IMG/VR virus record: IMGVR_UViG_3300035666_000002
Strand: one strand, 5' to 3'
Length of the DNA stretch: 64,000 nucleotides
Source: a virus
Part shown: one piece after another, positions 1-64,000 of the stretch
Numbering within the stretch: position 1 is the stretch's first letter
Layout: each line of letters opens with the position of its first letter
Position numbers and translations under genes: made by a program
The notes under the pieces: generated by a model
What the model saw: the letters and a program-made list of their open reading frames with translations, nothing else
Told to the model about the DNA's origin: nothing
Databases searched by the model: none

Positions 1-167
1 GTTCCCTGAGCGGTTATTGATAACGCTCCAGTATTAGAAATCGTCAGGGTACCTGATGTCTTATTAAAATTACCCGTTTCGATGTTATTAATTGCATTAG
101 CTGATTGATTGGTCTGAATTCTCCATTCATCAACTGTGTTTATTCTAGTGATATTATTAATAGGCAT
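1..167 (-). CDS. 5' part of a virion structural/tail fibre-type protein (runs off window edge)
   Basis: ATG at 167 overlaps the stop of 167..400; reads MPINNITRINTVDEWRIQTNQSANAINNIETG..., an N-terminus typical of T4-like structural proteins. Confidence 0.6.
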   Translation of the reverse strand, partial: MPINNITRINTVDEWRIQTNQSANAINNIETGNFNKTSGTLTISNTGALSITAQG

Positions 168-400
168 TATTGTTTACTCTGTTTCAGCAAGGAGTTTAAA
201 AGTTCTTTTATGTCTTTCATGTCGTTAGAAAGCTCATCGACTTTACTTTTAAGATTATTTATCTCATCATTTTTGCCGTTAATTCTCTGAGCTAACTTTT
301 TTCTCGCTTCATTTTCAAGAAGAGCATTTTGCCCAGTCATTAATAATGCATTAGTTGATACATCTTTTACAAAATTTGTACCTTCAACTTTTAGCTTCAT
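167..400 (-). CDS. small coiled-coil hypothetical protein conserved downstream of the VrlC-like gene in T4-like phages
   Basis: ORF track; tight packing with neighbours; C-terminal heptads. Confidence 0.7.
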   Translation of the reverse strand: MKLKVEGTNFVKDVSTNALLMTGQNALLENEARKKLAQRINGKNDEINNLKSKVDELSNDMKDIKELLNSLLKQSKQ

Positions 401-403
401 CGA

Positions 404-3400
404 TTACTCCGCAGGTGTTGCAATAATACGTAAATCTCTTACACTGGGTGGAATCGCTGGGTCTGTAGAGGTGAGAACAATTTTTATAGCAAAGGTTTTG
501 AAACTATCATAAGTCACACCATTTGATCCTGTGTAAGTTACTTGATTTACCGTAGCTGAAGGGCGATATTCATATTCTCTATAAGTTGTTAAATCTGGCG
601 AAGGAGTTGTTGTTGGATTGATACAAACCATCTTTTCATAAGGTCTATCTGCGAATTCTGTTCCATCCGAATCTGAAAGAACTTTATAGTAGACTGACAC
701 CTCAGAAATACCAGGTTTGTTTGCAGACAAGAACACACGTAAATCTCCAGCATCATAACCATCTGCCAATTTGATAGGCTTAGTGATGTATCTTGCAAGG
801 CAAGGACCACCAGAAGAATCAAACTCGCTATTCAGTACGATTGTAGCTGGAGTAGTTGGATGTGTATAATATGAAATTGTGAAATCATCCAAATAACCAG
901 ACCCAGAAGAAGTGACATAGATTCCTACAACATTTCCATTCGCATCAACTGTGACGTTCGCATTCGCTCCAGAACCGGTGGAACTCGTTACCGAAATTAA
1001 ATTAGCATTGCTGTATTTGGATCCTGGAGCAATAATTGTAAAATCATCTGAGGTAATTTCTCCATTGTCTAAGAAATTTTCCCAAACGTTCAAAAACAGA
1101 CTTTCTTCGGAAATAATAGGAGATACAGCATCATTTGTCGTCGATATAGTCGCTTTTAATGTCCAATCATTCTTACTTCCAATTTTTTTGCGTCTATTTC
1201 CTACTGCGTAAATATCATCTTCCGCCATCATATATGTGACGTAAGGAGTAATTGGTCTATAAGTCGTTTCTTTCGAACCTGTTACTGGTGTGGTAACAAT
1301 AGAGTAATTGAGATTTGTCACACCAGCAGAAGGAATAATAGAAGTTTCCATCAATTTAAATTTATCAACATAATATAAAGATGGAGTTGCCTGATTCTCG
1401 AAAGCATAAGTTGCTGAAGAAGTAGAGAAAACACAACGATTCAATCTAAACATCAAATCTTCATTCATGAACGGAACATATTCCATGGAATTTTGTGATT
1501 TGTAAAGTGTTCCGACATATGGTTGTTTATCAACAAATTCGTTGTTGGTTGTCGTTGAACCTTTTTCAGCACCCCAAATTGTATAATCATTTGAGTCTGT
1601 TAGAACAACAAATGCATACAGACCTGGTTTCAGATAAACTGGAAAATCAAATTTGAAGTTGGTTGCAGTCGCAGTTGTTGATACCGAAGGATTATCAGAA
1701 ATGTTAATCTCACTAGGATACTTGACTACGACCGATTCTGGATACCAATAATCTGAGGAAGGTGCGCCATTAATAGTTGGTCTAATTTGAACGATAACTG
1801 GTATATTTTCATCATCCTTTGCTCTGAAAAATAAATCCATGCTATCCAAAAATAATCCATAAGGATACTTTTCAACATCAACGAAGAATGTTTGCGCTAG
1901 AGGATCTCTATTAACTGCGGTAAATACTGTACTTAATTCTCTAGTACCAATAATTTTCTCTGAAGTGAGCGCACCAACAATTTTGCTATCCACATCAACA
2001 TTCAAAACAGTATCAACTAATGTAGTTTTATTTACTGTAATGCCTGAAGATGTATAAACTTTATCTGCAAAAGAAATTGCATCTGCATCATAAGTGTTGT
2101 TGAATGATTCAGTTACACGGAAGTTTCTTTGCCCAGAACGGAAGGTTGCTTCAGGTATGTAAAGAGCGCCACCAATTTGACCTAATTTATTTGTGTTATT
2201 ATTACCAAAACTGTAAACATATTCTTGCCCTGCATAAGCAGAAGCTCCGCTAACGGTTGCAACTTTAGTCGTTGTATTATAATTAATAACATTAAATGAG
2301 GCACCGACACCAATTTCATTATTTGATTTGTGTATTAAGTATAATGTATTGCTAGAAATATTATAAGATGGAGCATCTGAAGCGAGAGTAATTTCTGTGG
2401 CTGTAATTCCTCTTGTAACTCCGGAGCGATGATCATTTACACTAGAGATAGAATAAACATTTCCTGAGTCTACACCGTATACGAATTTGCCTGATAAGTT
2501 TATTGTAGCATTTTCGTTTATGATTGAAACATTAGCAGAACCAATTTCACTCATAACGATTGTGCCGGTTTTAAATGATGATCCTCCGGCGACTAAACTT
2601 GCTACATTAGCAACCAAATCTGCATAGGTATTGGCTATCAGGATAGTTTCACCATTTGTTAATCTTGTGTTCACATTTAATGTGACTCTGTTGGGAACAA
2701 CAACATATTTGTTAACATCAACATCATCAAAGAAAGAATACATTCTTGTTGATGGTCTTAAACCAACCGAAGAGAAAACAATTCTCTTTGGTTTCATATA
2801 AGGCTGAATTGCTAAATCTGTAACAAAAGTTCCAACATCAACTTGTGAAGAAGAAGTTGATATTTGTTTTTGTGAAAACTCTGTTCCAGCTTTAGCAAAA
2901 GTTAATTCATTAGTCGTTGTCAAGAAACCAAAGCCTTGTGATTTCCAACCTACATCACTAACTATTGTTTGATTTCTAGTCTGGTACCATTTACTATCAA
3001 TTATTTGAGCAAACGGACTATTTTTATCATCTCTCCATTGAGGTACATTATCTGAAATATATTTAAATGCTTGATTAACAAAATTAAATGCGTTTTCTAC
3101 CCCTTGTGTTGAATTTAAAGTTACCTTAGCAGTAACTCCAGTATCAACATCACCTGTAAATTCAGGAAATAATTTCGTTACACCTTTAAAGTTTGCAAAA
3201 AGTGCTTGTGCAACAGGAATGGATTTAGTAAAATATTGTTGTTGAGCAAAATTAGAAGATGTATAAGAAAGAATGTGTGCTTTCTTTGATCCTGTTCCTA
3301 TAGTTTTAGTTGAACCAGTAAATGAAGAAGTAATTGCTTGTAATTTTACAGTTCTCATTAGTGAAGCAGGATATAATGTTCCATTATCAAGAAGATTTCT

Positions 3401-6400
3401 ATTATCGAAAGTAGTTGTATCCTGAACTAATTCTTTATTTGTAAAATTATCAACAAGTATACCATACTTCGCTCTTTCTAATCCATTGTTGTCCAATATC
3501 TTAGCGTCTGCGGCACTCTTCTCAAGTGCGTTTAAAGAAACATAATATTCTAGACCACGAATTCTATCTTCAAAGTTTTGAATGTCCTGCATTGTATAAC
3601 GACGATTATTCTTGAAATCTGCACGAATATCTTTTACATTTTCGGTATACGCAGGAATAGTCAAAGTATAAATCAACATATCTTTTACATCAACCACTGG
3701 AGGAAGAGGTTGTACGGCAGCCTGCCCCTTAACAACAGCAAACTCTCCTCCTGATTTTACAATAACTCTATCGATTCTCGGCAGATAATAATCATATGAC
3801 ATCTCAATGTTTTCTAATGGTTCTGGATTTAAAGCACCTGATAGTGTTGTTCCGCCAATAGCTTTGTATGGTCTGAAATCAAATGCCGATCTTAAACTTA
3901 GAATGTTATTGTTTTCTTTATCATTAAATGAAGGAATGTCATCATAATTAATATTAGAACCTTGTGCATAAGAATCTACAGTAAATAAGCCGCTAAAAAC
4001 TGTTAGTTGTTTAAAGTAACGGTACTGAACAAAAATTCTTCCGGTTGGTGCAGAAAATCCTCTTTTCAATTTAATAGTTGCATGATCATAGTGTGTTTTT
4101 CTTTGACCAGTATCAAATTCATATCTTTCTGTGACATCATACGCTGTATTTGTAAGCATTGCAGAAGTCACATTTGATGTTGTATTTTTAGAATCAAATA
4201 TGCCGACAATTTCATAAACATCAGGAACTTGTAAACTAACAACTTTTCCTGGCGTTCTCAGATCGGTTAGAATTGATGATTCTGTGAAGTTTGTTGCACC
4301 AATACTTTTGAAAACCATTCCTCCGGCAAAACTAGTAGTTTCACCAGAAGTATTTGCCGAATAGAGAACATCCGTACCTTGTGTTCCAGAAGTATTCATC
4401 TCATAAGGGATTAAATCATGAAGAGTGTCACTTATAGGAACTAATTGCTTTTTCTTTGTTACACCTGTTGTGGCATTTTCGGCATTGTTTATTTTTGTTG
4501 TCACCAATAAATCAACTCTTATAGTATCTTCCGTTTTCAAATCTACTTCGAAGGAGTTAGTACCAATAGATGTGACTGTAAAGTTATCATTCGAAAGGGC
4601 TAAAACAGTATTTGCAGTTATTCCTAATTGAGCATTGCTTGTGCTATCGGAGCGAACAAAACATATAATATTATCTCGTATTAAAGAATCTGAAATTACG
4701 CCACTTCCTGAAGAGAATGCAAAAGTATCAGGAGAGGTTGCAGTAACAGTAAATTTGCCTGTAGCGGCAACTGTCACACCAGAATATTTCTTTCTAACAT
4801 AAAAATCCATATCAGAAATCGTATTCGCTTTAATTGCGGTTTGTCTTGGGTTAAATATCAACGAAGCTCTAGCTTGTTCATTAATTGATGCGAATCCAGT
4901 GGACGTCGATTTAGAATCGGCATCAATATTTCCCGCAAATGCAATATAAAGCCCACCATTTGCAACAAGAGATTCAGCAGCAGTGAAGTCTGATTCAATA
5001 CTAAATGTGTTCGACGCTGGAATAAAAGGTAAAGAAGATGAAAGATTTAATGTTACAGTATTTGAACTTGTAATCAATATTGGTGAAAGACTAGAACCAC
5101 CAGAATCAGTGATTCTAAAATACATGTTAGCATAAGCATTAGTTGTAAGTGTCGAACTAAATGTGGTAGGAATAGCAATCGTTGTTGGTGAACTTCCGCT
5201 TGCTGCTAATGTACCCGTAACAGGAACATTATTGGCACCAAAAAGATACGTCGTGAATGTATGTGTATTTCCGTTAGATGAATCTGTGGAATCATTGTAA
5301 CGAATCATATGAGCATAAACCGTACCAATTTTTGTAGAGTTATATTTTGATGCAGTTGTTATCTGTATACTTTCGTGTGGGACGCAATGAATATCGAGTT
5401 GAGGAAAAGTTGTGATGTCTAATGTGTTACGAACGTTTGCTAATACAACACTTGATTCATAGTTAGTTGGAAGATCAAAATCATTCACATTCGCAACTTC
5501 TCTTGCTCTATCAACTTTGATTCTGCTTGGAGCTATAGTTTGAAATTCATAACCTCCAACATAAGCTTTACCTGGATCCAACACTACATCAAATTTACCA
5601 TTAGCTTGATCACCTTCTTCTAAAGAAATAACAAAAGGATCGACCGTGTAGTTGCCTGATTCATCATATGTTCTTCTAGCTAAAGTTTTCTCAATTTCAC
5701 TATAAATTGGATATTCTATCTCTTTTGTTTTAACGTCTTCAACAAGTCGTATAATTTCAAAAAATGTTGAAGTATCGGCTGAATCCAGAGTTCTCTTTGA
5801 AAGAGTTGTTGTAACTTGAAAACGATTTGCGCCGGGAGCTTGATAGTTAAATGAGCCTTGTGCAGGATCTAACAGTGAAGTATCATCAATTTCATCTACA
5901 ATATTTTCTTCAAACTCAATACCAATCTTGTAAGAGGGTAAGACATTGACTGTTGAACTAGATCCAATTCGATAAAAAGATTCAATAATTAAAAATTGAG
6001 GAACAACTTTAACAAATTGACCTTTAAAATAATAAACACCTTCTTGTATGCTTGCAACAAAAGAACCTCCTGTTGCATTTGTTCCTCTTAATACCGCAAA
6101 AATATCTTGTCCAAAAACTCGAAGCTCATCACCCTCTGCAAATTTCTCTCCACTTAAATACTTAATAACGAGAATTGATAACCCTCCAGTGGTGTCTGTT
6201 GCTATAACTTTAGCTCTAACCAATTTGGAACTATTATATGAGACAATAGTTTTATCACGGAAATCATTTAAGTCAATATCTACACCACTATATTGATTTT
6301 GCAAAATAATATAGTTAGCTTTTCTATCTAAAGAAATTCTTCCACCAATAATAGGGCTGCCACTCTTAAAAATGTGATTGCCGAACTTTTCTATTTGATT

Positions 6401-6532
6401 AGATAAAATAGTTTGTAATTGAGTCAATTCTCTAGCCTGAACAGCATATCCAGGTCTAAATAGAACCCTTAAAAAATTCTTATCTTCATCAAAATCGTCG
6501 TAGTATGGGTCGTAATTGAAAAGCGTAGTCAT
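404..6532 (-). CDS. large virion structural protein, DUF4815/VrlC-like
   Basis: N-terminal PYYDDFDEDKNFLRVLFRPGYAVQARELTQLQ and LARRTYDESGNY, RRYTMQDI, DPLAQTF motifs typical of this family. Confidence 0.85.
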   Translation of the reverse strand: MTTLFNYDPYYDDFDEDKNFLRVLFRPGYAVQARELTQLQTILSNQIEKFGNHIFKSGSPIIGGRISLDRKANYIILQNQYSGVDIDLNDFRDKTIVSYNSSKLVRAKVIATDTTGGLSILVIKYLSGEKFAEGDELRVFGQDIFAVLRGTNATGGSFVASIQEGVYYFKGQFVKVVPQFLIIESFYRIGSSSTVNVLPSYKIGIEFEENIVDEIDDTSLLDPAQGSFNYQAPGANRFQVTTTLSKRTLDSADTSTFFEIIRLVEDVKTKEIEYPIYSEIEKTLARRTYDESGNYTVDPFVISLEEGDQANGKFDVVLDPGKAYVGGYEFQTIAPSRIKVDRAREVANVNDFDLPTNYESSVVLANVRNTLDITTFPQLDIHCVPHESIQITTASKYNSTKIGTVYAHMIRYNDSTDSSNGNTHTFTTYLFGANNVPVTGTLAASGSSPTTIAIPTTFSSTLTTNAYANMYFRITDSGGSSLSPILITSSNTVTLNLSSSLPFIPASNTFSIESDFTAAESLVANGGLYIAFAGNIDADSKSTSTGFASINEQARASLIFNPRQTAIKANTISDMDFYVRKKYSGVTVAATGKFTVTATSPDTFAFSSGSGVISDSLIRDNIICFVRSDSTSNAQLGITANTVLALSNDNFTVTSIGTNSFEVDLKTEDTIRVDLLVTTKINNAENATTGVTKKKQLVPISDTLHDLIPYEMNTSGTQGTDVLYSANTSGETTSFAGGMVFKSIGATNFTESSILTDLRTPGKVVSLQVPDVYEIVGIFDSKNTTSNVTSAMLTNTAYDVTERYEFDTGQRKTHYDHATIKLKRGFSAPTGRIFVQYRYFKQLTVFSGLFTVDSYAQGSNINYDDIPSFNDKENNNILSLRSAFDFRPYKAIGGTTLSGALNPEPLENIEMSYDYYLPRIDRVIVKSGGEFAVVKGQAAVQPLPPVVDVKDMLIYTLTIPAYTENVKDIRADFKNNRRYTMQDIQNFEDRIRGLEYYVSLNALEKSAADAKILDNNGLERAKYGILVDNFTNKELVQDTTTFDNRNLLDNGTLYPASLMRTVKLQAITSSFTGSTKTIGTGSKKAHILSYTSSNFAQQQYFTKSIPVAQALFANFKGVTKLFPEFTGDVDTGVTAKVTLNSTQGVENAFNFVNQAFKYISDNVPQWRDDKNSPFAQIIDSKWYQTRNQTIVSDVGWKSQGFGFLTTTNELTFAKAGTEFSQKQISTSSSQVDVGTFVTDLAIQPYMKPKRIVFSSVGLRPSTRMYSFFDDVDVNKYVVVPNRVTLNVNTRLTNGETILIANTYADLVANVASLVAGGSSFKTGTIVMSEIGSANVSIINENATINLSGKFVYGVDSGNVYSISSVNDHRSGVTRGITATEITLASDAPSYNISSNTLYLIHKSNNEIGVGASFNVINYNTTTKVATVSGASAYAGQEYVYSFGNNNTNKLGQIGGALYIPEATFRSGQRNFRVTESFNNTYDADAISFADKVYTSSGITVNKTTLVDTVLNVDVDSKIVGALTSEKIIGTRELSTVFTAVNRDPLAQTFFVDVEKYPYGLFLDSMDLFFRAKDDENIPVIVQIRPTINGAPSSDYWYPESVVVKYPSEINISDNPSVSTTATATNFKFDFPVYLKPGLYAFVVLTDSNDYTIWGAEKGSTTTNNEFVDKQPYVGTLYKSQNSMEYVPFMNEDLMFRLNRCVFSTSSATYAFENQATPSLYYVDKFKLMETSIIPSAGVTNLNYSIVTTPVTGSKETTYRPITPYVTYMMAEDDIYAVGNRRKKIGSKNDWTLKATISTTNDAVSPIISEESLFLNVWENFLDNGEITSDDFTIIAPGSKYSNANLISVTSSTGSGANANVTVDANGNVVGIYVTSSGSGYLDDFTISYYTHPTTPATIVLNSEFDSSGGPCLARYITKPIKLADGYDAGDLRVFLSANKPGISEVSVYYKVLSDSDGTEFADRPYEKMVCINPTTTPSPDLTTYREYEYRPSATVNQVTYTGSNGVTYDSFKTFAIKIVLTSTDPAIPPSVRDLRIIATPAE

Positions 6533-6542
6533 TTATTCCTCG

Positions 6543-7868
6543 TTAGAAACTCAATATGAAACGGATTCTTTCCGTTTGTGAGGGGTCTCTTGTTACAGGC
6601 AATTTATCTGATATGTATAAAACTTTTCCAGAGTATAATTCGAGAGAAGGATTTGTTACAGAGTTAACAACTCGAATCGCACCTGAAGATATGCCTTTAA
6701 TTGATTGATTTACACCTAAGGTGCCTTTTACATTATTCAAGTATAAGAAATTTTCTACATCATCAAACGATATAACATCTGCGGTAAAAGTGCTCGTAGA
6801 AATGTCTGTTCCTTGATAAACGACTTCATCCGAAGAGAAGTCTCCAACTCCAGGAGAAACTTTAACTTTCGTATATAAACTATAGGTATTACTTGTAGCT
6901 AAGGTTGTGGTTCCTCTTAAATAAGGATTTTGAATCAGTGTTATTTCTCTGAAATCATTGTTGGTGGGTATTAACCCAGATTCATCTTCTTCAAAGTCAA
7001 CGTTGAATAATATTGTAGAAGCTCGCAACTCATAAACAGGATCATAACCATGACCATCGACAGGAGATATTGAAACTGTAGCAGCAGCATCAGAACCAGA
7101 ACCACCAACAACATCTTGAAAGCTCAAGTTCGCATAAGTGTAATTTGTTCCTCTATTTTGTATAATAATGTTAACAACTTTTCCATCCGAAACATTTGCT
7201 TTTAATACAGCACCAGTTCCGTCACCCGATATGTTTATGATGGACTGTGTTGCACCATTAGTATAATTATTTCCAGAATTTGTTATATGTACAATATCAA
7301 TTGAACCGGGTTCGGCTGCTGCTCTAACGAATTTATTAAAAACTGTAGGCATCCATTCTTCAGTCAAAAACTTTTGTTTTTGAATCGAGGTTAGAGTGAA
7401 CATATATTTCCATTTATAACCGTCTTCTGTCTGAACGAAAGGCTCTTCTAATGAAGTTGTGGAAAGGCTGAGTTCGGGTTCACTTGTAGATAAAGCTCCA
7501 GAATTGTTGGATAAACATTTAAAAACTTGATCTTTGGATGTTAGAACATAAAAATTAGTATTTGATGTATACGTATTATAAATTGTACTATTAGCCCAAT
7601 TTATTCTTGGAGCAACGAGAGAAGCATTCTCAATGGAAAGTCTTTTAGCAGCAATTGCCGTTTTATAAACATCATTTAGATAGGTTATAGTGTCAGAAGG
7701 AGTTCCTGCAACTTCAGTGCCAGCATTCCATCTTAATTGTTTACCCATTAAAGCATAGACATAAGATTTTCTTGGCGCAGGAAGGTAAGAATTTGCTCCA
7801 ACCTCTAATAGGTTGTAAACTTGTTTTGCAAGTAAAATCTTGAAGTTTTCTGTTATTATAGATGACAT
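6543..7868 (-). CDS. gp8: baseplate wedge subunit (T4 gp8-like)
   Basis: VFKCLSNN and DGYKWKYMFT motifs; position after gp7. Confidence 0.85.
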   Translation of the reverse strand: MSSIITENFKILLAKQVYNLLEVGANSYLPAPRKSYVYALMGKQLRWNAGTEVAGTPSDTITYLNDVYKTAIAAKRLSIENASLVAPRINWANSTIYNTYTSNTNFYVLTSKDQVFKCLSNNSGALSTSEPELSLSTTSLEEPFVQTEDGYKWKYMFTLTSIQKQKFLTEEWMPTVFNKFVRAAAEPGSIDIVHITNSGNNYTNGATQSIINISGDGTGAVLKANVSDGKVVNIIIQNRGTNYTYANLSFQDVVGGSGSDAAATVSISPVDGHGYDPVYELRASTILFNVDFEEDESGLIPTNNDFREITLIQNPYLRGTTTLATSNTYSLYTKVKVSPGVGDFSSDEVVYQGTDISTSTFTADVISFDDVENFLYLNNVKGTLGVNQSIKGISSGAIRVVNSVTNPSLELYSGKVLYISDKLPVTRDPSQTERIRFILSF

Positions 7869-7876
7869 AGTATTAT

Positions 7877-10800
7877 TTATCTAACTTTTTGTATGGTAGC
7901 GAAAAGATTACTTCCGTTAGCTTTAAATGTTGTTGTCGTTATTATTGTATTAGCATTTACAGAATTAGCTTTTGCATATTCAACCAAAACAACATTAGCA
8001 TTTACTTGTGTGGAAGAGACATTTAATATTGAACTTACGATTGCAACATTAGCATTTGTAACTTCTCTAACTGTAACTGTGTTTCCGGTGGAAAGATATA
8101 GTGTATCTCCTTCTTGAAAATCATTCAAGAAATTAGCAGTTCCTTGATACGAAATAATTATATTTGAACCTGTTGAGACATTAACCGTACCAACAAGTCT
8201 CCTATGAACATTTGACAATAAGATAATATCACCAACATTTACGGTAGTTATCAGATTTGCAGATACATTTGTCGTTGTAATTGTATTTGATGATGCTGCA
8301 ATATTATAAGTATCTGAAAGGTCATTTATTGTAATGTATTTTGTCTCATCTGTCGTTGTAATGATTTCTTTATTTTCATCTGTTTTAAAGGTAAATGTTT
8401 TTGTTCCTATTGGATGAACAATTTCATTTAAAGGTTTTTTGAATGTAGCATAATCTTTAGTCGATTTAATAACGTAAGAGAAGTTATGGTATTTTTCACC
8501 ATCTTGCAATCTCTTGTCTGAACTCACTTGACCGTCAGTGTTTAAATAAATTCCTGGATATCTAATCAATCCATTTTCAAATTTTGCAGTTGCTTTTGCG
8601 TTTCCATCTCCGTAGAAAGTTGAGGAAACCACTGTTGCTGAAACAGCATTCAATGCAATAGAGCTATCATATTTTATTAATAGACTATTATTTAAAGTTC
8701 CGACATAATCAAATATTCTTAAAACACCAGTGTCCGGGTCATAGCTATCAACACTCGCTTTGAATGAGAAGTTGGTATTCGAAGTTCCTTGGTATATAAT
8801 AGTGTTTGAAACAAACAATTGCCCAGCTGTAACTCCAGTAACATTTAGGTCCGCATTTCTCAAAGAAACATACGGAGCCGAAACATAATCATATCCATAA
8901 CTTATAACTCGTATTGAAGAAACAGCACCGATCCTTGAAGTTGTCAATCCATAAGACTCACCATCGCCTGCAATTTCTGAAACTGTTAGATTTGCTCCAG
9001 CACCGGCAGCAGACTGAACAGTGATGGCTGGTAATGAATCTCTTTTATAACCCTCACCACCAATAACATACGCATCTTGAGAATGATTGTTAATCGTAAC
9101 TGAAGTTATTACTCCAGCAGAAACGTTTACATAACCATTAGCACCATAACCAGAGCCTCCGGTAAAAATTAGAATATCACCATTCGCATATCCTGTTCCG
9201 CCATTATTAACATCAATTCTACCTATTGAACCTATATTATATAAATCATTTCGATTTATTTTATATACCGAAACGCCTATATCCGAAAGACTTCTAGGAA
9301 TGTCATTCTGAAAATTATCAGAAAAATAAATTCTGTTAGTATCCACATAGGTAATAACTTTGACTTCTTCATAAAGGTTTGGTATAAACAACCTTACATA
9401 ATCTCCTGTTTCCAATGAAAGAGTTAAATCTTGACTTGTATCTTCTATATAATTTGTATTTTTTATTATTCTTCTGGATGACATTATCAATGAATCTGAT
9501 AAATCTTCATTGTAAAAACTGTAAGTTTCTACCGTGGGTCTTGATCGGTATCCACCCCCAGAACCATCTATTGTAATAAAGGATATTGGATGAACATTAA
9601 ATGCAGAATAAGTTGAAATGTTTTCTATTGTAGTTGAACGTATTCTAGAAATAGTTCTGCCTGCTTTTTTTAGAGTTAAACCAGACTCGGTTGTGGAAAA
9701 AACAGTATTTGTTCTTATCTGTGTAGTTGAGTTTATCTGATTTACTTCAGTAAGATAAGATCCAACATAAATTGCATCACCAACTGACAATTCAGTTGTA
9801 AATAAAGTTCCTGTTCCCGTAACAATATTGCTGGAAGGAGATATTGCTCCGGTTCCAGTTAATGTTGTATTAGATCCCAATCCATCTAGAGTTGATATAG
9901 CCATGTTAGAAACATTTATAAGTCTGACAGTATCTTCATCAATCAGACCAATAGATGCTTTAGCTTCCGAACCGAAAGGAGAATTTTCAAATCCTCCTTT
10001 GAAATCTACAATTGAAGAATTAGGATAATCTATAGAACTTCTAAACCCGAATCCTCCATCTAAAACAAATATATCAGAAATGCCACCTTTTGTGGTGTCT
10101 CCCACATAAGCTATGGCGCCGATAGGATTAGCTGAGTTGGCATTTAAACCTCCAACAATACTAACTGGATCTCCGTTATATCCAATGTCGGCATCAAAAC
10201 CATTATAGAAGAGACCTCTGTTTGTAGGATTAATTTTTATTTCAGAAAGAGAACCAATAAGCTTACCTGTTACAGTAACGTTTGTTTCTGAATTTTCATC
10301 ATAATAGGTTGCACTTAAAGTTTCTCCTGTCTGAAATAATCGTTCAACATTACTTACATAAGCCTCAATGTAAGTAATACCTAACTGTCGATCTACCGAT
10401 CTAATAACTTTTTCTACAACAGCACTAGATTTAGAAGACAACCCTGTTATTTTTGTTTTTGCGATATTGAAAATATTATTATCATTTGTATCAATACGCA
10501 ACGCTAGAGGGAGAATCCATTTTCCATCTGAAGTTTTTAATATGTCTTCTTTTGGATAATATATGTCGATGTTGTCGTTGTAGAGAGCCTTAAATAAAAA
10601 TTTTACTGATTGTGGTGTTCCGCTAGACTTATAAAAATTTGTTACTAATTTTAGAAACAATCTTTTATCATTAACAATATTTTGCGGAAAGTAAGGAGCT
10701 AGATCCTGTTTTAATTTTTCAATATAAAAAGAATCTGAGTAGTCAATATCATTAGAATCAACTAGTGCTTCAACAGCATAATTGACTCTATTAGTTTGCT

Positions 10801-10909
10801 CTAACCATTCATAATATTTTTCCAAAAATGTAACAAATTTTGGATATTCACCTCTTACAAAATCTGGTAATTGACTTTTTACCAGAGTAGAAAGTTTATA
10901 ATTTTCCAT
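7877..10909 (-). CDS. gp7: baseplate wedge initiator (T4 gp7-like)
   Basis: QLPDFVR..FLEKYYEWLE, FYKSSGT..FLFKALY, LQDGEKYHNFSYVIKS..VHPIG; synteny gp6-gp7-gp8. Confidence 0.8.
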   Translation of the reverse strand: MENYKLSTLVKSQLPDFVRGEYPKFVTFLEKYYEWLEQTNRVNYAVEALVDSNDIDYSDSFYIEKLKQDLAPYFPQNIVNDKRLFLKLVTNFYKSSGTPQSVKFLFKALYNDNIDIYYPKEDILKTSDGKWILPLALRIDTNDNNIFNIAKTKITGLSSKSSAVVEKVIRSVDRQLGITYIEAYVSNVERLFQTGETLSATYYDENSETNVTVTGKLIGSLSEIKINPTNRGLFYNGFDADIGYNGDPVSIVGGLNANSANPIGAIAYVGDTTKGGISDIFVLDGGFGFRSSIDYPNSSIVDFKGGFENSPFGSEAKASIGLIDEDTVRLINVSNMAISTLDGLGSNTTLTGTGAISPSSNIVTGTGTLFTTELSVGDAIYVGSYLTEVNQINSTTQIRTNTVFSTTESGLTLKKAGRTISRIRSTTIENISTYSAFNVHPISFITIDGSGGGYRSRPTVETYSFYNEDLSDSLIMSSRRIIKNTNYIEDTSQDLTLSLETGDYVRLFIPNLYEEVKVITYVDTNRIYFSDNFQNDIPRSLSDIGVSVYKINRNDLYNIGSIGRIDVNNGGTGYANGDILIFTGGSGYGANGYVNVSAGVITSVTINNHSQDAYVIGGEGYKRDSLPAITVQSAAGAGANLTVSEIAGDGESYGLTTSRIGAVSSIRVISYGYDYVSAPYVSLRNADLNVTGVTAGQLFVSNTIIYQGTSNTNFSFKASVDSYDPDTGVLRIFDYVGTLNNSLLIKYDSSIALNAVSATVVSSTFYGDGNAKATAKFENGLIRYPGIYLNTDGQVSSDKRLQDGEKYHNFSYVIKSTKDYATFKKPLNEIVHPIGTKTFTFKTDENKEIITTTDETKYITINDLSDTYNIAASSNTITTTNVSANLITTVNVGDIILLSNVHRRLVGTVNVSTGSNIIISYQGTANFLNDFQEGDTLYLSTGNTVTVREVTNANVAIVSSILNVSSTQVNANVVLVEYAKANSVNANTIITTTTFKANGSNLFATIQKVR

Positions 10910-12981
10910 CAGACTATTACAGTTTTAACGGTTACACTTGTTGGATCTGCTTCATCTAAAACCAGCATCTTATTTAATTTAGATTGAATAATGTTAATTT
11001 TAGGTTTTATATGTACTAATACATCACCAAAATCATTATTGATTGCTATAGGTTTGAAATCGTTTATGTATATTCTTCCCAAAAAGTAGTCAATAGTTCC
11101 TGTAACACCATTATTTTTATTTTTATTGATAACAACTTTTGTACTTTGACTACTTATTGCATCTATTTTATAGTAAGAAATTCTAATCTGCCCAAATCTT
11201 CCCTCCAAAACAGCACTTGCTGCTGCGAGCACTCCGCCTCCTCCAGTTATCTGTATTGCTGCCGTTGTATAACCAATACCTGGAGTTAACACTTCAACCT
11301 TAGAAAGTTTACCGTTTACAATCACTGCTTTAGCTGTAGCTCCCTCGCCATCACCTACTATTGTCACTGTAGGTGTTGAAGTATATCCGTATCCTGGATT
11401 AGTTACAGTGATTCCCTCTAATCCCGTAAATGAAGAGGGAATTTCTTCAAAGAAACATTGACGAGAAACACCTTCTTCATCAACGACGGTAAAGTCTGGT
11501 GATGAGTAAAAGTTATCATTAGTTGTTCCTCGTGAAAGTTCGAATCCATAATCTAAAATATAATTATCTGCTTGACCCAACACTGGTCTGAATTTTTTAG
11601 CGACGAATAATTCAACTTCATTTGATATGATTGCTGGGCTGTAAGAATCAATAGTAGATTCAAGACCCGAATATTTGAAGTATGAATTAAATTTATTTAA
11701 GTTATTATTACAGTAGTTGGTTATTACAGTTTTTAGATTAGTTTTTATTTCAGAATCGGAAAGTGTAGTTTTACTTTTATCATAAAACACAGTTGTCTCA
11801 AGTTTTAAGTAATTGTAATCGATATCTACAATTTCAGGAGTCACAGTCAAAATGCTGATAGGTTTCAAAATAGTGTTTGTAACAAATTCTTTTTCTGTAT
11901 CCGTTATTTCAAATCCTAATTTAGGTTTGGCTGCAATAAAAACTTTTCCGTAAACTGGAGGGTCGTTTTCTTCACCACCCCAAACGTTAACCGCTTCGAA
12001 AGAAGGGTATTTTTGCTGGATCAATTTGATATAATCGTTCTTTGTAACTGCTCTATTTTGAGAGAGTAAATTTAATGGTGCGGCAAATTTTATCTGCTCA
12101 ACAGTTTCTTTCTGAGATCCACCTGATGCTGCGCTTATAGAATTTACTGATATGGTTGAAAACCCACCTATAGCAGTCGTTGATGTGAAATTGTTGGATT
12201 TATTAGATGCGTTTCCATTTGTTATCAGATATTCCAGTGTTACAATACCACCATCGGGTATTTTTTTACCTATAACATCATCTCCAAAATACACATCATA
12301 TTGCCCGTTTCTTCCCTCTTGTAAAAAATAAACTTCCGAATTAGAAGTTAAATTTAAAACATCATCCGCTTTTTCATAAATTTCTGACTGAACATTAGCG
12401 ACAGATTGTCTTACACTTACAGTGAGTTTTGAAGTATCTACTCTAGAATCGGGTATCGCAAATAATTGTCTAGGATTAGTCGTATAATCATTAGTATATG
12501 AAAATGTAACTAGTTGACCCTCATAAATCATCACATTATTAAATACAAAATTTGTTCCAGTTTTAGTTGTAGTGTATGCTTCCATCGTAACAAAACGATA
12601 AGAAATGCCATCTAAAACTGATGATAGAAAGACATATCCTTTTGGAATAGTTAAAGACCCTGGAGTAGAATTGTCTGTTTGAACCGTAACATTAATTATT
12701 GCTCTAGGTGCAGTCGTTGAACGAGGAACATAACCAACTCTTTTAGCGTGTGAAACAACCGAATTTCTTAGAACAGCGGTGTCCATAAAAGATTCGTTGG
12801 CAATCATATTCAAGTAATAGGCATTGTAATGTGTATTATATGCCAAAACATCAAGAAGAATATTTAATCCTGACCCTTCAAAGTCATAGTCCTGAAACTC
12901 AGATTGCTGCTTTAAGAAGTTTCTTAAATTTGTTTTGATTGTATCGAAATCTAAATCTGTGACAATTAAACGATCAGTCAT
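10909..12981 (-). CDS. gp6: baseplate wedge subunit (T4 gp6-like)
   Basis: LDFDTIKTNL..QSEFQDYDFEGSGL..LAYNTHY, QNRAVTKNDY, WGGEENDPPVYGKVFI. Confidence 0.95.
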   Translation of the reverse strand: MTDRLIVTDLDFDTIKTNLRNFLKQQSEFQDYDFEGSGLNILLDVLAYNTHYNAYYLNMIANESFMDTAVLRNSVVSHAKRVGYVPRSTTAPRAIINVTVQTDNSTPGSLTIPKGYVFLSSVLDGISYRFVTMEAYTTTKTGTNFVFNNVMIYEGQLVTFSYTNDYTTNPRQLFAIPDSRVDTSKLTVSVRQSVANVQSEIYEKADDVLNLTSNSEVYFLQEGRNGQYDVYFGDDVIGKKIPDGGIVTLEYLITNGNASNKSNNFTSTTAIGGFSTISVNSISAASGGSQKETVEQIKFAAPLNLLSQNRAVTKNDYIKLIQQKYPSFEAVNVWGGEENDPPVYGKVFIAAKPKLGFEITDTEKEFVTNTILKPISILTVTPEIVDIDYNYLKLETTVFYDKSKTTLSDSEIKTNLKTVITNYCNNNLNKFNSYFKYSGLESTIDSYSPAIISNEVELFVAKKFRPVLGQADNYILDYGFELSRGTTNDNFYSSPDFTVVDEEGVSRQCFFEEIPSSFTGLEGITVTNPGYGYTSTPTVTIVGDGEGATAKAVIVNGKLSKVEVLTPGIGYTTAAIQITGGGGVLAAASAVLEGRFGQIRISYYKIDAISSQSTKVVINKNKNNGVTGTIDYFLGRIYINDFKPIAINNDFGDVLVHIKPKINIIQSKLNKMLVLDEADPTSVTVKTVIV

Positions 12982-12982
12982 T

Positions 12983-13387
12983 TTATCTTTCTCTGTTTAG
13001 AAAAAATTGTATTACTATAGGCTCGGAAGAGTTATTAATAAGAAATGTCATTCCTATATTATATCCGTTATTTTCATAGTCCGGTGAGACTGCTACTTCC
13101 CTTAACTGTATTCTAGGCTCATAATTTGTTAATACTTGTGTTATTTCTCTCTGTAACAAATTAGTGGATATTGTGTCCATTGGTTCGAATAACATCTTTG
13201 AAACATTCGAACCGATTTCAGGTCTAAAAAGTCTCTCATAATGATTAGTTAAAATTAAATTTTTAACTGAATTAATGACCGCTAAGTCATCAACATGCTT
13301 ATTCACATCCTTTTTTATAGGATGTGCGGTAAAAGACAAATCCAAGTCTTTATATTTTCTTGTTGTTTGTGCGACTATTGTTGTCAT
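12983..13387 (-). CDS. gp25: baseplate wedge subunit (T4 gp25-like)
   Basis: YKDLDLSF..HP..SVKNLILTNHYERLFRPEIGS..NYEPR. Confidence 0.95.
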   Translation of the reverse strand: MTTIVAQTTRKYKDLDLSFTAHPIKKDVNKHVDDLAVINSVKNLILTNHYERLFRPEIGSNVSKMLFEPMDTISTNLLQREITQVLTNYEPRIQLREVAVSPDYENNGYNIGMTFLINNSSEPIVIQFFLNRER

Positions 13388-13397
13388 GTCTTATTTA

Positions 13398-14261
13398 TTA
13401 GTTGTTTGCCGAAAGTTTGTTTATATAAGATTCGGTTCCAATATAATTTTTAATCAAATATTCCTGTGTTGTTCCAACATCTTCCAACTTAGAAACCTTA
13501 TCATAATCATTCAGTAATGACAACCCTTCTCTGTAAAAATTCCAGTCATGCTCTCTTCTTCCACCTATCAAAGTGTTTGCTGTTTGAATTCGTGAAAAAA
13601 TAGAGTTTACTGTTGTGGCAGAAATATTTGAGTACACATTACTGGCAACAAGTCTCGTGCTATTATTGATAGTATTAAAATCAGAAACAACTAAGGTGTT
13701 CGTGTTTGCGATATCAGACTCGATGAATATGCTGGTCATCGATGCTAAAACTGGAGAAGCGTCTTCTCTGTCATCAGTTGCTTTTAACAACATAACTAAA
13801 TTACGACCTAAATCAATTACTTTTTCATAATCAGGATACTCCAAAACTATTTCGGTATTTTCAATTGCAGTCGGAGAACTCACATTTACACCAGAAACGT
13901 TATTAGTATGTGAAATGAATTGATCTATTTCTAGAATCAAATTGGCACTAAGAGAAACAACATTACTTGCAGGAGAAATTGCTTGTACATCATCATAAAA
14001 TTCTATCGTTAGAATAACATTGCTTAGATTCTGTATACTTTGTTTTAATGCATTGGAAACGTTTAGAACAGGATTTCTATAGTAATTTGCAGAAGTTGCA
14101 ACATTAGAGTTAGCTAAATCTGATATTTGCCAATCAGTCAAAACTATGGGTTGCGTATTTAAAAATTCTTTTGTTCCATTACTCAGATTGATTGCATCAC
14201 CGAATTTCGTAGTGTCGAAATCGAAACCTAGTCTACCATAAAGTACATTAGCCGTTGCCAT
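13398..14261 (-). CDS. hypothetical, probably virion/baseplate protein
   Basis: 287-aa ORF packed in the baseplate operon; N/S/T-rich. Confidence 0.7.
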   Translation of the reverse strand: MATANVLYGRLGFDFDTTKFGDAINLSNGTKEFLNTQPIVLTDWQISDLANSNVATSANYYRNPVLNVSNALKQSIQNLSNVILTIEFYDDVQAISPASNVVSLSANLILEIDQFISHTNNVSGVNVSSPTAIENTEIVLEYPDYEKVIDLGRNLVMLLKATDDREDASPVLASMTSIFIESDIANTNTLVVSDFNTINNSTRLVASNVYSNISATTVNSIFSRIQTANTLIGGRREHDWNFYREGLSLLNDYDKVSKLEDVGTTQEYLIKNYIGTESYINKLSANN

Positions 14262-14269
14262 TTATTTTC

Positions 14270-15100
14270 TCAAATCATCTTTTTAAGTGGTGTTGAAGTT
14301 TTGCCTTTAGGTGCAATGTGCGTATGTAAATTGTATTGCAATCTCATTGTTGTCATTGTTCCTGTAGCATCTCTAACAACTGTTCCTATAATCAAAGGAG
14401 ATTTAACTGCGGTGGCTGCATCGACTGTTAAAGGTGTTGCTACCGGTAATCCAAGAGCTAACCCACCAGACTCAGATACAAATCCTAAAGGTCCAGCAGT
14501 CACTTGTGTACCACCATTAACCTTTGTTATCGCAGTAAGCATATCGGCTGTAGCTGATCCAGCAACCAATAAATCACTATCGACGTATGTAATATCGCCT
14601 GCTCTCAAATTTATGACGCCATTTGGAAGAATTGAATTTGGATCTCCAGAATTTATAGAAGTATCACCTAAAGATTGGAACGTAGATTCTCCCACTACGG
14701 TTTGTATAAAATCTCCTCGCACCTCTCTGTAATAATTACCATCAACTCTCTCATACTTATCACCTTTCACATGAACGACCGAATCACCTTCGATAGTTAT
14801 GTTGCAGACGCCTTTTATGAGAACATTATTTTTTCCTGCGACGATTTCATAATTATCACCTACAACTTTTGTTATCATATCCCCATTGGACTGCATTTCA
14901 AAAAATGTACCTACACCACCAGTTTTTGCACCACCATGTTGCAAGCGTATTCTTTCACGATTTTTAGAGTCATCCATTTCAAATGAATGCCCAGATTTCG
15001 TAACTGTCACATGACTATAAGGATAATCTGGAGGATTAGCATCATTAACCTCAGACTCCGGTTCTGTCCAAGAATAATCTTTTTCTGGTTTAGTAGCCAT
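14270..15100 (-). CDS. baseplate central spike, gp5 C-terminal part (beta-helix with HxH tip)
   Basis: YPYSHVTVTKSGHSFEMDD..ERIRLQH, VxGD repeats, terminal YNLHTH. Confidence 0.8.
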   Translation of the reverse strand: MATKPEKDYSWTEPESEVNDANPPDYPYSHVTVTKSGHSFEMDDSKNRERIRLQHGGAKTGGVGTFFEMQSNGDMITKVVGDNYEIVAGKNNVLIKGVCNITIEGDSVVHVKGDKYERVDGNYYREVRGDFIQTVVGESTFQSLGDTSINSGDPNSILPNGVINLRAGDITYVDSDLLVAGSATADMLTAITKVNGGTQVTAGPLGFVSESGGLALGLPVATPLTVDAATAVKSPLIIGTVVRDATGTMTTMRLQYNLHTHIAPKGKTSTPLKKMI

Positions 15101-15103
15101 TTT

Positions 15104-16108
15104 TTATATCTTAAATGTCCTAGAAGTTACTGATGATACAGTTTGTGCTGTTGCAGCAGCATTTGCAGCCGCAGCAGCGGCGTTGCTAGCAGTTTGCACA
15201 GCAGCACCTAATGTGTTTTGAATCTCTTTGGCTGCTTCAGTAAATGCAGATAAATCGGAAGAAGAACCTTGAGTTGAAAACAACTCAGAAAATCCTATCG
15301 CTAAAGAACGTCTCAAGTTTTCTAAGCAACCTACTAGAAGTGCTAACAGTTTTTCGGGTAGAGAAAGTATCCATTCAATCATTTGATTAACTTGTGCAAC
15401 ATAAGCATTGAAAATTTCAATCGCACTATTTACCTGTTTAAGAAACTTTTGTATTTGTTTTGCTTCCCTCGTTACAGCCTGTGCTATCTCTTTCAATCTA
15501 GCTGAAGTTCCGTCTGGGCTAAATCCTAATGCTTTCAATGCAGCGCGTATTCCCTCGCGAATAATTTTCATGAATTCACTAAACTTCAAACGAACCCACT
15601 CAGCAGCCCTCCTCATAGGCAAAGAAACATCACAAACATGTTCTCTTCTCTTATTATTTAATGAAATGGTACTTCCAACTACTGTATAGGCTAATCTGGG
15701 TCCTGTAGGTTTACTTTCTTCACTCAAAATAATATTCTGTGCATATTGAGGAAGTTTTTCTAACTGTTGAGGAGTTAATTCGTCGGTACCATTACCGTTT
15801 TTTAGACCATTAAATACTCCGTAAATTACAGGCTTTTGTGCATATCTTCCATCCATAAAAAAGCCAACAACCCAATCACCATGATTCACATCTAGACTTG
15901 ATTGTCTTTGATTAACAGGAAGAATAGGTTCTGCCCAAGGTAAATGCTCTTTTGGCATCACGGTAGGATCCAATGAATGAAAACCGAAACATCTAACTTT
16001 CATTCTTCCTAGTTTCAGTGGATCATCAATATCAACTACAACACCAACAAACCATGTGAACCAATTAAGACCAGAAAAACTAGGATCTAAATTTTGTGCG
16101 TTATACAT
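15104..16108 (-). CDS. gp5: baseplate spike gp5 N-terminal OB-fold protein with helical C-terminal extension
   Basis: WFVGVVVDIDDPLKLGRMKVRCFGFH..LPWA..WVVGFFMDG..QKPVIYG. Confidence 0.85.
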   Translation of the reverse strand: MYNAQNLDPSFSGLNWFTWFVGVVVDIDDPLKLGRMKVRCFGFHSLDPTVMPKEHLPWAEPILPVNQRQSSLDVNHGDWVVGFFMDGRYAQKPVIYGVFNGLKNGNGTDELTPQQLEKLPQYAQNIILSEESKPTGPRLAYTVVGSTISLNNKRREHVCDVSLPMRRAAEWVRLKFSEFMKIIREGIRAALKALGFSPDGTSARLKEIAQAVTREAKQIQKFLKQVNSAIEIFNAYVAQVNQMIEWILSLPEKLLALLVGCLENLRRSLAIGFSELFSTQGSSSDLSAFTEAAKEIQNTLGAAVQTASNAAAAAANAAATAQTVSSVTSRTFKI

Positions 16109-17430
16109 TAAGAATATACCTCTAAAGCAGCAGTTTGCGCTTGTGTATTTAAGTACATAGAATCTCTATTATTTGAATCTGTAGCAACTTCAATTATGGT
16201 TTCATGTTTCTGATAACTTATAATATGCCTTGTTGCAATGATTAAATATTTGCCACTTAATGATAAATCTTCGGTAGATTCATCCTGAGATTTTTCACTT
16301 CTTTTAGGAATCAAAAGATTTGCAGTTAAACCAGAAGACAAATCAAAATTGCCAGGCATAGTGACTCTAATTCTTCTTGACACTAAGTTTCTATATAGTG
16401 CTTCTCTTTGTATCAGATAATTGTAATTGTCATCTTCAACATCAATTGAAAAAGGATCATTCTCCCTAACGTAATCACTCTTAGAACTTAAAACAGATGT
16501 TGGATAAAATACAACTCTCGAATCAAACATTTTCGTATTTTCAAATCCTGCCCTATTTTTTATTATTCCCACATGAGGAGTTTTATTTGCATGTTCGCTT
16601 AATGAATAAGTTGAATTAAAATCTACGTATTTTTTAACTATCGCTCTATTCGTGACATCAAATCCCAAATAAGTTCCAGCATAAAGACCTGATGTTATAT
16701 TTTTGTTCAAATCAAATTGTGAAATAATATCATAGTCTCTAGCACCCATCAATTCATATCGATCATCTGATAAATTTTTTGGCTGAAAATTAATAAAGAA
16801 TTTTTCAGGTCTTGCAAGCATAGTAGATAAAGTTACGAAATTGTAACCTTCTCTATTTTCAAAAAATATAAAAGTGGGTGATCCTCTATAATTTATGGCT
16901 CTTCTACAACACAAATCAATAGCCTCGAAAGGAGTTCTATTTGGTACTAAGAGTATTCTGTTACCAATCGTATTTTCTAAAATTCCAAAACTTGCTTGAG
17001 ACATCGATAGGTAATTAGATGCTATGTCTAAAACAATTTTAGAATATGTGTCTTTAAATGATTGACGTATTTTTATTTGTTGGGACAGAATAAATTCATC
17101 AGAAACAAAATGAAGAATGTATTGCTCTTCATTCATACTAACCGATTTTCTGTCACTTTGTTTGTATATTCTAAAAGATTTTTCAATTAAACCATCTTCA
17201 GAGGTTTTTCCCATATTTACTATCAACGCTTCTGAACCATCGAACGATAGTTTGTCTGATAATCCTATAGCATCTCTTATAACTATATTTCCTGTCATGC
17301 AAGGATTGAAAATGCTGTCGTAAATATTCAACTCTTCAAACAAACCTGTAACATCAATAGTTCCTATTTTGGAAACTATCGCCAGTTGTTTTATTGTAAA
17401 TTGTGTCGTATGAATAATTCTATCATCCAT
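16108..17430 (-). CDS. baseplate hub protein (gp27-like tail protein)
   Basis: IYDSIFNPCMTG, FFENREGYNF, LSGKYLIIATRH; lies between gp53 and gp5. Confidence 0.7.
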   Translation of the reverse strand: MDDRIIHTTQFTIKQLAIVSKIGTIDVTGLFEELNIYDSIFNPCMTGNIVIRDAIGLSDKLSFDGSEALIVNMGKTSEDGLIEKSFRIYKQSDRKSVSMNEEQYILHFVSDEFILSQQIKIRQSFKDTYSKIVLDIASNYLSMSQASFGILENTIGNRILLVPNRTPFEAIDLCCRRAINYRGSPTFIFFENREGYNFVTLSTMLARPEKFFINFQPKNLSDDRYELMGARDYDIISQFDLNKNITSGLYAGTYLGFDVTNRAIVKKYVDFNSTYSLSEHANKTPHVGIIKNRAGFENTKMFDSRVVFYPTSVLSSKSDYVRENDPFSIDVEDDNYNYLIQREALYRNLVSRRIRVTMPGNFDLSSGLTANLLIPKRSEKSQDESTEDLSLSGKYLIIATRHIISYQKHETIIEVATDSNNRDSMYLNTQAQTAALEVYS

Positions 17431-18061
17431 TACGCATCAACTCTCTAAACTCTTTTTCTATAACACCAATATATTCTCTTTTCAGAATTTTAATATTTCT
17501 TTTTAGTTCATTTTGCTCAGAATCATATTCGTAATACGTTTTAGATTGTTTACTGGTTGACACAATTACAGAAGAGTTGTCTGGTAATGTATACGTTGAT
17601 TGCTCAGTTGATACATTCGCATAAACATCAGCATCAACTTGAATCATATCTATTGTTTTTTCACCAGTTAATACAAGTGTTCTTGTTTCTATTTTGTAAT
17701 AAGAATGAATATTTTCGTGTGCCCATTCATAACCTGTTTGACCAACGTTTGCGTTATTAGCATACTTCCTATCAATTGCATCCGCAAAACTGATTTGATC
17801 GAGAGGCCAATCATTTTTGACATCTTTGATTCCATTCATTTTCAATATGAGCCAGTGTTTTTCAGACGAACCATAAACTTTATGAGCGACGATCTCTGGT
17901 GTTTCACCGTCCGGAATAGTATATTCATAATACAAAACTGAATTGTCAAGTATGTTATTGTCAAAAGAAAATCCAGTTGTTAGATTAGTAATTGTGTCTA
18001 ACCCAAAAGAATCATCTAAATTATAAACGGTTTTTGGAAAGTAGTTAAAGAAATTTGCCAT
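17423..18061 (-). CDS. gp53: baseplate wedge subunit (T4 gp53-like)
   Basis: FFNYFP, GETPEIVAHKVYGS..HWLILKMN..DWPL, NELKRNIKILK. Confidence 0.9.
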   Translation of the reverse strand: MANFFNYFPKTVYNLDDSFGLDTITNLTTGFSFDNNILDNSVLYYEYTIPDGETPEIVAHKVYGSSEKHWLILKMNGIKDVKNDWPLDQISFADAIDRKYANNANVGQTGYEWAHENIHSYYKIETRTLVLTGEKTIDMIQVDADVYANVSTEQSTYTLPDNSSVIVSTSKQSKTYYEYDSEQNELKRNIKILKREYIGVIEKEFRELMRNG

Positions 18062-18062
18062 A

Positions 18063-19334
18063 TTAGCCTGGTCCGACTTCTGTTTGTGCTCTTTCTAAGA
18101 GACTTCTATTACCTTCTAAATTTCCTTTTGTTACGATTTCGGTCTCTTCAAATCCTAAACTCATACGAATACTCACCGGGCTTCCTGTTCTACCTGGATA
18201 AGGATAATCTTCTCCAGGAACTTCATAAGTCTGAAAACCACCTGGAGCATAGTCAACATCAACTGTTTTCAAAACGCATGTTGATATTTTAGGTATGTTT
18301 GGATTTTGAATACCGTTATAATAAAATTCAATATCAAATTCTGAAGGAGGAATCAAAAAATAACCTGCTGTTCCTTGTGCTATTTCGGGTGCCTGATGAA
18401 ATTTCAATCTTTCAATTATATCATAAACTTGTTTAGATTCCACTTCACTTCGAGGGTGAAACATGAAGTCGAATCTAAAATTTCTAAAGCTTGGGCTAGT
18501 ATAAATTAATTCCATCATAGGGTTTTGTACAAGCCCTGTTACACCAGTAAAAATAGCTTGTGCTGAGTTTTGTCCTAAAAGAGATGACGCTAAACGAGAT
18601 TGTAAAACTCTTTGTGCAACAAAAGGAGTTAAATTTCTTCCTATGTCTTGAGCGGAAAGTCTTCCATTAATAGCATCAGTTATAATTGAAGCTCCAGCTC
18701 CAAAAAATGCAGCATTTTCTCCACCCAACTCCAATTGACGATAATTTTGATTGTGCGTAAAAGCTAGAGTATTGGGCATATATAATGCGATACTGTCTGT
18801 TGTTCTTTTTATTGTTCTCAAAAAATTTACATTATTTAAAGTGCTAACTGAAGAGGCTGCTCCTCCAATAAAGTCTCTAACTTCTTTAGGTAAAGATTTT
18901 TCTATTGATCCAGCAGTCGTTTGAACTGATTTTGCTATATTGTAGAGATTTTGTGAAGTTTTAGAAGGTCCATCGAAACCTTCTGCAATAGAATAATTGG
19001 CAAACTCAACTTCGGCCACCGCATTGTTAATCGCATTTGATCCTCCAGTGATCAAAGAACCAACCACATTTTCAAAATATCCACCTAAGTTGCTGGCTCC
19101 ACCCGTTCGATTTGCACTTCTAAAAACCGAAGGTATATTCTGTCCATCCAAATTAGCTTGATATCTGGACTTTTCTTGGACATTGATATGAATTATCATA
19201 TAATGCCCTTTGTCTGTATTTCCTAGGTCTATTGGATATTTGTAGACATTTGAATCATATCTCTTTGAAACTTGAGTGAAGTTTCTATTGTCATTTTTTA
19301 TATAACGTATGTCTTTGAGGTTGAATAGTGACAT
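18063..19334 (-). CDS. gp48: baseplate tail-tube cap (T4 gp48-like)
   Basis: IALYMP, NPMMELIY..FRNFRFDFMFHPRS..E, PSEFDIEF, CVLKTVDVDY. Confidence 0.9.
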   Translation of the reverse strand: MSLFNLKDIRYIKNDNRNFTQVSKRYDSNVYKYPIDLGNTDKGHYMIIHINVQEKSRYQANLDGQNIPSVFRSANRTGGASNLGGYFENVVGSLITGGSNAINNAVAEVEFANYSIAEGFDGPSKTSQNLYNIAKSVQTTAGSIEKSLPKEVRDFIGGAASSVSTLNNVNFLRTIKRTTDSIALYMPNTLAFTHNQNYRQLELGGENAAFFGAGASIITDAINGRLSAQDIGRNLTPFVAQRVLQSRLASSLLGQNSAQAIFTGVTGLVQNPMMELIYTSPSFRNFRFDFMFHPRSEVESKQVYDIIERLKFHQAPEIAQGTAGYFLIPPSEFDIEFYYNGIQNPNIPKISTCVLKTVDVDYAPGGFQTYEVPGEDYPYPGRTGSPVSIRMSLGFEETEIVTKGNLEGNRSLLERAQTEVGPG

Positions 19335-19357
19335 GACTTTCCTATGAGTTGACTACA

Positions 19358-19365
19358 TATTTATA
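19358..19365 (-). promoter_or_regulatory. T4-type late promoter (TATAAATA) for the gp48-baseplate operon
   Basis: Exact TATAAATA on the minus strand about 24 nt upstream of the gp48 ATG; gp33 is present in the window. Confidence 0.8.
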
Positions 19366-19814
19366 TGTCATACGGAAAAAACACTTACAAAGGCTGGTTT
19401 AAGCCTCAAAACCCTCAAAAGTACAAAGGAAACCCAGAAAATATCATTTATCGATCTTCCTGGGAACTTCGTTGTATGAAATACTTCGATGATCACCCAA
19501 ATATCATCTGGTGGTCATCGGAAGAATTGGCTATTCCTTATATCTCTCCAGTTGATGGAAAGAGACACAGATACTTTCCTGACTTCATCATAAAAGTACA
19601 GAGAAAGGATAATACAGTTATGACATACGTGATTGAAGTAAAACCTGAATCACAGACTAAAAAGCCTACACAAAAGAAGAAAACTAAAAAATTCATTCAA
19701 GAAGCAGCTACATACGCTATAAATCAAATGAAGTGGAAAGCTGCGGATGAATTCTGCCATGAACATGGATGGCAATTCAAGATACTTACGGAGAAGGATT
19801 TAGGATTAATCTGA
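19365..19814 (+). CDS. gp4: head completion nuclease (T4 gp4-like, TnsA-like fold)
   Basis: YKG.FKPQNPQKYKG..IIYRSSWE..WSSEE..YFPDF..IEVKP..NQMKWKAA. Confidence 0.95.
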   Translation: MSYGKNTYKGWFKPQNPQKYKGNPENIIYRSSWELRCMKYFDDHPNIIWWSSEELAIPYISPVDGKRHRYFPDFIIKVQRKDNTVMTYVIEVKPESQTKKPTQKKKTKKFIQEAATYAINQMKWKAADEFCHEHGWQFKILTEKDLGLI

Positions 19815-19885
19815 ACCGAGGACACCAATACTTATAATCCAGGAACCTAAAAAACCAGGTTAACATAAGGCAAATAAATAGAGCC

Positions 19886-20467
19886 ATGGCTTATTTAATG
19901 GATCGTATCAATCAACAGTTAGCTAAAACTGGGTATCAAGCTCGCTCAAGGCAAGCTAGGAACTGGCTTCGCTCTAAAATTCCAGATTTGAATCCTACAG
20001 CAAGAAAGTTGATGACCAGAGCGGATGAAAGAATGACTCTGACAAGTATTGTCGGTCACATGTATTTCTTTTATTATGATCCCAAAACAAAAGATAAGTT
20101 ACCTTATTACGACAAGTTTCCTTTGGTTATGCCTATACAACTGTATGGTGATGGATTTCTAGGCATAAACCTGCATTATATTCATCCTAAACACAGAATA
20201 ATATTATTAGACAAATTGAGTAGTTTTGCTTCAAATCGAGCATACGACCAAAGTACGAAACTCAGATTGAACTATCAAGCACTTTCTGCTTTCTCCCAGG
20301 CTTATGAAGCAACACCATGTTTAAAAAGATATCTTTCAAGCCATGTACAATCTAGATTTTTGGAGATACCAGCAAACGAATGGGATATTGCTGCTCTGTT
20401 ACCTGTAGAACAGTTTGAAAAAGCAAGCACCAGTAAAGTCTGGGCAGACTCAAGGAAAAAATTCTAA
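19886..20467 (+). CDS. gp2: DNA end protector protein (T4 gp2-like)
   Basis: YDPKTKDKLPYYDKFPL..GFLGINLHY..CLKRYL..LPVEQF. Confidence 0.95.
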   Translation: MAYLMDRINQQLAKTGYQARSRQARNWLRSKIPDLNPTARKLMTRADERMTLTSIVGHMYFFYYDPKTKDKLPYYDKFPLVMPIQLYGDGFLGINLHYIHPKHRIILLDKLSSFASNRAYDQSTKLRLNYQALSAFSQAYEATPCLKRYLSSHVQSRFLEIPANEWDIAALLPVEQFEKASTSKVWADSRKKF

Positions 20468-21237
20468 TGGCATTCTTACCACAATTATTCTTATCGAATA
20501 TCAATGCAAAAGATGGGCTAGCAAGACCTAGCCGATTTCAAGTCGTACTACCAATTCCACGATACATAAGCGAATTCGTTTCGACAAGTGTAATCGAAAG
20601 ACTTTTGAATTTGCCTAATTCTGTCTTCTCAGACATCACCGCAAGAGTAATTGGTACTGAAGATGGAGCACGTTCATTCGATCCTGTCATCAGTCGCTAC
20701 TTGGCTTTGCAGTGTGAATCTACAGAATTGCCAGGAAAGTCTTTACAGACTGATGAAGTACAAATATACGGTCCAACTTTCCAAGTGCCAAGACAAGCGG
20801 TTTACGGAGATATCTCTTTTACTTTCCTTTGCACCAATGATTTCTATGAAAGAAAACTTTTCGATAGATGGCTTGAAGCAATAGTTCCTACGGATACTAA
20901 TAATACAAGATTTGCGAAAGGTGAAAGAACTAGGTTCCTAACTGATATTAAAATTGTTCAATATGATGATGTTTTTAAGCAAGTGTATGCAGTCGAATTA
21001 ATCGATGCATTTCCTAAAGCAATAAGCCCACAAACACTAAGTTGGTCTGAAGAAGGTTTTCATAGACTGAATGTTCAATTTGCTTATCAAAAATTCAGAA
21101 CGATCTACAAGGGCGATTATGATGTTGGAGCGATAGGTGCTGCACTTGTTGGTGCGGGAATCGCTGGAACACCAACAGGAAGAGCATTGAAAACCTTGTT
21201 AAAAGGAACGATAGCTGAAGTTAAACAGATTTTTTAA
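20467..21237 (+). CDS. tail tube initiator / tube-like protein (gp54-like)
   Basis: GLARPSRFQV, CESTELPG, ERKLFDRW, DAFPKAIS..LSW; synteny. Confidence 0.8.
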   Translation: MAFLPQLFLSNINAKDGLARPSRFQVVLPIPRYISEFVSTSVIERLLNLPNSVFSDITARVIGTEDGARSFDPVISRYLALQCESTELPGKSLQTDEVQIYGPTFQVPRQAVYGDISFTFLCTNDFYERKLFDRWLEAIVPTDTNNTRFAKGERTRFLTDIKIVQYDDVFKQVYAVELIDAFPKAISPQTLSWSEEGFHRLNVQFAYQKFRTIYKGDYDVGAIGAALVGAGIAGTPTGRALKTLLKGTIAEVKQIF

Positions 21238-21247
21238 TGGAGAATTT

Positions 21248-21985
21248 ATGTTACCTAAAATTGATGTGCCTTTATATGAATTAAAGTTACCTCTTAGTAA
21301 GAAGAAGATTAAGTTTAGACCTTTTCTCGTCAAAGAAGAAAAGATTCTTTTGATGGCGATGGAATCAGATAATCAAGATTCTATTTTATTGGCAATTAAA
21401 CAGATTTTAAATAACTGCATTGTAAGTAAAATTAATATTGATGATTTACCGATTGTAGACTTCGAATTTCTTTTCATGCATTTGCGAGCAAGATCGGTCA
21501 GTGAACTTGTTGAATTGCAATATAGATGCAACAATGATGTTGAGGTCGAAGGTGAAAAGAAAAAGTGTGATAATTTAGTTAAGTTGAGTTTCAATGCACT
21601 TGAAGTGGAACCGGATCTTAAAGATGTCAAAGAGAAAATTGAATTAACACCTAAGCTAGGTATTGCAATGAAGTATCCAACTTACAAAGGTGTTGAAGAG
21701 TTAACGAAGAACAATGAGAAAATTTCTGCTGCTGATGTGGTCGCAAGAACAATCATCAATTCTATCGATTACATTTACGATGAAGAAAGTATTTACTATG
21801 CAAAAGATGTTCCCGAAAATGAGTTAGTTGAATTTATTGACAGTCTAACCAGAGAGCAATTTTTAAAAGTACAAGCATTTTTTGAAACTTTACCTAAATT
21901 GAAAAAAGAAATTAACTTCAAGTGCCCAAAATGTCAATATGAAGAATCTCTTGTATTAGAAGGAATCCAAAGTTTTTTCGGATGA
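21248..21985 (+). CDS. gp26: baseplate hub subunit (T4 gp26-like)
   Basis: LPKIDVPLYELKLP..KFRPFLVKEEKILLMA..LRARSV..CPKC..LEGIQSFF. Confidence 0.9.
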   Translation: MLPKIDVPLYELKLPLSKKKIKFRPFLVKEEKILLMAMESDNQDSILLAIKQILNNCIVSKINIDDLPIVDFEFLFMHLRARSVSELVELQYRCNNDVEVEGEKKKCDNLVKLSFNALEVEPDLKDVKEKIELTPKLGIAMKYPTYKGVEELTKNNEKISAADVVARTIINSIDYIYDEESIYYAKDVPENELVEFIDSLTREQFLKVQAFFETLPKLKKEINFKCPKCQYEESLVLEGIQSFFG

Positions 21986-22179
21986 TCTTTCGTTATGAAT
22001 CACTGAGTAACCATTACCAAACTAATTTCTCACTTATGCAACATCACAAATACAGCTTGACAGAATTAGATAATATGATTCCGTGGGAAAGAAGTATATA
22101 CGTTACTATGCTTCTCAAATATATTGAAGAAGAAAATGAGAAGATTAAACAACAACAACTAGCAAGAAGAAAACAATAA
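21982..22179 (+). CDS. gp51: baseplate hub assembly catalyst (gp51-like)
   Basis: YQTNFSLMQHHKYSLTELDNMIPWERSIYV. Confidence 0.9.
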   Translation: MIFRYESLSNHYQTNFSLMQHHKYSLTELDNMIPWERSIYVTMLLKYIEEENEKIKQQQLARRKQ

Positions 22180-24227
22180 TGGCAACTAAATTTTCTACCG
22201 TATATCGCCAAGAATTAAAAAACAAAGGCGTATTAGCTTCTCTAGGTGCAGCCGCTGGAAAAGGGCTTGCTGAACGAATGGACATCAGAAACTTGCTATT
22301 CAGTGGGCAAGGATTTTTGGGATCTACAGGTCAGAAAATTTTTGGAAAAGGATATTCACCAATTCGAAAATCTGGAGTAAAAGTTTCTGGGTTGTCTGAT
22401 ACACCTTCTGTTGAACTGACTTCTTTGCAACAATCTAATGAAAGACAAGAAGCATTACTGAAAGTTGTTGCTAAGAACACATTTAATATGAATATGATGG
22501 CGAGAGACATGAACATCACTCGCCAAAATATTGCATCATTGACAAAATCGGTAACTGGAAAATCTTCAAAGGGTGCTGATGCACTTTGGATGGGCGCAGC
22601 AAAAAGAGATTCATTATTATCATCTGCAAAGGCTGCACCTCAAACTACTACACCACAAAAAACAACAGGATCAACTTCATCATTTTTGGGTGGAATAGTT
22701 GGTGGTCTAGCAGGGCTTGGCGGTGGTGTCGGTTCTGTTATTTTTAGAGCACTTGGTTCTGTAATTGCAATTGCTCCTCTTTTAGGTATTGTAGGTATAG
22801 CAGCGTCCGCTTATGCAATCAAAGAAATGTCTAAAGGAATTAATTTTGGAGGAATTTTTGATTCTATCCAAAAAAGCATCGCAGATTTTTTGGGTGTTGA
22901 TCTGGAAAGTGAAGAGCCGGTTTTAAAACAACTAGCGAAAAAATTGAATAATCTTTTTGCAACAACAAAATTTACAGACATATATGACTGGGTTGAAAAA
23001 ACTTTTGGTGATGATTTCAAAGCAATTCGAAAAATGATCTCAGACGGAACCAAAATTACAATGGACTACACCAAAGCAGCATTTATAACTCTAGGAGAAA
23101 ATTTTGGTAAAATTGGCGAGATGTTTGGTTATCACTTCAGTCAATTTATCAATCAATACAAACCAGCAATTTTCGCAACTATGGGTGCTGCAATTGGTGC
23201 ATCAGTCGGCTCACTACTGGGATTAAAAGGTGCCGGATTAGGTCTTGTTATAGGAGCAGGAGCTGGTTGGATTTTGGGAAAACTAGGTAGAGAAAAAACT
23301 ATAGCAGACTTGGAGGAAGAAGTCTCCGCTAAACAAGAACAAGCAAAAAAACTAGAAAGTTTAATGATAAAAAATGAAAAAGGTGAATTTGTTCCAAGAA
23401 ATGAGGCACAAAAAGATGCTATGATATCTTTACAATCGGACATAATGAATCTCCAAGCAGAAATTGCATTAAAAAAACAACAAAAAGAACAGATGACATT
23501 AGGAAACCTTCCTCTGGGTGCAAATTTTAATAAAAATCTGGAACAGGTTCGAGCAGATAGGGAGAGGGGAGAAGGAACACCAAGTTCGGGTGGAGATACG
23601 AGAGCATTGAGCCCAACCAGAGTTGACCATAGCCCAAAAGCTATGATAGATTTGATAAGATCAAAATTTTTGCTTGCGGGTTATTCCGAAGAACAAGCTA
23701 TGGCAGCCGTAGCGAATGCAATACAAGAATCTAGATTGAATCCTTTAGCAAAGAGTGAGCCTCCTGAAAAAAGTTACGGATTATTTCAAATCAATACCGA
23801 AGCTCATCCTGGGTATACTAAAGAACAGTTGTTAGACCCGGAAAAAAATATTGATGCTATGTTGAAAATTATGAAAACTGATTATGCAGAAGATGATAAA
23901 ATTTTTAGAACAATAAATGATGTAGAAAAAGCAACACGATATTTCGGTCTTAGAATGTCAAGACCATTCGATAGATCGGAAGGTGCAATGCAAAAAAGAG
24001 TTGCTAACCTGCAAAGAATACCTGGGCTTATGTTGGATCAGAAAAGTCAGGACCTAGCTGCAACAACTAGAGGCTTCAGTGCTCCTTCTTCAGCACCTGC
24101 TATTCCAGTTCCTCCTTCACCACCCAATCAACAAGCAGCCGCACCGAAGACTTCAACACCACAAGTTGCAAATCCAGATACAATAGAACTTTTCTTTAAT
24201 CTGGCTTTTGCTGGCACTACAAGATAG
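22179..24227 (+). CDS. tape-measure-like protein with C-terminal phage tail lysozyme domain
   Basis: Gly/Ala-rich hydrophobic stretches, coiled coil, and AAVANAIQESRLNP..SYGLFQIN lysozyme-like motif; follows gp51. Confidence 0.75.
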   Translation: MATKFSTVYRQELKNKGVLASLGAAAGKGLAERMDIRNLLFSGQGFLGSTGQKIFGKGYSPIRKSGVKVSGLSDTPSVELTSLQQSNERQEALLKVVAKNTFNMNMMARDMNITRQNIASLTKSVTGKSSKGADALWMGAAKRDSLLSSAKAAPQTTTPQKTTGSTSSFLGGIVGGLAGLGGGVGSVIFRALGSVIAIAPLLGIVGIAASAYAIKEMSKGINFGGIFDSIQKSIADFLGVDLESEEPVLKQLAKKLNNLFATTKFTDIYDWVEKTFGDDFKAIRKMISDGTKITMDYTKAAFITLGENFGKIGEMFGYHFSQFINQYKPAIFATMGAAIGASVGSLLGLKGAGLGLVIGAGAGWILGKLGREKTIADLEEEVSAKQEQAKKLESLMIKNEKGEFVPRNEAQKDAMISLQSDIMNLQAEIALKKQQKEQMTLGNLPLGANFNKNLEQVRADRERGEGTPSSGGDTRALSPTRVDHSPKAMIDLIRSKFLLAGYSEEQAMAAVANAIQESRLNPLAKSEPPEKSYGLFQINTEAHPGYTKEQLLDPEKNIDAMLKIMKTDYAEDDKIFRTINDVEKATRYFGLRMSRPFDRSEGAMQKRVANLQRIPGLMLDQKSQDLAATTRGFSAPSSAPAIPVPPSPPNQQAAAPKTSTPQVANPDTIELFFNLAFAGTTR

Positions 24228-24254
24228 AAAAAACCCCGCTTTCGCGGGGTTTTT
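24228..24254. terminator. bidirectional rho-independent terminator
   Basis: AAAAA-CCCCGC-TTTC-GCGGGG-TTTTT between convergent genes. Confidence 0.9.
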
Positions 24255-24257
24255 GTT

Positions 24258-25151
24258 TTAGTTTGATTCTGCTAGAGATTTGAAATAATCTAGATCATCT
24301 TCTTCAGCAGTTACGGGTGCTTTAGTTGGTGCTGGCATAAGCGACTTTGGTGCTTCAGTCACACGCGCCTGCGCGGGAGCAGGAGCATCTTCAGTATCAC
24401 CTTCAAAACCCAGAACTTTATCCAAACGACCTTTCAGCAATTCATAACTCTTGAAATTCTTACGGTCAAGAAATTCTTTGAGTGAATGTTCTTGAGCATA
24501 AAGTTTTTCAAGTTTAGCATCATCACCATCAAAAAGTGCAGACGGATCCGAGAATTCTGATTTATCATAATTGCGATAACCTTCGACATTACGAATCTTC
24601 AGTTTGAAGTTAGCGCCTTCCCAGAAGTCAAACGGATTCAAGGGCTTTTCATCCGCGAATTCTGGATTCATTGCTTCAGTAATCTTGTCGAAAATTTTCT
24701 TACCGAACTTAAACAAACGAACCGTTCCTTCATTTTCAGGATTTGAAGGATCGGATACAACATAAATGTTAGCAACATATGAAAGCTTACGCTTTTGTTT
24801 CCTAACAATCTCTTTGTTCGATTCGACACCTGAATTCCAAAGAGTGCTATTGTGTTCGCACACAGGGCACTTCTCATTCAAAGTTGTCAAACAGTTGTCA
24901 ATCAGCCAACCACCTGGTCCCTGAAAGCCATGATTGAAGATTCGTACCCAAGGAAGACCATCCTCACCATCAACAGAGGGTGCGGGAAGAAAACGAATAA
25001 CTGCCATTCCGTTTCCAGATTTGTCTACATTAGGTTGCCAGAATCGAGTATCGTCTTTTGAGCCAGCTTCAGCAGCTTGATTGGTGCTCTCGATTGCTTT
25101 AGTCAGTTTATCGAGGCTAGAACGATTGCGTTTGAGATTTGCAAATGACAT
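24258..25151 (-). CDS. gp32: single-stranded DNA-binding protein (T4 gp32)
   Basis: DTRFW..DKSGNGMAVIRFLPA..HGFQGPGGW.IDNC..CPVC, acidic tail; start moved to ATG 25151 behind an AAAGGA RBS. Confidence 0.97.
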   Translation of the reverse strand: MSFANLKRNRSSLDKLTKAIESTNQAAEAGSKDDTRFWQPNVDKSGNGMAVIRFLPAPSVDGEDGLPWVRIFNHGFQGPGGWLIDNCLTTLNEKCPVCEHNSTLWNSGVESNKEIVRKQKRKLSYVANIYVVSDPSNPENEGTVRLFKFGKKIFDKITEAMNPEFADEKPLNPFDFWEGANFKLKIRNVEGYRNYDKSEFSDPSALFDGDDAKLEKLYAQEHSLKEFLDRKNFKSYELLKGRLDKVLGFEGDTEDAPAPAQARVTEAPKSLMPAPTKAPVTAEEDDLDYFKSLAESN

Positions 25152-25219
25152 GATATTTCCTTTCGTATAACGGTGTATAAACGGTGTATTTAAATTGTCC
25201 ACATAAACATAATATACTA

Positions 25220-25711
25220 TTATTTAGCAACATGCAAGATGTGGTTTAGTTTTTTTACGGTATCTTTTACATCTACATGAAGAATTCCGTAACCACCTGC
25301 TTTATTGAAAGACTCAATAACATCAGGTGTATCGTCGATCAAAATACTTTTTGAGTTTGCATATTTTGCTTTGAGTGAACGACCTGGTACGATGTTCACC
25401 TTCACACGAATATCTTTACTCTGCAACCAAAATTTCTTTTGATCTTCAACAACAGGATGATACTTTTTGCCTCCAGAAGAAGACAAGATTTCAATATCAA
25501 TCCCTGTATCTTTTACAACTTGTAAAAGTGTTTGACCTCCAGGATTCCAATCCAATGTTTTGAATTGCTCAGTCTCAACAAATTTAGTCCAGTTGTCCGA
25601 CCATTCTTTGTTAGCGCGAGAAAGTGTTGGAGATTCTCCAAAAAGTTTAGTGTACCTTGCTTCAAAATCGCAAAGAACACCATCCATATCAAGATAAATT
25701 TTTGTGATCAT
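25220..25711 (-). CDS. HAD-family 5'(3')-deoxyribonucleotidase-like protein
   Basis: IYLDMDGVLCDF and ILIDD motifs. Confidence 0.85.
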   Translation of the reverse strand: MITKIYLDMDGVLCDFEARYTKLFGESPTLSRANKEWSDNWTKFVETEQFKTLDWNPGGQTLLQVVKDTGIDIEILSSSGGKKYHPVVEDQKKFWLQSKDIRVKVNIVPGRSLKAKYANSKSILIDDTPDVIESFNKAGGYGILHVDVKDTVKKLNHILHVAK

Positions 25712-26289
25712 TTAAATGCCTCTAGAGCGATTTTCCTACATTTTTCTTTATCGAAACTTACAAATGGAGTATATCTCATCCACCTAGAAAAAGCAATAGG
25801 CCAGACGATGGTATCCTTGATTTTTTCCTTCCACTTAGGTAAGAAATTCATCAATGAATTCAATATGATAACAGTCTCATCACAGACAGTTCCCTGTCTA
25901 CTGAGTACGAAAAGTTTCGGATAGTCACTGCAAACCTTTAACAAATCGTTAACTTTGCCGTGATTTGAGAGTTCATGGCAATCATTTTTGAAAACATAGG
26001 ACAATGATTGAATTCGTTTCATTCGATTGTAGTGCGTTTCATTCGCTTCATCTGTCAGTAGATTGCCAGCCCAAGAATCGGGATCATTCAAAAGATTAGA
26101 AATAACAAATTCTTTATATTCGTCTGTATCATACTTTCTGGACAACTTATAAAAATAATACTTGTCTTTTCTTTTCTCGAATGTCTCGATTGTGATGTTG
26201 CATTTACCATTGTACTTGAAATAATCATAATTCGTTGTGAAATGTAATTTCAAGACATGGTAAATGCTGAACGCTTCATAGCCTGTCAT
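25708..26289 (-). CDS. gp59: helicase loader (T4 gp59)
   Basis: YHVLKLHFT..YDYFKYNGK..FEKRKDKYYFYKLSRK. Confidence 0.92.
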   Translation of the reverse strand: MTGYEAFSIYHVLKLHFTTNYDYFKYNGKCNITIETFEKRKDKYYFYKLSRKYDTDEYKEFVISNLLNDPDSWAGNLLTDEANETHYNRMKRIQSLSYVFKNDCHELSNHGKVNDLLKVCSDYPKLFVLSRQGTVCDETVIILNSLMNFLPKWKEKIKDTIVWPIAFSRWMRYTPFVSFDKEKCRKIALEAFK

Positions 26290-26507
26290 ATTGGTAAACG
26301 TCTAGTTTTCGGAAGTAAATTCAATGCTTGTGCATCAATTTCGATTTTAGCCTTCAAATCTTTATTGACAAGGGTTGATGCAACTTCTACTTCCATTCCT
26401 GTTCGATTACAATATTCTATGATTGCTTCCATATAGTTGTAATCAGTTCCAGAAACAATATTTTCTATTTCTTCATAGAACTTGTGCATCTCTTCTTTTG
26501 TAGGCAT
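26286..26507 (-). CDS. gp33: late-promoter transcription coactivator (T4 gp33)
   Basis: YMEAIIEYC..EVEVASTLV..LKAKIEIDA..LNLL; synteny gp32-59-33-dsbA. Confidence 0.9.
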   Translation of the reverse strand: MPTKEEMHKFYEEIENIVSGTDYNYMEAIIEYCNRTGMEVEVASTLVNKDLKAKIEIDAQALNLLPKTRRLPI

Positions 26508-26508
26508 A

Positions 26509-26781
26509 TTACTTTACAATCGTTTCATAGAGTTGTTCAAATTGTTCGTGTGTTGCAACTTCTTCATCATAGTTCTGTTTATGATACACTTTAACCAAAC
26601 GATTTACAAGTCGTTTTGGAAGTTTCAAATCTTCACATACAGTCTTTACCGCTTCTTTGATAAGATCCTTCTCTGCTTCGATTCTTGTCATTGAATTAGA
26701 ACATTCGCGAATTGCATCGAGAAGTTTCTTGCGATCCGCCTCAGCAGAAATTTGATTGATACTAAATTGTTTCACTGCCAT
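26509..26781 (-). CDS. dsbA: dsDNA-binding protein (T4 DsbA-like)
   Basis: IRECSNSMTRIEAEKDLIKE..VKVYHKQNY; synteny. Confidence 0.8.
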   Translation of the reverse strand: MAVKQFSINQISAEADRKKLLDAIRECSNSMTRIEAEKDLIKEAVKTVCEDLKLPKRLVNRLVKVYHKQNYDEEVATHEQFEQLYETIVK

Positions 26782-26792
26782 AATATATCTCC

Positions 26793-27956
26793 TTAAAAGA
26801 AACCGATTTTACCACCGACTTTGTGGTTAGTTTTTAACTCATTCTTAGATTTGTCACCAAAAATTTCAGCGAGAGTCCAAGAATCTTTCTTTTCATTCAA
26901 ACTAAAACCTTGTTTTTCAGCCAAAGCCTTAGCTTGGTTGTCATCCAACTTTTCGAATTTCAGAATATCAAAACAACGACCTGGTCGAATCAGTGCTTCA
27001 TCAACATCACGAACGGAAGGAAGATTTGTTGAAAAAATCAACTTCTTTCCCTTTGTTGTGACTAGACCATCACCAACATTCAGAAATCGATGCATCATTG
27101 TATTACCTTCACTTCTTGCTTTCAAAAAATTATCCGAATCTTCAAGAACAAGTAGATTTACATTCTGCTCAATGAAGTTTGCGAATACGAAATCTTTCTC
27201 CAGAATCGAAGCATCATATGTCACCATTGCTGATGATCCAGTATGTGAGAGAAGACCTCGAATGAAAGTTGTCTTGCCTGTTCCTGGAGGTCCAATCAAA
27301 AGAAGAACATTTGAGTTGGACTTCATGAAAGAATCATAGTAATCTGCTAGAGGTGTACCTAGAAAAGGATACATCTCATCACAAGGAAGCAAATTAGTGT
27401 TTAGAGGAACATTAACGCTATCACCATTCTGAGAATAAATCCATTCAATATATGATGTCACTTCCTCAAATTCGTTTAGAAGAACGTCAGTCTCTTCTTG
27501 AACAAATTTTTCATCGCCATAAATTTTCACTTCAATAGAATTCGATGATGCATCATATCGAATGAAGTTCAAATTGTCCAACAGAATAATACCTGAAGTA
27601 TCATTCATCTGAAGAATTTTACAATCGATGTATGCTTGCATCATATATTCGTTCCAGACTTTGCGATTACCATGCAACTTCAATTCTTCATTGATGGTAG
27701 ACAAATCGGAGTCATAACGCTCCTTCATCATCTTACTAAAAACATAATCAGAAAAGTCTGATGCACCAACAAAAATACTATTATCTTCCATATTATTCCT
27801 CAAAATGGGAGCCGGAAAGTCATAAGAATCCCAAACAAATCTTTTCAATACTCTTTTTTTTCTGCGACCCGACAATTTCCACCTTCTAGGTCTAACAGTT
27901 GGTTTAGAAATTGTTCCTGCTCTGAGTTCGGCTAAAATTTGCTCAAATGGGCTCAT
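26793..27956 (-). CDS. AAA+ ATPase
   Basis: Walker A GPPGTGKT, Walker B LVLED, SRH DEALIRPGRCFD; alternative start at 27791 behind GAGGA. Confidence 0.85.
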   Translation of the reverse strand: MSPFEQILAELRAGTISKPTVRPRRWKLSGRRKKRVLKRFVWDSYDFPAPILRNNMEDNSIFVGASDFSDYVFSKMMKERYDSDLSTINEELKLHGNRKVWNEYMMQAYIDCKILQMNDTSGIILLDNLNFIRYDASSNSIEVKIYGDEKFVQEETDVLLNEFEEVTSYIEWIYSQNGDSVNVPLNTNLLPCDEMYPFLGTPLADYYDSFMKSNSNVLLLIGPPGTGKTTFIRGLLSHTGSSAMVTYDASILEKDFVFANFIEQNVNLLVLEDSDNFLKARSEGNTMMHRFLNVGDGLVTTKGKKLIFSTNLPSVRDVDEALIRPGRCFDILKFEKLDDNQAKALAEKQGFSLNEKKDSWTLAEIFGDKSKNELKTNHKVGGKIGFF

Positions 27957-28345
27957 TTAAATAGAATCAAAGCAAGAAAAACTGAATTAACAATAAAACC
28001 TGCACCAATTGTAAGAACATTTATTGTGTCTTTCAAAATAGCAGCACGAATAAATCCCATGACTAAAGCTCCCCACATAAACAAAACAAGATCGATAGGA
28101 GGAGTTTTGTCTGTTATGCCAGCCATTATAGCAAGAAATGTTGGAATAAGCGAGGCATGAAGTAGAACAATACCGAGCCAACCAATCGATTCTGCTGTAC
28201 TAGGCTTCAGCTTATGTTCAAAAAAATGTTTGATTCCTTCTCGAAAGGTTAAAAGTCTTTCTTGCCAATCAGCCTTTGTAGAAGATGTGTTTTCCAATTT
28301 TGGCAACTCTTTGTCTTTTCCATCCTGGGTTGATGTAGTCTGCAT
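27953..28345 (-). CDS. membrane protein (about 3 TM segments), overlapping the hydrolase 3' end
   Basis: Hydrophobic segments in the C-terminal 80 aa; start uncertain (ATG 28345 assumed). Confidence 0.65.
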   Translation of the reverse strand: MQTTSTQDGKDKELPKLENTSSTKADWQERLLTFREGIKHFFEHKLKPSTAESIGWLGIVLLHASLIPTFLAIMAGITDKTPPIDLVLFMWGALVMGFIRAAILKDTINVLTIGAGFIVNSVFLALILFK

Positions 28346-28802
28346 GATAGTATAATGTGTCCTCTTTGATAATGTCAAGTTTGAATCCTTCGAGAAGTAC
28401 CTTTTTAGCCACAGCCTCGGATTCTTTATAGGTTGCTGCATGGATGGGCCTCACTTTCGCTTTTGAATCACAGTACCAACTAAACTGACAGATTAAATTA
28501 TTATACACTAAATTTCGTTCATATACAACTGCACAAATATCTTTTGGAAATTTACCTGATTTAGTTCTATTGATGGTTACTTGAGCAACAGCTACTTTGC
28601 CTTCAAAAGGTTCTGTTCCTGCTTCATAATATATGTTTTTCGTTAGACAGTCAAGTTCTTTTTCGCGTTGAGCCATTGTGACATATGGCGGATGTTTACT
28701 TTCTTTAACCTCTTCAAATTTTTGATCGACTAGTATATGAAAGTGTTGCACGAAAAAGTATCCAAGAATGCCTATGAAAACAAGTTTCATAAAATGCATC
28801 AA
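28269..28802 (-). CDS. cell wall hydrolase (SleB/Hydrolase_2 family) with N-terminal membrane anchor
   Basis: CLTKNIYYEAGTEPFEGKVAVAQVTINR..ICAVVY..CQFSWYC..YYHADYINPGW..IGKHIFY. Confidence 0.9.
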   Translation of the reverse strand: MMHFMKLVFIGILGYFFVQHFHILVDQKFEEVKESKHPPYVTMAQREKELDCLTKNIYYEAGTEPFEGKVAVAQVTINRTKSGKFPKDICAVVYERNLVYNNLICQFSWYCDSKAKVRPIHAATYKESEAVAKKVLLEGFKLDIIKEDTLYYHADYINPGWKRQRVAKIGKHIFYKG

Positions 28803-28816
28803 TGATCTCCTTTGAA

Positions 28817-29102
28817 TGGTGGGTTATTCTGTTACGAGGAAACCCACCGAAACCCTAGGCTGTGTTTAGGCAGCCAATGCGAAACGTTCTTCGTTTGCGT
28901 TTACTTCGATTTACTTTTAGCGACTCTCTGTGTCGAACCGTCCATCTTCCTACTTATTGCCCCGTCGAAACCAGGTCAGGCCCATCAGAAGCACACAAAG
29001 ACCTTTTGGCTACTGCCGATACCAGTCGATATGCACTTCTGGTGGACCTGGGCGGAATCGAACCGCCGTCCGAGACACTTTTCAGTCAACTTCATACGAT
29101 CA
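28817..29102 (-). ncRNA. ssrA: circularly permuted (two-piece) tmRNA; tag ANEERFALAA
   Basis: T-arm and acceptor 3' strand GGCGGTTCGATTCCGCCCAGGTCCACCA ends at 29040, upstream of the 5' end GGGCCTGACCTGGTTTCGAC starting at 28983; G3.U70 pair; tag ORF 28898-28866; outer limits approximate. Confidence 0.92.
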
Positions 29103-29144
29103 TGTGGTATTATATAGCAATAAAGATTTAAGGTGAGGCAATCT

Positions 29145-30356
29145 TTACTCTACAAAATATTTTTTACTATGCAATAAAGGTAAAGTAGAAAATTCGAATC
29201 TTTTTTGTTGATTAAAATTGTAAGAAGTTGTCTTAATCAAACTAGAAAAATTTTGTATATATTTTAAAGCACCATTATTCCATATTTTAACATACTTGTC
29301 ATCCAACTTATCGACCCACCAACAATCAATATTTTTTTTACCATTAAGACGTAGTTTGGGGGTTACTATATTTGGAGACCAATGTGGATATATTGTTTTG
29401 TGATATAGATCATATCTCAAATTTTTTCTCAAATGTAATTTAGATTCACAGGTAAAAGAATTTCTGAATTCTGTATTATCTAACTTATTTGAATTTTCGA
29501 AGAGTGACACATCATTTTGTTTCTCATATTTTTCCACTGTTTTTTTGAGAAGGTGAATTTGCTTTATGATTAATTCGGGGAACTTTGGAGTTTGATAAAA
29601 AAATTCTATTATATTCGTTGGATTTAACTCGATACAATTATGCATACTTGTTGTTATGTCGCATGCCATAATATCATTGAATACTGTATAATATTTTTTA
29701 TCGTTTAATTTAAGCAAAGGTTTATCGACACCCATAACCACACCCACTTTTTTGCCGGATGATATCATATCGAATATATGAGGAATATATTTAACCCATA
29801 TTCCTCTCATCATCCAGAATGATGGAAATGTACCAGATGAAAACAATAACTCATAATAGTCTTTAGAATATAAATCATCCCATATTTTTTTAGTAATTTC
29901 TATTTCATCTACAATCGTTACCTTAGTTTCCATGTTTTCTTTTAAAAGTCTTTCTAAAATAGGTTTAACATTATAGACGTAATCGGCGTTATGGATTGTT
30001 CCTTGCACAACAGATGTAGAATTGTAAGTGTTGAAATTTATGATTTCATCTAACTTTATTTGATTTCTCAAAAAAGTTTGTAAAATATTTGTGCTATCTG
30101 GTCCTCCACTATATTGAAGGATGACATAATCATATTCATCTCTTATTTGCTGTGCTCTTCTTCTATAAAACTCCTCTATAGAAACTTCAGGTTCCGGCTC
30201 TCGCGTCCAATCATATCTATCAAAAACATGTTCATTAAATTTATACTCAACTCTAGCATTTTTAAGCAAAGCTTCGTTGTATGCTAAATTTTTAGAAAAG
30301 AATATTTTTCCACCAACTGAGTAATATCCAAAATCGTTATTCAGAGATAATGTCAT
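29145..30356 (-). CDS. PP-loop (adenine nucleotide alpha-hydrolase-like) protein
   Basis: LQYSGGPDS motif; paralogous to 33240..34322. Confidence 0.7.
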   Translation of the reverse strand: MTLSLNNDFGYYSVGGKIFFSKNLAYNEALLKNARVEYKFNEHVFDRYDWTREPEPEVSIEEFYRRRAQQIRDEYDYVILQYSGGPDSTNILQTFLRNQIKLDEIINFNTYNSTSVVQGTIHNADYVYNVKPILERLLKENMETKVTIVDEIEITKKIWDDLYSKDYYELLFSSGTFPSFWMMRGIWVKYIPHIFDMISSGKKVGVVMGVDKPLLKLNDKKYYTVFNDIMACDITTSMHNCIELNPTNIIEFFYQTPKFPELIIKQIHLLKKTVEKYEKQNDVSLFENSNKLDNTEFRNSFTCESKLHLRKNLRYDLYHKTIYPHWSPNIVTPKLRLNGKKNIDCWWVDKLDDKYVKIWNNGALKYIQNFSSLIKTTSYNFNQQKRFEFSTLPLLHSKKYFVE

Positions 30357-31215
30357 TTATAAGTTTTTCAGGAGATGTTATTGAATGTGTCCCAAAGTGA
30401 ATATCCATAGTTTTCCTAACATTTATAGATGTTTCACTTTCGAAATATTTTTTCAGATACACTCTAAGTTTATCAACTTGTTCTTTATTAGCATTCTTAT
30501 TTGCAAACAAGAAGATGTTATTGTACAACTTAAATTCATTTTCAACCGACAAATTTAAATCTTTCAGAGTGGGAACATCTGGCAAGTAACTCGATTTGGA
30601 AGGACCAAATATTGCTAAGGGGATTAATGTATTATTTTTTACGTATTGGTGTATATTATTTGGTATACTAACTCCCAATACTATGTGCCTTCCTATGACA
30701 TCGTTTGTCACAGCAGTTCCGCTCTTATATGGTATTCCTATAAAATTTTTAGAATTTGAATATGTATCAGTGATGATATGAATCAATTTTCCATTACTAC
30801 TACTTCCCGCGAATCCATAGCTGATTACATCAGTCTGAGATTTTTCCAATACTTCTTTAAGGCTACGATAATTACTTTTAGAGTTTACGAAAATAATTCC
30901 AGGTATAGTTCCCATATAAGCAACTGGAGTCAAATCGCGCAAAGGATTGGTTGACCAATTTTGAACTGGTCCCATCATTAAAGTAATCTTTTCTGTTTTA
31001 TTCTCAGAAAGAGCAGAAGCACCAATAGAACCTTGGGCTCCTGGCTTAAACTCTATTATCACATTTCCAAAAAATTCATTAAAAAATGACTGCATCTCCA
31101 GAGCATATTTGTGAACAAGTCCACCGGGACCCACTGGCAGAATTAAAACGGTCGGCTGCTTAGCCGAACATATTGAAGAGAAAAATATTAACAAAGATAA
31201 TAACAAACGTTTCAT
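30337..31215 (-). CDS. Bug/TctC-like tripartite tricarboxylate transporter substrate-binding protein
   Basis: Signal peptide; PVGPGG, EFKPGAQGSIG, IPYKSG, LPDVPTLKD motifs of the Bug family. Confidence 0.8.
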   Translation of the reverse strand: MKRLLLSLLIFFSSICSAKQPTVLILPVGPGGLVHKYALEMQSFFNEFFGNVIIEFKPGAQGSIGASALSENKTEKITLMMGPVQNWSTNPLRDLTPVAYMGTIPGIIFVNSKSNYRSLKEVLEKSQTDVISYGFAGSSSNGKLIHIITDTYSNSKNFIGIPYKSGTAVTNDVIGRHIVLGVSIPNNIHQYVKNNTLIPLAIFGPSKSSYLPDVPTLKDLNLSVENEFKLYNNIFLFANKNANKEQVDKLRVYLKKYFESETSINVRKTMDIHFGTHSITSPEKLINDIISE

Positions 31216-31565
31216 TTTAATTCCACATAAAAATCATAATTTAAGCCTAATTTATTTCTTTTTAACTTCATAAACTGTTGTCTGATGTAAATTAGAGAAT
31301 TTATTGCAGGATTTTTAATGATATCATATGCGCTTGCTGCTGCTTCTTGTGTATCAAATTCTAATGTAAATGTGTATGAATAATCGTCTATAAAATCAGT
31401 AGATGACGTAACATATCCAGGAAGATATGAATACGCATTTCTAGTATTAACAATAACATCAATTTCTTCTTTACTAAAAATACCTTTGTCTATCGTTTCT
31501 TTATTAGGTATAACCCAGTCTTTTGATGTATCATCTCTTGTCCAAGTCATAAGAACTTTTGCCAT
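31212..31565 (-). CDS. hypothetical protein, possibly dimeric alpha/beta-barrel fold
   Basis: LPGYV..FTLEFDTQEAA pattern; overlaps neighbour by ATGA. Confidence 0.55.
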   Translation of the reverse strand: MAKVLMTWTRDDTSKDWVIPNKETIDKGIFSKEEIDVIVNTRNAYSYLPGYVTSSTDFIDDYSYTFTLEFDTQEAAASAYDIIKNPAINSLIYIRQQFMKLKRNKLGLNYDFYVELK

Positions 31566-32444
31566 TTAAATCTCCTTATACTTTTCGAAAAAATCGAAGA
31601 ATTGTTTTCTTGACAATGCCACTTTTATTTTTTTGTTCGGATATTTTATTATTTTTAATAATTCTTGTATTCTGTTTTCCGTTTCATCTGAATATCTATA
31701 TCGCATCTTATTTCTCAATTTTAAATTAAATTTTTTATGCTTAAATATAGCCCAAATCATTCCGGTACTTTGACTATCCGGAATAACAGAATAAACCATT
31801 TCTATATTATACGTGAAAAAATTTATATTGATTGGCTTTTCCAAGAAATAATCAACATAAAAATCCCAATCATAGCCAAGAAATATTTCTGCATCTTGTA
31901 TAAAGTCGATTCCGTCGCCAGTTAAAAAATGATTTCCGCTTATTAATACGGAGTTATCAATTTTAGACACATAATCCGCAGCGACCATATTGTATACACT
32001 ATTATATCCTACACTATCAAATTTATTAATTATGTGCTCTTCAAAGAAATCTAAGAAATATTTTTCACTTATCTCCAATATTGTTGGATCCAATCGCAAT
32101 TCCTTACATGTTTCGTATGCATATTCTAGTTCATGTGTGGGTCCACATTTAACTATTATTGGAACAAAATTGATAGAATTTTTATGTAAACTTCTTACAA
32201 CATACTCTGAATCATAACCACCACTGAATGCGACAAAAATTTTCTTATTCAGGTCACCTAGTTGTTGGCATGTAAAATTCGTTGCCTCATCAAACGACAT
32301 TGACTTAAACCGATAAGGGTTAATTATAAACTTTAGATCGGCCGACTTATCAACAAATCTTTGCCGAAGATTAGTATCAAACCAATTTTGATTTGTCAAC
32401 ATTGTTTCTATACCACTCACCAAAGTGTACACAGTGAGATTCAT
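31566..32444 (-). CDS. PP-loop protein (asparagine synthase/QueC-like motif)
   Basis: VAFSGGYDSE motif; start may be the downstream ATG near 32403. Confidence 0.65.
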   Translation of the reverse strand: MNLTVYTLVSGIETMLTNQNWFDTNLRQRFVDKSADLKFIINPYRFKSMSFDEATNFTCQQLGDLNKKIFVAFSGGYDSEYVVRSLHKNSINFVPIIVKCGPTHELEYAYETCKELRLDPTILEISEKYFLDFFEEHIINKFDSVGYNSVYNMVAADYVSKIDNSVLISGNHFLTGDGIDFIQDAEIFLGYDWDFYVDYFLEKPININFFTYNIEMVYSVIPDSQSTGMIWAIFKHKKFNLKLRNKMRYRYSDETENRIQELLKIIKYPNKKIKVALSRKQFFDFFEKYKEI

Positions 32445-33243
32445 ATCTATTAGACGTATTCATCAATGGAAAATATGGAACACGTTGTTTTGAAGTAGCT
32501 TCAACGTCTTGTCTAAACACATCTTCCATAGTTTCGAAAATTAACTTATCATTTGCACTCACGTTATCATCATAAAAAAATTGTGTGATCCATGTATATC
32601 CGAATTCAGTATTATGATTTTTAGGAAACACTCTATTGACAGCCAATTTTCCTTTTGCTCCATATTCTACAAAAACATATGGAAAAATATATAGCCACCA
32701 ACCATCTGGATGTTCTTGATATATCCATCCGTCACCTTGGTCCAATTTGATGTCTTCCAATTTCACTTGTTGATAAAGAAAAGGATGAATTCCATCCCTC
32801 CACAAATGAAGTAGGTCTGCTTCTATATCCATCAACCAAAGCCAACTACCATGACTTTCACCGGAGCGAAAATGACTATATTTAAGTGATGTTTCGCTCT
32901 GCAAATCCCTAACCCATTTATGATCAGGTTCTACAAAATCTTTTAAAATTAAATTTGAAGCACCAACTTCTGCTTTTCCGCAGATAAGATTTTTATCGTT
33001 GTCCAATGGATTTCCAAATTTGTCCCAATTAAAATTATGAAGTTTGCAGTGTATGCTTTGTACAATTTCCCCCGGTTCGTGCAATGGGTACATTCTATGT
33101 GGGCAGTTTTTTCTAAACAATCGAACTTCATAAAAATATTTGTTTAGGATATAGTCTGGCAATACATAGTTGCCGTTATCTAATACGGAGATGTGCGACA
33201 ACACTATTGGAACTTTGTTTTTAAACATGATAAAATCGTTCAA
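32377..33243 (-). CDS. Rieske non-heme iron oxygenase (alpha-subunit-like)
   Basis: C-P-H-x16-C-K-L-H Rieske ligands; D-x2-H..H (DLLHLWRDGIH) and VFRQD iron ligands. Confidence 0.8.
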   Translation of the reverse strand: MNDFIMFKNKVPIVLSHISVLDNGNYVLPDYILNKYFYEVRLFRKNCPHRMYPLHEPGEIVQSIHCKLHNFNWDKFGNPLDNDKNLICGKAEVGASNLILKDFVEPDHKWVRDLQSETSLKYSHFRSGESHGSWLWLMDIEADLLHLWRDGIHPFLYQQVKLEDIKLDQGDGWIYQEHPDGWWLYIFPYVFVEYGAKGKLAVNRVFPKNHNTEFGYTWITQFFYDDNVSANDKLIFETMEDVFRQDVEATSKQRVPYFPLMNTSNRYESHCVHFGEWYRNNVDKSKLV

Positions 33244-34322
33244 AGATAGTATCGTTTTGAATAAATTATAGGAAGATTTTTACCTGTTGGAATTTTTCCT
33301 TGCAATCTTCTTTTCATATTTTTCATACCACCCAAGTATATTTTAAACATTTCTGTATCTTTTTTATTCAAAATATATCTATCTCTACTACTCAAATAAA
33401 AACTACTGCTTTTTGGTGACTTTACAGATAAAGCATTTTTTATATCATAAACTAAAGAAACGTTACGACCATCTTCAGTTAAAACAGTATTAGAAATCAA
33501 ATCATTAATATGATGCACACATACATCAATTGGCTTTTTAGATAAGTTATGGTAAACCAAACAATTATTTTTAATAATATGTAATTGCTTCAATAAAATA
33601 TCAGGAAAATTTACATCCCAGAAGAAAAACAATCGATCACTATATAATGAACTAAATCTATTTCCATAAGAATTTATCGTATAATCCTTAAAAGAAAAAT
33701 AAAATTTATTATTTGGTAAATCGAAAAATAGATATGGTTTATCCATCCCGAAAATTATTCCTGTTTTCTTATCTCTCCATGAATTTGGCACTATAATTTC
33801 TTCCAAATTGTGCCAGAAAAAATGATGTAGACTGAAGTATGAACCAACCTTATCTATCCAATTGTGACCATATTCATTTAGCATGAAATTTGAAGGATTA
33901 TCGAAAAGTTTTGTGTAATCGAAAACTTCATATATTTCCGAAAGATTGTATTTCTTTATAAGAGGAAAAGCATTCTTGTAAGCCTCTATATTCATATTTT
34001 CATCAGAATCCGAATTTGCATCTTGACTAAATGCTCCTACGGTGACGATTTTATCCAGCTTTATATTATTAAAAATGAAGGTTTCTAATACTTGAGTTGA
34101 ATCGTATCCTCCACTATAACAAAGTATCAATTTGTCATACTTTTCCCGAATGCGTAAAGCATTGAGTTTATATAACTCTTTAATGTTTAAAGCAGGTTCG
34201 ACATTCCAATTTAATTTATCATATTCTTGGTCATGATAGTAAAAAAATACATTTCCATCATTCTCTAAAGCTTCAATTTTAGAATGAAATATTTTTTGTT
34301 TAGAATAATAAAAAGTGTGCAT
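33240..34322 (-). CDS. PP-loop (adenine nucleotide alpha-hydrolase-like) protein
   Basis: LCYSGGYDS motif; shares W..EP, GxDKP and KQLH motifs with 29145..30356. Confidence 0.7.
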   Translation of the reverse strand: MHTFYYSKQKIFHSKIEALENDGNVFFYYHDQEYDKLNWNVEPALNIKELYKLNALRIREKYDKLILCYSGGYDSTQVLETFIFNNIKLDKIVTVGAFSQDANSDSDENMNIEAYKNAFPLIKKYNLSEIYEVFDYTKLFDNPSNFMLNEYGHNWIDKVGSYFSLHHFFWHNLEEIIVPNSWRDKKTGIIFGMDKPYLFFDLPNNKFYFSFKDYTINSYGNRFSSLYSDRLFFFWDVNFPDILLKQLHIIKNNCLVYHNLSKKPIDVCVHHINDLISNTVLTEDGRNVSLVYDIKNALSVKSPKSSSFYLSSRDRYILNKKDTEMFKIYLGGMKNMKRRLQGKIPTGKNLPIIYSKRYYL

Positions 34323-34325
34323 TTT

Positions 34326-35057
34326 TCACCTAGGTGTTTTCCATACTACAGGATGAAACGGAGCTTTCTCATTCTCCGGTCTATCTTTCGTATAATAATA
34401 CAGTGCGAGAGACAATCTGTCAACCTCTTTTGGTGTGTTTAGAGGATGGGGATGACCATGAAATGCATCATCAGTAATTCTAAAAATTACTGCTCGATTA
34501 AATAGTGGAGGAACCTGAACACAACATTTGCTCATGTCTTTTTCCCAAAGTTCTAGATTACCGCCCCAATCTTCTTTCCAATATTCATTGAGATAAATCA
34601 ACATGTTCAATCTACGATGAAGATTGTTTTTAAATTGTATATTAAAATCGGCGTGTATTCCTAATTTGCCACCAGTCGTTACTTTATGAACACCTCCACC
34701 CAAAAAAGTTTCATCACCACTCAGTTCAGGTATGCCTGTAAGATTCTCAAGAAATTTTAGAGTAGTCGAATCATTCAGATAGTCCAACGTGAACTTGGTA
34801 ATTGGGCAATCTCTTTGGAGATATTTCAGAGTCTCCAGATCAAAAACATCGGGTGTATAGAACTTATTAACTTGATAGTCTTTTACCGTCTCTGTTGTAT
34901 CTTGCGACCAATGTTGGTAAGATTTAAGTTCGGTTGCAATTTTTCTTGCAACCTCACCATGCAAAAAATTATCTATTACGATATATGGAAAAGGATAAGC
35001 AGAAGAGTAAGCAGACTTAAAAAAGTTAGCTGAGTTTAAGACTGTTTGATTGATCAT
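34326..35057 (-). CDS. 2OG-Fe(II) oxygenase (prolyl-hydroxylase-like)
   Basis: PFPYIVIDNFL, HAD, RRLN..IYLN..WGGNLELW, FHGHP, RLSLALYYY. Confidence 0.9.
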   Translation of the reverse strand: MINQTVLNSANFFKSAYSSAYPFPYIVIDNFLHGEVARKIATELKSYQHWSQDTTETVKDYQVNKFYTPDVFDLETLKYLQRDCPITKFTLDYLNDSTTLKFLENLTGIPELSGDETFLGGGVHKVTTGGKLGIHADFNIQFKNNLHRRLNMLIYLNEYWKEDWGGNLELWEKDMSKCCVQVPPLFNRAVIFRITDDAFHGHPHPLNTPKEVDRLSLALYYYTKDRPENEKAPFHPVVWKTPR

Positions 35058-35718
35058 AATATAGTTCCAATCTTTGCATTAAAATATCTTTATATGATGA
35101 AGTAGATTCAACAAATACTTGACCAGGTCCTTCTTCAACACCAATCAAGACTACAATATTATCTATAGGTTGTTTAGTTATCTCTTCAAACATCAAAGAA
35201 TATGCTGTACACTGAACAAAATAATTTTCTATATACTCTTTTTTCTTTATCTTTCTTGAATTTTTAAAATCCAGAATAGTTGTTTTTCCATCCCATTCAC
35301 AAATACAATCGGTTCTTCCAGCCATTTTGTATTGATTGGAATAGAGTGGCTGTTCTAATGCGTGTACTTTATTTACAGAAGAATCAATAAAAGGTTTCAT
35401 TTTGTAAAACAACTCTTTCACATGAGGCATCATCATCTTCAATTTAAGAGGCGACATCTCATTTAAAAGATATTTTTCACATATGCTATGCAGTTCTGTT
35501 CCTCTACGAGAAGACCTTCCTACAATTTTGTTTGCTTCTTCTTCACCAACTCTTTCTCTCCAAGCAATCAAGCCTTCTTTTGAAGATGTTGCGGAAAGAA
35601 TTGTGGTTATGGAAGGGTACCGATTACCATCTGGTGTAATGTATACCCTCCCATTCTCGGTAGTTTCATCTTGAAGATCAAAATTTAACTGAGGAATTTT
35701 TTCAAAAATAAAACTCAT
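35026..35718 (-). CDS. PD-(D/E)XK exonuclease (Cas4-like T4 family)
   Basis: YPSITT, RGTELH, AGRTDC, DFKNS, YFVQCTAY. Confidence 0.88.
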   Translation of the reverse strand: MSFIFEKIPQLNFDLQDETTENGRVYITPDGNRYPSITTILSATSSKEGLIAWRERVGEEEANKIVGRSSRRGTELHSICEKYLLNEMSPLKLKMMMPHVKELFYKMKPFIDSSVNKVHALEQPLYSNQYKMAGRTDCICEWDGKTTILDFKNSRKIKKKEYIENYFVQCTAYSLMFEEITKQPIDNIVVLIGVEEGPGQVFVESTSSYKDILMQRLELYYDQSNSLKLS

Positions 35719-36455
35719 TCAACCATATCTTCATATCTAAGCTTAGCCAAAATATAGTCTTTGACTAGTGATGACCTAACGATATCATCTGGAGTAAATT
35801 CAATTTTCGTAAAGGCTTCCATGTGTGTAGCGATATCGAAGAATTTAAGAATACCACTCATATCATTTTTCTTCTTATTTAAGTCGGTCTGCCTATAATC
35901 ACCACACCAAAGAATCTTGGATCGATATCCAACACGTGTCATTACCGTATCAATCTCTTCGAAAGTTAGATTTTGCATCTCATCAACAATAATGATCGCA
36001 TCATCAAAACTCATACCTCGAATGAATGAAGTGGAGATAAATTCAACATAGCCTTGCTCAGACAATCTCTGATACGCATCTTTTCTTCCGAAAAGTGTCT
36101 CACAAATCTGTTGATATGGTTGCTGATAAATTTCCATCTTCTCAGTTACATCACCAGGCAAATGACCAATTTCACGGGACTGAACGGCAGATCGAACTAA
36201 AATTATTTTCTTGAATGGATTGCCTTTGTCCAAAACTTCTTCGAGTGCTTTGTACATCGCACAGAAAGTTTTTCCTGTACCTGCGACTCCATGGAGAGCT
36301 ACGAAGTAGTCTCCCCTTTTATATGCATCAAAAAATTTCTTTTGGTTTTCTGTGAGAGGTTCGAATATCTTTAGCTCATCTAATTTTAATTTTAGAGTGT
36401 TTGTTTTTAATTCTTCTTCTACTATTTTTATTCTAGTGTTTGCTTTTCTAGACAT
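35715..36455 (-). CDS. phoH: PhoH-family ATPase
   Basis: GVAGTGKT, IGHLPGD, SFIRGMSF, IVDEMQN, GDYRQTDL, DIVRSSLVK. Confidence 0.95.
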   Translation of the reverse strand: MSRKANTRIKIVEEELKTNTLKLKLDELKIFEPLTENQKKFFDAYKRGDYFVALHGVAGTGKTFCAMYKALEEVLDKGNPFKKIILVRSAVQSREIGHLPGDVTEKMEIYQQPYQQICETLFGRKDAYQRLSEQGYVEFISTSFIRGMSFDDAIIIVDEMQNLTFEEIDTVMTRVGYRSKILWCGDYRQTDLNKKKNDMSGILKFFDIATHMEAFTKIEFTPDDIVRSSLVKDYILAKLRYEDMVE

Positions 36456-36469
36456 TCGATCTCCTTATA

Positions 36470-36781
36470 TTATGTTTTAACTCCCGTCACTCGTTCAACA
36501 TGCTTTTTTACAACCTGGTCCGTCTTCGCTTCTTTGATTGTTTTTTTACCATAACGTTCAGCTACGGTGCTGCTAGGATGTGCTTCAGCAACTTTAGAAA
36601 GAACTTCTTTGAAACCGTCAGGTACTCGGTTAGATGTTGATACACCCGACACAAGTGCCGGGGCATGAATGATAGGTTGAATGTGAGGATTTTCAACCAT
36701 GAATTGGTCGCGTTCGGAAATTTTCATCATAATTTCGAACTCTTCACCAGTCTCAGTATTAAAAAATGAATAAATTGGCAT
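36470..36781 (-). CDS. FmdB-like small regulatory protein
   Basis: MPIYSFFNTETGEEFE..GFKEVLSKV..HP; start moved to 36781. Confidence 0.7.
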   Translation of the reverse strand: MPIYSFFNTETGEEFEIMMKISERDQFMVENPHIQPIIHAPALVSGVSTSNRVPDGFKEVLSKVAEAHPSSTVAERYGKKTIKEAKTDQVVKKHVERVTGVKT

Positions 36782-36785
36782 ATCT

Positions 36786-37328
36786 TTATATAGCCTGATA
36801 CCAAGAAGGAATTTCTCGCTTAGTCCATTTCGCAAAGTGATTCTTACGTTCGCGATAATAACGATGATAAGATTCTAGAGAATTTCCAACAACTTTACAT
36901 TCATCAGGCATTGCAGGAGTTGGGCAAGTAAAAGGAAGATCAGGAGTATTATTTGGCCAAATATACAGTGCATCACTCATGCGTTTTTCTACAGCATGAA
37001 TTTTACCATAGCGATAAGTATACTCTTTGCAAAGATGATACCACATTCTGTTAAGCCACAAGTAATTTTGTTTACTTGCACGAACCCATACGGCTGAAGG
37101 ATGATTGATATGTGAAGCCTTCATCATAATGGTTTCAAAAGGTTCTTCCAAACGCCATCGTTTGATGTTGCGACCGTTTGCAGTTTTGTCCAAATACGGA
37201 ACACCATCGAGCAAACGGTGTGCAGTAGACATCAATTGTGCATACTCGATAATCATTTTTACAACATGTTTATCGAGGTGCATTTCCGCGCACACGCGCG
37301 GATCATTGTCTAGATAGAAAATGTTCAT
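36786..37328 (-). CDS. pyrimidine-dimer DNA glycosylase/DenV-like protein
   Basis: MNIFYLD..CAEMHLDKHVVKMIIEYAQL..HINHP..EYTYRYGKIH..AMPD. Confidence 0.8.
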   Translation of the reverse strand: MNIFYLDNDPRVCAEMHLDKHVVKMIIEYAQLMSTAHRLLDGVPYLDKTANGRNIKRWRLEEPFETIMMKASHINHPSAVWVRASKQNYLWLNRMWYHLCKEYTYRYGKIHAVEKRMSDALYIWPNNTPDLPFTCPTPAMPDECKVVGNSLESYHRYYRERKNHFAKWTKREIPSWYQAI

Positions 37329-37744
37329 GCTTTCACTTCGTCAACGATTTCGGTTACTTCTAGAGTATCTTCAGTTTTAGCGACCGTTTCGGTTACGATA
37401 GGTTGAACTTCAACTTGAGGTTCTGCTTTCAAATCTTCAAGTTTTTGTACAGGCTGAGTATCAGCATCACCAGCAAAGTAAATGCCTTTATCTTTAAGAT
37501 ATTTCACGATATCTGCCGGATTAACAAGCTGATATGCCAAAACTTTACGCCCGTCTTTGATAACACGAACGATTCCATTGGCATTCATCTTAATGTGCCA
37601 CATATAGGTTGAGATACGATAGATTTGAATCTCATCACCGAGAGTAGCACCAATTTCTTCTTTAGTCATTGGCTCACCAGTGACCATAAGATTGAGAATC
37701 TTTTCGAAAGGTGCCATTTTGACAGGCTTCACATTTTTAGACAT
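37325..37744 (-). CDS. hypothetical early protein, possible winged-helix DNA-binding domain
   Basis: GGAG RBS before ATG 37744; directly downstream of an early promoter. Confidence 0.65.
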   Translation of the reverse strand: MSKNVKPVKMAPFEKILNLMVTGEPMTKEEIGATLGDEIQIYRISTYMWHIKMNANGIVRVIKDGRKVLAYQLVNPADIVKYLKDKGIYFAGDADTQPVQKLEDLKAEPQVEVQPIVTETVAKTEDTLEVTEIVDEVKA

Positions 37745-37774
37745 AATAAACTCCAATCAATTTAAGGAAGAATA

Positions 37775-37835
37775 ATGATAACACACAAGGAAGAAATTGT
37801 CAAGGTAGATATCCGAGTGTTGCATAAAAACAACA
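37775..37835 (-). promoter_or_regulatory. sigma70-like promoter with upstream TGTTG-N8-CAACA palindrome
   Basis: TTGACA(37803-37798)-17-TATCAT(37780-37775); palindrome 37818-37835. Confidence 0.8.
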
Positions 37836-37964
37836 TCAGAATTTCGTAAACAAAACAATGACAAGGCAGAAAGCCAAAACGCAGAAAGTTATTGTCCTAC
37901 CTAGGAGTGCGCCTAGGAACGCCCCCACCACGAAGGAAGTGATAAGTAGATTGTCTACTATCAT
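37836..37964 (-). CDS. 42-aa hydrophobic peptide
   Basis: ATGA overlap with upstream gene; MIVDNLLITSFVVGAFLGALLG...; below ORF-track cutoff. Confidence 0.5.
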   Translation of the reverse strand: MIVDNLLITSFVVGAFLGALLGRTITFCVLAFCLVIVLFTKF

Positions 37965-38311
37965 CGGCGCATGGAAGCTTGGTCCCGAGCTTCCTCCTCA
38001 GTGAAGATAGGAACGGCGTTACTCTTATGTAACGTTCCGATACCTTTCATTAAACTACCAGTATAGACTTTGCCATGAATAGGCTTAGTTGTAGAACCAC
38101 CACCAGAATCTACACTCGGATATCGTGGTGTTTCACGACCAGGAGGAACTTTAGGACCAAAAGAAAAAGACCTTTCCACACGCTTAACTGGTGTCTTCGA
38201 AAAGGAAGTCCGTTGAGTGTTCACACTATCGAGCCAAGCTTGATATTCGATTGCTGATTGTTTCGTAGGCTTCTTGACCTTTCGGGATCGGTCATTCACG
38301 TAGATCATCAT
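37961..38311 (-). CDS. conserved T4-like hypothetical protein
   Basis: C-terminal KVYTG..GIGTLHKSNAVPIF motif seen in T4-like phages. Confidence 0.75.
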   Translation of the reverse strand: MMIYVNDRSRKVKKPTKQSAIEYQAWLDSVNTQRTSFSKTPVKRVERSFSFGPKVPPGRETPRYPSVDSGGGSTTKPIHGKVYTGSLMKGIGTLHKSNAVPIFTEEEARDQASMRR

Positions 38312-38552
38312 TTGAGTGCCCAGGTTTTCCAGTCTTTACGATAAATTTTATTCAAGGGAATTTTATTCTTATAACAATGATACCATGCATCCAGATAAAA
38401 AGCAAATTCTGTCATTTTGCATCCTTGGTAATGTTGTATCCAAACAACATAAGCTTTTCAACATAGAGACAAGATTCTTGCTCAGTTCGAAGGGGTTCAT
38501 CAGAATTCAAACGAATAATTTCAGATACCATCATTTCAAAACAATCCATATT

Positions 38553-38933
38553 TTACTCCAAGCTATTAGAAACTGCGGTTATGTGTTTACATTTGGAATG
38601 ATACTTGAAACCGACACAAGTGCAAGAATAGTTTTTCCCACTCTTGGTTACGATATAAGTACCGCCCTTTCCTTTGACGTTGAACCGTCTTACATTAATT
38701 GATGCACCACTGATGATTTTTAAATCATGTACGCGACCAATGTTTATGATTTTTACAGGATGTTCTTTATCCTGTGTTTGAAGTGAGAAACTATCAGCAT
38801 CAACCCACTTAGCATTTTTTACGACAACACCTGTGTATCGATTCTCATCGAAAGGTGAAGTTGCAAAAAGATTAATGGATCGATATCGAACAGTCACATT
38901 GACGGTAGAGCCAACTGAAGGAATTTTCATCAT
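38553..38933 (-). CDS. SWIM-type zinc-finger protein
   Basis: YSCTCVGFKYHSKCKHI; ATG lies 6 nt after a TATAAT, so probably leaderless. Confidence 0.75.
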   Translation of the reverse strand: MMKIPSVGSTVNVTVRYRSINLFATSPFDENRYTGVVVKNAKWVDADSFSLQTQDKEHPVKIINIGRVHDLKIISGASINVRRFNVKGKGGTYIVTKSGKNYSCTCVGFKYHSKCKHITAVSNSLE

Positions 38934-38939
38934 GTAGAG

Positions 38940-38989
38940 ATTATAACACAAGAGGAAACGCTGTCAACCTGTGTTGTTTTTTTACAACT
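38940..38989 (-). promoter_or_regulatory. sigma70-like promoter with palindrome
   Basis: TTGACA-16-TATAAT; TGTTG-N8-CAACT at 38972-38989. Confidence 0.8.
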
Positions 38990-39155
38990 ATTCCTGGAGA
39001 AGTCTTCTATTGCTCTCTTCGCGCAGGTCTTCTTCAAATTCTTGAAATTTCAGGCGATGTAGTTCCTTTTTCAAAAATTCTACATCACCTTGACTTCTTT
39101 GAATTTGTTCCTCAAGTTCTTCGATTCTTTTTCGAATATAGTTGGAGATCGCCAT
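38988..39155 (-). CDS. 55-aa coiled-coil hypothetical protein
   Basis: MAISNYIRKRIEELEEQIQRSQ...; GAGGG RBS; not in ORF track. Confidence 0.6.
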   Translation of the reverse strand: MAISNYIRKRIEELEEQIQRSQGDVEFLKKELHRLKFQEFEEDLREESNRRLLQE

Positions 39156-39297
39156 AATCGCCCTCTTCTTTTGCTAAACGGTAGTATGACTTGTCATGAT
39201 GTTTCTTTTTTTGCTGCTGAAACTGTTCATCTTGTCGTTCGCTATTTTTGCGAAACTTGGTCTTTTGAATACGTTCTACTTTAATTCCACCGATCAT
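39112..39297 (-). CDS. small basic hypothetical protein
   Basis: AGGAGA RBS before ATG 39297. Confidence 0.6.
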   Translation of the reverse strand: MIGGIKVERIQKTKFRKNSERQDEQFQQQKKKHHDKSYYRLAKEEGDYGDLQLYSKKNRRT

Positions 39298-39317
39298 TTT
39301 AGTAACCTCTTCTCCTT

Positions 39318-39941
39318 TTAGATAATATGATCTGCTGCACCCAGTTTTACCAACTCCTCTGCTGTCAACCAAACATCACTGGGTGTGAGAAGTTTGGTCT
39401 TAACACCTTTTGCATCCAAAGTTGTAGCTGACTGTAAAACGTTTGTCATTCTTTGAATGCACAATTCGGTTTCTTTTCTATATGACTCCAGGTCGTGATA
39501 TTTTCCTTCAAAGAAATCTGTGTATTGATGGCACATTATTCCACAGTTTTTTGAAATGAATCTTTCACCTTTTTCACCTGAAGCAAAAATCAGAAATGCT
39601 GCTGACATTACAGTTCCAAGACCTATGGTTCTGATTGGCACTTTGCTCCAACTCATTGCATCAATAAGTGCGAAGGCTTGATATAAATCTCCACCTGGTG
39701 AATTGATGAATAGTTGTAGAGTTTTATTTTTTTCTTCCAGATTGTTCTCATACAATATCCATTGTATTGCTCTGGTGATATTGTACTCATCAATTTCTCC
39801 AAACAAAAAGTGAATATGTTGTTTTAAAAAATCAGATTCAATTTTGTCTTGTACAGAGAAACTAATATTATCGAGAGGTTCTTTTTTTCTGCCAAGCATA
39901 CGCAGTTTTGATGATTGATTCGATGTCATGTTTTGGCTCAT
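39318..39941 (-). CDS. clpP: ClpP-like protease proteolytic subunit
   Basis: INSPGG, catalytic Ser (VMSAA), His (MCHQ), Asp (DVWLTAEE), GAADHI; start uncertain. Confidence 0.88.
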   Translation of the reverse strand: MSQNMTSNQSSKLRMLGRKKEPLDNISFSVQDKIESDFLKQHIHFLFGEIDEYNITRAIQWILYENNLEEKNKTLQLFINSPGGDLYQAFALIDAMSWSKVPIRTIGLGTVMSAAFLIFASGEKGERFISKNCGIMCHQYTDFFEGKYHDLESYRKETELCIQRMTNVLQSATTLDAKGVKTKLLTPSDVWLTAEELVKLGAADHII

Positions 39942-40800
39942 AATTCAATAGTTTTTTGGCTAGGTTGATATTGGCTACCAGAAAATCTGGGTCACCTTCT
40001 CTTCTCGGTCCAATTTTATAATTTACTTTTTCTCCAGTAATCTTTTCAATTGTCTGTACAACTTCCAAGTTGCTATACCCGACACCTGATCCCAAATTAA
40101 CTAAAATATTTTTTTCTTCCAAATTCAAAGCTTCAATGTGTGCATCAACAACATCTAAAACATGAACGTAATCTCGAACACAAGTTCCGTCCGGTGTTGA
40201 ATAATCATCACCATTGATTGTAACGTTATTTAGATTTCCAAGAATTAGAGGAATTAGATGTGTCTCTGGCTCATGATTTTCACCCAGATCATCATCTGCG
40301 CCAGCAAGATTGAAGTATCTAAAAATAACAAAGTTTAAACCAGAATCTTCAATAGCTCGCTCACAGCAAAGTTTGGTATTCGAATACACAGAATTGTCGA
40401 TTGTACACTCATCTTCATCAACAGGAATTCTACCACAAAAATAAACACCCGCTGTAGATGAAAAAAAGATAGTATCGCATCCATGATTCTTCATTGCATC
40501 GAGAACAATCAAAGTTCCGCCAACGTTTACTTCCCAAAACTTTGTGGGTTCTTCAAAAGAAAGCCCAACTTCGATTCGACCTGCAAGATGAAATACCACA
40601 TCAATTTTATTGTTCTGGAAAACAGTTTGAACCATATTACGGTTCAAAATGTCATCAATGATGATAGTGTCACAGTAAGTATGAAGAGGAGGCTTAATGT
40701 CATATAGGATGACATCCCATCCTTCTTTTTTCAATCGTTTGCAGAGAAAACTACCGAGATACCCGGACCCACCGGTAACGAGTGCTGTTCTTTTTTCCAT
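39868..40800 (-). CDS. galE: UDP-glucose 4-epimerase-like NAD-dependent epimerase
   Basis: VTGGSGYLGS, YxxxK, RYFN, PETHLIP, DGTCVRDYVHV, RREGDP. Confidence 0.9.
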   Translation of the reverse strand: MEKRTALVTGGSGYLGSFLCKRLKKEGWDVILYDIKPPLHTYCDTIIIDDILNRNMVQTVFQNNKIDVVFHLAGRIEVGLSFEEPTKFWEVNVGGTLIVLDAMKNHGCDTIFFSSTAGVYFCGRIPVDEDECTIDNSVYSNTKLCCERAIEDSGLNFVIFRYFNLAGADDDLGENHEPETHLIPLILGNLNNVTINGDDYSTPDGTCVRDYVHVLDVVDAHIEALNLEEKNILVNLGSGVGYSNLEVVQTIEKITGEKVNYKIGPRREGDPDFLVANINLAKKLLNYEPKHDIESIIKTAYAWQKKRTSR

Positions 40801-41492
40801 GGAAATTTACCACCATACTTTAAAATATTTTCGTTGTTACCAATTTCGAAGAAGTCTTTTGAGACAGAGTTAGCATTACCATCCAATCTATAACAAACTG
40901 TGTGATTGTTTGTACAATCAAACTTGGGAAAGTATTTTGCTAGATTGAAAAAGAATTTTCTATCTGCACCCCACTGCCCATACCAAGCATGACCAATATT
41001 CACAGCAACATCTCTTTTTACTGCATAGCAAGAGGTATCGATATGGTTAACTTTTTCATCAAAATAGACAGGCCATTTTCCTAATGATTCACAATTATCT
41101 TCACAGAGATAATTTCCTTCTTTATCATAAATTTTTCTGAGACTGTATGCCCATTGAAGATCATTTTTTTGAATCGCAGAAACAAGACTTTCTACATGAT
41201 CAGGTTCAATCCAATTATCTTCATCAAGATAGCAAATGATATCCGCATTTACCAGAAAAGATGATGCTGCATACACACGATGCCCATACCATCCTTTACC
41301 AATATTCTCTTGCAATCGAACAGTTTTTACTTTGGAGAATCCATCAAGTTGGTGCCAAATTTTTGAACCATATTCTTCACCATCGAGAAAAATATAGTGA
41401 GTTAAGTTTTCATAAGTCTGGCTATCGACAGAATTGAGGCAATCTGAAAGATAGGTTGTGCCTATCGTAGGAGTGACTACTGCTACCTTCAT
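40731..41492 (-). CDS. glycosyltransferase family 2
   Basis: VAVVTPT..SVDSQTY..YLDEDNW..HVESL. Confidence 0.85.
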   Translation of the reverse strand: MKVAVVTPTIGTTYLSDCLNSVDSQTYENLTHYIFLDGEEYGSKIWHQLDGFSKVKTVRLQENIGKGWYGHRVYAASSFLVNADIICYLDEDNWIEPDHVESLVSAIQKNDLQWAYSLRKIYDKEGNYLCEDNCESLGKWPVYFDEKVNHIDTSCYAVKRDVAVNIGHAWYGQWGADRKFFFNLAKYFPKFDCTNNHTVCYRLDGNANSVSKDFFEIGNNENILKYGGKFPWKKEQHSLPVGPGISVVFSAND

Positions 41493-41938
41493 TTTACACC
41501 AAGATCAATTTCAGGAAAGGCTTCTTTAATCAATTTAGGTGTCAAGAACGGAACTCGAAGGTCTTTTTTAACACAACGAATCATCAAATCTGCTTCATCT
41601 TTGTGAAGAGATTCGAGTAGAAAGGTGAAAAGACTTTTTTGTTTAGCAGCAGTCAAACCTTCTGGTCGTTTAGGATGACCTTTGATGAATCGATAGAGTT
41701 TTTGGACCTCATTATGAAGATATACATCATTTAGCCCAGCAGGCATCAAAGAAGGTTTGTAAACAGGAATTTCAACATCGAATTCGATTCGAGGATCGAA
41801 AGAGTAAGTTAGAAAGATCAAAAAATTTTGATCAGCATGTTTTCGCAGAACCTGAATTTTATCTGCTCTCTTTTCCGTCTTTTCAAACAGTTCAAGAATT
41901 TCATAGTACAATAAATTAGAACTCATCCAACACCTCAA
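41489..41938 (-). CDS. conserved T4-like hypothetical protein downstream of rnh
   Basis: LLESLHKDEA..KEAFP; start probably a few codons downstream. Confidence 0.75.
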   Translation of the reverse strand: MRCWMSSNLLYYEILELFEKTEKRADKIQVLRKHADQNFLIFLTYSFDPRIEFDVEIPVYKPSLMPAGLNDVYLHNEVQKLYRFIKGHPKRPEGLTAAKQKSLFTFLLESLHKDEADLMIRCVKKDLRVPFLTPKLIKEAFPEIDLGVK

Positions 41939-42752
41939 GTAAATTTTTCAGTCTATTCTGAATCATATAATTCATAAACTGTTGTCGCGAAGCGGGCTTC
42001 ACTTCACTATATGTATCTATGATATTCTTGCAAATGGATTGTGGAATCCTATTCAAATCGATAAGATGACTATTTCTGTCCCAATTTCTAGCAACCGATT
42101 CTGTGGTTGGTTGTGTAATATCCATCAACTGAAGAAGGATTTTTTTCGTGATGGGCTTTTGGCGCAAACCTTCAACCAAACAATTGTCTGGTGACAATAC
42201 ATTTGGAATTCCATCACCACTATCACCACGAATGATCAGTTCTCTCAACTGTTCTTTTGGATCTTCAGTCTTGATAAACTTCTTCAGAATAGGAGAATAT
42301 TGCTTAACATTAGGATAAGATTGCAATTGAACGAAATCTTTATCTGAAGACAGGATCAGAATAGGTTCTCGGCTCGAATATTCACGAACCAAAGCACCAA
42401 TTACATCATCTGCTTCAGCACCATCTACATCAATCACTTTGTATGGTGAATGATCTTTTAGTTCTTGGCGAATCTTAGCCATACATTCGAAAATTGTAAC
42501 CCAGTCATGCCCTGAAGCATCACGGTTTTTCTTTCGATTGGCTTTGTAAGCGGGAAAAATTTCGCGGCGCCAGTAACGTTTATTGTCACAAGCAATAACA
42601 ACTTCTCCATATTCTTTGAATTTCTTCACGTTTGATCGAATGGTATTAAGAACCATGTGTCGAACCAAACCTTCATCAACCGCAGACTTGGAGTATCCGA
42701 TTTGTTCCATCAGATTAGACAGAACGACTTGATTGTAGTCAAATATTAACAT
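41916..42752 (-). CDS. rnh: T4 RNase H (5'-3' exonuclease)
   Basis: IACD..YWRR..YKANRK, EADDVIG, SSDKDFVQLQ, GDSGDGIPNV. Confidence 0.95.
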   Translation of the reverse strand: MLIFDYNQVVLSNLMEQIGYSKSAVDEGLVRHMVLNTIRSNVKKFKEYGEVVIACDNKRYWRREIFPAYKANRKKNRDASGHDWVTIFECMAKIRQELKDHSPYKVIDVDGAEADDVIGALVREYSSREPILILSSDKDFVQLQSYPNVKQYSPILKKFIKTEDPKEQLRELIIRGDSGDGIPNVLSPDNCLVEGLRQKPITKKILLQLMDITQPTTESVARNWDRNSHLIDLNRIPQSICKNIIDTYSEVKPASRQQFMNYMIQNRLKNLLEVLDEF

Positions 42753-42790
42753 GATTTAATTTTATCATAGTAAATTATTTAGTGAGGCAA

Positions 42791-43828
42791 TTATACTACT
42801 TTTAGAAGAATTGTTTCCTTGTTGATTCGACCGGTCAGAGGTGTTTCTTTCGATTTGATTGTTGACAACAAATTTCGAAGAGCAACCTTACCACCTGTCG
42901 CAACAACACTCAAAACATCATTTGGTTTTTTGGCAGTCTTACAAACAGACTTCATTTCACTGAAGTTTAGAATTGTACTGCCTTTTACACCGAAACCACC
43001 AGCATCTTCAGAGTGATAAACACCAATCTTTTTATATTTAACATTGAAGACCCAGAGTTGAGTGGCACCAATAATTTTGGCTGGCTCAATAGACTTCAAT
43101 TTGTATTCTTTGCATTCTTTCAAGAAATTAAGCTTTGAAATTAATTGCTGAGGAGATTTGGCTTTACGCTTACGTGGTTTACGAGTAGCTTTAGCTTCAC
43201 CCGAAATTTTCATGGCATCAGTGATAATCATATCACAATAGGCCACAAGTTTCTTCAATTGTGTTTTTGTGAAGTTAGAATATGCTTCTTTGATATCGGG
43301 TTCTTTGGCTGTCAGAACATAATCGAACTCGGCCCGACGGCGCTTGAAAATTTCAACGATACGATTGGCGTGCATTCCTTTAGCGCGATCTTGCATGAGT
43401 GCAAAAGGAGACTTTTGATCTTTATAGTTGCTCAGAATAAAATCATCAATCGCACCTTCTAGTTCGCCAGCAATCTCACCAACTTTTTCAGCCATGCGAT
43501 CTTGAATCGAAGGACCTTTCGGAACATCCACGACCACTTTAGTCTTTTCGAGAATTTTGGGAATAGAATCTCGAATGAATTTTAGACTCGATTCGCCAAT
43601 ATCGTTTCCATTCAGTTCAAGCCTACACAACCAGCCTAGGGTCGGTGAAACTTTGGAAGAATCAACTTTCCCTTCAATCTTATTTTTCTTCATAAAATCG
43701 GCAACGAATTTAGGAGCCTCGCGGGACTCCTTATTTTCGTGATACCAATTTAATGATTTAATCAGTTCCAGATTAGACAAAGGTTTGTCGAATTTGGGTT
43801 CTTCAATCTTTGGAATACGCACCATCAC
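42791..43828 (-). CDS. conserved T4-like hypothetical protein
   Basis: LNWY, EAYS, IIGATQLWVFNVKYKK, GRIN motifs. Confidence 0.8.
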   Translation of the reverse strand: MMVRIPKIEEPKFDKPLSNLELIKSLNWYHENKESREAPKFVADFMKKNKIEGKVDSSKVSPTLGWLCRLELNGNDIGESSLKFIRDSIPKILEKTKVVVDVPKGPSIQDRMAEKVGEIAGELEGAIDDFILSNYKDQKSPFALMQDRAKGMHANRIVEIFKRRRAEFDYVLTAKEPDIKEAYSNFTKTQLKKLVAYCDMIITDAMKISGEAKATRKPRKRKAKSPQQLISKLNFLKECKEYKLKSIEPAKIIGATQLWVFNVKYKKIGVYHSEDAGGFGVKGSTILNFSEMKSVCKTAKKPNDVLSVVATGGKVALRNLLSTIKSKETPLTGRINKETILLKVV

Positions 43829-44096
43829 TAATTTCCTGAAATGTAAAATTACGATAATCTGTCAAAACGCGGATGCCATCACACAATTCACCATAACCTT
43901 TTGCTAACACTCTGGCATACTCCAAAGCTTCTTTCTCGGTCATGGGAACACAAGAACCAAAAGCATCGATAAAATTCTCACGATGAATATATTTTATCAT
44001 ACTTTCGGAGTATCCGTCAAATAAAGAATCGTAGTCGCGGAGTGGAGCCACTCGGCTGCCATCTCGCAAAACTACAATATAAACTCCACGCATCAC
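43803..44096 (-). CDS. hypothetical protein
   Basis: GAGG RBS; packed ORF. Confidence 0.6.
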   Translation of the reverse strand: MMRGVYIVVLRDGSRVAPLRDYDSLFDGYSESMIKYIHRENFIDAFGSCVPMTEKEALEYARVLAKGYGELCDGIRVLTDYRNFTFQEISDGAYSKD

Positions 44097-44102
44097 ATCA
44101 CC

Positions 44103-44504
44103 TCATGAAATCAATTCGTAAGGGCGATTCCAGCGACCGATGTTAACGTCGATATACCAACCAACATCGAAATAATCAGTTTGTGTATCGGAGCGATCAT
44201 GATTACCAGCATTCATTGCCTGAATAATTTCTTGAAGAAATTTCTTAGCGACACCACTGAAGTGCTCATGATACCAGTAAGGATTTACATCAATCGAACC
44301 GACAGCGGGAGTGAATCGATTACCAGCCAAACGATCAGCCGTTTCATTAAAGTTTTTGATGAAATCGATTTTACCAGATTTGATATTCAAAGTCAAGGTC
44401 GAATGATGTCGAACAGCAAGACTACCTTTCACACCATATTTCTGAAGAATTTTTTTGACAGCGGGAGCAATCGAAGCTTTGCGTTCTTGAGACATATAAG
44501 CCAT
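44103..44504 (-). CDS. conserved phage early protein
   Basis: MAYMSQERK..DRSDTQTDYFDVGWY..IGRWNRPY; AAGGA RBS. Confidence 0.75.
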   Translation of the reverse strand: MAYMSQERKASIAPAVKKILQKYGVKGSLAVRHHSTLTLNIKSGKIDFIKNFNETADRLAGNRFTPAVGSIDVNPYWYHEHFSGVAKKFLQEIIQAMNAGNHDRSDTQTDYFDVGWYIDVNIGRWNRPYELIS

Positions 44505-44540
44505 TTGAATTTCCTTGAAAATCATCAATCAACAATATGT

Positions 44541-44598
44541 ATTATACAGACACCGGTAAGATTGTCAAGCAGTTTTAAAGTGTTGTTTTTTTGCAACA
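44541..44598 (-). promoter_or_regulatory. sigma70-like promoter with palindrome
   Basis: TTGACA-16-TATAAT; palindrome 44581-44598. Confidence 0.85.
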
Positions 44599-44688
44599 AA
44601 ATTTAATGGACCCTTAAAGAGAGTATAAGATAAATAACTAGAAAAATCAACTTTTTTGTTTTTTTCGCAACATTATAGGAAGTTAAAA

Positions 44689-45237
44689 ATGTACAAAAAG
44701 TTAACCTTTTTGGTTCTTTTTGTTATTTCTTCGTTAAGTTTTGCCCAATCTGATGTGATTGTCACAGATTCAAAAAGCACTAGCACAGTAACCACAAATT
44801 CTAATAGCGTTAATGATACCACTGTAAGATCGCCTCCAGCTTCGGCTATCTCGCCCTCATTTAATGTTCTCAATAATGACCTATGTACGGTAGGTGTAGG
44901 AGGAGCAGTTCAAACACAAATTCTAGGTATCTCTGGTGGAACGATGGTTCGAGATTTAAATTGTGAGCGATTAAAACTCGCAAAAAATCTATATGATATG
45001 GGTATGAAAGTTGCTGCTGTAGCCACTCTCTGTCAAGATGATAGGGTATTTCAGGCTATGATGAATGCGGGGACTCCCTGCCCTGTCGATGGAAGAATAG
45101 GTGACGATGCTAAGAAAATATGGGATTCTTCTCCAGATCGTAAACCTAAACCTCTAAGCGAGAATTCAAATGCAAGTTTCTGGCAAAAAGTTTCTGCTGG
45201 GCTTGGCGTCTTGGCTATTCTTCTCATTCTCCTGTAA
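44689..45237 (+). CDS. exported Cys-containing protein with C-terminal membrane anchor
   Basis: Signal peptide MYKKLTFLVLFVISSLSFA; 4 Cys; AGGA RBS; GATAAATA late-promoter-like element upstream. Confidence 0.8.
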   Translation: MYKKLTFLVLFVISSLSFAQSDVIVTDSKSTSTVTTNSNSVNDTTVRSPPASAISPSFNVLNNDLCTVGVGGAVQTQILGISGGTMVRDLNCERLKLAKNLYDMGMKVAAVATLCQDDRVFQAMMNAGTPCPVDGRIGDDAKKIWDSSPDRKPKPLSENSNASFWQKVSAGLGVLAILLILL

Positions 45238-46630
45238 CGCTCAAGATATACAAACAACTCCTAACCTAATACAGAATGGTTGGGGGTATGCGGTTACTGG
45301 TAATTTTTATCCTGGAGGAACAACAGGAGGAAATCGCGCAGCTTACAATCCCGAAACACAAACAATTTTGTTTGGTTACACACAGCAAACAGTCAACCAG
45401 GAAATAAGATTACGCGAAGCACTACAAGGTACACATTTAAGACTTTATGGATACAACTATTCTTTTCAGTACATGAATAGTGAATTTTCTAGAGGGTGGT
45501 TATCCTTTTCTGTTGACCTAAAAGATCAATTTGAATTCAGCAAACAAAAAGATAATTATCCACTCAATCAAACAAATGGATGGGAAACCGTAAGTGGAAA
45601 AAGGAGTTATGGAAGCCCGTTCAATTTAGGTTTCGTTGATAGATTCGATGTTAGTTTTAGTGGCAAAGATGACAGATATTGGGCGGGTTATTATGGTCCA
45701 CAAGTTAGAAATGTTTCTTTAAGTGCAATGTATGTTGTTGATGAGTGTGCTGTAAATCCATTATACGCCACAACATGCCCAAACTATCAGCAAGCATATT
45801 TTCAATCTCAGTGTAGTATCAATTCTTTATACAGCCCAAATTGCCAAGGATATGCACAAGCATATCGCAACCAACAGTGTTCAATGAATCCATTATTTTC
45901 TCCTGAGTGCCCAGGATACGAATCTGCGTATTTGAATCAACAATGTTCTGTCAATCCCCTTTTTTCTCCAGCTTGCACTCTATATCAACAAGCCTTTTTC
46001 AACCAGCAGTGTTCATTAAATCCGCTTTACAATTCTGGTTGCCCAGGATATGCAGACGCTTTTAGAAAGAAGCAGCTAGCCGATACTTGTGCATTGAATC
46101 CACAAACGAATCCAACTTGTTCAGGTTACTCACCACAACAAACAACAACTACAACAATTCAATCAACACAACCTCTGAGTGTACCTTCAGTAGGCAACGA
46201 AGATGTAGCCAAGTTATTAACCACACCACAAGTAACGAGTGATCCTGTTGTAAACCAGGTTCTCAACTCTACGCAAACCAACCAGCAATTAGATCAACAA
46301 ACAAATCGTAATGCTTCACCACAATCCCCCCAGCCACAAACGCAACAAACGCAGCGACAACAAAGGCGCGCGGATGCTCAACAAAGAAGTCAACAAGCAT
46401 CCCAAAAAGACGCTCAAAAAGACCCGCAAGACGCTGTAATGGCTTCATTATCGACTGTTCCTGGTTTCAGTGCTTATGAACAGGCGAAATTGCCTGACAT
46501 TCCTTTTTACAAAGCAGAAGATATTTATCGCCGAGCAACTATTGCAGATAACGCAAGAGCATTACGACAACTCAATCAAAGATCAGATAGAATCCATAAG
46601 GAGATGGTAGATGAGCAGTACAGAAGATAA
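45170..46630 (+). CDS. exported protein with tandem QC-x2-NPL(Y/F)-x3-C-x-GY repeats and Gln-rich linker
   Basis: Signal peptide; about six 21-aa Cys repeats. Confidence 0.8.
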   Translation: MQVSGKKFLLGLASWLFFSFSCNAQDIQTTPNLIQNGWGYAVTGNFYPGGTTGGNRAAYNPETQTILFGYTQQTVNQEIRLREALQGTHLRLYGYNYSFQYMNSEFSRGWLSFSVDLKDQFEFSKQKDNYPLNQTNGWETVSGKRSYGSPFNLGFVDRFDVSFSGKDDRYWAGYYGPQVRNVSLSAMYVVDECAVNPLYATTCPNYQQAYFQSQCSINSLYSPNCQGYAQAYRNQQCSMNPLFSPECPGYESAYLNQQCSVNPLFSPACTLYQQAFFNQQCSLNPLYNSGCPGYADAFRKKQLADTCALNPQTNPTCSGYSPQQTTTTTIQSTQPLSVPSVGNEDVAKLLTTPQVTSDPVVNQVLNSTQTNQQLDQQTNRNASPQSPQPQTQQTQRQQRRADAQQRSQQASQKDAQKDPQDAVMASLSTVPGFSAYEQAKLPDIPFYKAEDIYRRATIADNARALRQLNQRSDRIHKEMVDEQYRR

Positions 46631-47243
46631 AAACGTCGATAAAAAAGTCGATGAACTTCAGGATGCAATGAAGAAGTATGCAAGTAAGGATACTGTTATC
46701 AGTATTGGTGGATACAGTTTCACTCCAGCAAAATTAATGATTGCATTTGGTATTGTTTCGACAGTGGTCGGTGGTATGTATGGAGTGTTCGAAGCATACA
46801 AAGATTATGAAAGTATGAAGAAGAAGATTGCCAATTACGTTGCACCCGATTTTAGTGAATATGAAGCAAGAATTATCAAACTAGAGGCTGATAACGAAAA
46901 GATGCTAGGGTATACTCGTGATGTGAACACAAACCTCAAAGGTGATATTCGTAGAACAGAACAAGTGTTAGAAGGTGTAGAACGTGGTTCAAAGGTTGCA
47001 CAACGCGAAGTCGAAAAAGACATCAACGATATACGCAGACAAATTGACGGAGAGATAAAGGAGATTCGTCGAAGCGCAGATTCTCAAGTAAGAGAAATGC
47101 AAAAACAAGTTGATTCAACAGTTCAAAATGTTAATGAAAGAGTTAATCGTATTGAGCGAGACACCAATGCAGAATTAAGAACGATACGCCGTGAAGTGGA
47201 TGATAAGATTAAGAAAGCACTCGATAATCCTTTGGCAAATTAA
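46611..47243 (+). CDS. single-TM coiled-coil protein
   Basis: TM LMIAFGIVSTVVGGMYGVF followed by long heptads ending KALDNPLAN. Confidence 0.8.
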   Translation: MSSTEDKNVDKKVDELQDAMKKYASKDTVISIGGYSFTPAKLMIAFGIVSTVVGGMYGVFEAYKDYESMKKKIANYVAPDFSEYEARIIKLEADNEKMLGYTRDVNTNLKGDIRRTEQVLEGVERGSKVAQREVEKDINDIRRQIDGEIKEIRRSADSQVREMQKQVDSTVQNVNERVNRIERDTNAELRTIRREVDDKIKKALDNPLAN

Positions 47244-47761
47244 TGGATCCAATTACACTACTTGCCACTGCAACCGCCGCATTTAATGGTATTAAAAAAG
47301 CAGTACAAGTTGGGAAAGAGATCGAAGGAGTTTTTAACCAACTTTCAAAGTGGGCGGATGCTGCTGGGCAATTACAAGAATTTATTAACAACAGTAAGTC
47401 TGATAATGGTGAACGAAAGATAGGAATATTCGAAAAGATTGGATTTAATAAGAGTGCGACGGCTGAGGCATTTGATATATTTACAGCAGAAATGCGTTTG
47501 CGTCAGATGGAAGAAGACATCAGATTGATGTTTATCTATGGTGAACTACAACATTATGGATTAGAAGGATACAGCCAGTTTATCCAAATGCGTAGAGAGG
47601 TGAGGGAAAAACGACAGAGAATGATTCGTGATCAAGCCATCCGAAGAAAAAGATTTGTTGAAAATGTTTTCTGGGGTATAATTCTTATGATTACATTAAC
47701 AGTTGCAATACGTTTTTGTGTATGGTTTTTTGATTTCGGAAGAGAAGCAGGTAAATGGTAA
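47243..47761 (+). CDS. membrane protein with C-terminal TM helix
   Basis: MDPITLLATATAAFNGIKKAV N-terminus; C-terminal hydrophobic segment. Confidence 0.8.
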   Translation: MDPITLLATATAAFNGIKKAVQVGKEIEGVFNQLSKWADAAGQLQEFINNSKSDNGERKIGIFEKIGFNKSATAEAFDIFTAEMRLRQMEEDIRLMFIYGELQHYGLEGYSQFIQMRREVREKRQRMIRDQAIRRKRFVENVFWGIILMITLTVAIRFCVWFFDFGREAGKW

Positions 47762-47786
47762 TAAATAAAATTAAAAGGAGATTTTA

Positions 47787-48041
47787 ATGACAAGTGTAAA
47801 CGATTTTGAATTTGATGCAGTTACAGCAACAGATGGATTTTTTAATGAGGCTGAAGTTGACGTAATGAATAGCATCGTTACTGAAGGTTCTGGTGTTTAT
47901 AAACTCACTCTAGTCAACGACCAATTTACCGTTGCAGTAAAGGTCGAAGAAGTCACCGAACCAGATGCTACATTAGTTGATGGAAGAATTCTGATTGAAA
48001 CAGAAACCGAAAAGTTTCTGTATGTAAAATTCTCGGTTTGA
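47787..48041 (+). CDS. small acidic hypothetical protein
   Basis: AAGGAG RBS; AATAAATA late-promoter-like element upstream. Confidence 0.7.
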   Translation: MTSVNDFEFDAVTATDGFFNEAEVDVMNSIVTEGSGVYKLTLVNDQFTVAVKVEEVTEPDATLVDGRILIETETEKFLYVKFSV

Positions 48042-48116
48042 TGGTCCGACCGGAGGGAATCGAACCCCCATTCGCAGTTTAGAAGACTGCTGTATTGTCC
48101 ATTATACGACGGTCAG
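48042..48116 (-). tRNA. tRNA-Arg(UCU)
   Basis: Cloverleaf; anticodon loop CTTCTAA; encoded CCA. Confidence 0.9.
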
Positions 48117-48121
48117 AATTT

Positions 48122-48209
48122 TGGTGCGGATGGCGGGATTCGAACCCGCAACGTTTCTTATGTGGCAGATTTTAAGTCTGCTGCGTTTCACCGATTTCGC
48201 CACATCCGC
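48122..48209 (-). tRNA. tRNA-Leu(UAA)
   Basis: Cloverleaf with long variable arm; loop CTTAAAA; CCA. Confidence 0.95.
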
Positions 48210-48218
48210 AATAAAAAC

Positions 48219-48247
48219 ATTATATAACACAGTAACAAAAAAGTCAG
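48219..48247 (-). promoter_or_regulatory. putative internal sigma70-like promoter for tRNA-Leu(UAA) and tRNA-Arg(UCU)
   Basis: CTGACT-17-TATAAT in the 45-nt spacer. Confidence 0.5.
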
Positions 48248-48254
48248 GTAAACT

Positions 48255-48330
48255 TGGTACCGCCTCCTGGGATCGAACCAGGTTCCACGGCTCTTCAGAC
48301 CGTTGCTATGACCACATCAGCTAAAGCGGC
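48255..48330 (-). tRNA. tRNA-Phe(GAA)
   Basis: Cloverleaf; loop CTGAAGA; CCA. Confidence 0.9.
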
Positions 48331-48334
48331 AAAT

Positions 48335-48408
48335 TGGTGCTTCGTGACAGAATCGAACTGCCGTAACCGTCTTGTAAGGGCGGAGTTTTACCATTAAACT
48401 AACGAAGC
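48335..48408 (-). tRNA. tRNA-Val(UAC)
   Basis: Loop CTTACAA; CCA. Confidence 0.9.
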
Positions 48409-48409
48409 T

Positions 48410-48484
48410 TGGGGTGCCTAATGAGTTTCGATCTCATTCTCACTCTTTCACAGAGAGTGGTGCTCCCATTACACTATAGACACC
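48410..48484 (-). tRNA. tRNA-His(GUG)
   Basis: Loop CTGTGAA; G-1/C73; atypical T-loop ATCGAAA. Confidence 0.88.
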
Positions 48485-48486
48485 AC

Positions 48487-48563
48487 TGGAGCGGATATCC
48501 AGATTCGAACTGGAACCTAAACCTTGGCAAGGTCTCATGCTAACCGTTAAACACCATATCCGC
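48487..48563 (-). tRNA. tRNA-Gly(GCC)
   Basis: Loop TTGCCAA; U73-CCA. Confidence 0.92.
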
Positions 48564-48568
48564 AAAAC

Positions 48569-48643
48569 TGGAGCGGGTAATCGGATTCGAACCGATTCGA
48601 GCAGCTTGGAAGGCTGTCATGCTACCGTTAACATCATACCCGC
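48569..48643 (-). tRNA. tRNA-Gly(UCC)
   Basis: Loop CTTCCAA; U73-CCA. Confidence 0.92.
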
Positions 48644-48652
48644 GGTACTACT

Positions 48653-49123
48653 TTATGCTGCCAGACTCTTCAACCTATCTGCTGCATAAGAAGCAGCAAA
48701 TGCATTTGGTTTTACAAGTGGCACAACATTACACATACCTTTTATATAGCCAATCGCTTCATTGATTACGATATTTGAATTATACTCTTCATTTGGATTA
48801 ATGTCAAGATGTACTTCGATTTCGTTGTCAATCATGGCTGCAAGTTCAAGATACATTTCAGCAACTTTGTAAACCTCATTCATTAGACGCATTCGAGGTT
48901 TATTTCTTGCTTGATCATAGTCGCGCTCGCGCGTGATCTGACCAAAAATTTTACAACCATGTTTACTATCCATATGTACAACAATGGCTATAATGTAGTC
49001 GGCATGCCAAACACCATTGAGTTTTACTTTCTCAGAATCGCAACCAAGATATACTTTTGTATTTGGTCCACAACTTTCAATAAATGTTTTTACTTCATTT
49101 AGATCAATTTTTTTGTTGTACAT
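48653..49123 (-). CDS. RNase H-like YkuK (DUF458) family protein
   Basis: VYLGCDS, RLMNEVYK, EVHLDIN, VKPNAFAASYAAD. Confidence 0.8.
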   Translation of the reverse strand: MYNKKIDLNEVKTFIESCGPNTKVYLGCDSEKVKLNGVWHADYIIAIVVHMDSKHGCKIFGQITRERDYDQARNKPRMRLMNEVYKVAEMYLELAAMIDNEIEVHLDINPNEEYNSNIVINEAIGYIKGMCNVVPLVKPNAFAASYAADRLKSLAA

Positions 49124-49141
49124 ATCACTCGCTCCTTACGT

Positions 49142-49215
49142 TGGCCTCCCAGTACGGATTCGAACCGCAATCAAAAGTTTTGGAGACTCTTATGTTGCCC
49201 TTACACCACTGGGAG
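49142..49215 (-). tRNA. tRNA-Trp(CCA)
   Basis: Loop CTCCAAA; G73-CCA. Confidence 0.9.
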
Positions 49216-49220
49216 AAAAC

Positions 49221-49295
49221 TGGTACCTCGTAATGGTAACGATCCATTCTCTGCGCCTTATCAAGACGCTGCTAATCCATCTCAGCTAACGAGGC
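49221..49295 (-). tRNA. tRNA-Ile(GAU)
   Basis: Loop TTGATAA; atypical T-loop ATCGTTA. Confidence 0.85.
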
Positions 49296-49299
49296 ATAC

Positions 49300-49375
49300 T
49301 GGCACGCCGCGAAGGACTCAAACCTTCAACTCAAACTTCGTAGGATTGTGTGATATTCAATTTCACCAACGGCGT
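49300..49375 (-). tRNA. tRNA-Arg(ACG)
   Basis: Loop CTACGAA; imperfect anticodon stem; 5' half overlapped by the HNH ORF. Confidence 0.8.
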
Positions 49376-49774
49376 AAATATTTTTCCTGCATGATACTTT
49401 CTGTGACAATTTGCACATAAACAAGCACATTTATTAATTTCTTCCATAATTTTATTTTTACTAGATTCAATTTTCGTTGATATATCAAAATCTTTTTCAT
49501 TACTGTCAATATGATGAAAATCTAAACAGGAAGAGTCTGACTCACCACATACACAACAACTCAATGTGCTTTTCAATTTAAAAAACCATTCTTTATTGTC
49601 CTTTTTATATTGTTTGATTCTACTTAAATTCGTTTCATGGTGTTTGTAGTAAGAAATTTTTTTTCTTTCTTTTCTACAATCGTTACACATAGAAGTTCTT
49701 TTTCCTAATGCTTTATTTTTGAAAGCAAAATTTTCTACAGGAAATTGTTTTTTACAGGAAGAACAAGTTTTCAT
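49331..49774 (-). CDS. HNH homing endonuclease with N-terminal zinc finger
   Basis: CSSC..CNDC; CCVCGE..LDFHHID..KCACLCANCHRKYH. Confidence 0.88.
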   Translation of the reverse strand: MKTCSSCKKQFPVENFAFKNKALGKRTSMCNDCRKERKKISYYKHHETNLSRIKQYKKDNKEWFFKLKSTLSCCVCGESDSSCLDFHHIDSNEKDFDISTKIESSKNKIMEEINKCACLCANCHRKYHAGKIFTPLVKLNITQSYEV

Positions 49775-49777
49775 ATA

Positions 49778-49822
49778 ACCTCCAAAGTATACGAACTATT
49801 TATAAAATTCGTATCTTTAGGT
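49778..49822 (-). promoter_or_regulatory. late promoter in the loop of an RBS-sequestering hairpin upstream of HNH
   Basis: TATAAATA (49804-49797) flanked by ACCTAAAGATACGAA / TTCGTATACTTTGGAGGT. Confidence 0.75.
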
Positions 49823-49841
49823 GGCATCAATTTATACGATT

Positions 49842-50591
49842 CTAATCCATTGAACTAAGGACCGTTTTAATTTCTTCAAGATTTTTATATCGAATAATTT
49901 CTCCGCTCATAGAATTAATACTCTCTTTAATTAGTTGACTGTTATTATACCACAAATTCACAAGAGGCACAACATTTATTTTCACAAAAAACAAACTAGT
50001 GCGGCAATCATTTAATGGTAATGTTGTTTGTCTCTCATGCCTGAAATACAAATTTTCTAGTGTCGCAGGGACATCTTTATATTGCTCTTTGATTTCTGGA
50101 TGATTACTTAATTCTGGAACTCTTGTAATTGTCCAAACATGTCTCTCAAAACTTCCTAGAACTGGATCGGCTATTGTTTGTGCAAGCTTATCACTCACCT
50201 TTCGTAGATGCTCACCATCAGCAACAGGATGATGTATTTGCATTAATGATTTATTCAGTGCTTTAAATGGAATCCATGAACTAGGAAAACAAAAACAAAT
50301 TGCAGATAAAATTCCATCATTCATGATTGCAACATCTTCTTCAAAATTCAAAGCAAAGTCTATGATATCACCCGTAATCGTTTTACCTGTCATAGATTCC
50401 GCTCTTCGAATCAATTGATTGGTTATTGCTTTGATATTCATCCCATACAAATCATAACCAAACATTGCAAGTTGTTTCGTTTTCTCAGAGAGATATTTGA
50501 CACTTGGATTAGGATTAAAAACAAAACCTGTATTCTTTTGCATTTTAGGTCTTGTTGTATAAGGAACTTGTATGATCTCTTCAATATTCAT
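49842..50591 (-). CDS. DUF3445 / heme-dependent oxidative N-demethylase-like protein
   Basis: EEDVAIM..CFCFPSSW..KSLMQIHHPV..RHVWTI..FRHERQT..LFFVK; start moved to ATG 50591 (GGAG RBS) because the longer ORF runs into a tRNA. Confidence 0.75.
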   Translation of the reverse strand: MNIEEIIQVPYTTRPKMQKNTGFVFNPNPSVKYLSEKTKQLAMFGYDLYGMNIKAITNQLIRRAESMTGKTITGDIIDFALNFEEDVAIMNDGILSAICFCFPSSWIPFKALNKSLMQIHHPVADGEHLRKVSDKLAQTIADPVLGSFERHVWTITRVPELSNHPEIKEQYKDVPATLENLYFRHERQTTLPLNDCRTSLFFVKINVVPLVNLWYNNSQLIKESINSMSGEIIRYKNLEEIKTVLSSMD

Positions 50592-50600
50592 AATATCTCC

Positions 50601-50675
50601 TGGTGGTTCAAAGTGGTAACGATCCACTCTCCTCGGCTTATGATACCGGTACGCATCCATCTACGTCATTGAACC
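50601..50675 (-). tRNA. tRNA(CAU), probably Met
   Basis: Loop ATCATAA; atypical T-loop ATCGTTA; CCA. Confidence 0.75.
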
Positions 50676-50679
50676 TAAT

Positions 50680-50753
50680 TGGTAGCGGGACCTGGACTCG
50701 AACCAAGAACTGAAGCTTATGAGACTTCTGAGATACCCTTTCTCTATCCCGCA
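50680..50753 (-). tRNA. tRNA-Met(CAU), initiator-like 1:72 mismatch
   Basis: Loop CTCATAA; U1xU72 mismatch, but lacks the three anticodon-stem GC pairs. Confidence 0.8.
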
Positions 50754-50756
50754 AAC

Positions 50757-50832
50757 TGGTCTCCGACACTGGACTCGAACCAGCACCTTCTACGCCCCAA
50801 ACGTAGTGGACTACCTATTATCCCAATCGGAG
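50757..50832 (-). tRNA. tRNA-Pro(UGG)
   Basis: Loop TTTGGGG; C1-G72, A73. Confidence 0.9.
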
Positions 50833-50840
50833 TAAAACTT

Positions 50841-50914
50841 TGGTGCCCCCACCCGGAATCGAACTGGGAATTGATGCTTACAAGGCAACTGTTATACCAT
50901 TTAACTATAGGGGC
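50841..50914 (-). tRNA. tRNA-Thr(UGU)
   Basis: Loop CTTGTAA; CCA. Confidence 0.92.
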
Positions 50915-50919
50915 AAAAC

Positions 50920-50994
50920 TGGTGGACCGCAAGAGAATCGAACTCTTACCTCCGCCGTGCAAAGGCGGCGTGCTCCCATTATCACTAGCAGCCC
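50920..50994 (-). tRNA. tRNA-Ala(UGC)
   Basis: Loop TTTGCAC; G3.U70. Confidence 0.92.
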
Positions 50995-51012
50995 GAAAAA
51001 TTTATTTAGTAA

Positions 51013-51137
51013 CCATATTGAAACACACTTGAGGTAACCGTGACAAGCGGGGTCTTTTTACACCTCTCTACCTGCATACTCACCAGATAGTCATTTCTGT
51101 TCTGAGGACGCTTTCGATTTAGTATGCTTCAATATGG
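51013..51137 (-). ncRNA. stem-bounded ncRNA candidate A
   Basis: Closed by inverted repeat CCATATTGAAGCATACT / AGTGTGTTTCAATATGG. Confidence 0.55.
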
Positions 51138-51211
51138 TGCCCCCTCTCAGATTCGAACTGAGACTCTACGGCTTCTAAGACCGTTCTCTCTACCAATTGG
51201 AGTAAGAGGGC
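51135..51211 (-). tRNA. tRNA-Leu(UAG), short variable loop
   Basis: Loop CTTAGAA; only 5-nt variable region; A73-CCA. Confidence 0.85.
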
Positions 51212-51213
51212 TT

Positions 51214-51289
51214 TGGCTCCGGAGGTTGGGATCGAACCAACGACATTCTGATTAACAGTCAGACGCAACTACCGCTGTGCTACTCCGGA
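51214..51289 (-). tRNA. tRNA-Asn(GUU)
   Basis: Loop CTGTTAA; G73. Confidence 0.95.
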
Positions 51290-51295
51290 TCATTC

Positions 51296-51370
51296 TGGCG
51301 GTCCCAACGGGACTCGAACCCGTTCCTGCGCCGTGACAGGGCGCTATACTCGCCGATATACTATGGAACC
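51296..51370 (-). tRNA. tRNA-Asp(GUC)
   Basis: Loop CTGTCAC; G73. Confidence 0.95.
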
Positions 51371-51376
51371 TAAATT

Positions 51377-51463
51377 TGGTGGATGCGGATGGATTCGAAC
51401 CACCAGCGTTTCTTATGTCACAGATTTACAGTCTGCTGCCGTCAACCATTTGGCTACGCATCC
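51377..51463 (-). tRNA. tRNA-Tyr(GUA)
   Basis: Loop CTGTAAA; long variable arm. Confidence 0.95.
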
Positions 51464-51468
51464 ATATT

Positions 51469-51542
51469 TGGTACGGGCACCGAGAATCGAACTCGGATTT
51501 ACTGGTTAAAAGCCAGTTACTTTACCACTAAGTTATACCCGC
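51469..51542 (-). tRNA. tRNA-Lys(UUU)
   Basis: Loop CTTTTAA; CCA. Confidence 0.92.
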
Positions 51543-51548
51543 AAATTT

Positions 51549-51624
51549 TGGTGGGCCCAGTAGGTTTCGAACCTACGACCAATGAATTATGAGTTCACTG
51601 CTCTGACCTCTGAGCTATAGGCCC
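51549..51624 (-). tRNA. tRNA-Ile2(CAU, lysidine type)
   Basis: GGGCCTATAGCTCAG..CTCATAA; resembles bacterial ileX-type tRNAs. Confidence 0.85.
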
Positions 51625-51721
51625 ATATTGAAACACACTACGGTCTATACATGCTTTCAATGAGAGGCATGCGGTGTACCAGCCCTGATCTTTTTACAGA
51701 TTCTAATGTGTTTCAATATGG
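51623..51721 (-). ncRNA. stem-bounded ncRNA candidate B
   Basis: Closed by CCATATTGAAACACATTA / TAGTGTGTTTCAATATGG. Confidence 0.55.
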
Positions 51722-51842
51722 TCAAACAGGGCAGGGGATGGACGCATCTTCCGTTTCAAACGATAGTCCGGACTATCTACGCGGTCGAAGTTGGTCTTTA
51801 GTCTGCAACCTCACTAAGTCGTTTTGGTTACTTCCTGTTCGA
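51719..51842 (-). ncRNA. about 124-nt structured RNA candidate with acceptor-like stem and 3' CCA
   Basis: 5' TCGAACAGG pairs with CCTGTTTGA-CCA; internal hairpin GATAGTCCGGACTATC; no cloverleaf. Confidence 0.5.
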
Positions 51843-51844
51843 TA

Positions 51845-51949
51845 CCATATTGAAGCACACTGACTGCATTGAAACAGCCCACCCTGCCACATGGCAGAGC
51901 TGAGTCCACTCTCGGGGCGTGGCCTACGCCCTAGTGTGCTTCAATATGG
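51845..51949 (-). ncRNA. stem-bounded ncRNA candidate C (GC-rich multibranch)
   Basis: Perfect 17-bp closing repeat CCATATTGAAGCACACT / AGTGTGCTTCAATATGG; three internal hairpins. Confidence 0.6.
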
Positions 51950-52021
51950 TACACCGTACGAGAATCGAACTCGTCTTTCCAGCGTGAAAGGCTAGCGTCC
52001 TAACCGATAGACGAACGGTGC
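51947..52021 (-). tRNA. tRNA-Glu(UUC)
   Basis: Loop CTTTCAC; CCA. Confidence 0.92.
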
Positions 52022-52033
52022 ATCGAACAACAA

Positions 52034-52046
52034 TTTTTAAAGAGCA
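52034..52046 (-). promoter_or_regulatory. boxA antitermination element
   Basis: TGCTCTTTAAAAA between the internal promoter and tRNA-Glu; rrn boxA consensus is TGCTCTTTAACA. Confidence 0.75.
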
Positions 52047-52067
52047 TTTGCATCATCAACAGAATCT

Positions 52068-52125
52068 ATTATACAGATTCCACACACTATGTCAACAACT
52101 TTTTTGTTGTTGTTTTTTTACAACT
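52068..52125 (-). promoter_or_regulatory. internal sigma70-like promoter with palindrome in the tRNA array
   Basis: TTGACA-16-TATAAT; TGTTG-N8-CAACT at 52108-52125. Confidence 0.85.
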
Positions 52126-52202
52126 GGAGTACAGAGTCGGATTCGAACCGACGGCTTTAGAGTTTTGCAGACTCTTGCATTGGACCACTCTGCCATCTGT
52201 AC
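52125..52202 (-). tRNA. tRNA-Cys(GCA)
   Basis: Loop CTGCAAA; U73-CCA. Confidence 0.92.
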
Positions 52203-52209
52203 ATGAATT

Positions 52210-52304
52210 TGGTAGTAGGTAAGAGATTCGAACTCTTCCGTTTCAGCCCATCTGACCGATCTCCCGAGCTTATAAGACTCAGCCGCACACCAGTGCTACC
52301 TACC
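52210..52304 (-). tRNA. atypical tRNA with UAU anticodon (nominally Ile), long variable arm
   Basis: Acceptor GGTAGGT/ACCTACT, loop CTTATAA, about 27-nt variable region, 4-nt D-loop. Confidence 0.75.
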
Positions 52305-52306
52305 GT

Positions 52307-52396
52307 TGGCGGAGTGACTGGGACTCGAACCCAGAACCCGGCGTTAACCGAGCGACGGATTAGCAATCCGCTCTAATACCATTATAGGACCACTCC
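52307..52396 (-). tRNA. tRNA-Ser(GCU)
   Basis: Loop TTGCTAA; long variable arm; G73. Confidence 0.92.
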
Positions 52397-52404
52397 ATTA
52401 AATT

Positions 52405-52492
52405 TGGCGGAAGCGGTGAGATTCGAACTCACGGACCCTTTCGGACCTCCAGTTTTCAAGACTGGCGCCATAGACCACTCGACCACACTTCC
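52405..52492 (-). tRNA. tRNA-Ser(UGA)
   Basis: Loop CTTGAAA; long variable arm; G73. Confidence 0.95.
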
Positions 52493-52499
52493 TAAATTT

Positions 52500-52573
52500 T
52501 GGCAGGGGTACTTGGAATCGAACCAAGAATACTTGAATCAAAATCGAGTGTGATGCCATTTCACCATACCCCA
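52500..52573 (-). tRNA. tRNA-Gln(UUG)
   Basis: Loop TTTTGAT; G73-CCA. Confidence 0.9.
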
Positions 52574-52586
52574 ATAGAAAACTAAA

Positions 52587-52599
52587 TTTTTAAAGAACA
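52587..52599 (-). promoter_or_regulatory. boxA-like antitermination element
   Basis: TGTTCTTTAAAAA immediately before the first tRNA. Confidence 0.7.
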
Positions 52600-52608
52600 A
52601 CTACTAAT

Positions 52609-52643
52609 AAAAAACCCCAGAGACCTTTTGGTGTCTGGGGTTT
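52609..52643 (-). terminator. intrinsic terminator (attenuator) ahead of the tRNA array
   Basis: AAACCCCAGA-CACCAAAAGGTC-TCTGGGGTTT-TTT; its 5' arm also pairs with GGGGTTTGTGT at 52682-52672. Confidence 0.88.
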
Positions 52644-52667
52644 GTGTGAATTTCTACTATTCTACAA

Positions 52668-52784
52668 CTATACACAAACCCCTAAAATCTTATTATCGCA
52701 GGCATTACCAATCTCTAGATAAAAGGATGGCTGCCACGATGTTGATCGTGTTATGGGTCTAAAATAATGTTTGGTTTTAATCAT
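52668..52784 (-). CDS. putative 38-aa attenuator leader peptide MIKTKHYFRPITRSTSWQPSFYLEIGNACDNKILGVCV
   Basis: ATG at predicted +1 of the promoter; contains all 20 amino acids; last codons form the antiterminator 5' strand. Confidence 0.75.
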   Translation of the reverse strand: MIKTKHYFRPITRSTSWQPSFYLEIGNACDNKILGVCV

Positions 52785-52790
52785 AGTAAT

Positions 52791-52819
52791 ACTATATATG
52801 CTTTTTTTCTCTTTGTCAA
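52791..52819 (-). promoter_or_regulatory. sigma70-like promoter of the leader/tRNA operon
   Basis: TTGACA(52819-52814)-17-TATAGT(52796-52791). Confidence 0.85.
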
Positions 52820-53115
52820 GGGTTTAAATCAATTTTATGTAAACTAGATTTTCGAACTGTTCCGTCTTCATCTCGATAACACACATATCCTTCTTCATCA
52901 ACAAAAACAGAACCATTCCAAAAATATTTTCGAGTCTTATATTTTGCGATTGCTTCTTCAGAGTATTCGGTTACATCGTGCTTAATTGAACCCAACCAAT
53001 CGTCCCAGTTTGGATCACACTCTTCTGCAATTTGCAAAAGATGATCCTCATTCTCAGCTTCAATTACATGAACATTACGAAAAGTGGAAATTGTTTCAAC
53101 GATATACTTTTTCAT
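52816..53115 (-). CDS. hypothetical protein
   Basis: ATGA-coupled ORF; KYIVETISTFR N-terminus. Confidence 0.7.
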   Translation of the reverse strand: MKKYIVETISTFRNVHVIEAENEDHLLQIAEECDPNWDDWLGSIKHDVTEYSEEAIAKYKTRKYFWNGSVFVDEEGYVCYRDEDGTVRKSSLHKIDLNP

Positions 53116-53417
53116 TTTGCTTGACCCAGTGTAAATTTAACTTCTTTAATCGAGTCCCAACGGAAAGAACGCCATCCTTTTGCTTCAATATCGAACACTG
53201 CAAGAGACTCTGTAGGTTTAGTACGACCAGAGTTTTTGGGTGCTTGATCGACAGGAATATCACCTTCATACAAGGTACAATTCATTACACGTTCAGTACC
53301 ATCTTGTTTCGTGAAAGTGACAGTCACAGATTGTTCGCAAAGGACACCAATCAACCAATCCCTAGCTTTTTGATCAGCGAAAGTGTTTGTATCAACATTA
53401 TCAATCATTTTCATCAC
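53112..53417 (-). CDS. Sm-like/SH3 (WYL_2-type) domain protein
   Basis: VTFTKQDGTERVMNCT..VFDIEAKGWRSFRWDSI. Confidence 0.8.
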   Translation of the reverse strand: MMKMIDNVDTNTFADQKARDWLIGVLCEQSVTVTFTKQDGTERVMNCTLYEGDIPVDQAPKNSGRTKPTESLAVFDIEAKGWRSFRWDSIKEVKFTLGQAK

Positions 53418-53432
53418 AACTCCATATTGAAT

Positions 53433-53780
53433 TTAAGTTAGTTTAACTCTTTCTTTTATCTCTGTCAAGTATTTTTGAAACCAAACATCAGAATTTTCCC
53501 GCTTTTTGATCATAGTTCCGTAAATATTCGTACCAACCAGACCTTTGATATATTCTAGTGGGTCCATAAAAATCGCATCAAACGAATCATCGAAAACTAA
53601 ATTGTCCGATTCATCATACTTCAAAAAACAAACATGGTAATGTACACCACCAGAACTTGATACTTGAACTTTTCCTTTCATGGGTTCATGAAATGTCATG
53701 AACCTAATTTCAGTCTCACCCTCTTCACCCGGAATAAAAGCTAATCCATCACACTTTTCCAGATATTCTCTCTCACTCAT
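53433..53780 (-). CDS. hypothetical protein
   Basis: ORF track; ATG start at 53780. Confidence 0.65.
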   Translation of the reverse strand: MSEREYLEKCDGLAFIPGEEGETEIRFMTFHEPMKGKVQVSSSGGVHYHVCFLKYDESDNLVFDDSFDAIFMDPLEYIKGLVGTNIYGTMIKKRENSDVWFQKYLTEIKERVKLT

Positions 53781-53910
53781 ATCTTTGTTCACGAATCATC
53801 TTTCGTTCCTCTTTTTTACGATTGTATATTTTTACGAGCGGCACCACACGCATACTATACTTAGGTGTACGAAGATCCTTCGCTACCGAATTGCGACGCT
53901 TAGTAACCAT
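53773..53910 (-). CDS. 45-aa basic protein, ArfA (alternative ribosome rescue factor)-like
   Basis: MVTKRRNSVAKDLRTPKYSMRVVPLVKIYNRKKEE...; AGGA RBS; not in ORF track. Confidence 0.5.
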   Translation of the reverse strand: MVTKRRNSVAKDLRTPKYSMRVVPLVKIYNRKKEERKMIREQRYE

Positions 53911-54011
53911 GTTAAAATTCCTAAAATAAAAATCCATTCGATGAGTGTAAAGTTTAGACCGTAATCATAATACCAGTTTGTAACTTTTCGCTTGATTTTA
54001 TCAATCATCAT
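53883..54011 (-). CDS. 42-aa membrane peptide
   Basis: MMIDKIKRKVTNWYYDYGLNFTLIEWIFILGILTWLLSVAIR. Confidence 0.5.
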   Translation of the reverse strand: MMIDKIKRKVTNWYYDYGLNFTLIEWIFILGILTWLLSVAIR

Positions 54012-54144
54012 ATTCATCCAATTCTTGTTCAGCTAGAGAAATTAGTTCACGCATTCTTAATAAAAGATAGTGGCTAGCTTCAGCTTTTTCTAACAGCTTT
54101 AGAGCCTGCCACAAGGCTTTCAATGCGTCATCTTGAATGTGCAT
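54001..54144 (-). CDS. 47-aa hypothetical protein
   Basis: AAAGGA RBS; MHIQDDALKALWQALKLLEK... Confidence 0.5.
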   Translation of the reverse strand: MHIQDDALKALWQALKLLEKAEASHYLLLRMRELISLAEQELDEYDD

Positions 54145-54169
54145 TATTTATTCCTTTGTTGCAGTGCAA

Positions 54170-54177
54170 TATAAATA
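54170..54177 (+). promoter_or_regulatory. T4-type late promoter
   Basis: Exact TATAAATA upstream of two small + strand ORFs. Confidence 0.7.
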
Positions 54178-54227
54178 CAGTTGAGGCAAAACCTCATCAA
54201 TTACAAAATAAACCCAAAAGGTCAAAA

Positions 54228-54383
54228 ATGATTAAGAAAATTTTAGATTACATCTCTCTAAAAATCAGACAATATGATGAAAAAACTTTCAATGAATGCC
54301 ATTTCAAATATGCTCAGGATATTGTGGATGTAGAGAGAATCCTTCGTCAACTTGACCACAACAGAAAAGGATTTTCCCGATGA
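54228..54383 (+). CDS. DUF3563-like small protein
   Basis: AQDIVDVERILRQLD motif; AAAGG RBS. Confidence 0.55.
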   Translation: MIKKILDYISLKIRQYDEKTFNECHFKYAQDIVDVERILRQLDHNRKGFSR

Positions 54384-54484
54384 AAAAAATTCTAGACATT
54401 ATCAAGATAGTATTTAATGGTATCGCCGAAGGTAGAGCAAAGACTTACGAAGAAAGATTGCGTCAAAGAGGAATTAGACTCTAA
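54380..54484 (+). CDS. 34-aa hypothetical peptide
   Basis: ATGA-coupled; MKKILDIIKIVFNGIAEGRAK... Confidence 0.5.
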   Translation: MKKILDIIKIVFNGIAEGRAKTYEERLRQRGIRL

Positions 54485-54626
54485 TTTAGAATTAGGTGAG
54501 CAGCATGGGCTCCGTTGGCTGCACTTAGAAACAAAGCCGCCCATCCGGAGCCATTTCTTCCATTCTCAAAATCTTTTTGAGCCATCTTCCACAAAATCGC
54601 AGAAAAGAGTGCGCTAAGAAAAGCCA

Positions 54627-54836
54627 TCATACATTTTCCTGAATTGTACGCATCAATTGCTTGACATAGATTTCACGCTTACGCTTAGGAAGATTCGAGA
54701 TAACTTCACTCAACATTGAGCCAAGATATCCAGCACCGTAGGCATATCCGTTGTATTTTTTGTCATGAACTTTGTTGAACAAATCAACAACACTTTGAAC
54801 TTCACGACGGACATTCATTTGATTTTCGACGTTCAT
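54627..54836 (-). CDS. hypothetical early protein
   Basis: AGGAG RBS before ATG 54836; YAYGAGYLGSML. Confidence 0.6.
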   Translation of the reverse strand: MNVENQMNVRREVQSVVDLFNKVHDKKYNGYAYGAGYLGSMLSEVISNLPKRKREIYVKQLMRTIQENV

Positions 54837-54837
54837 A

Positions 54838-55020
54838 TCAAACTCCTGATTTTGCAAATTTAACAAACTCAAAATAATCGCGAAGACACCGAGTGCCTTC
54901 ATACTCTTCAATATGAGTTTCAATGTATCGCAAAGCTTCTACTGGCTTGTAGAACCAAGCATTACAAATTGCAGAAATCTCATCGAAGAGGGCTGGGAAG
55001 TTTTTCGTTTCATTCATCAT
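54838..55020 (-). CDS. hypothetical early protein
   Basis: Starts 7 nt after TATAAT. Confidence 0.6.
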   Translation of the reverse strand: MMNETKNFPALFDEISAICNAWFYKPVEALRYIETHIEEYEGTRCLRDYFEFVKFAKSGV

Positions 55021-55027
55021 GTAATCG

Positions 55028-55086
55028 ATTATACAGAAGCCAAGCCAAATGTCAAGCAGTCAGGAGTTTGTTGTTTTTTAGCAACA
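55028..55086 (-). promoter_or_regulatory. sigma70-like promoter with palindrome
   Basis: TTGACA-16-TATAAT; palindrome 55069-55086. Confidence 0.85.
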
Positions 55087-55087
55087 A

Positions 55088-55276
55088 TCAGTATTCCGTC
55101 GCAGACTGCTTAAACCACTTAATGCCTTCTTCCCAACCTTCTTGGAATGTCTGCCAGTGATCCTCGATGACAGGATTGCGATACTGCCCATTAGCCAATC
55201 GGGTCGTATCTATTTCACCAGGAACAAAATTCACCAAAGTAACTTGCTCGAAAATTTCACGCATTTCCAATTTCAT
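55088..55276 (-). CDS. hypothetical protein
   Basis: ORF track; GGAG RBS. Confidence 0.6.
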   Translation of the reverse strand: MKLEMREIFEQVTLVNFVPGEIDTTRLANGQYRNPVIEDHWQTFQEGWEEGIKWFKQSATEY

Positions 55277-55454
55277 TCTCCGCTTGTTCAGTAATTATCG
55301 GAACATCTTTCCAGTGTGTTACATAATTTTCAGATTCAGCAATTCTATATCTGTATTGCAATACTTTTTCTTTTGGTTCGTTTCGCCAAACCCATCGAAG
55401 TTCAACCAATGGGGTCATTTCAAAAATCCCATTCAGATTCATAATCGAAGACAT
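55257..55454 (-). CDS. hypothetical protein
   Basis: ELRW..KVLQYR..WKDVP motif common in small phage ORFs. Confidence 0.6.
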   Translation of the reverse strand: MSSIMNLNGIFEMTPLVELRWVWRNEPKEKVLQYRYRIAESENYVTHWKDVPIITEQAENEIGNA

Positions 55455-55701
55455 AACTCAACCAATATTCATCAATCTCACGAATCATATCTTCATGCAT
55501 AAGATCCACGATTTCTTGGCGAAGATTATCAGCAAGTTCAGAAAGTTCAAAATTGATTTGATCGAGATTCATCAGGGCCTCCAGACAAAAAGATCAAGAC
55601 AACCGACAACAGCAGCAGCAATCAGAACCACAACAAAAGCAACATTGAAAAGATTTTCTTCAGTCATTACAAACTCATGAAAGTTATTCATCACATTGGT
55701 A

Positions 55702-55761
55702 ATTATACTGAGGCTGAAGCGATTGTCAAGAACTTTTATTCATCGTTGTTTTTTTGCAACA
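55702..55761 (-). promoter_or_regulatory. sigma70-like promoter with palindrome
   Basis: TTGACA-16-TATAAT; CGTTG-N8-CAACA at 55744-55761, overlapping a CDS end. Confidence 0.8.
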
Positions 55762-56206
55762 CTTTGTCTTCCTCTCTCGTATGCTCTTCGCAAGCAGTGT
55801 AAAACCAATGTCTGCCTCGCATTTTTCCTAGATTACCGCAAGTCTCACAAGTAATAGAACTCATCGCTTCAGCCATACGAACCATGCCATCAATTGTGTC
55901 ATCACCACCATCATAATAAAATCGCAGAGTGCCGTACTTTTCTTTTACTTGAGTCACAACAACTTGAGGAATCAATGCAAAAGGTGTTTGGTCGTAGTTA
56001 GGATACTTTTTCTTATTTTGCTCGATTCGTTCGTTAGCCTCTTTTTGATAATCAATGTATGATTGAATCTGATAGCAAAGTGCATTCAAAAGAGGGAACC
56101 AACCACTACTACATTCAATACCAAACATCGAAAAGGGTTCAAGTTCTCGCCCTTTGCGTACTTGAAAAATCAAAGGAAATTTTTCAATCAATTCTTTAGA
56201 AGTCAT
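55736..56206 (-). CDS. conserved phage hypothetical protein
   Basis: GW..L, QVKEKYGTLRFY, TCETCG..TACEEH. Confidence 0.75.
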   Translation of the reverse strand: MTSKELIEKFPLIFQVRKGRELEPFSMFGIECSSGWFPLLNALCYQIQSYIDYQKEANERIEQNKKKYPNYDQTPFALIPQVVVTQVKEKYGTLRFYYDGGDDTIDGMVRMAEAMSSITCETCGNLGKMRGRHWFYTACEEHTREEDKVLQKNNDE

Positions 56207-56592
56207 TTTTTAGAACCTATCTCATAAAATTTATCAACAGAATCTTCACCGAGCCCATGAAATTTTGCAAATGCTTTAAGCAAATCTGCTTCGTGTTCAG
56301 CATCAAAAATTGCATTATGAATAGAGAGGTAACCTGCTACTTGCGCGGGCATGTATGATTCTGGTCCGAAACCAAAAACATCATACAGCACATAACGATA
56401 AGATCCTTTTTGTATAATCTCACCATTGTAGATACGCCGAGATATTGCACAAAAAGCCATTAGTTGTTGTTCTTTGGATAAAGAGTTCCAATAATCTTCT
56501 TGCTCTTTCTCCATCGCATCAATAACTTTTTGAAATTGTTGCCCTAACTCCGACAATTCTTCCATAGATTTATCAACTTCTTCATTACTCAT
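56203..56592 (-). CDS. hypothetical protein
   Basis: GSYRYVLYDVFGFGPESY..GYLSIHN. Confidence 0.65.
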   Translation of the reverse strand: MSNEEVDKSMEELSELGQQFQKVIDAMEKEQEDYWNSLSKEQQLMAFCAISRRIYNGEIIQKGSYRYVLYDVFGFGPESYMPAQVAGYLSIHNAIFDAEHEADLLKAFAKFHGLGEDSVDKFYEIGSKK

Positions 56593-56593
56593 T

Positions 56594-56788
56594 TTAGTGC
56601 CCAAAATATTCAAGTACAGCATCAATGGCTGCAATCGTTTGTTTACTCATTACAACATCATCAGGATGCAGCCATTGACCATTCTCATATCCTTCAAGTT
56701 CTTTTGCTAGGTAATCTCGATGTTCTTTCAAATTAAGAACGGTGATACCATCTGCAATTTCACCACTAATATCAATTTGTCTACTCAT
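56594..56788 (-). CDS. hypothetical protein
   Basis: Start moved to ATG 56788. Confidence 0.6.
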   Translation of the reverse strand: MSRQIDISGEIADGITVLNLKEHRDYLAKELEGYENGQWLHPDDVVMSKQTIAAIDAVLEYFGH

Positions 56789-56793
56789 TTTTT

Positions 56794-57234
56794 TCACCAC
56801 GAACTTTGATATTCGATATCCCACTCTTCGGGAAGACTTAATGCTTTTTGTATATTTTGTAGAGTAATTTCTAGATTTTCCATGTACCACTCATCATACT
56901 CTAAATTACCAAAAAAGAATCCTCCTTGTGTAGGAAGAAGACTTGGTGCGAGTGTAACATCAGCTAGAACTTGATTGCATACATCTTGTAGTTCGAGCAA
57001 CTTTTCTCGTGATACCCAATACGATTTACAATCGTCTACATCATTCTGGACATTCTTCACAAACCATTGATGAACCGCATTTGCTTTACGCCAATATCCA
57101 ACTTCCATTTCGACAGTATTTACAGCCATTCCTTCTTGCCCAACGATTTGAGCAATTTTTTCTCCAAGTTCTTTTTCGCCTTCTTTCCAAGAAGAAATAT
57201 AACGACTACCTTTGAGATACATGTCCAAACCCAT
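56794..57234 (-). CDS. conserved phage hypothetical protein
   Basis: MGLDMYL..YWRKANAVHQWF..LLPTQGGFFFG..YQSSW. Confidence 0.8.
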   Translation of the reverse strand: MGLDMYLKGSRYISSWKEGEKELGEKIAQIVGQEGMAVNTVEMEVGYWRKANAVHQWFVKNVQNDVDDCKSYWVSREKLLELQDVCNQVLADVTLAPSLLPTQGGFFFGNLEYDEWYMENLEITLQNIQKALSLPEEWDIEYQSSW

Positions 57235-57243
57235 GATTATTCC

Positions 57244-57432
57244 TTACTGAAGTGTATTAGTTGAAGGTGCAAGAATACCAAATGAATCTTCATTCAATTC
57301 ATTTTCATATGCATTGAGAAGTTCAGTTGCATAGAGAATATCATCTTCCGATGCTTGGTTGTACCAATCAAGAAGAGTTTCGGGTGATGCAGTCATCAAA
57401 AAATTCAGATTCGACAAGTCACGAGTGTTCAT
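57244..57432 (-). CDS. hypothetical protein
   Basis: AAGGA RBS. Confidence 0.6.
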   Translation of the reverse strand: MNTRDLSNLNFLMTASPETLLDWYNQASEDDILYATELLNAYENELNEDSFGILAPSTNTLQ

Positions 57433-57457
57433 AAAAATCCTTATCAAGTATTCGTAG

Positions 57458-57517
57458 ATTGTACATCAACTGGAAAAATTGTCAACAGCTTTTTTTGATT
57501 GTTGTTTTTATGCAACA
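57458..57517 (-). promoter_or_regulatory. sigma70-like promoter with palindrome
   Basis: TTGACA-16-TACAAT; palindrome 57500-57517. Confidence 0.8.
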
Positions 57518-57871
57518 TCAGTCATAATTTGGTTCTTTAATTGCAGGCTTTCTTCGGAGAAATTCTGTAAGTTTAATTTGCCAGTTGGAATAACAATGCC
57601 TTACGCCAACTGTAATTCTTAGGTAAGGCAAGATAGCACCAACATAAAGTTCATTTGGGTCTAGCCCAGCATCCACACCAAAAGAAAAATGTTCCATCGA
57701 CCAAACAGTAAAGATTAGCCAATGAACACTCCAATTGTTTGCGTTCCATTCATCACCCTCTCGGTAATGCCACCGAGGCACCAATGGGCATAGATCATTA
57801 CACCACCATTTATGGAGTGGATAATGTTCCCACCATTCTTTATCTCTACAAGGTCTTTCTTCACTCATCAT
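57518..57871 (-). CDS. Trp-rich hypothetical protein
   Basis: ATGA-coupled ORF. Confidence 0.6.
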   Translation of the reverse strand: MMSEERPCRDKEWWEHYPLHKWWCNDLCPLVPRWHYREGDEWNANNWSVHWLIFTVWSMEHFSFGVDAGLDPNELYVGAILPYLRITVGVRHCYSNWQIKLTEFLRRKPAIKEPNYD

Positions 57872-58200
57872 GGTGCTCCTAGTTGTTTCTTCAGTTTTTT
57901 AATTTCTGCTTTGAGTTTATGATTTTCAAGTTTAACCCAACCCAAATCATCCTGCATCTTTCGCATCTGTTCAGCGAAGTCACGGTCAGAAGGTGTTAGA
58001 TTTTCTTCTGGTGTAATAATAAACTTACCTGCATCCCAATCGAATCCCATACCAATGTGTTTGATCTTAACTGTTGGATGAGCACCTACAGTAGAGTATG
58101 GGAGTTTAATTTGAATTACAACTTCTGGATCTTCACGCACCATTCGTTCTTCGTCGTGGTATACATTTACCAATCGATGTAGTTCACTTAGTTTCATCAT
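57868..58200 (-). CDS. hypothetical protein
   Basis: GFDWD motif; C-terminal coiled coil. Confidence 0.6.
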   Translation of the reverse strand: MMKLSELHRLVNVYHDEERMVREDPEVVIQIKLPYSTVGAHPTVKIKHIGMGFDWDAGKFIITPEENLTPSDRDFAEQMRKMQDDLGWVKLENHKLKAEIKKLKKQLGAP

Positions 58201-58460
58201 TTTGCTCCATCTGCCAATTTGGTTTCTCCATCTGGACCACTAATATCATACCGACCGCCACATTTGCCACAGTAGAACCAAGACCAACCAAAGCCATTGT
58301 CGTGGTATTTACCACCTCGATGCCCTTCTAAGAAGCAATCACGAAGCAATTGTTTTTTCGCAGGCAAGTAGACAGTATTATCATACTCAGCCAGGAGTTC
58401 TTCCATCTTTAGTGATCTAGCACGATCAATCTCACCGCGCCGTTTCCAAATGTCACTCAT
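58197..58460 (-). CDS. hypothetical protein, possible zinc site
   Basis: C..GH..CGKCG. Confidence 0.6.
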   Translation of the reverse strand: MSDIWKRRGEIDRARSLKMEELLAEYDNTVYLPAKKQLLRDCFLEGHRGGKYHDNGFGWSWFYCGKCGGRYDISGPDGETKLADGAK

Positions 58461-58580
58461 TATTAATTCCAAAATCTTTCTTAGCCTGTTCCCACACTTT
58501 ACGGGGATTCATAATACACCAAGCACCAATGATAAACGGTGCTATAAGAATATACAACAGGTTTTTATACCAAGGCATTA

Positions 58581-58967
58581 TCATTCAATCCCAAACATCT
58601 TCTGTTCTAGAATCCTCAGATAGTCTCGTGCTTTTTGAAAATCTCGATCATACAATGCACGTTCAACCATCATCAGGTCTTGTCGAAACTCACCATAGAT
58701 GGCTTCAATCACTTGGCGTTTGGTTCGATGAATCGCTTCCTCTAGTGTGTCACCGCCTTCTTGGAGAAGGTCAAGGTCACTTACATGGACCTGAGAACCA
58801 ATTGTGACACCGATTCGATATTGTTTAGCAATGCCTTCAGTTCCTCTTAGGTCTTGAGTATGTGACTTGATATTGAATACATCTTGGAACAGAGTAGAGA
58901 AACTTTCTTTAATAAGTTTTCGTTCACCCGTATCGTGTGCTTCAATTGCTCTTACTACTTGGCTCAT
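58581..58967 (-). CDS. hypothetical protein
   Basis: ATGA-coupled ORF. Confidence 0.65.
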   Translation of the reverse strand: MSQVVRAIEAHDTGERKLIKESFSTLFQDVFNIKSHTQDLRGTEGIAKQYRIGVTIGSQVHVSDLDLLQEGGDTLEEAIHRTKRQVIEAIYGEFRQDLMMVERALYDRDFQKARDYLRILEQKMFGIE

Positions 58968-59215
58968 TCTTTAACTCCAAAATGTTCTTTAAGTGCTTCC
59001 ACGTTATCTACACACTTCTCCGCGCAGATTTCAAAATTACTGGCAAACAGTTCGTCTTTTTCTTCTGCTGATAGTTTATAGAGTCTTTCGGATTCTGCTC
59101 TCAATACATTAACACATTCCTGAACAATCAACTCAGCGAACAGTTCTAAATCAATATGAACATTGTAGAACTCATTATAGGATTCTTCAACAAGTTCACG
59201 GATTCGTTCGTTCAT
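58964..59215 (-). CDS. hypothetical protein (MNERI...FAELIV.EC...HFGV family)
   Basis: Paralogous to 59349..59573 and 61533..61736. Confidence 0.65.
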   Translation of the reverse strand: MNERIRELVEESYNEFYNVHIDLELFAELIVQECVNVLRAESERLYKLSAEEKDELFASNFEICAEKCVDNVEALKEHFGVKE

Positions 59216-59348
59216 CGTTTACCCCAAAGAAAGCGCAGAGTCAATCCATCAACGAAATTACGCTTGAATCGTGTTTCAGGTGCCCACACTACATAGCCAA
59301 GGAGAATGCCTACAATCCAACCGGCAAAAAACCAAACGGTGATTTCAT

Positions 59349-59573
59349 TCATTCTTCAACTCCGAAATGTTCTTTTATCTCAATTGCAACTTGTGGTCTA
59401 GTAGTGTATTCTACACTACAATCCAATACTGTGTCAATACATTCTTGAATAGCCAACTTTACAAGATTTTCATTGAAAATAGAAGTATAGTCAGCATCAT
59501 CTAGGGGACATGGCAAATCCAATGTTTGCTTTTCTGCTTCTTTTTCAAGTGAACGTAGAATTTCTTGGTTCAT
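59349..59573 (-). CDS. hypothetical protein (same family)
   Basis: IQEC..EHFGVEE. Confidence 0.6.
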   Translation of the reverse strand: MNQEILRSLEKEAEKQTLDLPCPLDDADYTSIFNENLVKLAIQECIDTVLDCSVEYTTRPQVAIEIKEHFGVEE

Positions 59574-59851
59574 GCTTGATCTCTCAGTTGAATTAGCCCA
59601 TCAATCAACATAGGAATTGTTCTAACATCGAAATTAAATTCTACAGGATCACCGAAGTAATCATAATCATGGATTTGAATATAGGCAAGCCGACTATCTT
59701 TTCTAAGTGTTAGATAAGGTGTTCCGTCGGGTCTTGTTAGTTCAATTCGTTTGTTAGGTTGTTTTATATCTACCGGACCACAGATATGTGCATAGTCAAA
59801 CGCAGGTTCTTCACGCCCACATTTATGGCACTTGATGAAGTTCATAGCCAA
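59570..59851 (-). CDS. hypothetical protein
   Basis: CHKC..HIC. Confidence 0.55.
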   Translation of the reverse strand: MAMNFIKCHKCGREEPAFDYAHICGPVDIKQPNKRIELTRPDGTPYLTLRKDSRLAYIQIHDYDYFGDPVEFNFDVRTIPMLIDGLIQLRDQA

Positions 59852-60054
59852 CTTCCTTTTAGAACATATGCTTTACGCTTACCACGAACCCGTACATCAA
59901 TTTGACGATGCTGCCGTTTTAGTTTCTTAGCGTAGTATCGTGCTTTACCAAGATGTGGTGTAGCAATGAAGTTAGACCAACCACCATCGGGAAAGGTTCT
60001 TGGTTTGTATAGCAGCACGTAATAAAGTTTTTTTGGTGTAACAATATTAATCAT
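59842..60054 (-). CDS. basic hypothetical protein
   Basis: ATGA-coupled ORF. Confidence 0.55.
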   Translation of the reverse strand: MINIVTPKKLYYVLLYKPRTFPDGGWSNFIATPHLGKARYYAKKLKRQHRQIDVRVRGKRKAYVLKGSWL

Positions 60055-60254
60055 TTATCTTCACACCTCGGTCCATGTTCAAGATAATCTTTCATATAAA
60101 CATCGCCATGTTCTAGGTAGAACTTGTGATATTCCCAGCCTTTGCGAAAAGACTCAAATCTAATCCCTGCAAGTCTCATACCTTCCTCAGTCATAGGTAC
60201 TTGATATGCTTCAGAGTCACGCCATGCATTATAGATTAGTTCATTCTCATTCAT
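60051..60254 (-). CDS. hypothetical protein
   Basis: ATGA-coupled ORF. Confidence 0.55.
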   Translation of the reverse strand: MNENELIYNAWRDSEAYQVPMTEEGMRLAGIRFESFRKGWEYHKFYLEHGDVYMKDYLEHGPRCEDK

Positions 60255-60640
60255 GAAAACTCTCTTGCACTGAAAGCATATCCTTCTGGATCATCCCAAT
60301 CGTATTCGGGATTAAACCATGCATATCCAAACTTGTCAGGTTTTCGCCCTTCATCGTTATGTTGAAGATTTCTTCGCCCATCATTACGAATAAACCCTGG
60401 AGATTTCTCGCTTTCGATATATTGGACGAACCAATCATAGTCGATACGTTCTCCGTATTCGTCCATGATGATTTTATCTTTGAGAAATTCTTTCCATGCT
60501 TGCCAGCTTACAAGCCTTTCAGCGCGATAGCCATGAAAAGAAAATGCCCAACCGCCTGATGACTTACCAATATGATATTCTTCATCATACCGGTCACAGC
60601 ATTCACAGAGATTAGATGCAACATAGTAATTAGTTCCCAT
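60251..60640 (-). CDS. conserved phage hypothetical protein
   Basis: MGTNYY..HIGKSSGGW.F..DEYG..EFS. Confidence 0.75.
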   Translation of the reverse strand: MGTNYYVASNLCECCDRYDEEYHIGKSSGGWAFSFHGYRAERLVSWQAWKEFLKDKIIMDEYGERIDYDWFVQYIESEKSPGFIRNDGRRNLQHNDEGRKPDKFGYAWFNPEYDWDDPEGYAFSAREFS

Positions 60641-60642
60641 GA

Positions 60643-60918
60643 TTAGCTCCAAGTACGGTGAGCTTCAGCAACCCATTCTAGCCCATCATAATCACAGACG
60701 GTCCATTCGATACCATCAGGAATTTCTACAATCTTCAGTTCCGAGAAACGAGTATTAACTTCATCACGAAGTTCTTGGACTAGTCGAATCAGAACAGGAT
60801 GATCCCGAGGAATATCCCATTCATTCGCTTCAGGATCATTTACTTCATTACGATAAATTTCCAGTGCTTTTTCGGATAGACCGAAACCACCGTGACAAGC
60901 ATTAATTACAATTTTCAT
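60643..60918 (-). CDS. conserved phage hypothetical protein
   Basis: KIVINACHGGFGLS..RDHPVL..YDGLEWVAE. Confidence 0.75.
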   Translation of the reverse strand: MKIVINACHGGFGLSEKALEIYRNEVNDPEANEWDIPRDHPVLIRLVQELRDEVNTRFSELKIVEIPDGIEWTVCDYDGLEWVAEAHRTWS

Positions 60919-61175
60919 AGAGTCTCCAATTTAGCCATGAGGCTAGGTAGATCGCGGAATATCTCATTCCCATGACTAGAGGTACGGAGGCGCAGAAAGG
61001 TTGGACCATAGATTTCAACCGTTGCGTCCAAAGTTCTTGCGCGCCCAAAAGTAACAGTAAAGTGTCTACGCCCGCTTCGATTAGTTGCAGATCCGGTCAA
61101 TACGCCATAGGGTGCATCAAAGCCCTTGGCACAAGCCCATTGGTACAGGTGATTTTGAATTTCAGGATTGGTCAT
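60915..61175 (-). CDS. hypothetical protein
   Basis: ORF track; packed. Confidence 0.55.
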   Translation of the reverse strand: MTNPEIQNHLYQWACAKGFDAPYGVLTGSATNRSGRRHFTVTFGRARTLDATVEIYGPTFLRLRTSSHGNEIFRDLPSLMAKLETL

Positions 61176-61299
61176 AGATTTACAAAGTCTCGATGAACAA
61201 TAAAAGAACCAGCACCATATTGAGTAGGTGCAATTTCAATTAAATTCCCAAAAGAGGAGATAATGTAATATTGAGTGCCTTTATACCAAACTTTCATGA

Positions 61300-61533
61300 T
61301 TAGGCTACCACAATGATACGAGGAGATTCATCCGAGTCCGTGAAACAAGTACCTTGCAATGGAGCGGTAAAGTAATCGGATTTGAACTTTTTGTTTACAG
61401 AGCCTTGCCAGACACGCTCGATTACTTTAGCACGAAAGGTATCGTCACTATGAATAGCAACAACTTTACCAATCAAATAGCAGTCTGAAATTCCATTGAA
61501 GTCCAGGGACTTAACGATATCACCAACTTTCAT
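61300..61533 (-). CDS. hypothetical protein
   Basis: MKVGDIVKSLDF N-terminus. Confidence 0.6.
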   Translation of the reverse strand: MKVGDIVKSLDFNGISDCYLIGKVVAIHSDDTFRAKVIERVWQGSVNKKFKSDYFTAPLQGTCFTDSDESPRIIVVA

Positions 61534-61736
61534 TATTTTAGACCTTTAACTTTGATACCGAAATGATTAGCAATGTATTTCATACTATCCAAATCAGCAC
61601 AGTTTGCGATACATTCCCGAACAATCAATTCAGCAAATTTTTTCCGACGAATCTCATGCCAAACATCTAGGTCAGAAGTTGCCTCATTCGCATATGAGGT
61701 AGCATCTTTCCAGAGAGACTCAATTCGTTCGTTCAT
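61533..61736 (-). CDS. hypothetical protein (MNERI family)
   Basis: KFAELIVREC..HFGIK. Confidence 0.65.
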   Translation of the reverse strand: MNERIESLWKDATSYANEATSDLDVWHEIRRKKFAELIVRECIANCADLDSMKYIANHFGIKVKGLK

Positions 61737-61766
61737 TTTCTTTCCAAATCAATCACAACAGAATCA

Positions 61767-61815
61767 ATTATACGCTTTTCCGGAGCCTTGTCAAGTATGT
61801 TGTCAGAAAACAACA
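61767..61815 (-). promoter_or_regulatory. sigma70-like promoter with palindrome
   Basis: TTGACA-16-TATAAT; palindrome 61798-61815. Confidence 0.85.
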
Positions 61816-62154
61816 TTACTTACCAGACCGAGCCTTTCGCATTCTTGCATAGAGCATTTTAATTGCAGTCTTATGACCGTACTTGATGATTTCCTCTCTA
61901 TGAAGGCGACCTTCTTCCCTAAGTTTAGCGTGATATTCTTCGCTAGCCGCTGCTACTTCCTTAGCAAGTTCAGGACCGTAAGTCAGAACACGAACAGCCT
62001 CTTCAATCTCACGTTTTACCTTTGTTGCTGATACTCCGTAAATCTCCGCAACCATGCGAACCCGAGCATAATGTGGAGTAGTGCTCTCACCCATGTAACC
62101 AGCACTATGAGCAATTTCAGCCTCGCGGCGAATCGTTTCTTCGTAGGTTCTCAT
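61816..62154 (-). CDS. hypothetical early protein
   Basis: AAGGAG RBS. Confidence 0.65.
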   Translation of the reverse strand: MRTYEETIRREAEIAHSAGYMGESTTPHYARVRMVAEIYGVSATKVKREIEEAVRVLTYGPELAKEVAAASEEYHAKLREEGRLHREEIIKYGHKTAIKMLYARMRKARSGK

Positions 62155-62179
62155 TTTGACACTCCTTGTTTCGACAGGA

Positions 62180-62229
62180 ATAGTATCTCATACCAGAGTG
62201 AGAGAGTCAAGTGTTGTTTCTAAACAACA
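62180..62229 (-). promoter_or_regulatory. probable promoter with palindrome
   Basis: TTGACT at 62210-62205, -10 ambiguous; palindrome 62212-62229. Confidence 0.6.
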
Positions 62230-62600
62230 TTTCCATATCGATACTGCCTGGAAGTGTCTCCGAAAAGTTTACTTTTGGCTGCATGACAACATTTACACAA
62301 AGTCTGGAGATTTTTCAATCGATTATCATGATGGTCTCCAGAGATATGATCTAGATCCAGCATAAAGCCAGGCATGGTTTTACCATTAGCAAAACACTTA
62401 AATCCTAGACGTTCATCTTTATTTTCACAATAATCTTTTTTTGCTGGAGTCACACCTTTTGTATAAGGTTTTTTACCTCTGGATGCAAGATGGCAACTAG
62501 AACAATATGGGCGATAAATTACCCTACTTTTAAGTTTTCCTGATTCTGTACAGAGATTATTGCAACCAATATTGCAGCAAGTAGGCCTATCACTCATCAT
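62220..62600 (-). CDS. HNH endonuclease
   Basis: LDLDHISGDHHDNRLKNLQTLCKCCH; N-terminal Cys cluster. Confidence 0.85.
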   Translation of the reverse strand: MMSDRPTCCNIGCNNLCTESGKLKSRVIYRPYCSSCHLASRGKKPYTKGVTPAKKDYCENKDERLGFKCFANGKTMPGFMLDLDHISGDHHDNRLKNLQTLCKCCHAAKSKLFGDTSRQYRYGNVV

Positions 62601-62964
62601 ATTCACCTTCAGCGGTATCAATAACCACACTTCCGATAGTAATTACACCGTTTTGAGAATGAACCTCAAAGTCAGTATCGAATCGAAAGACTTTACCAGT
62701 TCCAAATCGAATTTCTTCAGTCAAGTCTTCCACACGAATACAACCAATTAAACCAGCATCCACAGGATATGCATTTCCGTATTGGTCATAGTATTCGCCA
62801 TCACCGTATGCTGTACTGAAAGTAGCAAATCGACGCCCATCTGCTAGTTGAAATTCACCTTCCAGACATTGCATTCCTTCAGTAGTCAATTCACAGAATT
62901 CACTCCATTCATTGTGCATGACATAGCAGAGGTCACCGACATAGTAAGTTCCAGGGGGCATCAT
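62590..62964 (-). CDS. conserved phage hypothetical protein
   Basis: YYVGDLCYV..TAYGDG..VDAGLIGC. Confidence 0.75.
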   Translation of the reverse strand: MMPPGTYYVGDLCYVMHNEWSEFCELTTEGMQCLEGEFQLADGRRFATFSTAYGDGEYYDQYGNAYPVDAGLIGCIRVEDLTEEIRFGTGKVFRFDTDFEVHSQNGVITIGSVVIDTAEGEYDE

Positions 62965-62967
62965 GAT

Positions 62968-63213
62968 TTAGGCTCCGATTGTTTGATAGTAGCCATCCGC
63001 AGTCACACGAAGTGCAGCATCTCCAGCAGTACCTCGACGATACAGAGGACCACCAGTAAAGTAAATGCAAGCTTCATTACAGACTTCGAACATATTTGGA
63101 TGAATCCAAGCATCGATGGGAAGTTTCCAGTGTTCTGGATTTTGAATGAGTTTAAAAGCATCATTCAGTTGGCCATGAGTATAGCCAAGGCGACTTACGA
63201 TTTGGTCATTCAT
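62968..63213 (-). CDS. hypothetical protein
   Basis: WKLPIDA..YFTG..ADGYY. Confidence 0.65.
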   Translation of the reverse strand: MNDQIVSRLGYTHGQLNDAFKLIQNPEHWKLPIDAWIHPNMFEVCNEACIYFTGGPLYRRGTAGDAALRVTADGYYQTIGA

Positions 63214-63461
63214 TAGATTAGATCCACTTGAACATCGACGGAAGTACGTTCCATGCGATCATTGTAGAAGGTACTGGTATAAGCAAACCCAGTGATTTTC
63301 TCACGAGCGATATGCTCTAGAGCATTCCAAGCAGCAACACGCTGTTCAGTAAAAATCATTTGGGTCATACCCTCAACGGTAGTCACGAAACCGACACCAT
63401 TGATAATCACACGGACGGGCTGAGAATTTTTCAGACCACGAATCACTGAACGAGTACGCAT
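63213..63461 (-). CDS. hypothetical protein
   Basis: Start moved to ATG 63461. Confidence 0.6.
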   Translation of the reverse strand: MRTRSVIRGLKNSQPVRVIINGVGFVTTVEGMTQMIFTEQRVAAWNALEHIAREKITGFAYTSTFYNDRMERTSVDVQVDLI

Positions 63462-63563
63462 CTTAGAGCACCATTCCAAGAACAAACACGAAGGAGAGAA
63501 GACCAACAAACATCACACTGGGCAGAATCATTTTCATCTCACTTATCAATCACTACAGGATCA

Positions 63564-63622
63564 ATTATACAGAATCCGGTAGCCTTGTCAAGCACTATTC
63601 CTAGTGTTGTTTCCAGGCAACA
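63564..63622 (-). promoter_or_regulatory. sigma70-like promoter with palindrome
   Basis: TTGACA-16-TATAAT; palindrome 63605-63622. Confidence 0.85.
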
Positions 63623-63625
63623 AAG

Positions 63626-63907
63626 TCAAGTTCCGTAAGTGCCCCAGGAAGGCATAGTGCTTTGGCGATCAATAGACTCAAGTTCCTTCTGTAAGGCTAG
63701 AACCTCTGGTCCGAAGATCGGATTTGCTCTCCAGTTCGAACAGGTCCAGCTCCAGTATCGCCGAGCAAGGTCATCATGCCCAGCATTCTGAAGACGATCC
63801 CGAACGAAAGAGGCTTCAAAGTTCACTACCGCACGAGCAGGTCGAGCAACCTGGTTCTCCAGGGCTTCAATGAGAATTTCAATCTCGGAATAATATACAT
63901 TAGACAT
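63626..63907 (-). CDS. hypothetical protein
   Basis: ORF track; start moved to ATG 63907. Confidence 0.55.
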   Translation of the reverse strand: MSNVYYSEIEILIEALENQVARPARAVVNFEASFVRDRLQNAGHDDLARRYWSWTCSNWRANPIFGPEVLALQKELESIDRQSTMPSWGTYGT

Positions 63908-64000
63908 TACGAAGATATCCAAAGGGAAGACTAAAGCGGAATTCGAGATAATCCAAATCGTCACCTACACCACTTTCATTCATGATCCACTGTATAGCGG

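What the first reader, a model, noticed from the sequence alone, without database searches (positions are those of the whole stretch)
51013..51949. Three different RNA cargoes held in the same CCA-anchored stem, echoed in the tmRNA spacer
Seen: elements at 51013-51137, 51623-51721 and 51845-51949 are each closed by CCATATTGAA(A/G)CA(C/T)A ... TGTG(C/T)TTCAATATGG (about 17 bp with G.U variation). The opening CCA is the 3' end of the upstream RNA. Interiors differ: C has three GC-rich hairpins; A and B share TGTAAAAAGA. The tmRNA intervening segment (28984-29039) has a related frame, CCA-GAAGTGCAT...GTGTGCTTC-TGA-TGG. Inference: a reusable cassette that releases small structured RNAs during tRNA maturation (e.g. 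decoys for defence or RNA-binding proteins), or a small mobile element targeting CCA ends.
Basis: partly seen in the sequence, partly recalled or inferred. Interest (0 to 1): 0.75.

Follow-up and report, generated by a model that had tools for sequence, protein, structure and literature searches.

The report
RNA cassettes in phage tRNA arrays
Three hairpin RNAs between the tRNA genes of an uncultured freshwater phage share one almost constant 17-19-bp stem that starts on the CCA end of the preceding RNA, yet each encloses a different, separately conserved small folded RNA. They belong to a large, phage-only family of exchangeable cassettes that I found in no paper or Rfam family, and what the enclosed RNAs do is unknown.

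Summary
On the minus strand, which is the tRNA sense strand, the elements at 51137-51013, 51721-51623 and 51949-51845 are each closed by CCAUAUUGAARCAYAYU paired with its complement. The opening CCA is the 3' end of tRNA-Leu, of an unannotated 123-nt RNA, and of tRNA-Glu.

It occurred in one of 185,579 cellular genomes, on a mis-binned phage fragment. In total there are 221 unique elements carrying 119 interior ("cargo") families.

- **RNA-level selection.** The stem pairs as RNA on the tRNA strand: 116 G.U against 1 A.C. Divergent copies keep pairing through compensated changes.
- **Cargo structure.** All three window cargos covary, with 6, 3 and 3 compensated pairs.
- **Exchange.** Cargos are swapped between slots and between close relatives. 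They also occur in the intervening segment of related phages' two-piece tmRNAs.

My best reading is excisable RNA cassettes resembling rRNA intervening sequences. A host double-strand RNase, probably RNase III, would cut the stem and release the cargo; this step is inferred, not shown. No Rfam family or paper matched. Earlier agents of this scan noted the same family on other DNA.

The parts
51013..51137 (-). Cassette 1 (125 nt). A 17-bp stem starts on the CCA of tRNA-Leu(UAG). The cargo is a two-domain RNA.
   Evidence: Fold -41.1 kcal/mol, z -4.7. There are 15 unique homologs; 7 pairs show compensated change (6 of them in the cargo), matched by 0 of 500 shuffles.
51623..51721 (-). Cassette 2 (99 nt). 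An 18-bp stem starts on the CCA of the 123-nt RNA and ends on G1G2 of tRNA-Met.
   Evidence: Fold z -5.7. There are 6 homologs and 3 compensated pairs in the cargo hairpin.
51845..51949 (-). Cassette 3 (105 nt). A 17-19-bp stem starts on the CCA of tRNA-Glu. The cargo has four hairpins, the last a T-arm-like hairpin next to the 3' arm.
   Evidence: Fold -59.3 kcal/mol, z -7.5. In the homologs L166 and L238, 3 compensated pairs fall in 3 different hairpins, and every interior substitution preserves pairing. The layout is shared with other T-arm cargos.
51722..51844 (-). Unannotated conserved structured RNA ('X'), ending in an acceptor-like helix plus ACCA. It is always preceded by a cassette.
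   Evidence: Found in 17 further viral loci. Seven pairs show compensated change. No Rfam match.
51947..52021 (-). tRNA-Glu(UUC); its CCA (51949-51947) opens cassette 3.
   Evidence: ARAGORN and Rfam.
51135..51211 (-). tRNA-Leu(UAG); its CCA (51137-51135) opens cassette 1.
   Evidence: ARAGORN and Rfam.
51549..51624 (-). tRNA-Met(CAU); its G1G2 are the last two bases of cassette 2.
52068..52095 (-). Sigma-70-type promoter (TTGACA, 16 nt, TATAAT; 12 of 12) upstream of tRNA-Glu. It is the likely start of the transcript that carries cassettes 3 and 2, X and the following tRNAs.
   Evidence: This is a consensus match only.
28984..29039 (-). Intervening segment of the permuted (two-piece) tmRNA gene. 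It forms a 12-bp CCA-anchored hairpin whose 3' arm is the canonical GUGUGCUUC.
   Evidence: Rfam RF01850 and RF04321; fold z -4.05. The tmRNA spacers of relatives L007 and L112 carry the canonical upper stem (GAARCAYAYU with its complement); L120 has a one-base variant of it and carries a cargo also found in tRNA-array cassettes.

Best explanation
The three elements are members of a large, phage-restricted family of stem-closed RNA cassettes. The cassettes sit in tRNA operons and, in relatives, in the intervening segment of the two-piece tmRNA gene.

They are transcribed with the tRNAs. A 17-21-bp AU-rich duplex runs from C74-C75-A76 of the preceding RNA to a terminal UGG(U). It brackets a small RNA (about 30-120 nt) that is conserved and folded in its own right.

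The duplex most likely works like the terminal stem of a 23S rRNA intervening sequence. A double-strand-specific endoribonuclease of the host, most probably RNase III, cuts both strands. RNase P then trims the downstream tRNA, and 3' exonucleases trim the upstream RNA back to CCA. The cargo is released as a short stem-capped RNA.

The shared arms also let cassettes be exchanged between slots and between co-infecting phages, so the phage population carries hundreds of different cargos.

- **Shown:** the stem, its selection as RNA, its family, cargo covariation, and exchange between slots.
- **Inferred:** co-transcription, the cut, the enzyme, release of the cargo, and any cargo function.
For: **A large family confined to phage tRNA arrays.**
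- It occurs in one of 185,579 species' genomes, on a 1.5-kb fragment with 9 tRNAs.
- In complete carrier genomes, paired arms lie only in the tRNA region.
- 45 of 92 elements start exactly on the CCA of an ARAGORN-called tRNA, covering 11 isotypes.

**Pairing is selected on the tRNA-sense RNA.**
- At the variable stem positions there are 116 G.U or U.G pairs against 1 A.C.
- Divergent copies change both arms together, for example TTTGAG, TTCAA and GCGCA variants and wholly different AU-rich stems.

**Length fits a double-strand RNase substrate.** Stems are 17-21 bp in 80 of 82 elements. A further pair between the discriminator base and the base after GG is present in 65 of 82. That is about two helical turns.

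**The stem serves the cargo, not the neighbouring tRNAs.** Most tRNA junctions in the same arrays are 1-8 nt and carry no hairpin.

**Cargos are conserved structures.**
- Compensated pairs: 6 in the 51013-51137 cargo (plus one in the stem; 0 of 500 shuffles reach the total), 3 in the 51623-51721 family, 3 in the 51845-51949 family.
- The same cargo occurs inside different stems.

**The tmRNA link.** The intervening segment of a two-piece tmRNA must be removed for the RNA to work (established for Caulobacter; stated in PMC9004378). In L007 and L112 that segment has the canonical upper stem; in L120 it has a one-base variant of the stem and a cargo also found in tRNA-array cassettes.

**Exchange.** Between tRNA-Glu and tRNA-Met the window has cassette, X, cassette, while the close relative L022 has one unrelated cassette. 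One cargo follows at least 6 different upstream RNAs.

**Host rather than phage RNase III.** Three complete carrier genomes encode no RNase III domain, so a host enzyme would be used.

Against: - There are no RNA data, so neither the cut nor the accumulation of any cargo is shown.
- RNase III does not need a particular sequence. The near-invariance of CCAUAUUGAA across many phages is therefore not explained by it. It needs either frequent recombination between copies or a sequence-specific partner.
- The tmRNA-spacer stems are only about 12 bp, which is short for RNase III.
- The host is unknown.
- Two cultured relatives with tRNA arrays, a two-piece tmRNA and the same in-array DUF458 gene have no such stems. 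The stems are therefore dispensable for array processing.
Confidence: 0.55

Rival explanations
1. A selfish element resembling an rRNA intervening sequence or a MITE. On this reading the inverted-repeat cassettes spread in tRNA operons because host RNA processing removes them harmlessly, and the cargo does nothing for the phage.
For: - The arms are terminal inverted repeats, and TA lies outside TTGAA...TTCAA, as with TA target duplications.
- Cassettes are present or absent, and differ in slot, between close relatives.
- Two cassettes lie in tandem in L022, the second with its own CCA and no upstream RNA.
- A 34-nt hairpin without cargo sits on the same CCAUAU...AUAUGG base in L024.
- IVS elements are described as selfish (PMC4990558).
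Against: - Carrier genomes hold only 1-4 copies, and near-identical copies within one genome are rare, with one pair in L107.
- There are 119 cargo families for one stem, unlike a MITE family.
- Cargo helices keep pairing through compensated changes, which a passenger without function would not need.
- The wobble asymmetry shows selection on the RNA.
- No Y1 transposase is encoded in the complete carriers.
- Empty sites are not CCATATGG.
Confidence: 0.2
2. A protein-binding scaffold resembling a Y RNA. The constant stem would be the handle for a specific phage or host protein, and the variable cargo, often tRNA-like, would be the module that recruits or blocks a second factor.
For: - The sequence of the stem, not only its pairing, is almost invariant over positions 1-10 in 221 elements.
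- The T-loop word GTTCGA is in 10 of 64 non-redundant cargos against 0.94 expected.
- T-arms sit next to the 3' arm, as in a tRNA.
- A conserved RNase H-like (DUF458) gene lies in the arrays of 34 of 120 loci, and a WYL_2 gene in 10 of 120.
Against: - No TROVE (Ro60) gene in 3 complete carriers.
- The Rfam YrlA model does not match the cassettes.
- Stems with quite different sequences carry the same cargos, which argues against a strict sequence-specific handle.
- DUF458 is absent from one complete carrier and present in cultured phages without stems.
Confidence: 0.12
3. Plain processing spacers or insulators. Only the hairpin would matter, for example to separate folding units or to block exonucleases, and the interior would be filler.
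For: The elements lie exactly between a CCA and the next 5' end, often with no base to spare. The tmRNA spacer is by definition discarded.
Against: - Interiors are conserved across phages at 82-95% identity and covary.
- The same interior recurs in different stems and slots.
- Most junctions manage with 1-8 nt.
Confidence: 0.06
4. A DNA-level element. The palindromic arms would form single-strand or cruciform DNA hairpins used by a recombinase or nuclease for site-specific cassette exchange, as with integron attC sites.
For: - The size range and architecture (conserved inverted ends, variable centre of 30-120 nt) recall attC sites.
- Cassette exchange is observed.
- G.T wobble is also tolerated in folded single-strand DNA.
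- HNH endonuclease genes lie in the arrays.
Against: - The strand on which pairing is preserved is always the tRNA-sense strand, as expected for RNA.
- The stem includes the functional CCA of the upstream RNA and G1G2 of the downstream tRNA.
- No Y1 transposase was found; integrases were not searched.
- The element also sits in the tmRNA spacer, where RNA excision is obligatory.
Confidence: 0.05

Closest known systems
Intervening sequences (IVS) of bacterial 23S rRNA genes, excised by RNase III (e.g. Salmonella, Leptospira, Coxiella; PMC4990558)
   Same: - Terminal inverted repeats form a long stem that closes a variable interior.
- The element is inserted in a stable-RNA gene or operon.
- It is removed at the RNA level without religation.
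- Distribution is sporadic, with signs of horizontal transfer.
   Different: - The location here is between tRNAs and in the tmRNA spacer, not in rRNA helices 25 or 45.
- The stem is 17-21 bp and starts on a functional CCA.
- One stem carries over a hundred small, structured, conserved cargos.
- The family is phage-only.
- Excision has not been shown.
Intervening segment of circularly permuted (two-piece) tmRNA genes (Rfam RF01850, RF04321; Keiler et al. 2000 as cited in PMC9004378)
   Same: It lies between a 3' CCA and the next mature 5' end and is discarded during maturation. In this phage lineage it carries the same or a near-identical upper stem and, in L120, a cargo also found in tRNA-array cassettes.
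   Different: The tmRNA spacers lack the lower UAUU/AAUA part of the stem. tmRNA spacers in general are not known to be a cassette family shared with tRNA operons.
Phage T4 small stable RNAs, species 1 and 2 (rnaC, rnaD), in the T4 tRNA gene cluster (from my own knowledge)
   Same: They are non-tRNA structured RNAs encoded among phage tRNA genes, made from the same precursors, with unknown function.
   Different: T4 has two fixed RNAs. It has no shared closing stem, no cassette exchange and no anchoring of a stem on the CCA. Sequence relatedness was not tested because no reference sequence was on hand.
RNase III processing sites of phage T7 early RNA and the rRNA precursor stalks (from my own knowledge)
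   Same: A double-stranded stem of about two turns separates functional RNAs in a polycistronic transcript.
   Different: Those stems do not carry exchangeable, conserved cargos and are not sequence-conserved across many genomes.
Bacterial and phage Y RNAs (YrlA, Rfam RF02553)
   Same: A long terminal stem is combined with a tRNA-like module containing a T-arm. This applies to the cargo of 51845-51949 and to about one cargo in six.
   Different: There is no Rfam match to the cassettes and no Ro60/TROVE gene in carrier genomes. Most cargos are not tRNA-like.
HDV-like 'theta' ribozymes downstream of phage tRNAs
   Same: It is an RNA element immediately 3' of phage tRNAs that is thought to free the tRNA 3' end.
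   Different: The cassettes show no ribozyme fold and match no Rfam ribozyme family. They are closed by a simple long stem.

Membership tests
rRNA-type intervening sequence / RNase III processing stalk | Terminal inverted repeats form a continuous double-stranded stem of about two helical turns | tested here: met
   Stems are 17-21 bp in 80 of 82 elements, plus a pair between the discriminator base and the following base in 65 of 82. The window stems are 17-19 bp.
rRNA-type intervening sequence / RNase III processing stalk | Excision from the precursor by RNase III, with cuts in the stem | not testable with these tools
   No RNA data or enzyme assay were available. The phages themselves encode no RNase III.
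rRNA-type intervening sequence / RNase III processing stalk | Located in helix 25 or 45 of 23S rRNA | tested here: not met
   The elements lie between tRNA genes and in the tmRNA spacer.
Any Rfam 15 family | Match at the family's gathering score | tested here: not met
   In the window only tRNA and tmRNA reach threshold, and nothing overlaps the cassettes or X at gathering score. In 11 cassette-rich loci the 150 best rows are tRNAs plus one group I intron.
Y RNA (YrlA) | Match to RF02553 together with a Ro60/TROVE partner gene | tested here: not met
   The only weak YrlA hit (26 bits, against a cut-off of 69) lies on tRNAs. TROVE is absent from 3 complete carriers.
MITE / non-autonomous transposon | Many near-identical copies per genome, with target-site duplications | tested here: not met
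   Carrier genomes hold 1-4 copies, nearly all with different interiors. The flanking TA is part of the palindrome, so a duplication cannot be told apart.
MITE / non-autonomous transposon | A cognate transposase available | tested here: inconclusive
   The Y1 (IS200/IS605) transposase is absent from carriers. DDE transposases and integrases were not searched.
tRNA | Cloverleaf recognised by ARAGORN or the Rfam tRNA model | tested here: not met
   Neither tool calls any cassette or X as a tRNA. A T-arm-like hairpin alone is present in 51845-51949.
Two-piece tmRNA intervening segment | Lies between the CCA of the acceptor piece and the 5' end of the coding piece of a permuted tmRNA gene | tested here: met
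   This holds for 29039-28984 only. The three cassettes of the finding lie in the tRNA operon and share only the stem and cargo pool with such segments.

The most novel reading that the evidence does not exclude
The constant stem is a universal socket for expression and release. Through it a population of freshwater phages would share a pool of several hundred small structured RNAs. Some of these are tRNA mimics without an anticodon. They would act on host tRNA-directed defences, tRNA-modifying enzymes or RNA-processing enzymes, and they would be swapped between phages in an arms race. That would make the system an RNA counterpart of the gene cassettes of integrons.
Probability: 0.2. Interest if true: 0.85.

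Novelty: new variant of a known kind. Interest (0 to 1): 0.65.

Why it matters
If the cargos are functional, this family exposes over a hundred uncatalogued structured small RNAs of phages. There are 119 families in a sample where 73 were seen only once. They come with a ready-made rule for finding them, namely CCA followed by an AU-rich 17-21-bp stem. The family also suggests a natural way of expressing arbitrary small RNAs from a tRNA operon. It links tRNA-operon spacers with the poorly understood maturation of two-piece tmRNA. And it offers a testable case of RNA cassette exchange between viruses. If the cargos turn out to be passengers, the family is still the first tRNA-operon counterpart of rRNA intervening sequences.

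Tried and rejected
- **Rfam.** Gathering and E-value scans of the window, and a gathering scan of 11 cassette-rich loci, gave no family for the cassettes or X.
- **Cultured phages.**
  - Megablast of 50600-52600 hit tRNAs only.
  - Blastn of 51623-51949 gave no match.
  - The closest cultured relatives by in-array gene content are Stenotrophomonas phage DLP6 and Synechococcus phage BUCT-ZZ01. Neither has a CCA-anchored stem of 10 bp or more. No cultured carrier was found.
- **Phage-encoded partner.**
  - RNase III (PF00636, PF14622), Ro60/TROVE and the Y1 transposase are absent from 3 complete carrier genomes.
  - The DUF458/YkuK RNase H-like gene inside the arrays looked promising, being in 34 of 120 loci.
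  - But it is missing from one complete carrier and present in stem-less cultured phages. I rejected it as an obligate partner.
  - Its model (pLDDT 82.8) gives only weak RNase H-superfamily fold matches: EndoV, NurA, RNase H1 and Argonaute PIWI, at E 2e-3 to 2e-2.
- **The shared TGTAAAAAGA.** A-rich hexamers of that kind are not enriched across cargos.
- **A 15-nt cargo pattern (GAGAGTGGACTCAGC).** It returned chance hits apart from one homolog, L166.
- **Metagenome contigs as a proxy for RNA ends.** All listed contigs were 1 kb or longer, so nothing could be learned about processing sites.
- **Literature.** Seven full-text searches found no description of the family.
Full report
**1. What is in the window**

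The region is a phage tRNA array on the minus strand, with 26 tRNAs plus a permuted tmRNA. Read on that strand, the order is:
- a perfect sigma-70-type promoter at 52095-52068;
- tRNA-Glu;
- a cassette (51949-51845);
- a 123-nt unannotated RNA, here called X (51844-51722);
- a cassette (51721-51623);
- tRNA-Met, Lys, Tyr, Asp, Asn and Leu(UAG);
- a cassette (51137-51013);
- 18 nt, then tRNA-Ala.

Each cassette opens with CCAUAUUGAARCAYAYU and closes with the complementary arm ending in UGG. The six arms are exact matches to CCATATTGAARCAYA. With up to 2 mismatches there are nine matches against 0.96 expected, and no shuffle of 100 reached nine.

The folds are far more stable than shuffles, with z-scores of -4.7, -5.7 and -7.5. 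The opening CCA is the encoded 3' end of tRNA-Leu, of X and of tRNA-Glu. The closing GG of the middle cassette is G1G2 of tRNA-Met. The only adjustment is that it has to be read on the minus strand.

**2. It is a large family, confined to phages**

About 110 chance singletons are expected for such a pattern by my own arithmetic. But 89 properly paired elements of 63-211 nt were found in these loci (92 with the window's three), nearly all with many tRNAs within 3 kb. Of the 92 elements, 45 start exactly on the CCA of an ARAGORN-called tRNA, covering 11 isotypes. The rest follow non-tRNA RNAs such as X, or another cassette.

A paired-arm pattern, which cannot arise by chance, gave these results:
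- again at least 120 stretches in JGI metagenomes;
- only one hit in one genome each of 185,579 prokaryote species. That hit is a 1.5-kb contig with nine tRNAs, binned into a Ca. Planktophila MAG, and is evidently a phage fragment.

In three complete carrier genomes (168, 172 and 400 kb) the paired arms lie only in the tRNA region. No cultured phage carries them:
- blastn of the cassette-X-cassette block found nothing in 50,697 phage records;
- the nearest cultured relatives by in-array gene content, DLP6 and BUCT-ZZ01, have tRNA arrays and two-piece tmRNAs but no CCA-anchored stem.

**3. The stem is selected as RNA on the tRNA strand**

I used 82 unique elements oriented by their neighbouring tRNAs. 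The three variable stem positions give G.U or U.G 116 times and A.C once. The G/U-rich 3' arm tolerates any transition in the 5' arm. The rarer C or A in the 3' arm occurs almost only opposite G or U: 12 G-C against 1 A-C, and 5 U-A against 0 C-A. On the opposite strand these pairs would be mismatches.

More divergent copies change both arms together. Among 1,366 CCA-ending tRNAs in the loci, 91 are followed by a CCA-anchored stem of 10 bp or more. Among them are about 20 quite different AU-rich stems of 14-21 bp.

Stem length is tightly distributed, at 17-21 bp in 80 of 82 elements. In 65 of 82 the discriminator base pairs with the base after GG, which is U in 68 of 82. The duplex is thus about two helical turns.

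**4. The cargos are real RNAs, not filler**

Pooling all loci gives 221 unique canonical-stem elements. They fall into 119 cargo families, 73 of them seen once. The repertoire is therefore far from sampled. All three window cargos have homologs that covary.

| Cassette | Unique sequences | Compensated pairs |
|---|---|---|
| 51013-51137 | 15 | 7, of which 6 in the cargo; 0 of 500 shuffles reach this; slid controls give 1 or fewer |
| 51623-51721 | 6 | 3, in one hairpin |
| 51845-51949 | 3 | 3, in three different hairpins; every interior substitution is pair-preserving |

The same cargo also occurs inside stems of different sequence. Examples are L023 against L051, and L085 and L120 against L107.

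The most enriched 6-mer in cargos is the T-loop word GTTCGA, present in 10 of 64 against 0.94 expected. In those cargos the T-arm lies directly before the 3' arm, as it lies before the acceptor strand in a tRNA. The cargo of 51845-51949 has this layout: an extra hairpin, a D-arm-like hairpin with AGUGGA, a long hairpin with a tetraloop instead of an anticodon loop, and a T-arm-like hairpin. Neither ARAGORN nor the Rfam tRNA model accepts it.

**5. Cassettes are exchanged**

L022 is a close relative whose in-array DUF458 protein is 95.5% identical. It has the same tRNA order as the window, with these differences:
- between tRNA-Glu and tRNA-Met it holds one unrelated 135-nt cassette where the window has cassette-X-cassette;
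- after tRNA-Leu it has two tandem cassettes, the second homologous to the window's 51013-51137 cassette;
- between tRNA-Tyr and tRNA-Asp it has a 90-nt insert where the window has 6 nt.

The cargo of 51013-51137 follows at least six different upstream RNAs in different phages. tRNA-Arg(ACG) is followed by three unrelated cargos in L024, L085 and L119. The block of cassette, 123-nt gap and cassette is conserved in L238.

**6. The tmRNA link**

The window's tmRNA gene is permuted (RF01850 at 133.8 bits; RF04321 at 126.8 bits). Its 56-nt intervening segment (29039-28984) lies between the CCA of the acceptor piece and the 5' end of the coding piece. It folds into a 12-bp hairpin that starts on the CA of the CCA (z -4.05). 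Its 3' arm carries the canonical GUGUGCUUC, and its 5' arm has diverged.

In related contigs the tmRNA spacer carries the canonical upper stem directly after CCA (L007, L112). In L120 the stem is a one-base variant, and the spacer encloses the same cargo family as tRNA-array cassettes of L107 and L085.

Two-piece tmRNAs are transcribed as one precursor and split (PMC9004378, citing Keiler et al. 2000). In this position the hairpin is therefore necessarily an excised piece. This is the best available argument that the tRNA-array cassettes are excised as well.

**7. How it most likely works**

Other junctions in the same arrays are 1-8 nt and need no hairpin. The stem therefore serves the cargo rather than the neighbouring tRNAs.

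A stable blunt hairpin directly on the CCA cannot be removed by 3' exonucleases alone, so an endonucleolytic cut is needed. A continuous duplex of about two turns is what RNase III cuts. [quoted passage not shown] The carriers encode no RNase III of their own, so a host enzyme would act.

After the cut, the AU-rich lower stem would melt. Exonucleases would trim back to CCA, and RNase P would cut the next tRNA. These steps are inferred from established E. coli tRNA maturation, not shown here.

Two things remain unexplained by RNase III alone: the strong conservation of the stem sequence and the short tmRNA stems. Frequent recombination through the arms, or a sequence-specific partner, would account for the first.

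**8. Candidates for a partner**

A 156-aa RNase H-like protein (PF04308, DUF458/YkuK, E 2e-17) is encoded inside the array at 49123-48653. It is also present in 34 of the 120 motif-ascertained loci.
- It has invariant acidic residues.
- Its model is confident (pLDDT 82.8). The best fold matches are weak and lie in the RNase H superfamily: EndoV, NurA, RNase H1 and Argonaute PIWI.
- It is absent from one complete carrier.
- It is present in tRNA-rich cultured phages without stems, including KVP40, DLP6 and BUCT-ZZ01.

It therefore goes with large tRNA arrays rather than with the cassettes.

**9. Prior knowledge**

Rfam 15 has no family for the cassettes or for X. Seven full-text searches found no description. 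Earlier agents of this same scan noted the same stem family on other DNA. I re-derived the main points independently here. Their note that some such RNAs are abundant in river RNA libraries could not be tested.

**10. Verdict**

This is a real, widespread, phage-only family of stem-closed RNA cassettes that I found in no paper or Rfam family.
- The stem, its RNA-level selection, the cargo structures and the exchange are shown.
- Excision by RNase III and any cargo function are inferred.

Noticed in passing
window 51722-51844 (-): A conserved 123-nt structured RNA ('X') with a covarying terminal helix followed by ACCA. It occurs in 17 further viral loci, is always preceded by a cassette, and has no Rfam match. 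The continuous 10-nt 3' strand of its terminal helices plus NCCA resembles an RNase P minihelix substrate.
   Followed up: yes
window 48653-49123 (-): A 156-aa RNase H-like protein (PF04308, DUF458/YkuK) is encoded inside the tRNA array. The same gene lies in the arrays of 34 of 120 related loci and in tRNA-rich cultured phages (KVP40 group, DLP6, BUCT-ZZ01, roseophages). It may be a tRNA-array-associated nuclease of unknown role.
   Followed up: partly
window 28775-29150 (-): The phage encodes a permuted two-piece tmRNA (tag ANEERFALAA; Rfam beta_tmRNA at 133.8 bits). Cultured DLP6 and BUCT-ZZ01 also carry permuted tmRNAs next to their tRNA arrays.
   Followed up: partly
window 52210-52304 (-): ARAGORN calls a 95-nt tRNA-Ile(UAU) with a long extra arm. 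The Rfam tRNA model does not reach threshold, and tRNA-Sec scores 28 bits (cut-off 47). The same oversized gene is present in L022, L068 and L108 and is annotated as a 92-nt tRNA-Ile-TAT in phage DLP6.
   Followed up: no
window 50604-50675 (-): A tRNA-like stretch (Rfam tRNA at 36 bits) that ARAGORN does not call. It is 71% similar to tRNA-Ile(GAU) at 49221-49295 and overlaps the start of the ORF 49842-50660.
   Followed up: no
window 49842-50660 (-): A 272-aa ORF inside the tRNA array matches PF11927 (alpha-subunit-like domain of haem-dependent oxidative N-demethylase, E 1e-21). This is an odd function for this place.
   Followed up: no
window 53112-53417 (-): A 101-aa WYL_2 (Sm-like SH3 barrel) protein lies just upstream of the array. 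Homologs lie near the arrays of 10 of 120 related loci.
   Followed up: partly
L024, tRNA-Lys to tRNA-Asp junction (34 nt): A hairpin without cargo sits on the same base (CCAUAUAAAAGUA ... UAUUUUUAUAUGG). At the same slot L119 holds two full cassettes and a 78-nt RNA. It looks like an empty or decayed frame.
   Followed up: partly
L031 13185-13378 (-): A group I intron match (Rfam RF00028, 53.4 bits) lies inside a related phage tRNA array, 69 nt from an orphan cassette arm.
   Followed up: no
L171 (CAZQNP010000058.1, 1478 nt): A contig binned into a Ca. Planktophila MAG is a phage-type array of nine tRNAs with one cassette. It is probably mis-binned and is at best a weak hint to the host.
   Followed up: partly

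Follow-up and report, generated by a model that had tools for sequence, protein, structure and literature searches.

The trpL and hisL leaders, as well as the multivalent thr and ilv leaders, are leader-peptide transcription attenuators of amino acid operons. The erm and cat leaders respond to any event that arrests a ribosome on the leader, and this arrest depends on a drug and on a specific nascent peptide. To our knowledge, the control of phage tRNA genes is largely uncharted. Our full-text literature search yielded no paper that joined phage tRNA arrays with leader peptides or attenuation, which agreed with the view in the original prediction that such control had not been described. Leader-peptide attenuators of amino acid operons are modeled in PMC1183508. 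Leaderless short open reading frames (ORFs) with polycysteine tracts are known from mycobacteria (Canestrari et al., bioRxiv 10.1101/834739), where they sense cysteine and control how the next gene is translated.

The locus examined here is located in a 64,000-nt stretch of viral DNA (IMG/VR record IMGVR_UViG_3300035666_000002), which we refer to as the window. The phage is an uncultured large myovirus, and T4-type baseplate genes are found in the window. Its tmRNA is of the betaproteobacterial, two-piece type, which hints at a betaproteobacterial host. All parts of the locus are on the minus strand. Promoter P1 (TTGACA-17-TATAGT; positions 52791 to 52819) scored 11/12 in a promoter scan, and its position puts the transcript start (predicted +1) on the A of an ATG codon. 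This ATG (52784) is 6 nt past the -10 box, and there is no Shine-Dalgarno motif upstream of it. The apparently leaderless leader ORF spans 52668 to 52784 and consists of 38 codons and a TAG stop codon (52670 to 52668). All 20 amino acids are found in the leader peptide and 19 of them are found inside the first 30 codons; Val alone is absent there and is limited to the antiterminator strand. The ORF uses 31 distinct codons, ATG counted, and samples both isoacceptor classes of Leu, Arg, Gly, and Ile. Other promoters in the window phage also have an ATG 6 to 7 nt past the -10 box, one of which precedes a 126-codon gene, and this phage has two further small ORFs, 40 and 60 codons long, that look leaderless as well.

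The last four codons of the leader ORF make up the 5' strand of the putative antiterminator (segment 2; GGGGTTTGTGT; 52672 to 52682). The 3' strand (segment 3; ACACAAACCCC; 52637 to 52647) is the exact reverse complement of GGGGTTTGTGT. Segment 3 overlaps an intrinsic terminator (52609 to 52643) that has a 7+3-bp stem with one mismatch, an AAAA loop, and six T nucleotides. The overlap is AAACCCC when the terminator span (52643 to 52609) is considered and CCCC when the stem proper is considered. The calculated energy of the stem was -16.5 kcal/mol without the A/U extension and -20.1 kcal/mol with it. Past the terminator are a boxA-like motif (TGTTCTTTAAAAA; 52587 to 52599; motif match only) and an array of 26 tRNA genes for all 20 amino acids (48042 to 52573; ARAGORN), which begins with tRNA-Gln (52573). 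The promoter scan yielded no promoter between the terminator and tRNA-Gln in the window. An internal consensus promoter (52068 to 52095; 12/12 match) is followed by a second boxA-like motif and could transcribe the 21 distal tRNAs without the leader.

The original prediction, which had been made from the window alone, described P1, the ATG, the 38-codon ORF, the 11-bp antiterminator, the terminator, and the boxA-like motif, and we recovered each of these elements base for base. Its tallies for the leader (all 20 amino acids, 19 of them in the first 30 codons, 31 distinct codons, and Val confined to the antiterminator strand) were reproduced in our recount. The array had been described as 27 tRNA genes for all 20 amino acids; the coverage held, whereas the number of genes fell to 26. 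The internal promoter was also confirmed, but the number of tRNAs downstream of it had to be changed from 22 to 21.

Like trpL and hisL, the phage locus has a short ORF, an intrinsic terminator, and an antiterminator with one strand in common with that terminator, and the position of the ribosome is predicted to decide which structure forms. Unlike trpL and hisL, the phage leader has no run of one regulatory codon; every amino acid is found once or a few times. The regulated genes also differ, as they are tRNA genes and not genes for biosynthetic enzymes, the start is predicted to be leaderless in most lineages, and segment 2 is inside the last codons of the ORF and not past the stop codon. 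Like the mycobacterial polycysteine ORFs, the phage leader is a short, apparently leaderless, and presumably sensory ORF that opens an operon, and we propose that stalling remodels the downstream RNA. In contrast to the polycysteine ORFs, it has an intrinsic terminator, all 20 amino acids, and noncoding targets. The single-amino-acid tract and the sequestered ribosome-binding site of the polycysteine type were both absent from the phage locus, and the downstream tRNAs have no ribosome-binding site. The phage leader would report on translation itself, as the erm and cat leaders do, but those leaders have neither amino acid completeness nor a link to tRNA genes. Judged by its sequence, the phage locus has the anatomy of a leader-peptide attenuator, and it differs in having control codons for all amino acids, tRNA targets, and, in most lineages, a start that is predicted to be leaderless.

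We think it probable that the locus is a ribosome-mediated transcription attenuator that precedes the phage tRNA array and senses overall decoding capacity. In this model, the P1 mRNA would start at the AUG of the 38-codon leader. An undelayed ribosome would reach the stop codon and sit on the last codons (segment 2), leaving segment 3 free. The terminator would then form, and transcription would end 35 nt before tRNA-Gln. When the ribosome is delayed at any earlier codon, segment 2 would pair with segment 3, this pairing would block the base of the terminator, and the polymerase would read past the boxA-like motif and on into the tRNA genes. Since every amino acid is found in the leader once or a few times, along with both isoacceptor classes of the four families named above, phage tRNA synthesis would go up when nearly any tRNA runs short or is cleaved, or when elongation slows in general; once the supply recovers, synthesis would be shut down, forming a feedback loop. 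How ribosome and polymerase race each other and how the system actually responds are steps that we infer. The model draws on the sequence elements that we observed and their conservation, on the selection for completeness, on mutually exclusive pairings that covary, and on the constant position of the leader ahead of the array.

Relatives of the locus were identified with three independent patterns: the promoter plus the start block (run on viral and metagenome contigs), the first codons, and the antiterminator helix alone. The helix-alone pattern left the promoter, the start, and most of the peptide unconstrained. L001 to L003 were added through the 99-residue protein encoded upstream, which had no match in PHROGs or Pfam. 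After unrelated matches were removed, the set contained 33 distinct leader versions of 28 to 50 codons from metagenomic phages, and many of the 33 peptides had less than half of their residues in common with any other. The P1-type promoter and the start block were conserved in the relatives. At every locus with enough downstream DNA, a tRNA array was directly downstream of the leader; the arrays of the relatives mostly began with tRNA-Gln, and the distance was about 30 to 110 nt in most. Searches of the GenBank phage collection with megablast, blastn, and tblastn yielded no cultured-phage relatives, so the comparisons all rest on metagenomic contigs. No Rfam family was found at the leader, and the leader peptide had no match in PHROGs.

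Some matches and some ORF calls were rejected. The same promoter block was found before other genes in L010, L016, L020, L022, L031, L033, L011, L013, and others, and these loci were unrelated. Four matches to the helix pattern (L061, L063, L071, and L079) were discarded because they had no terminator. Taking the first ATG of the stop-to-stop frame as the start codon was also rejected; in L064, L066, L078, and L083, this ATG landed upstream of the promoter, and the promoter-proximal start was used instead.

Frame 0 of the leader had no stop codons in 22 of the 22 versions checked, and the other two frames had 1 to 6 stops each. The start codon in the relatives was located at the predicted +1 or behind a purine-rich, Shine-Dalgarno-like motif. 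In L060, L070, L086, and L087, a purine-rich leader of the Shine-Dalgarno-like type replaced the leaderless start. These comparisons indicate that a translatable frame, and not one kind of 5' end, is what has been conserved, and from them we infer that the leader ORF is translated.

Twenty residue types were found in 27 of the 33 leader peptides, 19 types were found in 4, and 18 types were found in 2, as compared to a single-sequence expectation of 0.015 to 0.5% for all 20. To account for shared ancestry, we used a conservative null model in which the peptides were placed on a spanning tree from the window, residues identical to those of the nearest relative were frozen, and the rest were redrawn in 50,000 simulations from either the phage proteome composition or a uniform composition. 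The observed sum of residue types was 632, compared to 600.7 ± 4.2 under this nearest-relative null (z of about 7). Similarly, 26 of 32 peptides had all 20 residues, compared to a null mean of about 13 and a null maximum of 22. Neither of the observed values was reached in the 50,000 simulations with either background. A smaller, earlier set of peptides had yielded a P value of about 1e-4. The lineages found with the helix-alone pattern provided an independent replication of the completeness signal: 9 of 12 had all 20 residues when ORFs were called by script, and 10 of 13 did so when the GTG-started ORF of L060, which was read by hand, was included. Two of the all-20 leaders in this set are only 31 to 32 codons long (P of about 2e-4 each).

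Among close pairs, 9 synonymous and 17 nonsynonymous codon changes were counted, and residue identity drifted almost neutrally. Single-copy residues relocated rather than vanished (for example, the sole Arg shifted among L038, L043, and L050), and Trp, His, Cys, and Met were kept as singletons in almost every lineage. Codon runs were absent from the leaders, and composition was maximally even. The positions at which a stall would leave segment 2 free already included 17 to 20 residue types, and L030 and L049 had 20 types within 29 codons (P = 6.5e-5). When codons were considered, Leu, Arg, Ser, Gly, and Ile had both of their tRNA classes sampled in 119 of 130 cases, compared to 104 ± 3.3 under synonymous resampling, a figure that is uncorrected for shared ancestry and includes an ATA codon that one search pattern partly fixed. 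Taken at the sequence level, the data indicate that amino acid completeness is under selection.

A single ORF with all 20 residues carries little weight. All 20 residues were found in 0.23 to 0.24% of the 38-residue frames of the window and in 0.19% of random peptides of phage composition. Because there are about 159 small ATG-started ORFs per window, a lone all-20 ORF could be due to chance when many windows are considered. Thus, the coverage stressed in the original prediction is uncommon for a peptide of 38 residues, yet the lone case is unremarkable, and the significance of the all-20 leader comes from the comparative data only.

A GC-rich hairpin followed by a T-tract was located between the leader and the tRNAs in the window and in every relative. 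The duplex between segments 2 and 3 was better than shuffled controls (P ≤ 0.03) in 14 of 15 lineages, the exception being L017; for the window antiterminator, the frequency among shuffled controls was 2 to 3 per 1,000 to 2,000. When the 12-bp helix was aligned across eight lineages, 92.6% of the cells were paired, compared to 27 to 53% when it was slid. In three pairs of the helix, both partners had changed in a compensatory manner, and 11 of 500 shuffles reached the same covariation score. There were also three-way changes: with a terminator stem of CCCT/AGGG or CCTCT/AGAGG, segment 2 followed. L009, L058, and L076 differ from the window in the frame in which the helix nucleotides are read, and the stop codon is still at the end of the helix. 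Because the frame differs and the stop codon stays in place, the RNA pairing and the stop position appear to be what is kept. The overlap between the antiterminator and the terminator arm (A-tract counted) was smallest in the window (8 nt), and in L019, L030, and L009 it took in the whole arm.

As described above, the relatives yielded 33 distinct leaders with an open frame, and the antiterminator pairing covaried with the terminator in the lineages that were aligned. Loci that kept the hairpins and lost the codon-diverse frame would have spoken against the original prediction; instead, the frame was open in 22/22 versions and 27/33 peptides had all 20 amino acids. The conserved open frame, the maintained amino acid coverage, and the covarying pairing between the 3' end of the ORF and the terminator all point to an attenuator, as had been proposed.

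We folded the alternative structures at equilibrium. With a ribosome masking the RNA at the stop codon, the probability of the terminator base was 0.99 in 14 of 14 lineages. When the masking ribosome was moved 20 codons upstream to represent a stall, the probability dropped to 0.30 in the window and to ≤0.04 in five lineages; it was 0.2 to 0.4 in three lineages and about 0.9 in five. In the case of the last five lineages, a kinetic trap must be assumed because the terminator wins even when segment 2 is free. The window antiterminator sequesters only CCCC of the 11-nt stem arm, and the terminator plus a shortened upstream hairpin (-24.1 kcal/mol) was more stable than the full antiterminator (-19.7 kcal/mol) by 4.4 kcal/mol, so the window switch may be leaky. 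In the subgroup with a longer C terminus (L003, L017, L042, L046, L037, and L057), segment 2 ends 4 to 15 nt before the stop codon; because of this gap, a terminating ribosome would only partly cover segment 2.

When no ribosome was placed on the window leader, folding yielded a termination probability of about 0.75. The minimum-energy fold of this ribosome-free leader has AGACCC (codons 9 and 10; 52755 to 52760) paired with segment 2, which makes AGACCC a candidate segment 1; because of this pairing, the untranslated window leader is predicted to mostly terminate. This behavior resembles trp superattenuation, in that the 1:2-like pairing in the window predicts termination without translation. 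The original prediction was that an ATG knockout would cause constitutive readthrough. For the window, this outcome is doubtful, as folding favors termination of the untranslated leader. For leaders of the L009 and L058 types, folding does predict readthrough once the ATG is lost. A small hairpin inside the ORF (CACGA-N6-TCGTG; 52735 to 52750), which was identified by alignment and ends at the Trp codon, has been retained by seven lineages; in L046/L042, a double change has turned one of its pairs from G-C into A-U. This hairpin could be an RNA polymerase pause site.

How tightly the leader would control the array appeared to differ between lineages. A promoter between the terminator and the first tRNA was absent in 17 of 30 lineages, the window included; because no promoter is located there, the proximal tRNAs in these lineages would be transcribed only via readthrough of the terminator. 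In the other 13 of 30 lineages, a strong consensus promoter is found past the terminator. Because this promoter bypasses the gate, the leader would only add to a basal level of transcription in these 13 lineages. L038 and L043 have nearly the same leader and differ in the post-terminator promoter, which suggests that this promoter is easily gained and lost. The core TTCTTTAAAAA or a close variant was found past the terminator in 26 of 30 lineages (motif match only). With regard to rrn-type boxA antitermination, the locus has the boxA-like motif at the start of a noncoding operon, as this type of antitermination would predict.

Three other explanations for the locus were weighed. One is that the same switch is present, but the signal is general ribosome availability or infection timing (host shut-off or the early-to-late transition), and the even composition merely makes the leader an unbiased speedometer. 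Leaderless starts depend on the availability of 70S ribosomes, which fits this idea, as does the tmRNA carried by the window phage. In addition, the presence of each amino acid once or a few times suits a sensor of global rate better than a specific one (PMC1183508). A speedometer needs evenness and not completeness, however, and the leaders kept Trp, His, Cys, and Met as singletons, replaced lost copies elsewhere, and sampled both isoacceptor classes of the split families above the synonymous-resampling expectation. We therefore regard a signal of this general kind as unlikely.

A somewhat smaller chance was given to a stand-alone small gene, encoding a small protein or a dual-function RNA, that has its own promoter and terminator and merely adjoins the array. 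The terminator would then insulate the array, and the tRNAs would be transcribed from other promoters or by leaky readthrough. The 13 of 30 lineages with a consensus promoter past the terminator fit this arrangement, but the 17 of 30 lineages with no other promoter for the proximal tRNAs do not. Conservation is fair at the N-terminal residues and in a Trp-x-x-x-aromatic motif, and the window phage has the other leaderless small ORFs (40 and 60 codons) mentioned above; yet nonsynonymous changes dominate among close relatives, the frame of the C terminus varies by lineage with the nucleotide pairing intact, the peptide had no match among the PHROGs protein families, and a folded or binding peptide leaves the selection for all 20 residues unexplained. 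The least probable explanation, to which we attach very little weight, is an untranslated structured leader (an RNA-only terminator or processing signal, or a protein-binding site) in which the open frame is incidental. The helices are conserved, GC-rich palindromes are found near the Trp codon in several lineages, and the evidence for translation of the leader is indirect, all of which would be compatible with an RNA-only element. On the other hand, the frame 0 of 22/22 versions is free of stops while the other frames have 1 to 6, a start codon is always found either at the predicted +1 or downstream of a purine-rich motif of the Shine-Dalgarno-like type, the signal in composition is confined to amino acids, and no Rfam family matches.

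A leader in which each amino acid has only one codon would respond little when any one amino acid is mildly short (PMC1183508). Even at a single codon, however, the ribosome would stall hard if the tRNA were cleaved or missing. Phage tRNAs are known to rescue infection when defenses cut host tRNAs, as in the case of PARIS (PMC11464382) and retron effectors (PMC11555353), so a phage could benefit from regulating its tRNAs in this way. We would give roughly even odds to the broader proposal that the leader is a sensor of whole decoding capacity that is kept complete, that the loss or cleavage of nearly any host tRNA (by anticodon nucleases, for instance) or a global decay of tRNAs late in infection induces the replacement set, and that the new tRNAs switch the system off. 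If true, this would be the first known attenuator of tRNA genes and the first in which all codons are regulatory, and it would carry attenuation beyond the single amino acid and beyond enzymes, to all amino acids and to stable RNA genes. Phage tRNA sets would be inducible and self-limiting and not simply timed, and laboratories could adopt the leader as a compact, naturally occurring reporter of global decoding capacity. Selection for completeness combined with near-neutral drift is an unusual evolutionary signature that could be used to find more sensors.

Finally, we compared the composition of the leaders with that of the arrays. Enrichment of control codons for one amino acid tied to the operon was not observed in the leaders; the link between leader and operon is of another kind, in which all amino acids are matched to an all-amino-acid tRNA set. 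The match is imperfect in some cases. The L046 leader has no Cys and no Val, and its array has both tRNAs; the L037/L057 leaders have no Val. Perfect sampling of every phage tRNA species was also rejected, since the window leader has no AGY codon (Ser-GCU) and no internal Met codon, and several relatives have no AGR codon, though L009 has an Arg-UCU tRNA.

The relative L026 has two cassettes. The first is paralogous, has 16 residue types, and precedes a block of Glu, Tyr, Asp, Cys, and Met tRNAs. Its leader has no Phe, Gly, His, or Lys, and the contig has those tRNAs, so the idea that the leader set equals the tRNA set fails for this cassette. The second cassette (L026:3553-3687) partly resolved the mismatch, with weak statistics (P of about 0.05 and 0.28). 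Its leader has 18 types, and its antiterminator was matched by shuffles at 2 per 1,000. Only Cys and Tyr are missing from the second leader, and the tRNAs for these two residues are confined to the first block; the second block has 15 specificities, and the second leader includes every one of them.

The leaders of two related metagenomic contigs, L038 (1533-1834) and L043 (2331-2713), were near-identical. Despite this similarity, L043 contained about 80 nt more than L038, and these additional nucleotides carried a consensus promoter, so that the bypass promoter (i.e., the promoter between the terminator and the first tRNA gene) is, judging from the two sequences, a presence/absence polymorphism. 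The tRNA-Gln sequence also differed between L043 and L038. In L026, a relative with two leader-terminator cassettes, about 830 nt (L026:3746-4576) separated the second cassette from its tRNA block. A gene in this stretch ran in the opposite direction, and the stretch has the appearance of an insertion uncoupling the second cassette from its tRNA block.

The window contained a class of consensus promoters with an ATG or ATGATG located 6 to 7 nt downstream. Promoters at 55028-55055, 55702-55729, and 38940-38967 were followed at this distance by ORFs of 60 codons (54838-55020), 40 codons (55572-55694), and 126 codons (from the ATG at 38933), respectively. Because their starts were placed only 6 to 7 nt past the promoter, these three genes were apparently leaderless. 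Ordinary leaders with ribosome-binding sites were also present, behind other phage promoters. A pattern search identified the leader-type promoter and start block in unrelated phage contigs (L010, L016, L020, L022, L031, and L033), and the gene behind the block was leaderless and encoded an NAD-binding-type protein with an N-terminal GxGxxG. The block, as a sequence element, may be a widespread strong signal for leaderless expression. Counting upstream from the leader promoter, the second gene (53112-53417, minus strand) encoded a 101-residue product with a WYL_2 domain (Sm-like SH3 barrel; Pfam, E = 9e-13).

Rfam and ARAGORN located a tmRNA gene in the phage (28803-29150, minus strand). By its Rfam score (133.8 bits), it belonged to the two-piece (permuted) type of betaproteobacteria. 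The tmRNA suggests that the host is betaproteobacterial and that the phage translation toolkit is wider. The tag read by ARAGORN was ANEERFALAA.

Within the tRNA array, the 3' end of an HNH endonuclease gene (49331-49774, minus strand; PHROG 2255, E = 2e-30) overlapped tRNA-Arg(ACG). The array region also contained a tRNA of 95 nt (52210-52304, minus strand) whose anticodon was UAU and whose extra arm was long. This tRNA recurred in L001, L014, L019, L037, L046, L058, and L090, alongside the ATA codon that every leader retained. In the tRNA array of another relative, L030, a tRNA with anticodon UUA (4472-4548) was labeled tRNA-Stop, an ochre suppressor type, by ARAGORN, and the leader on the same contig ended in TGA.
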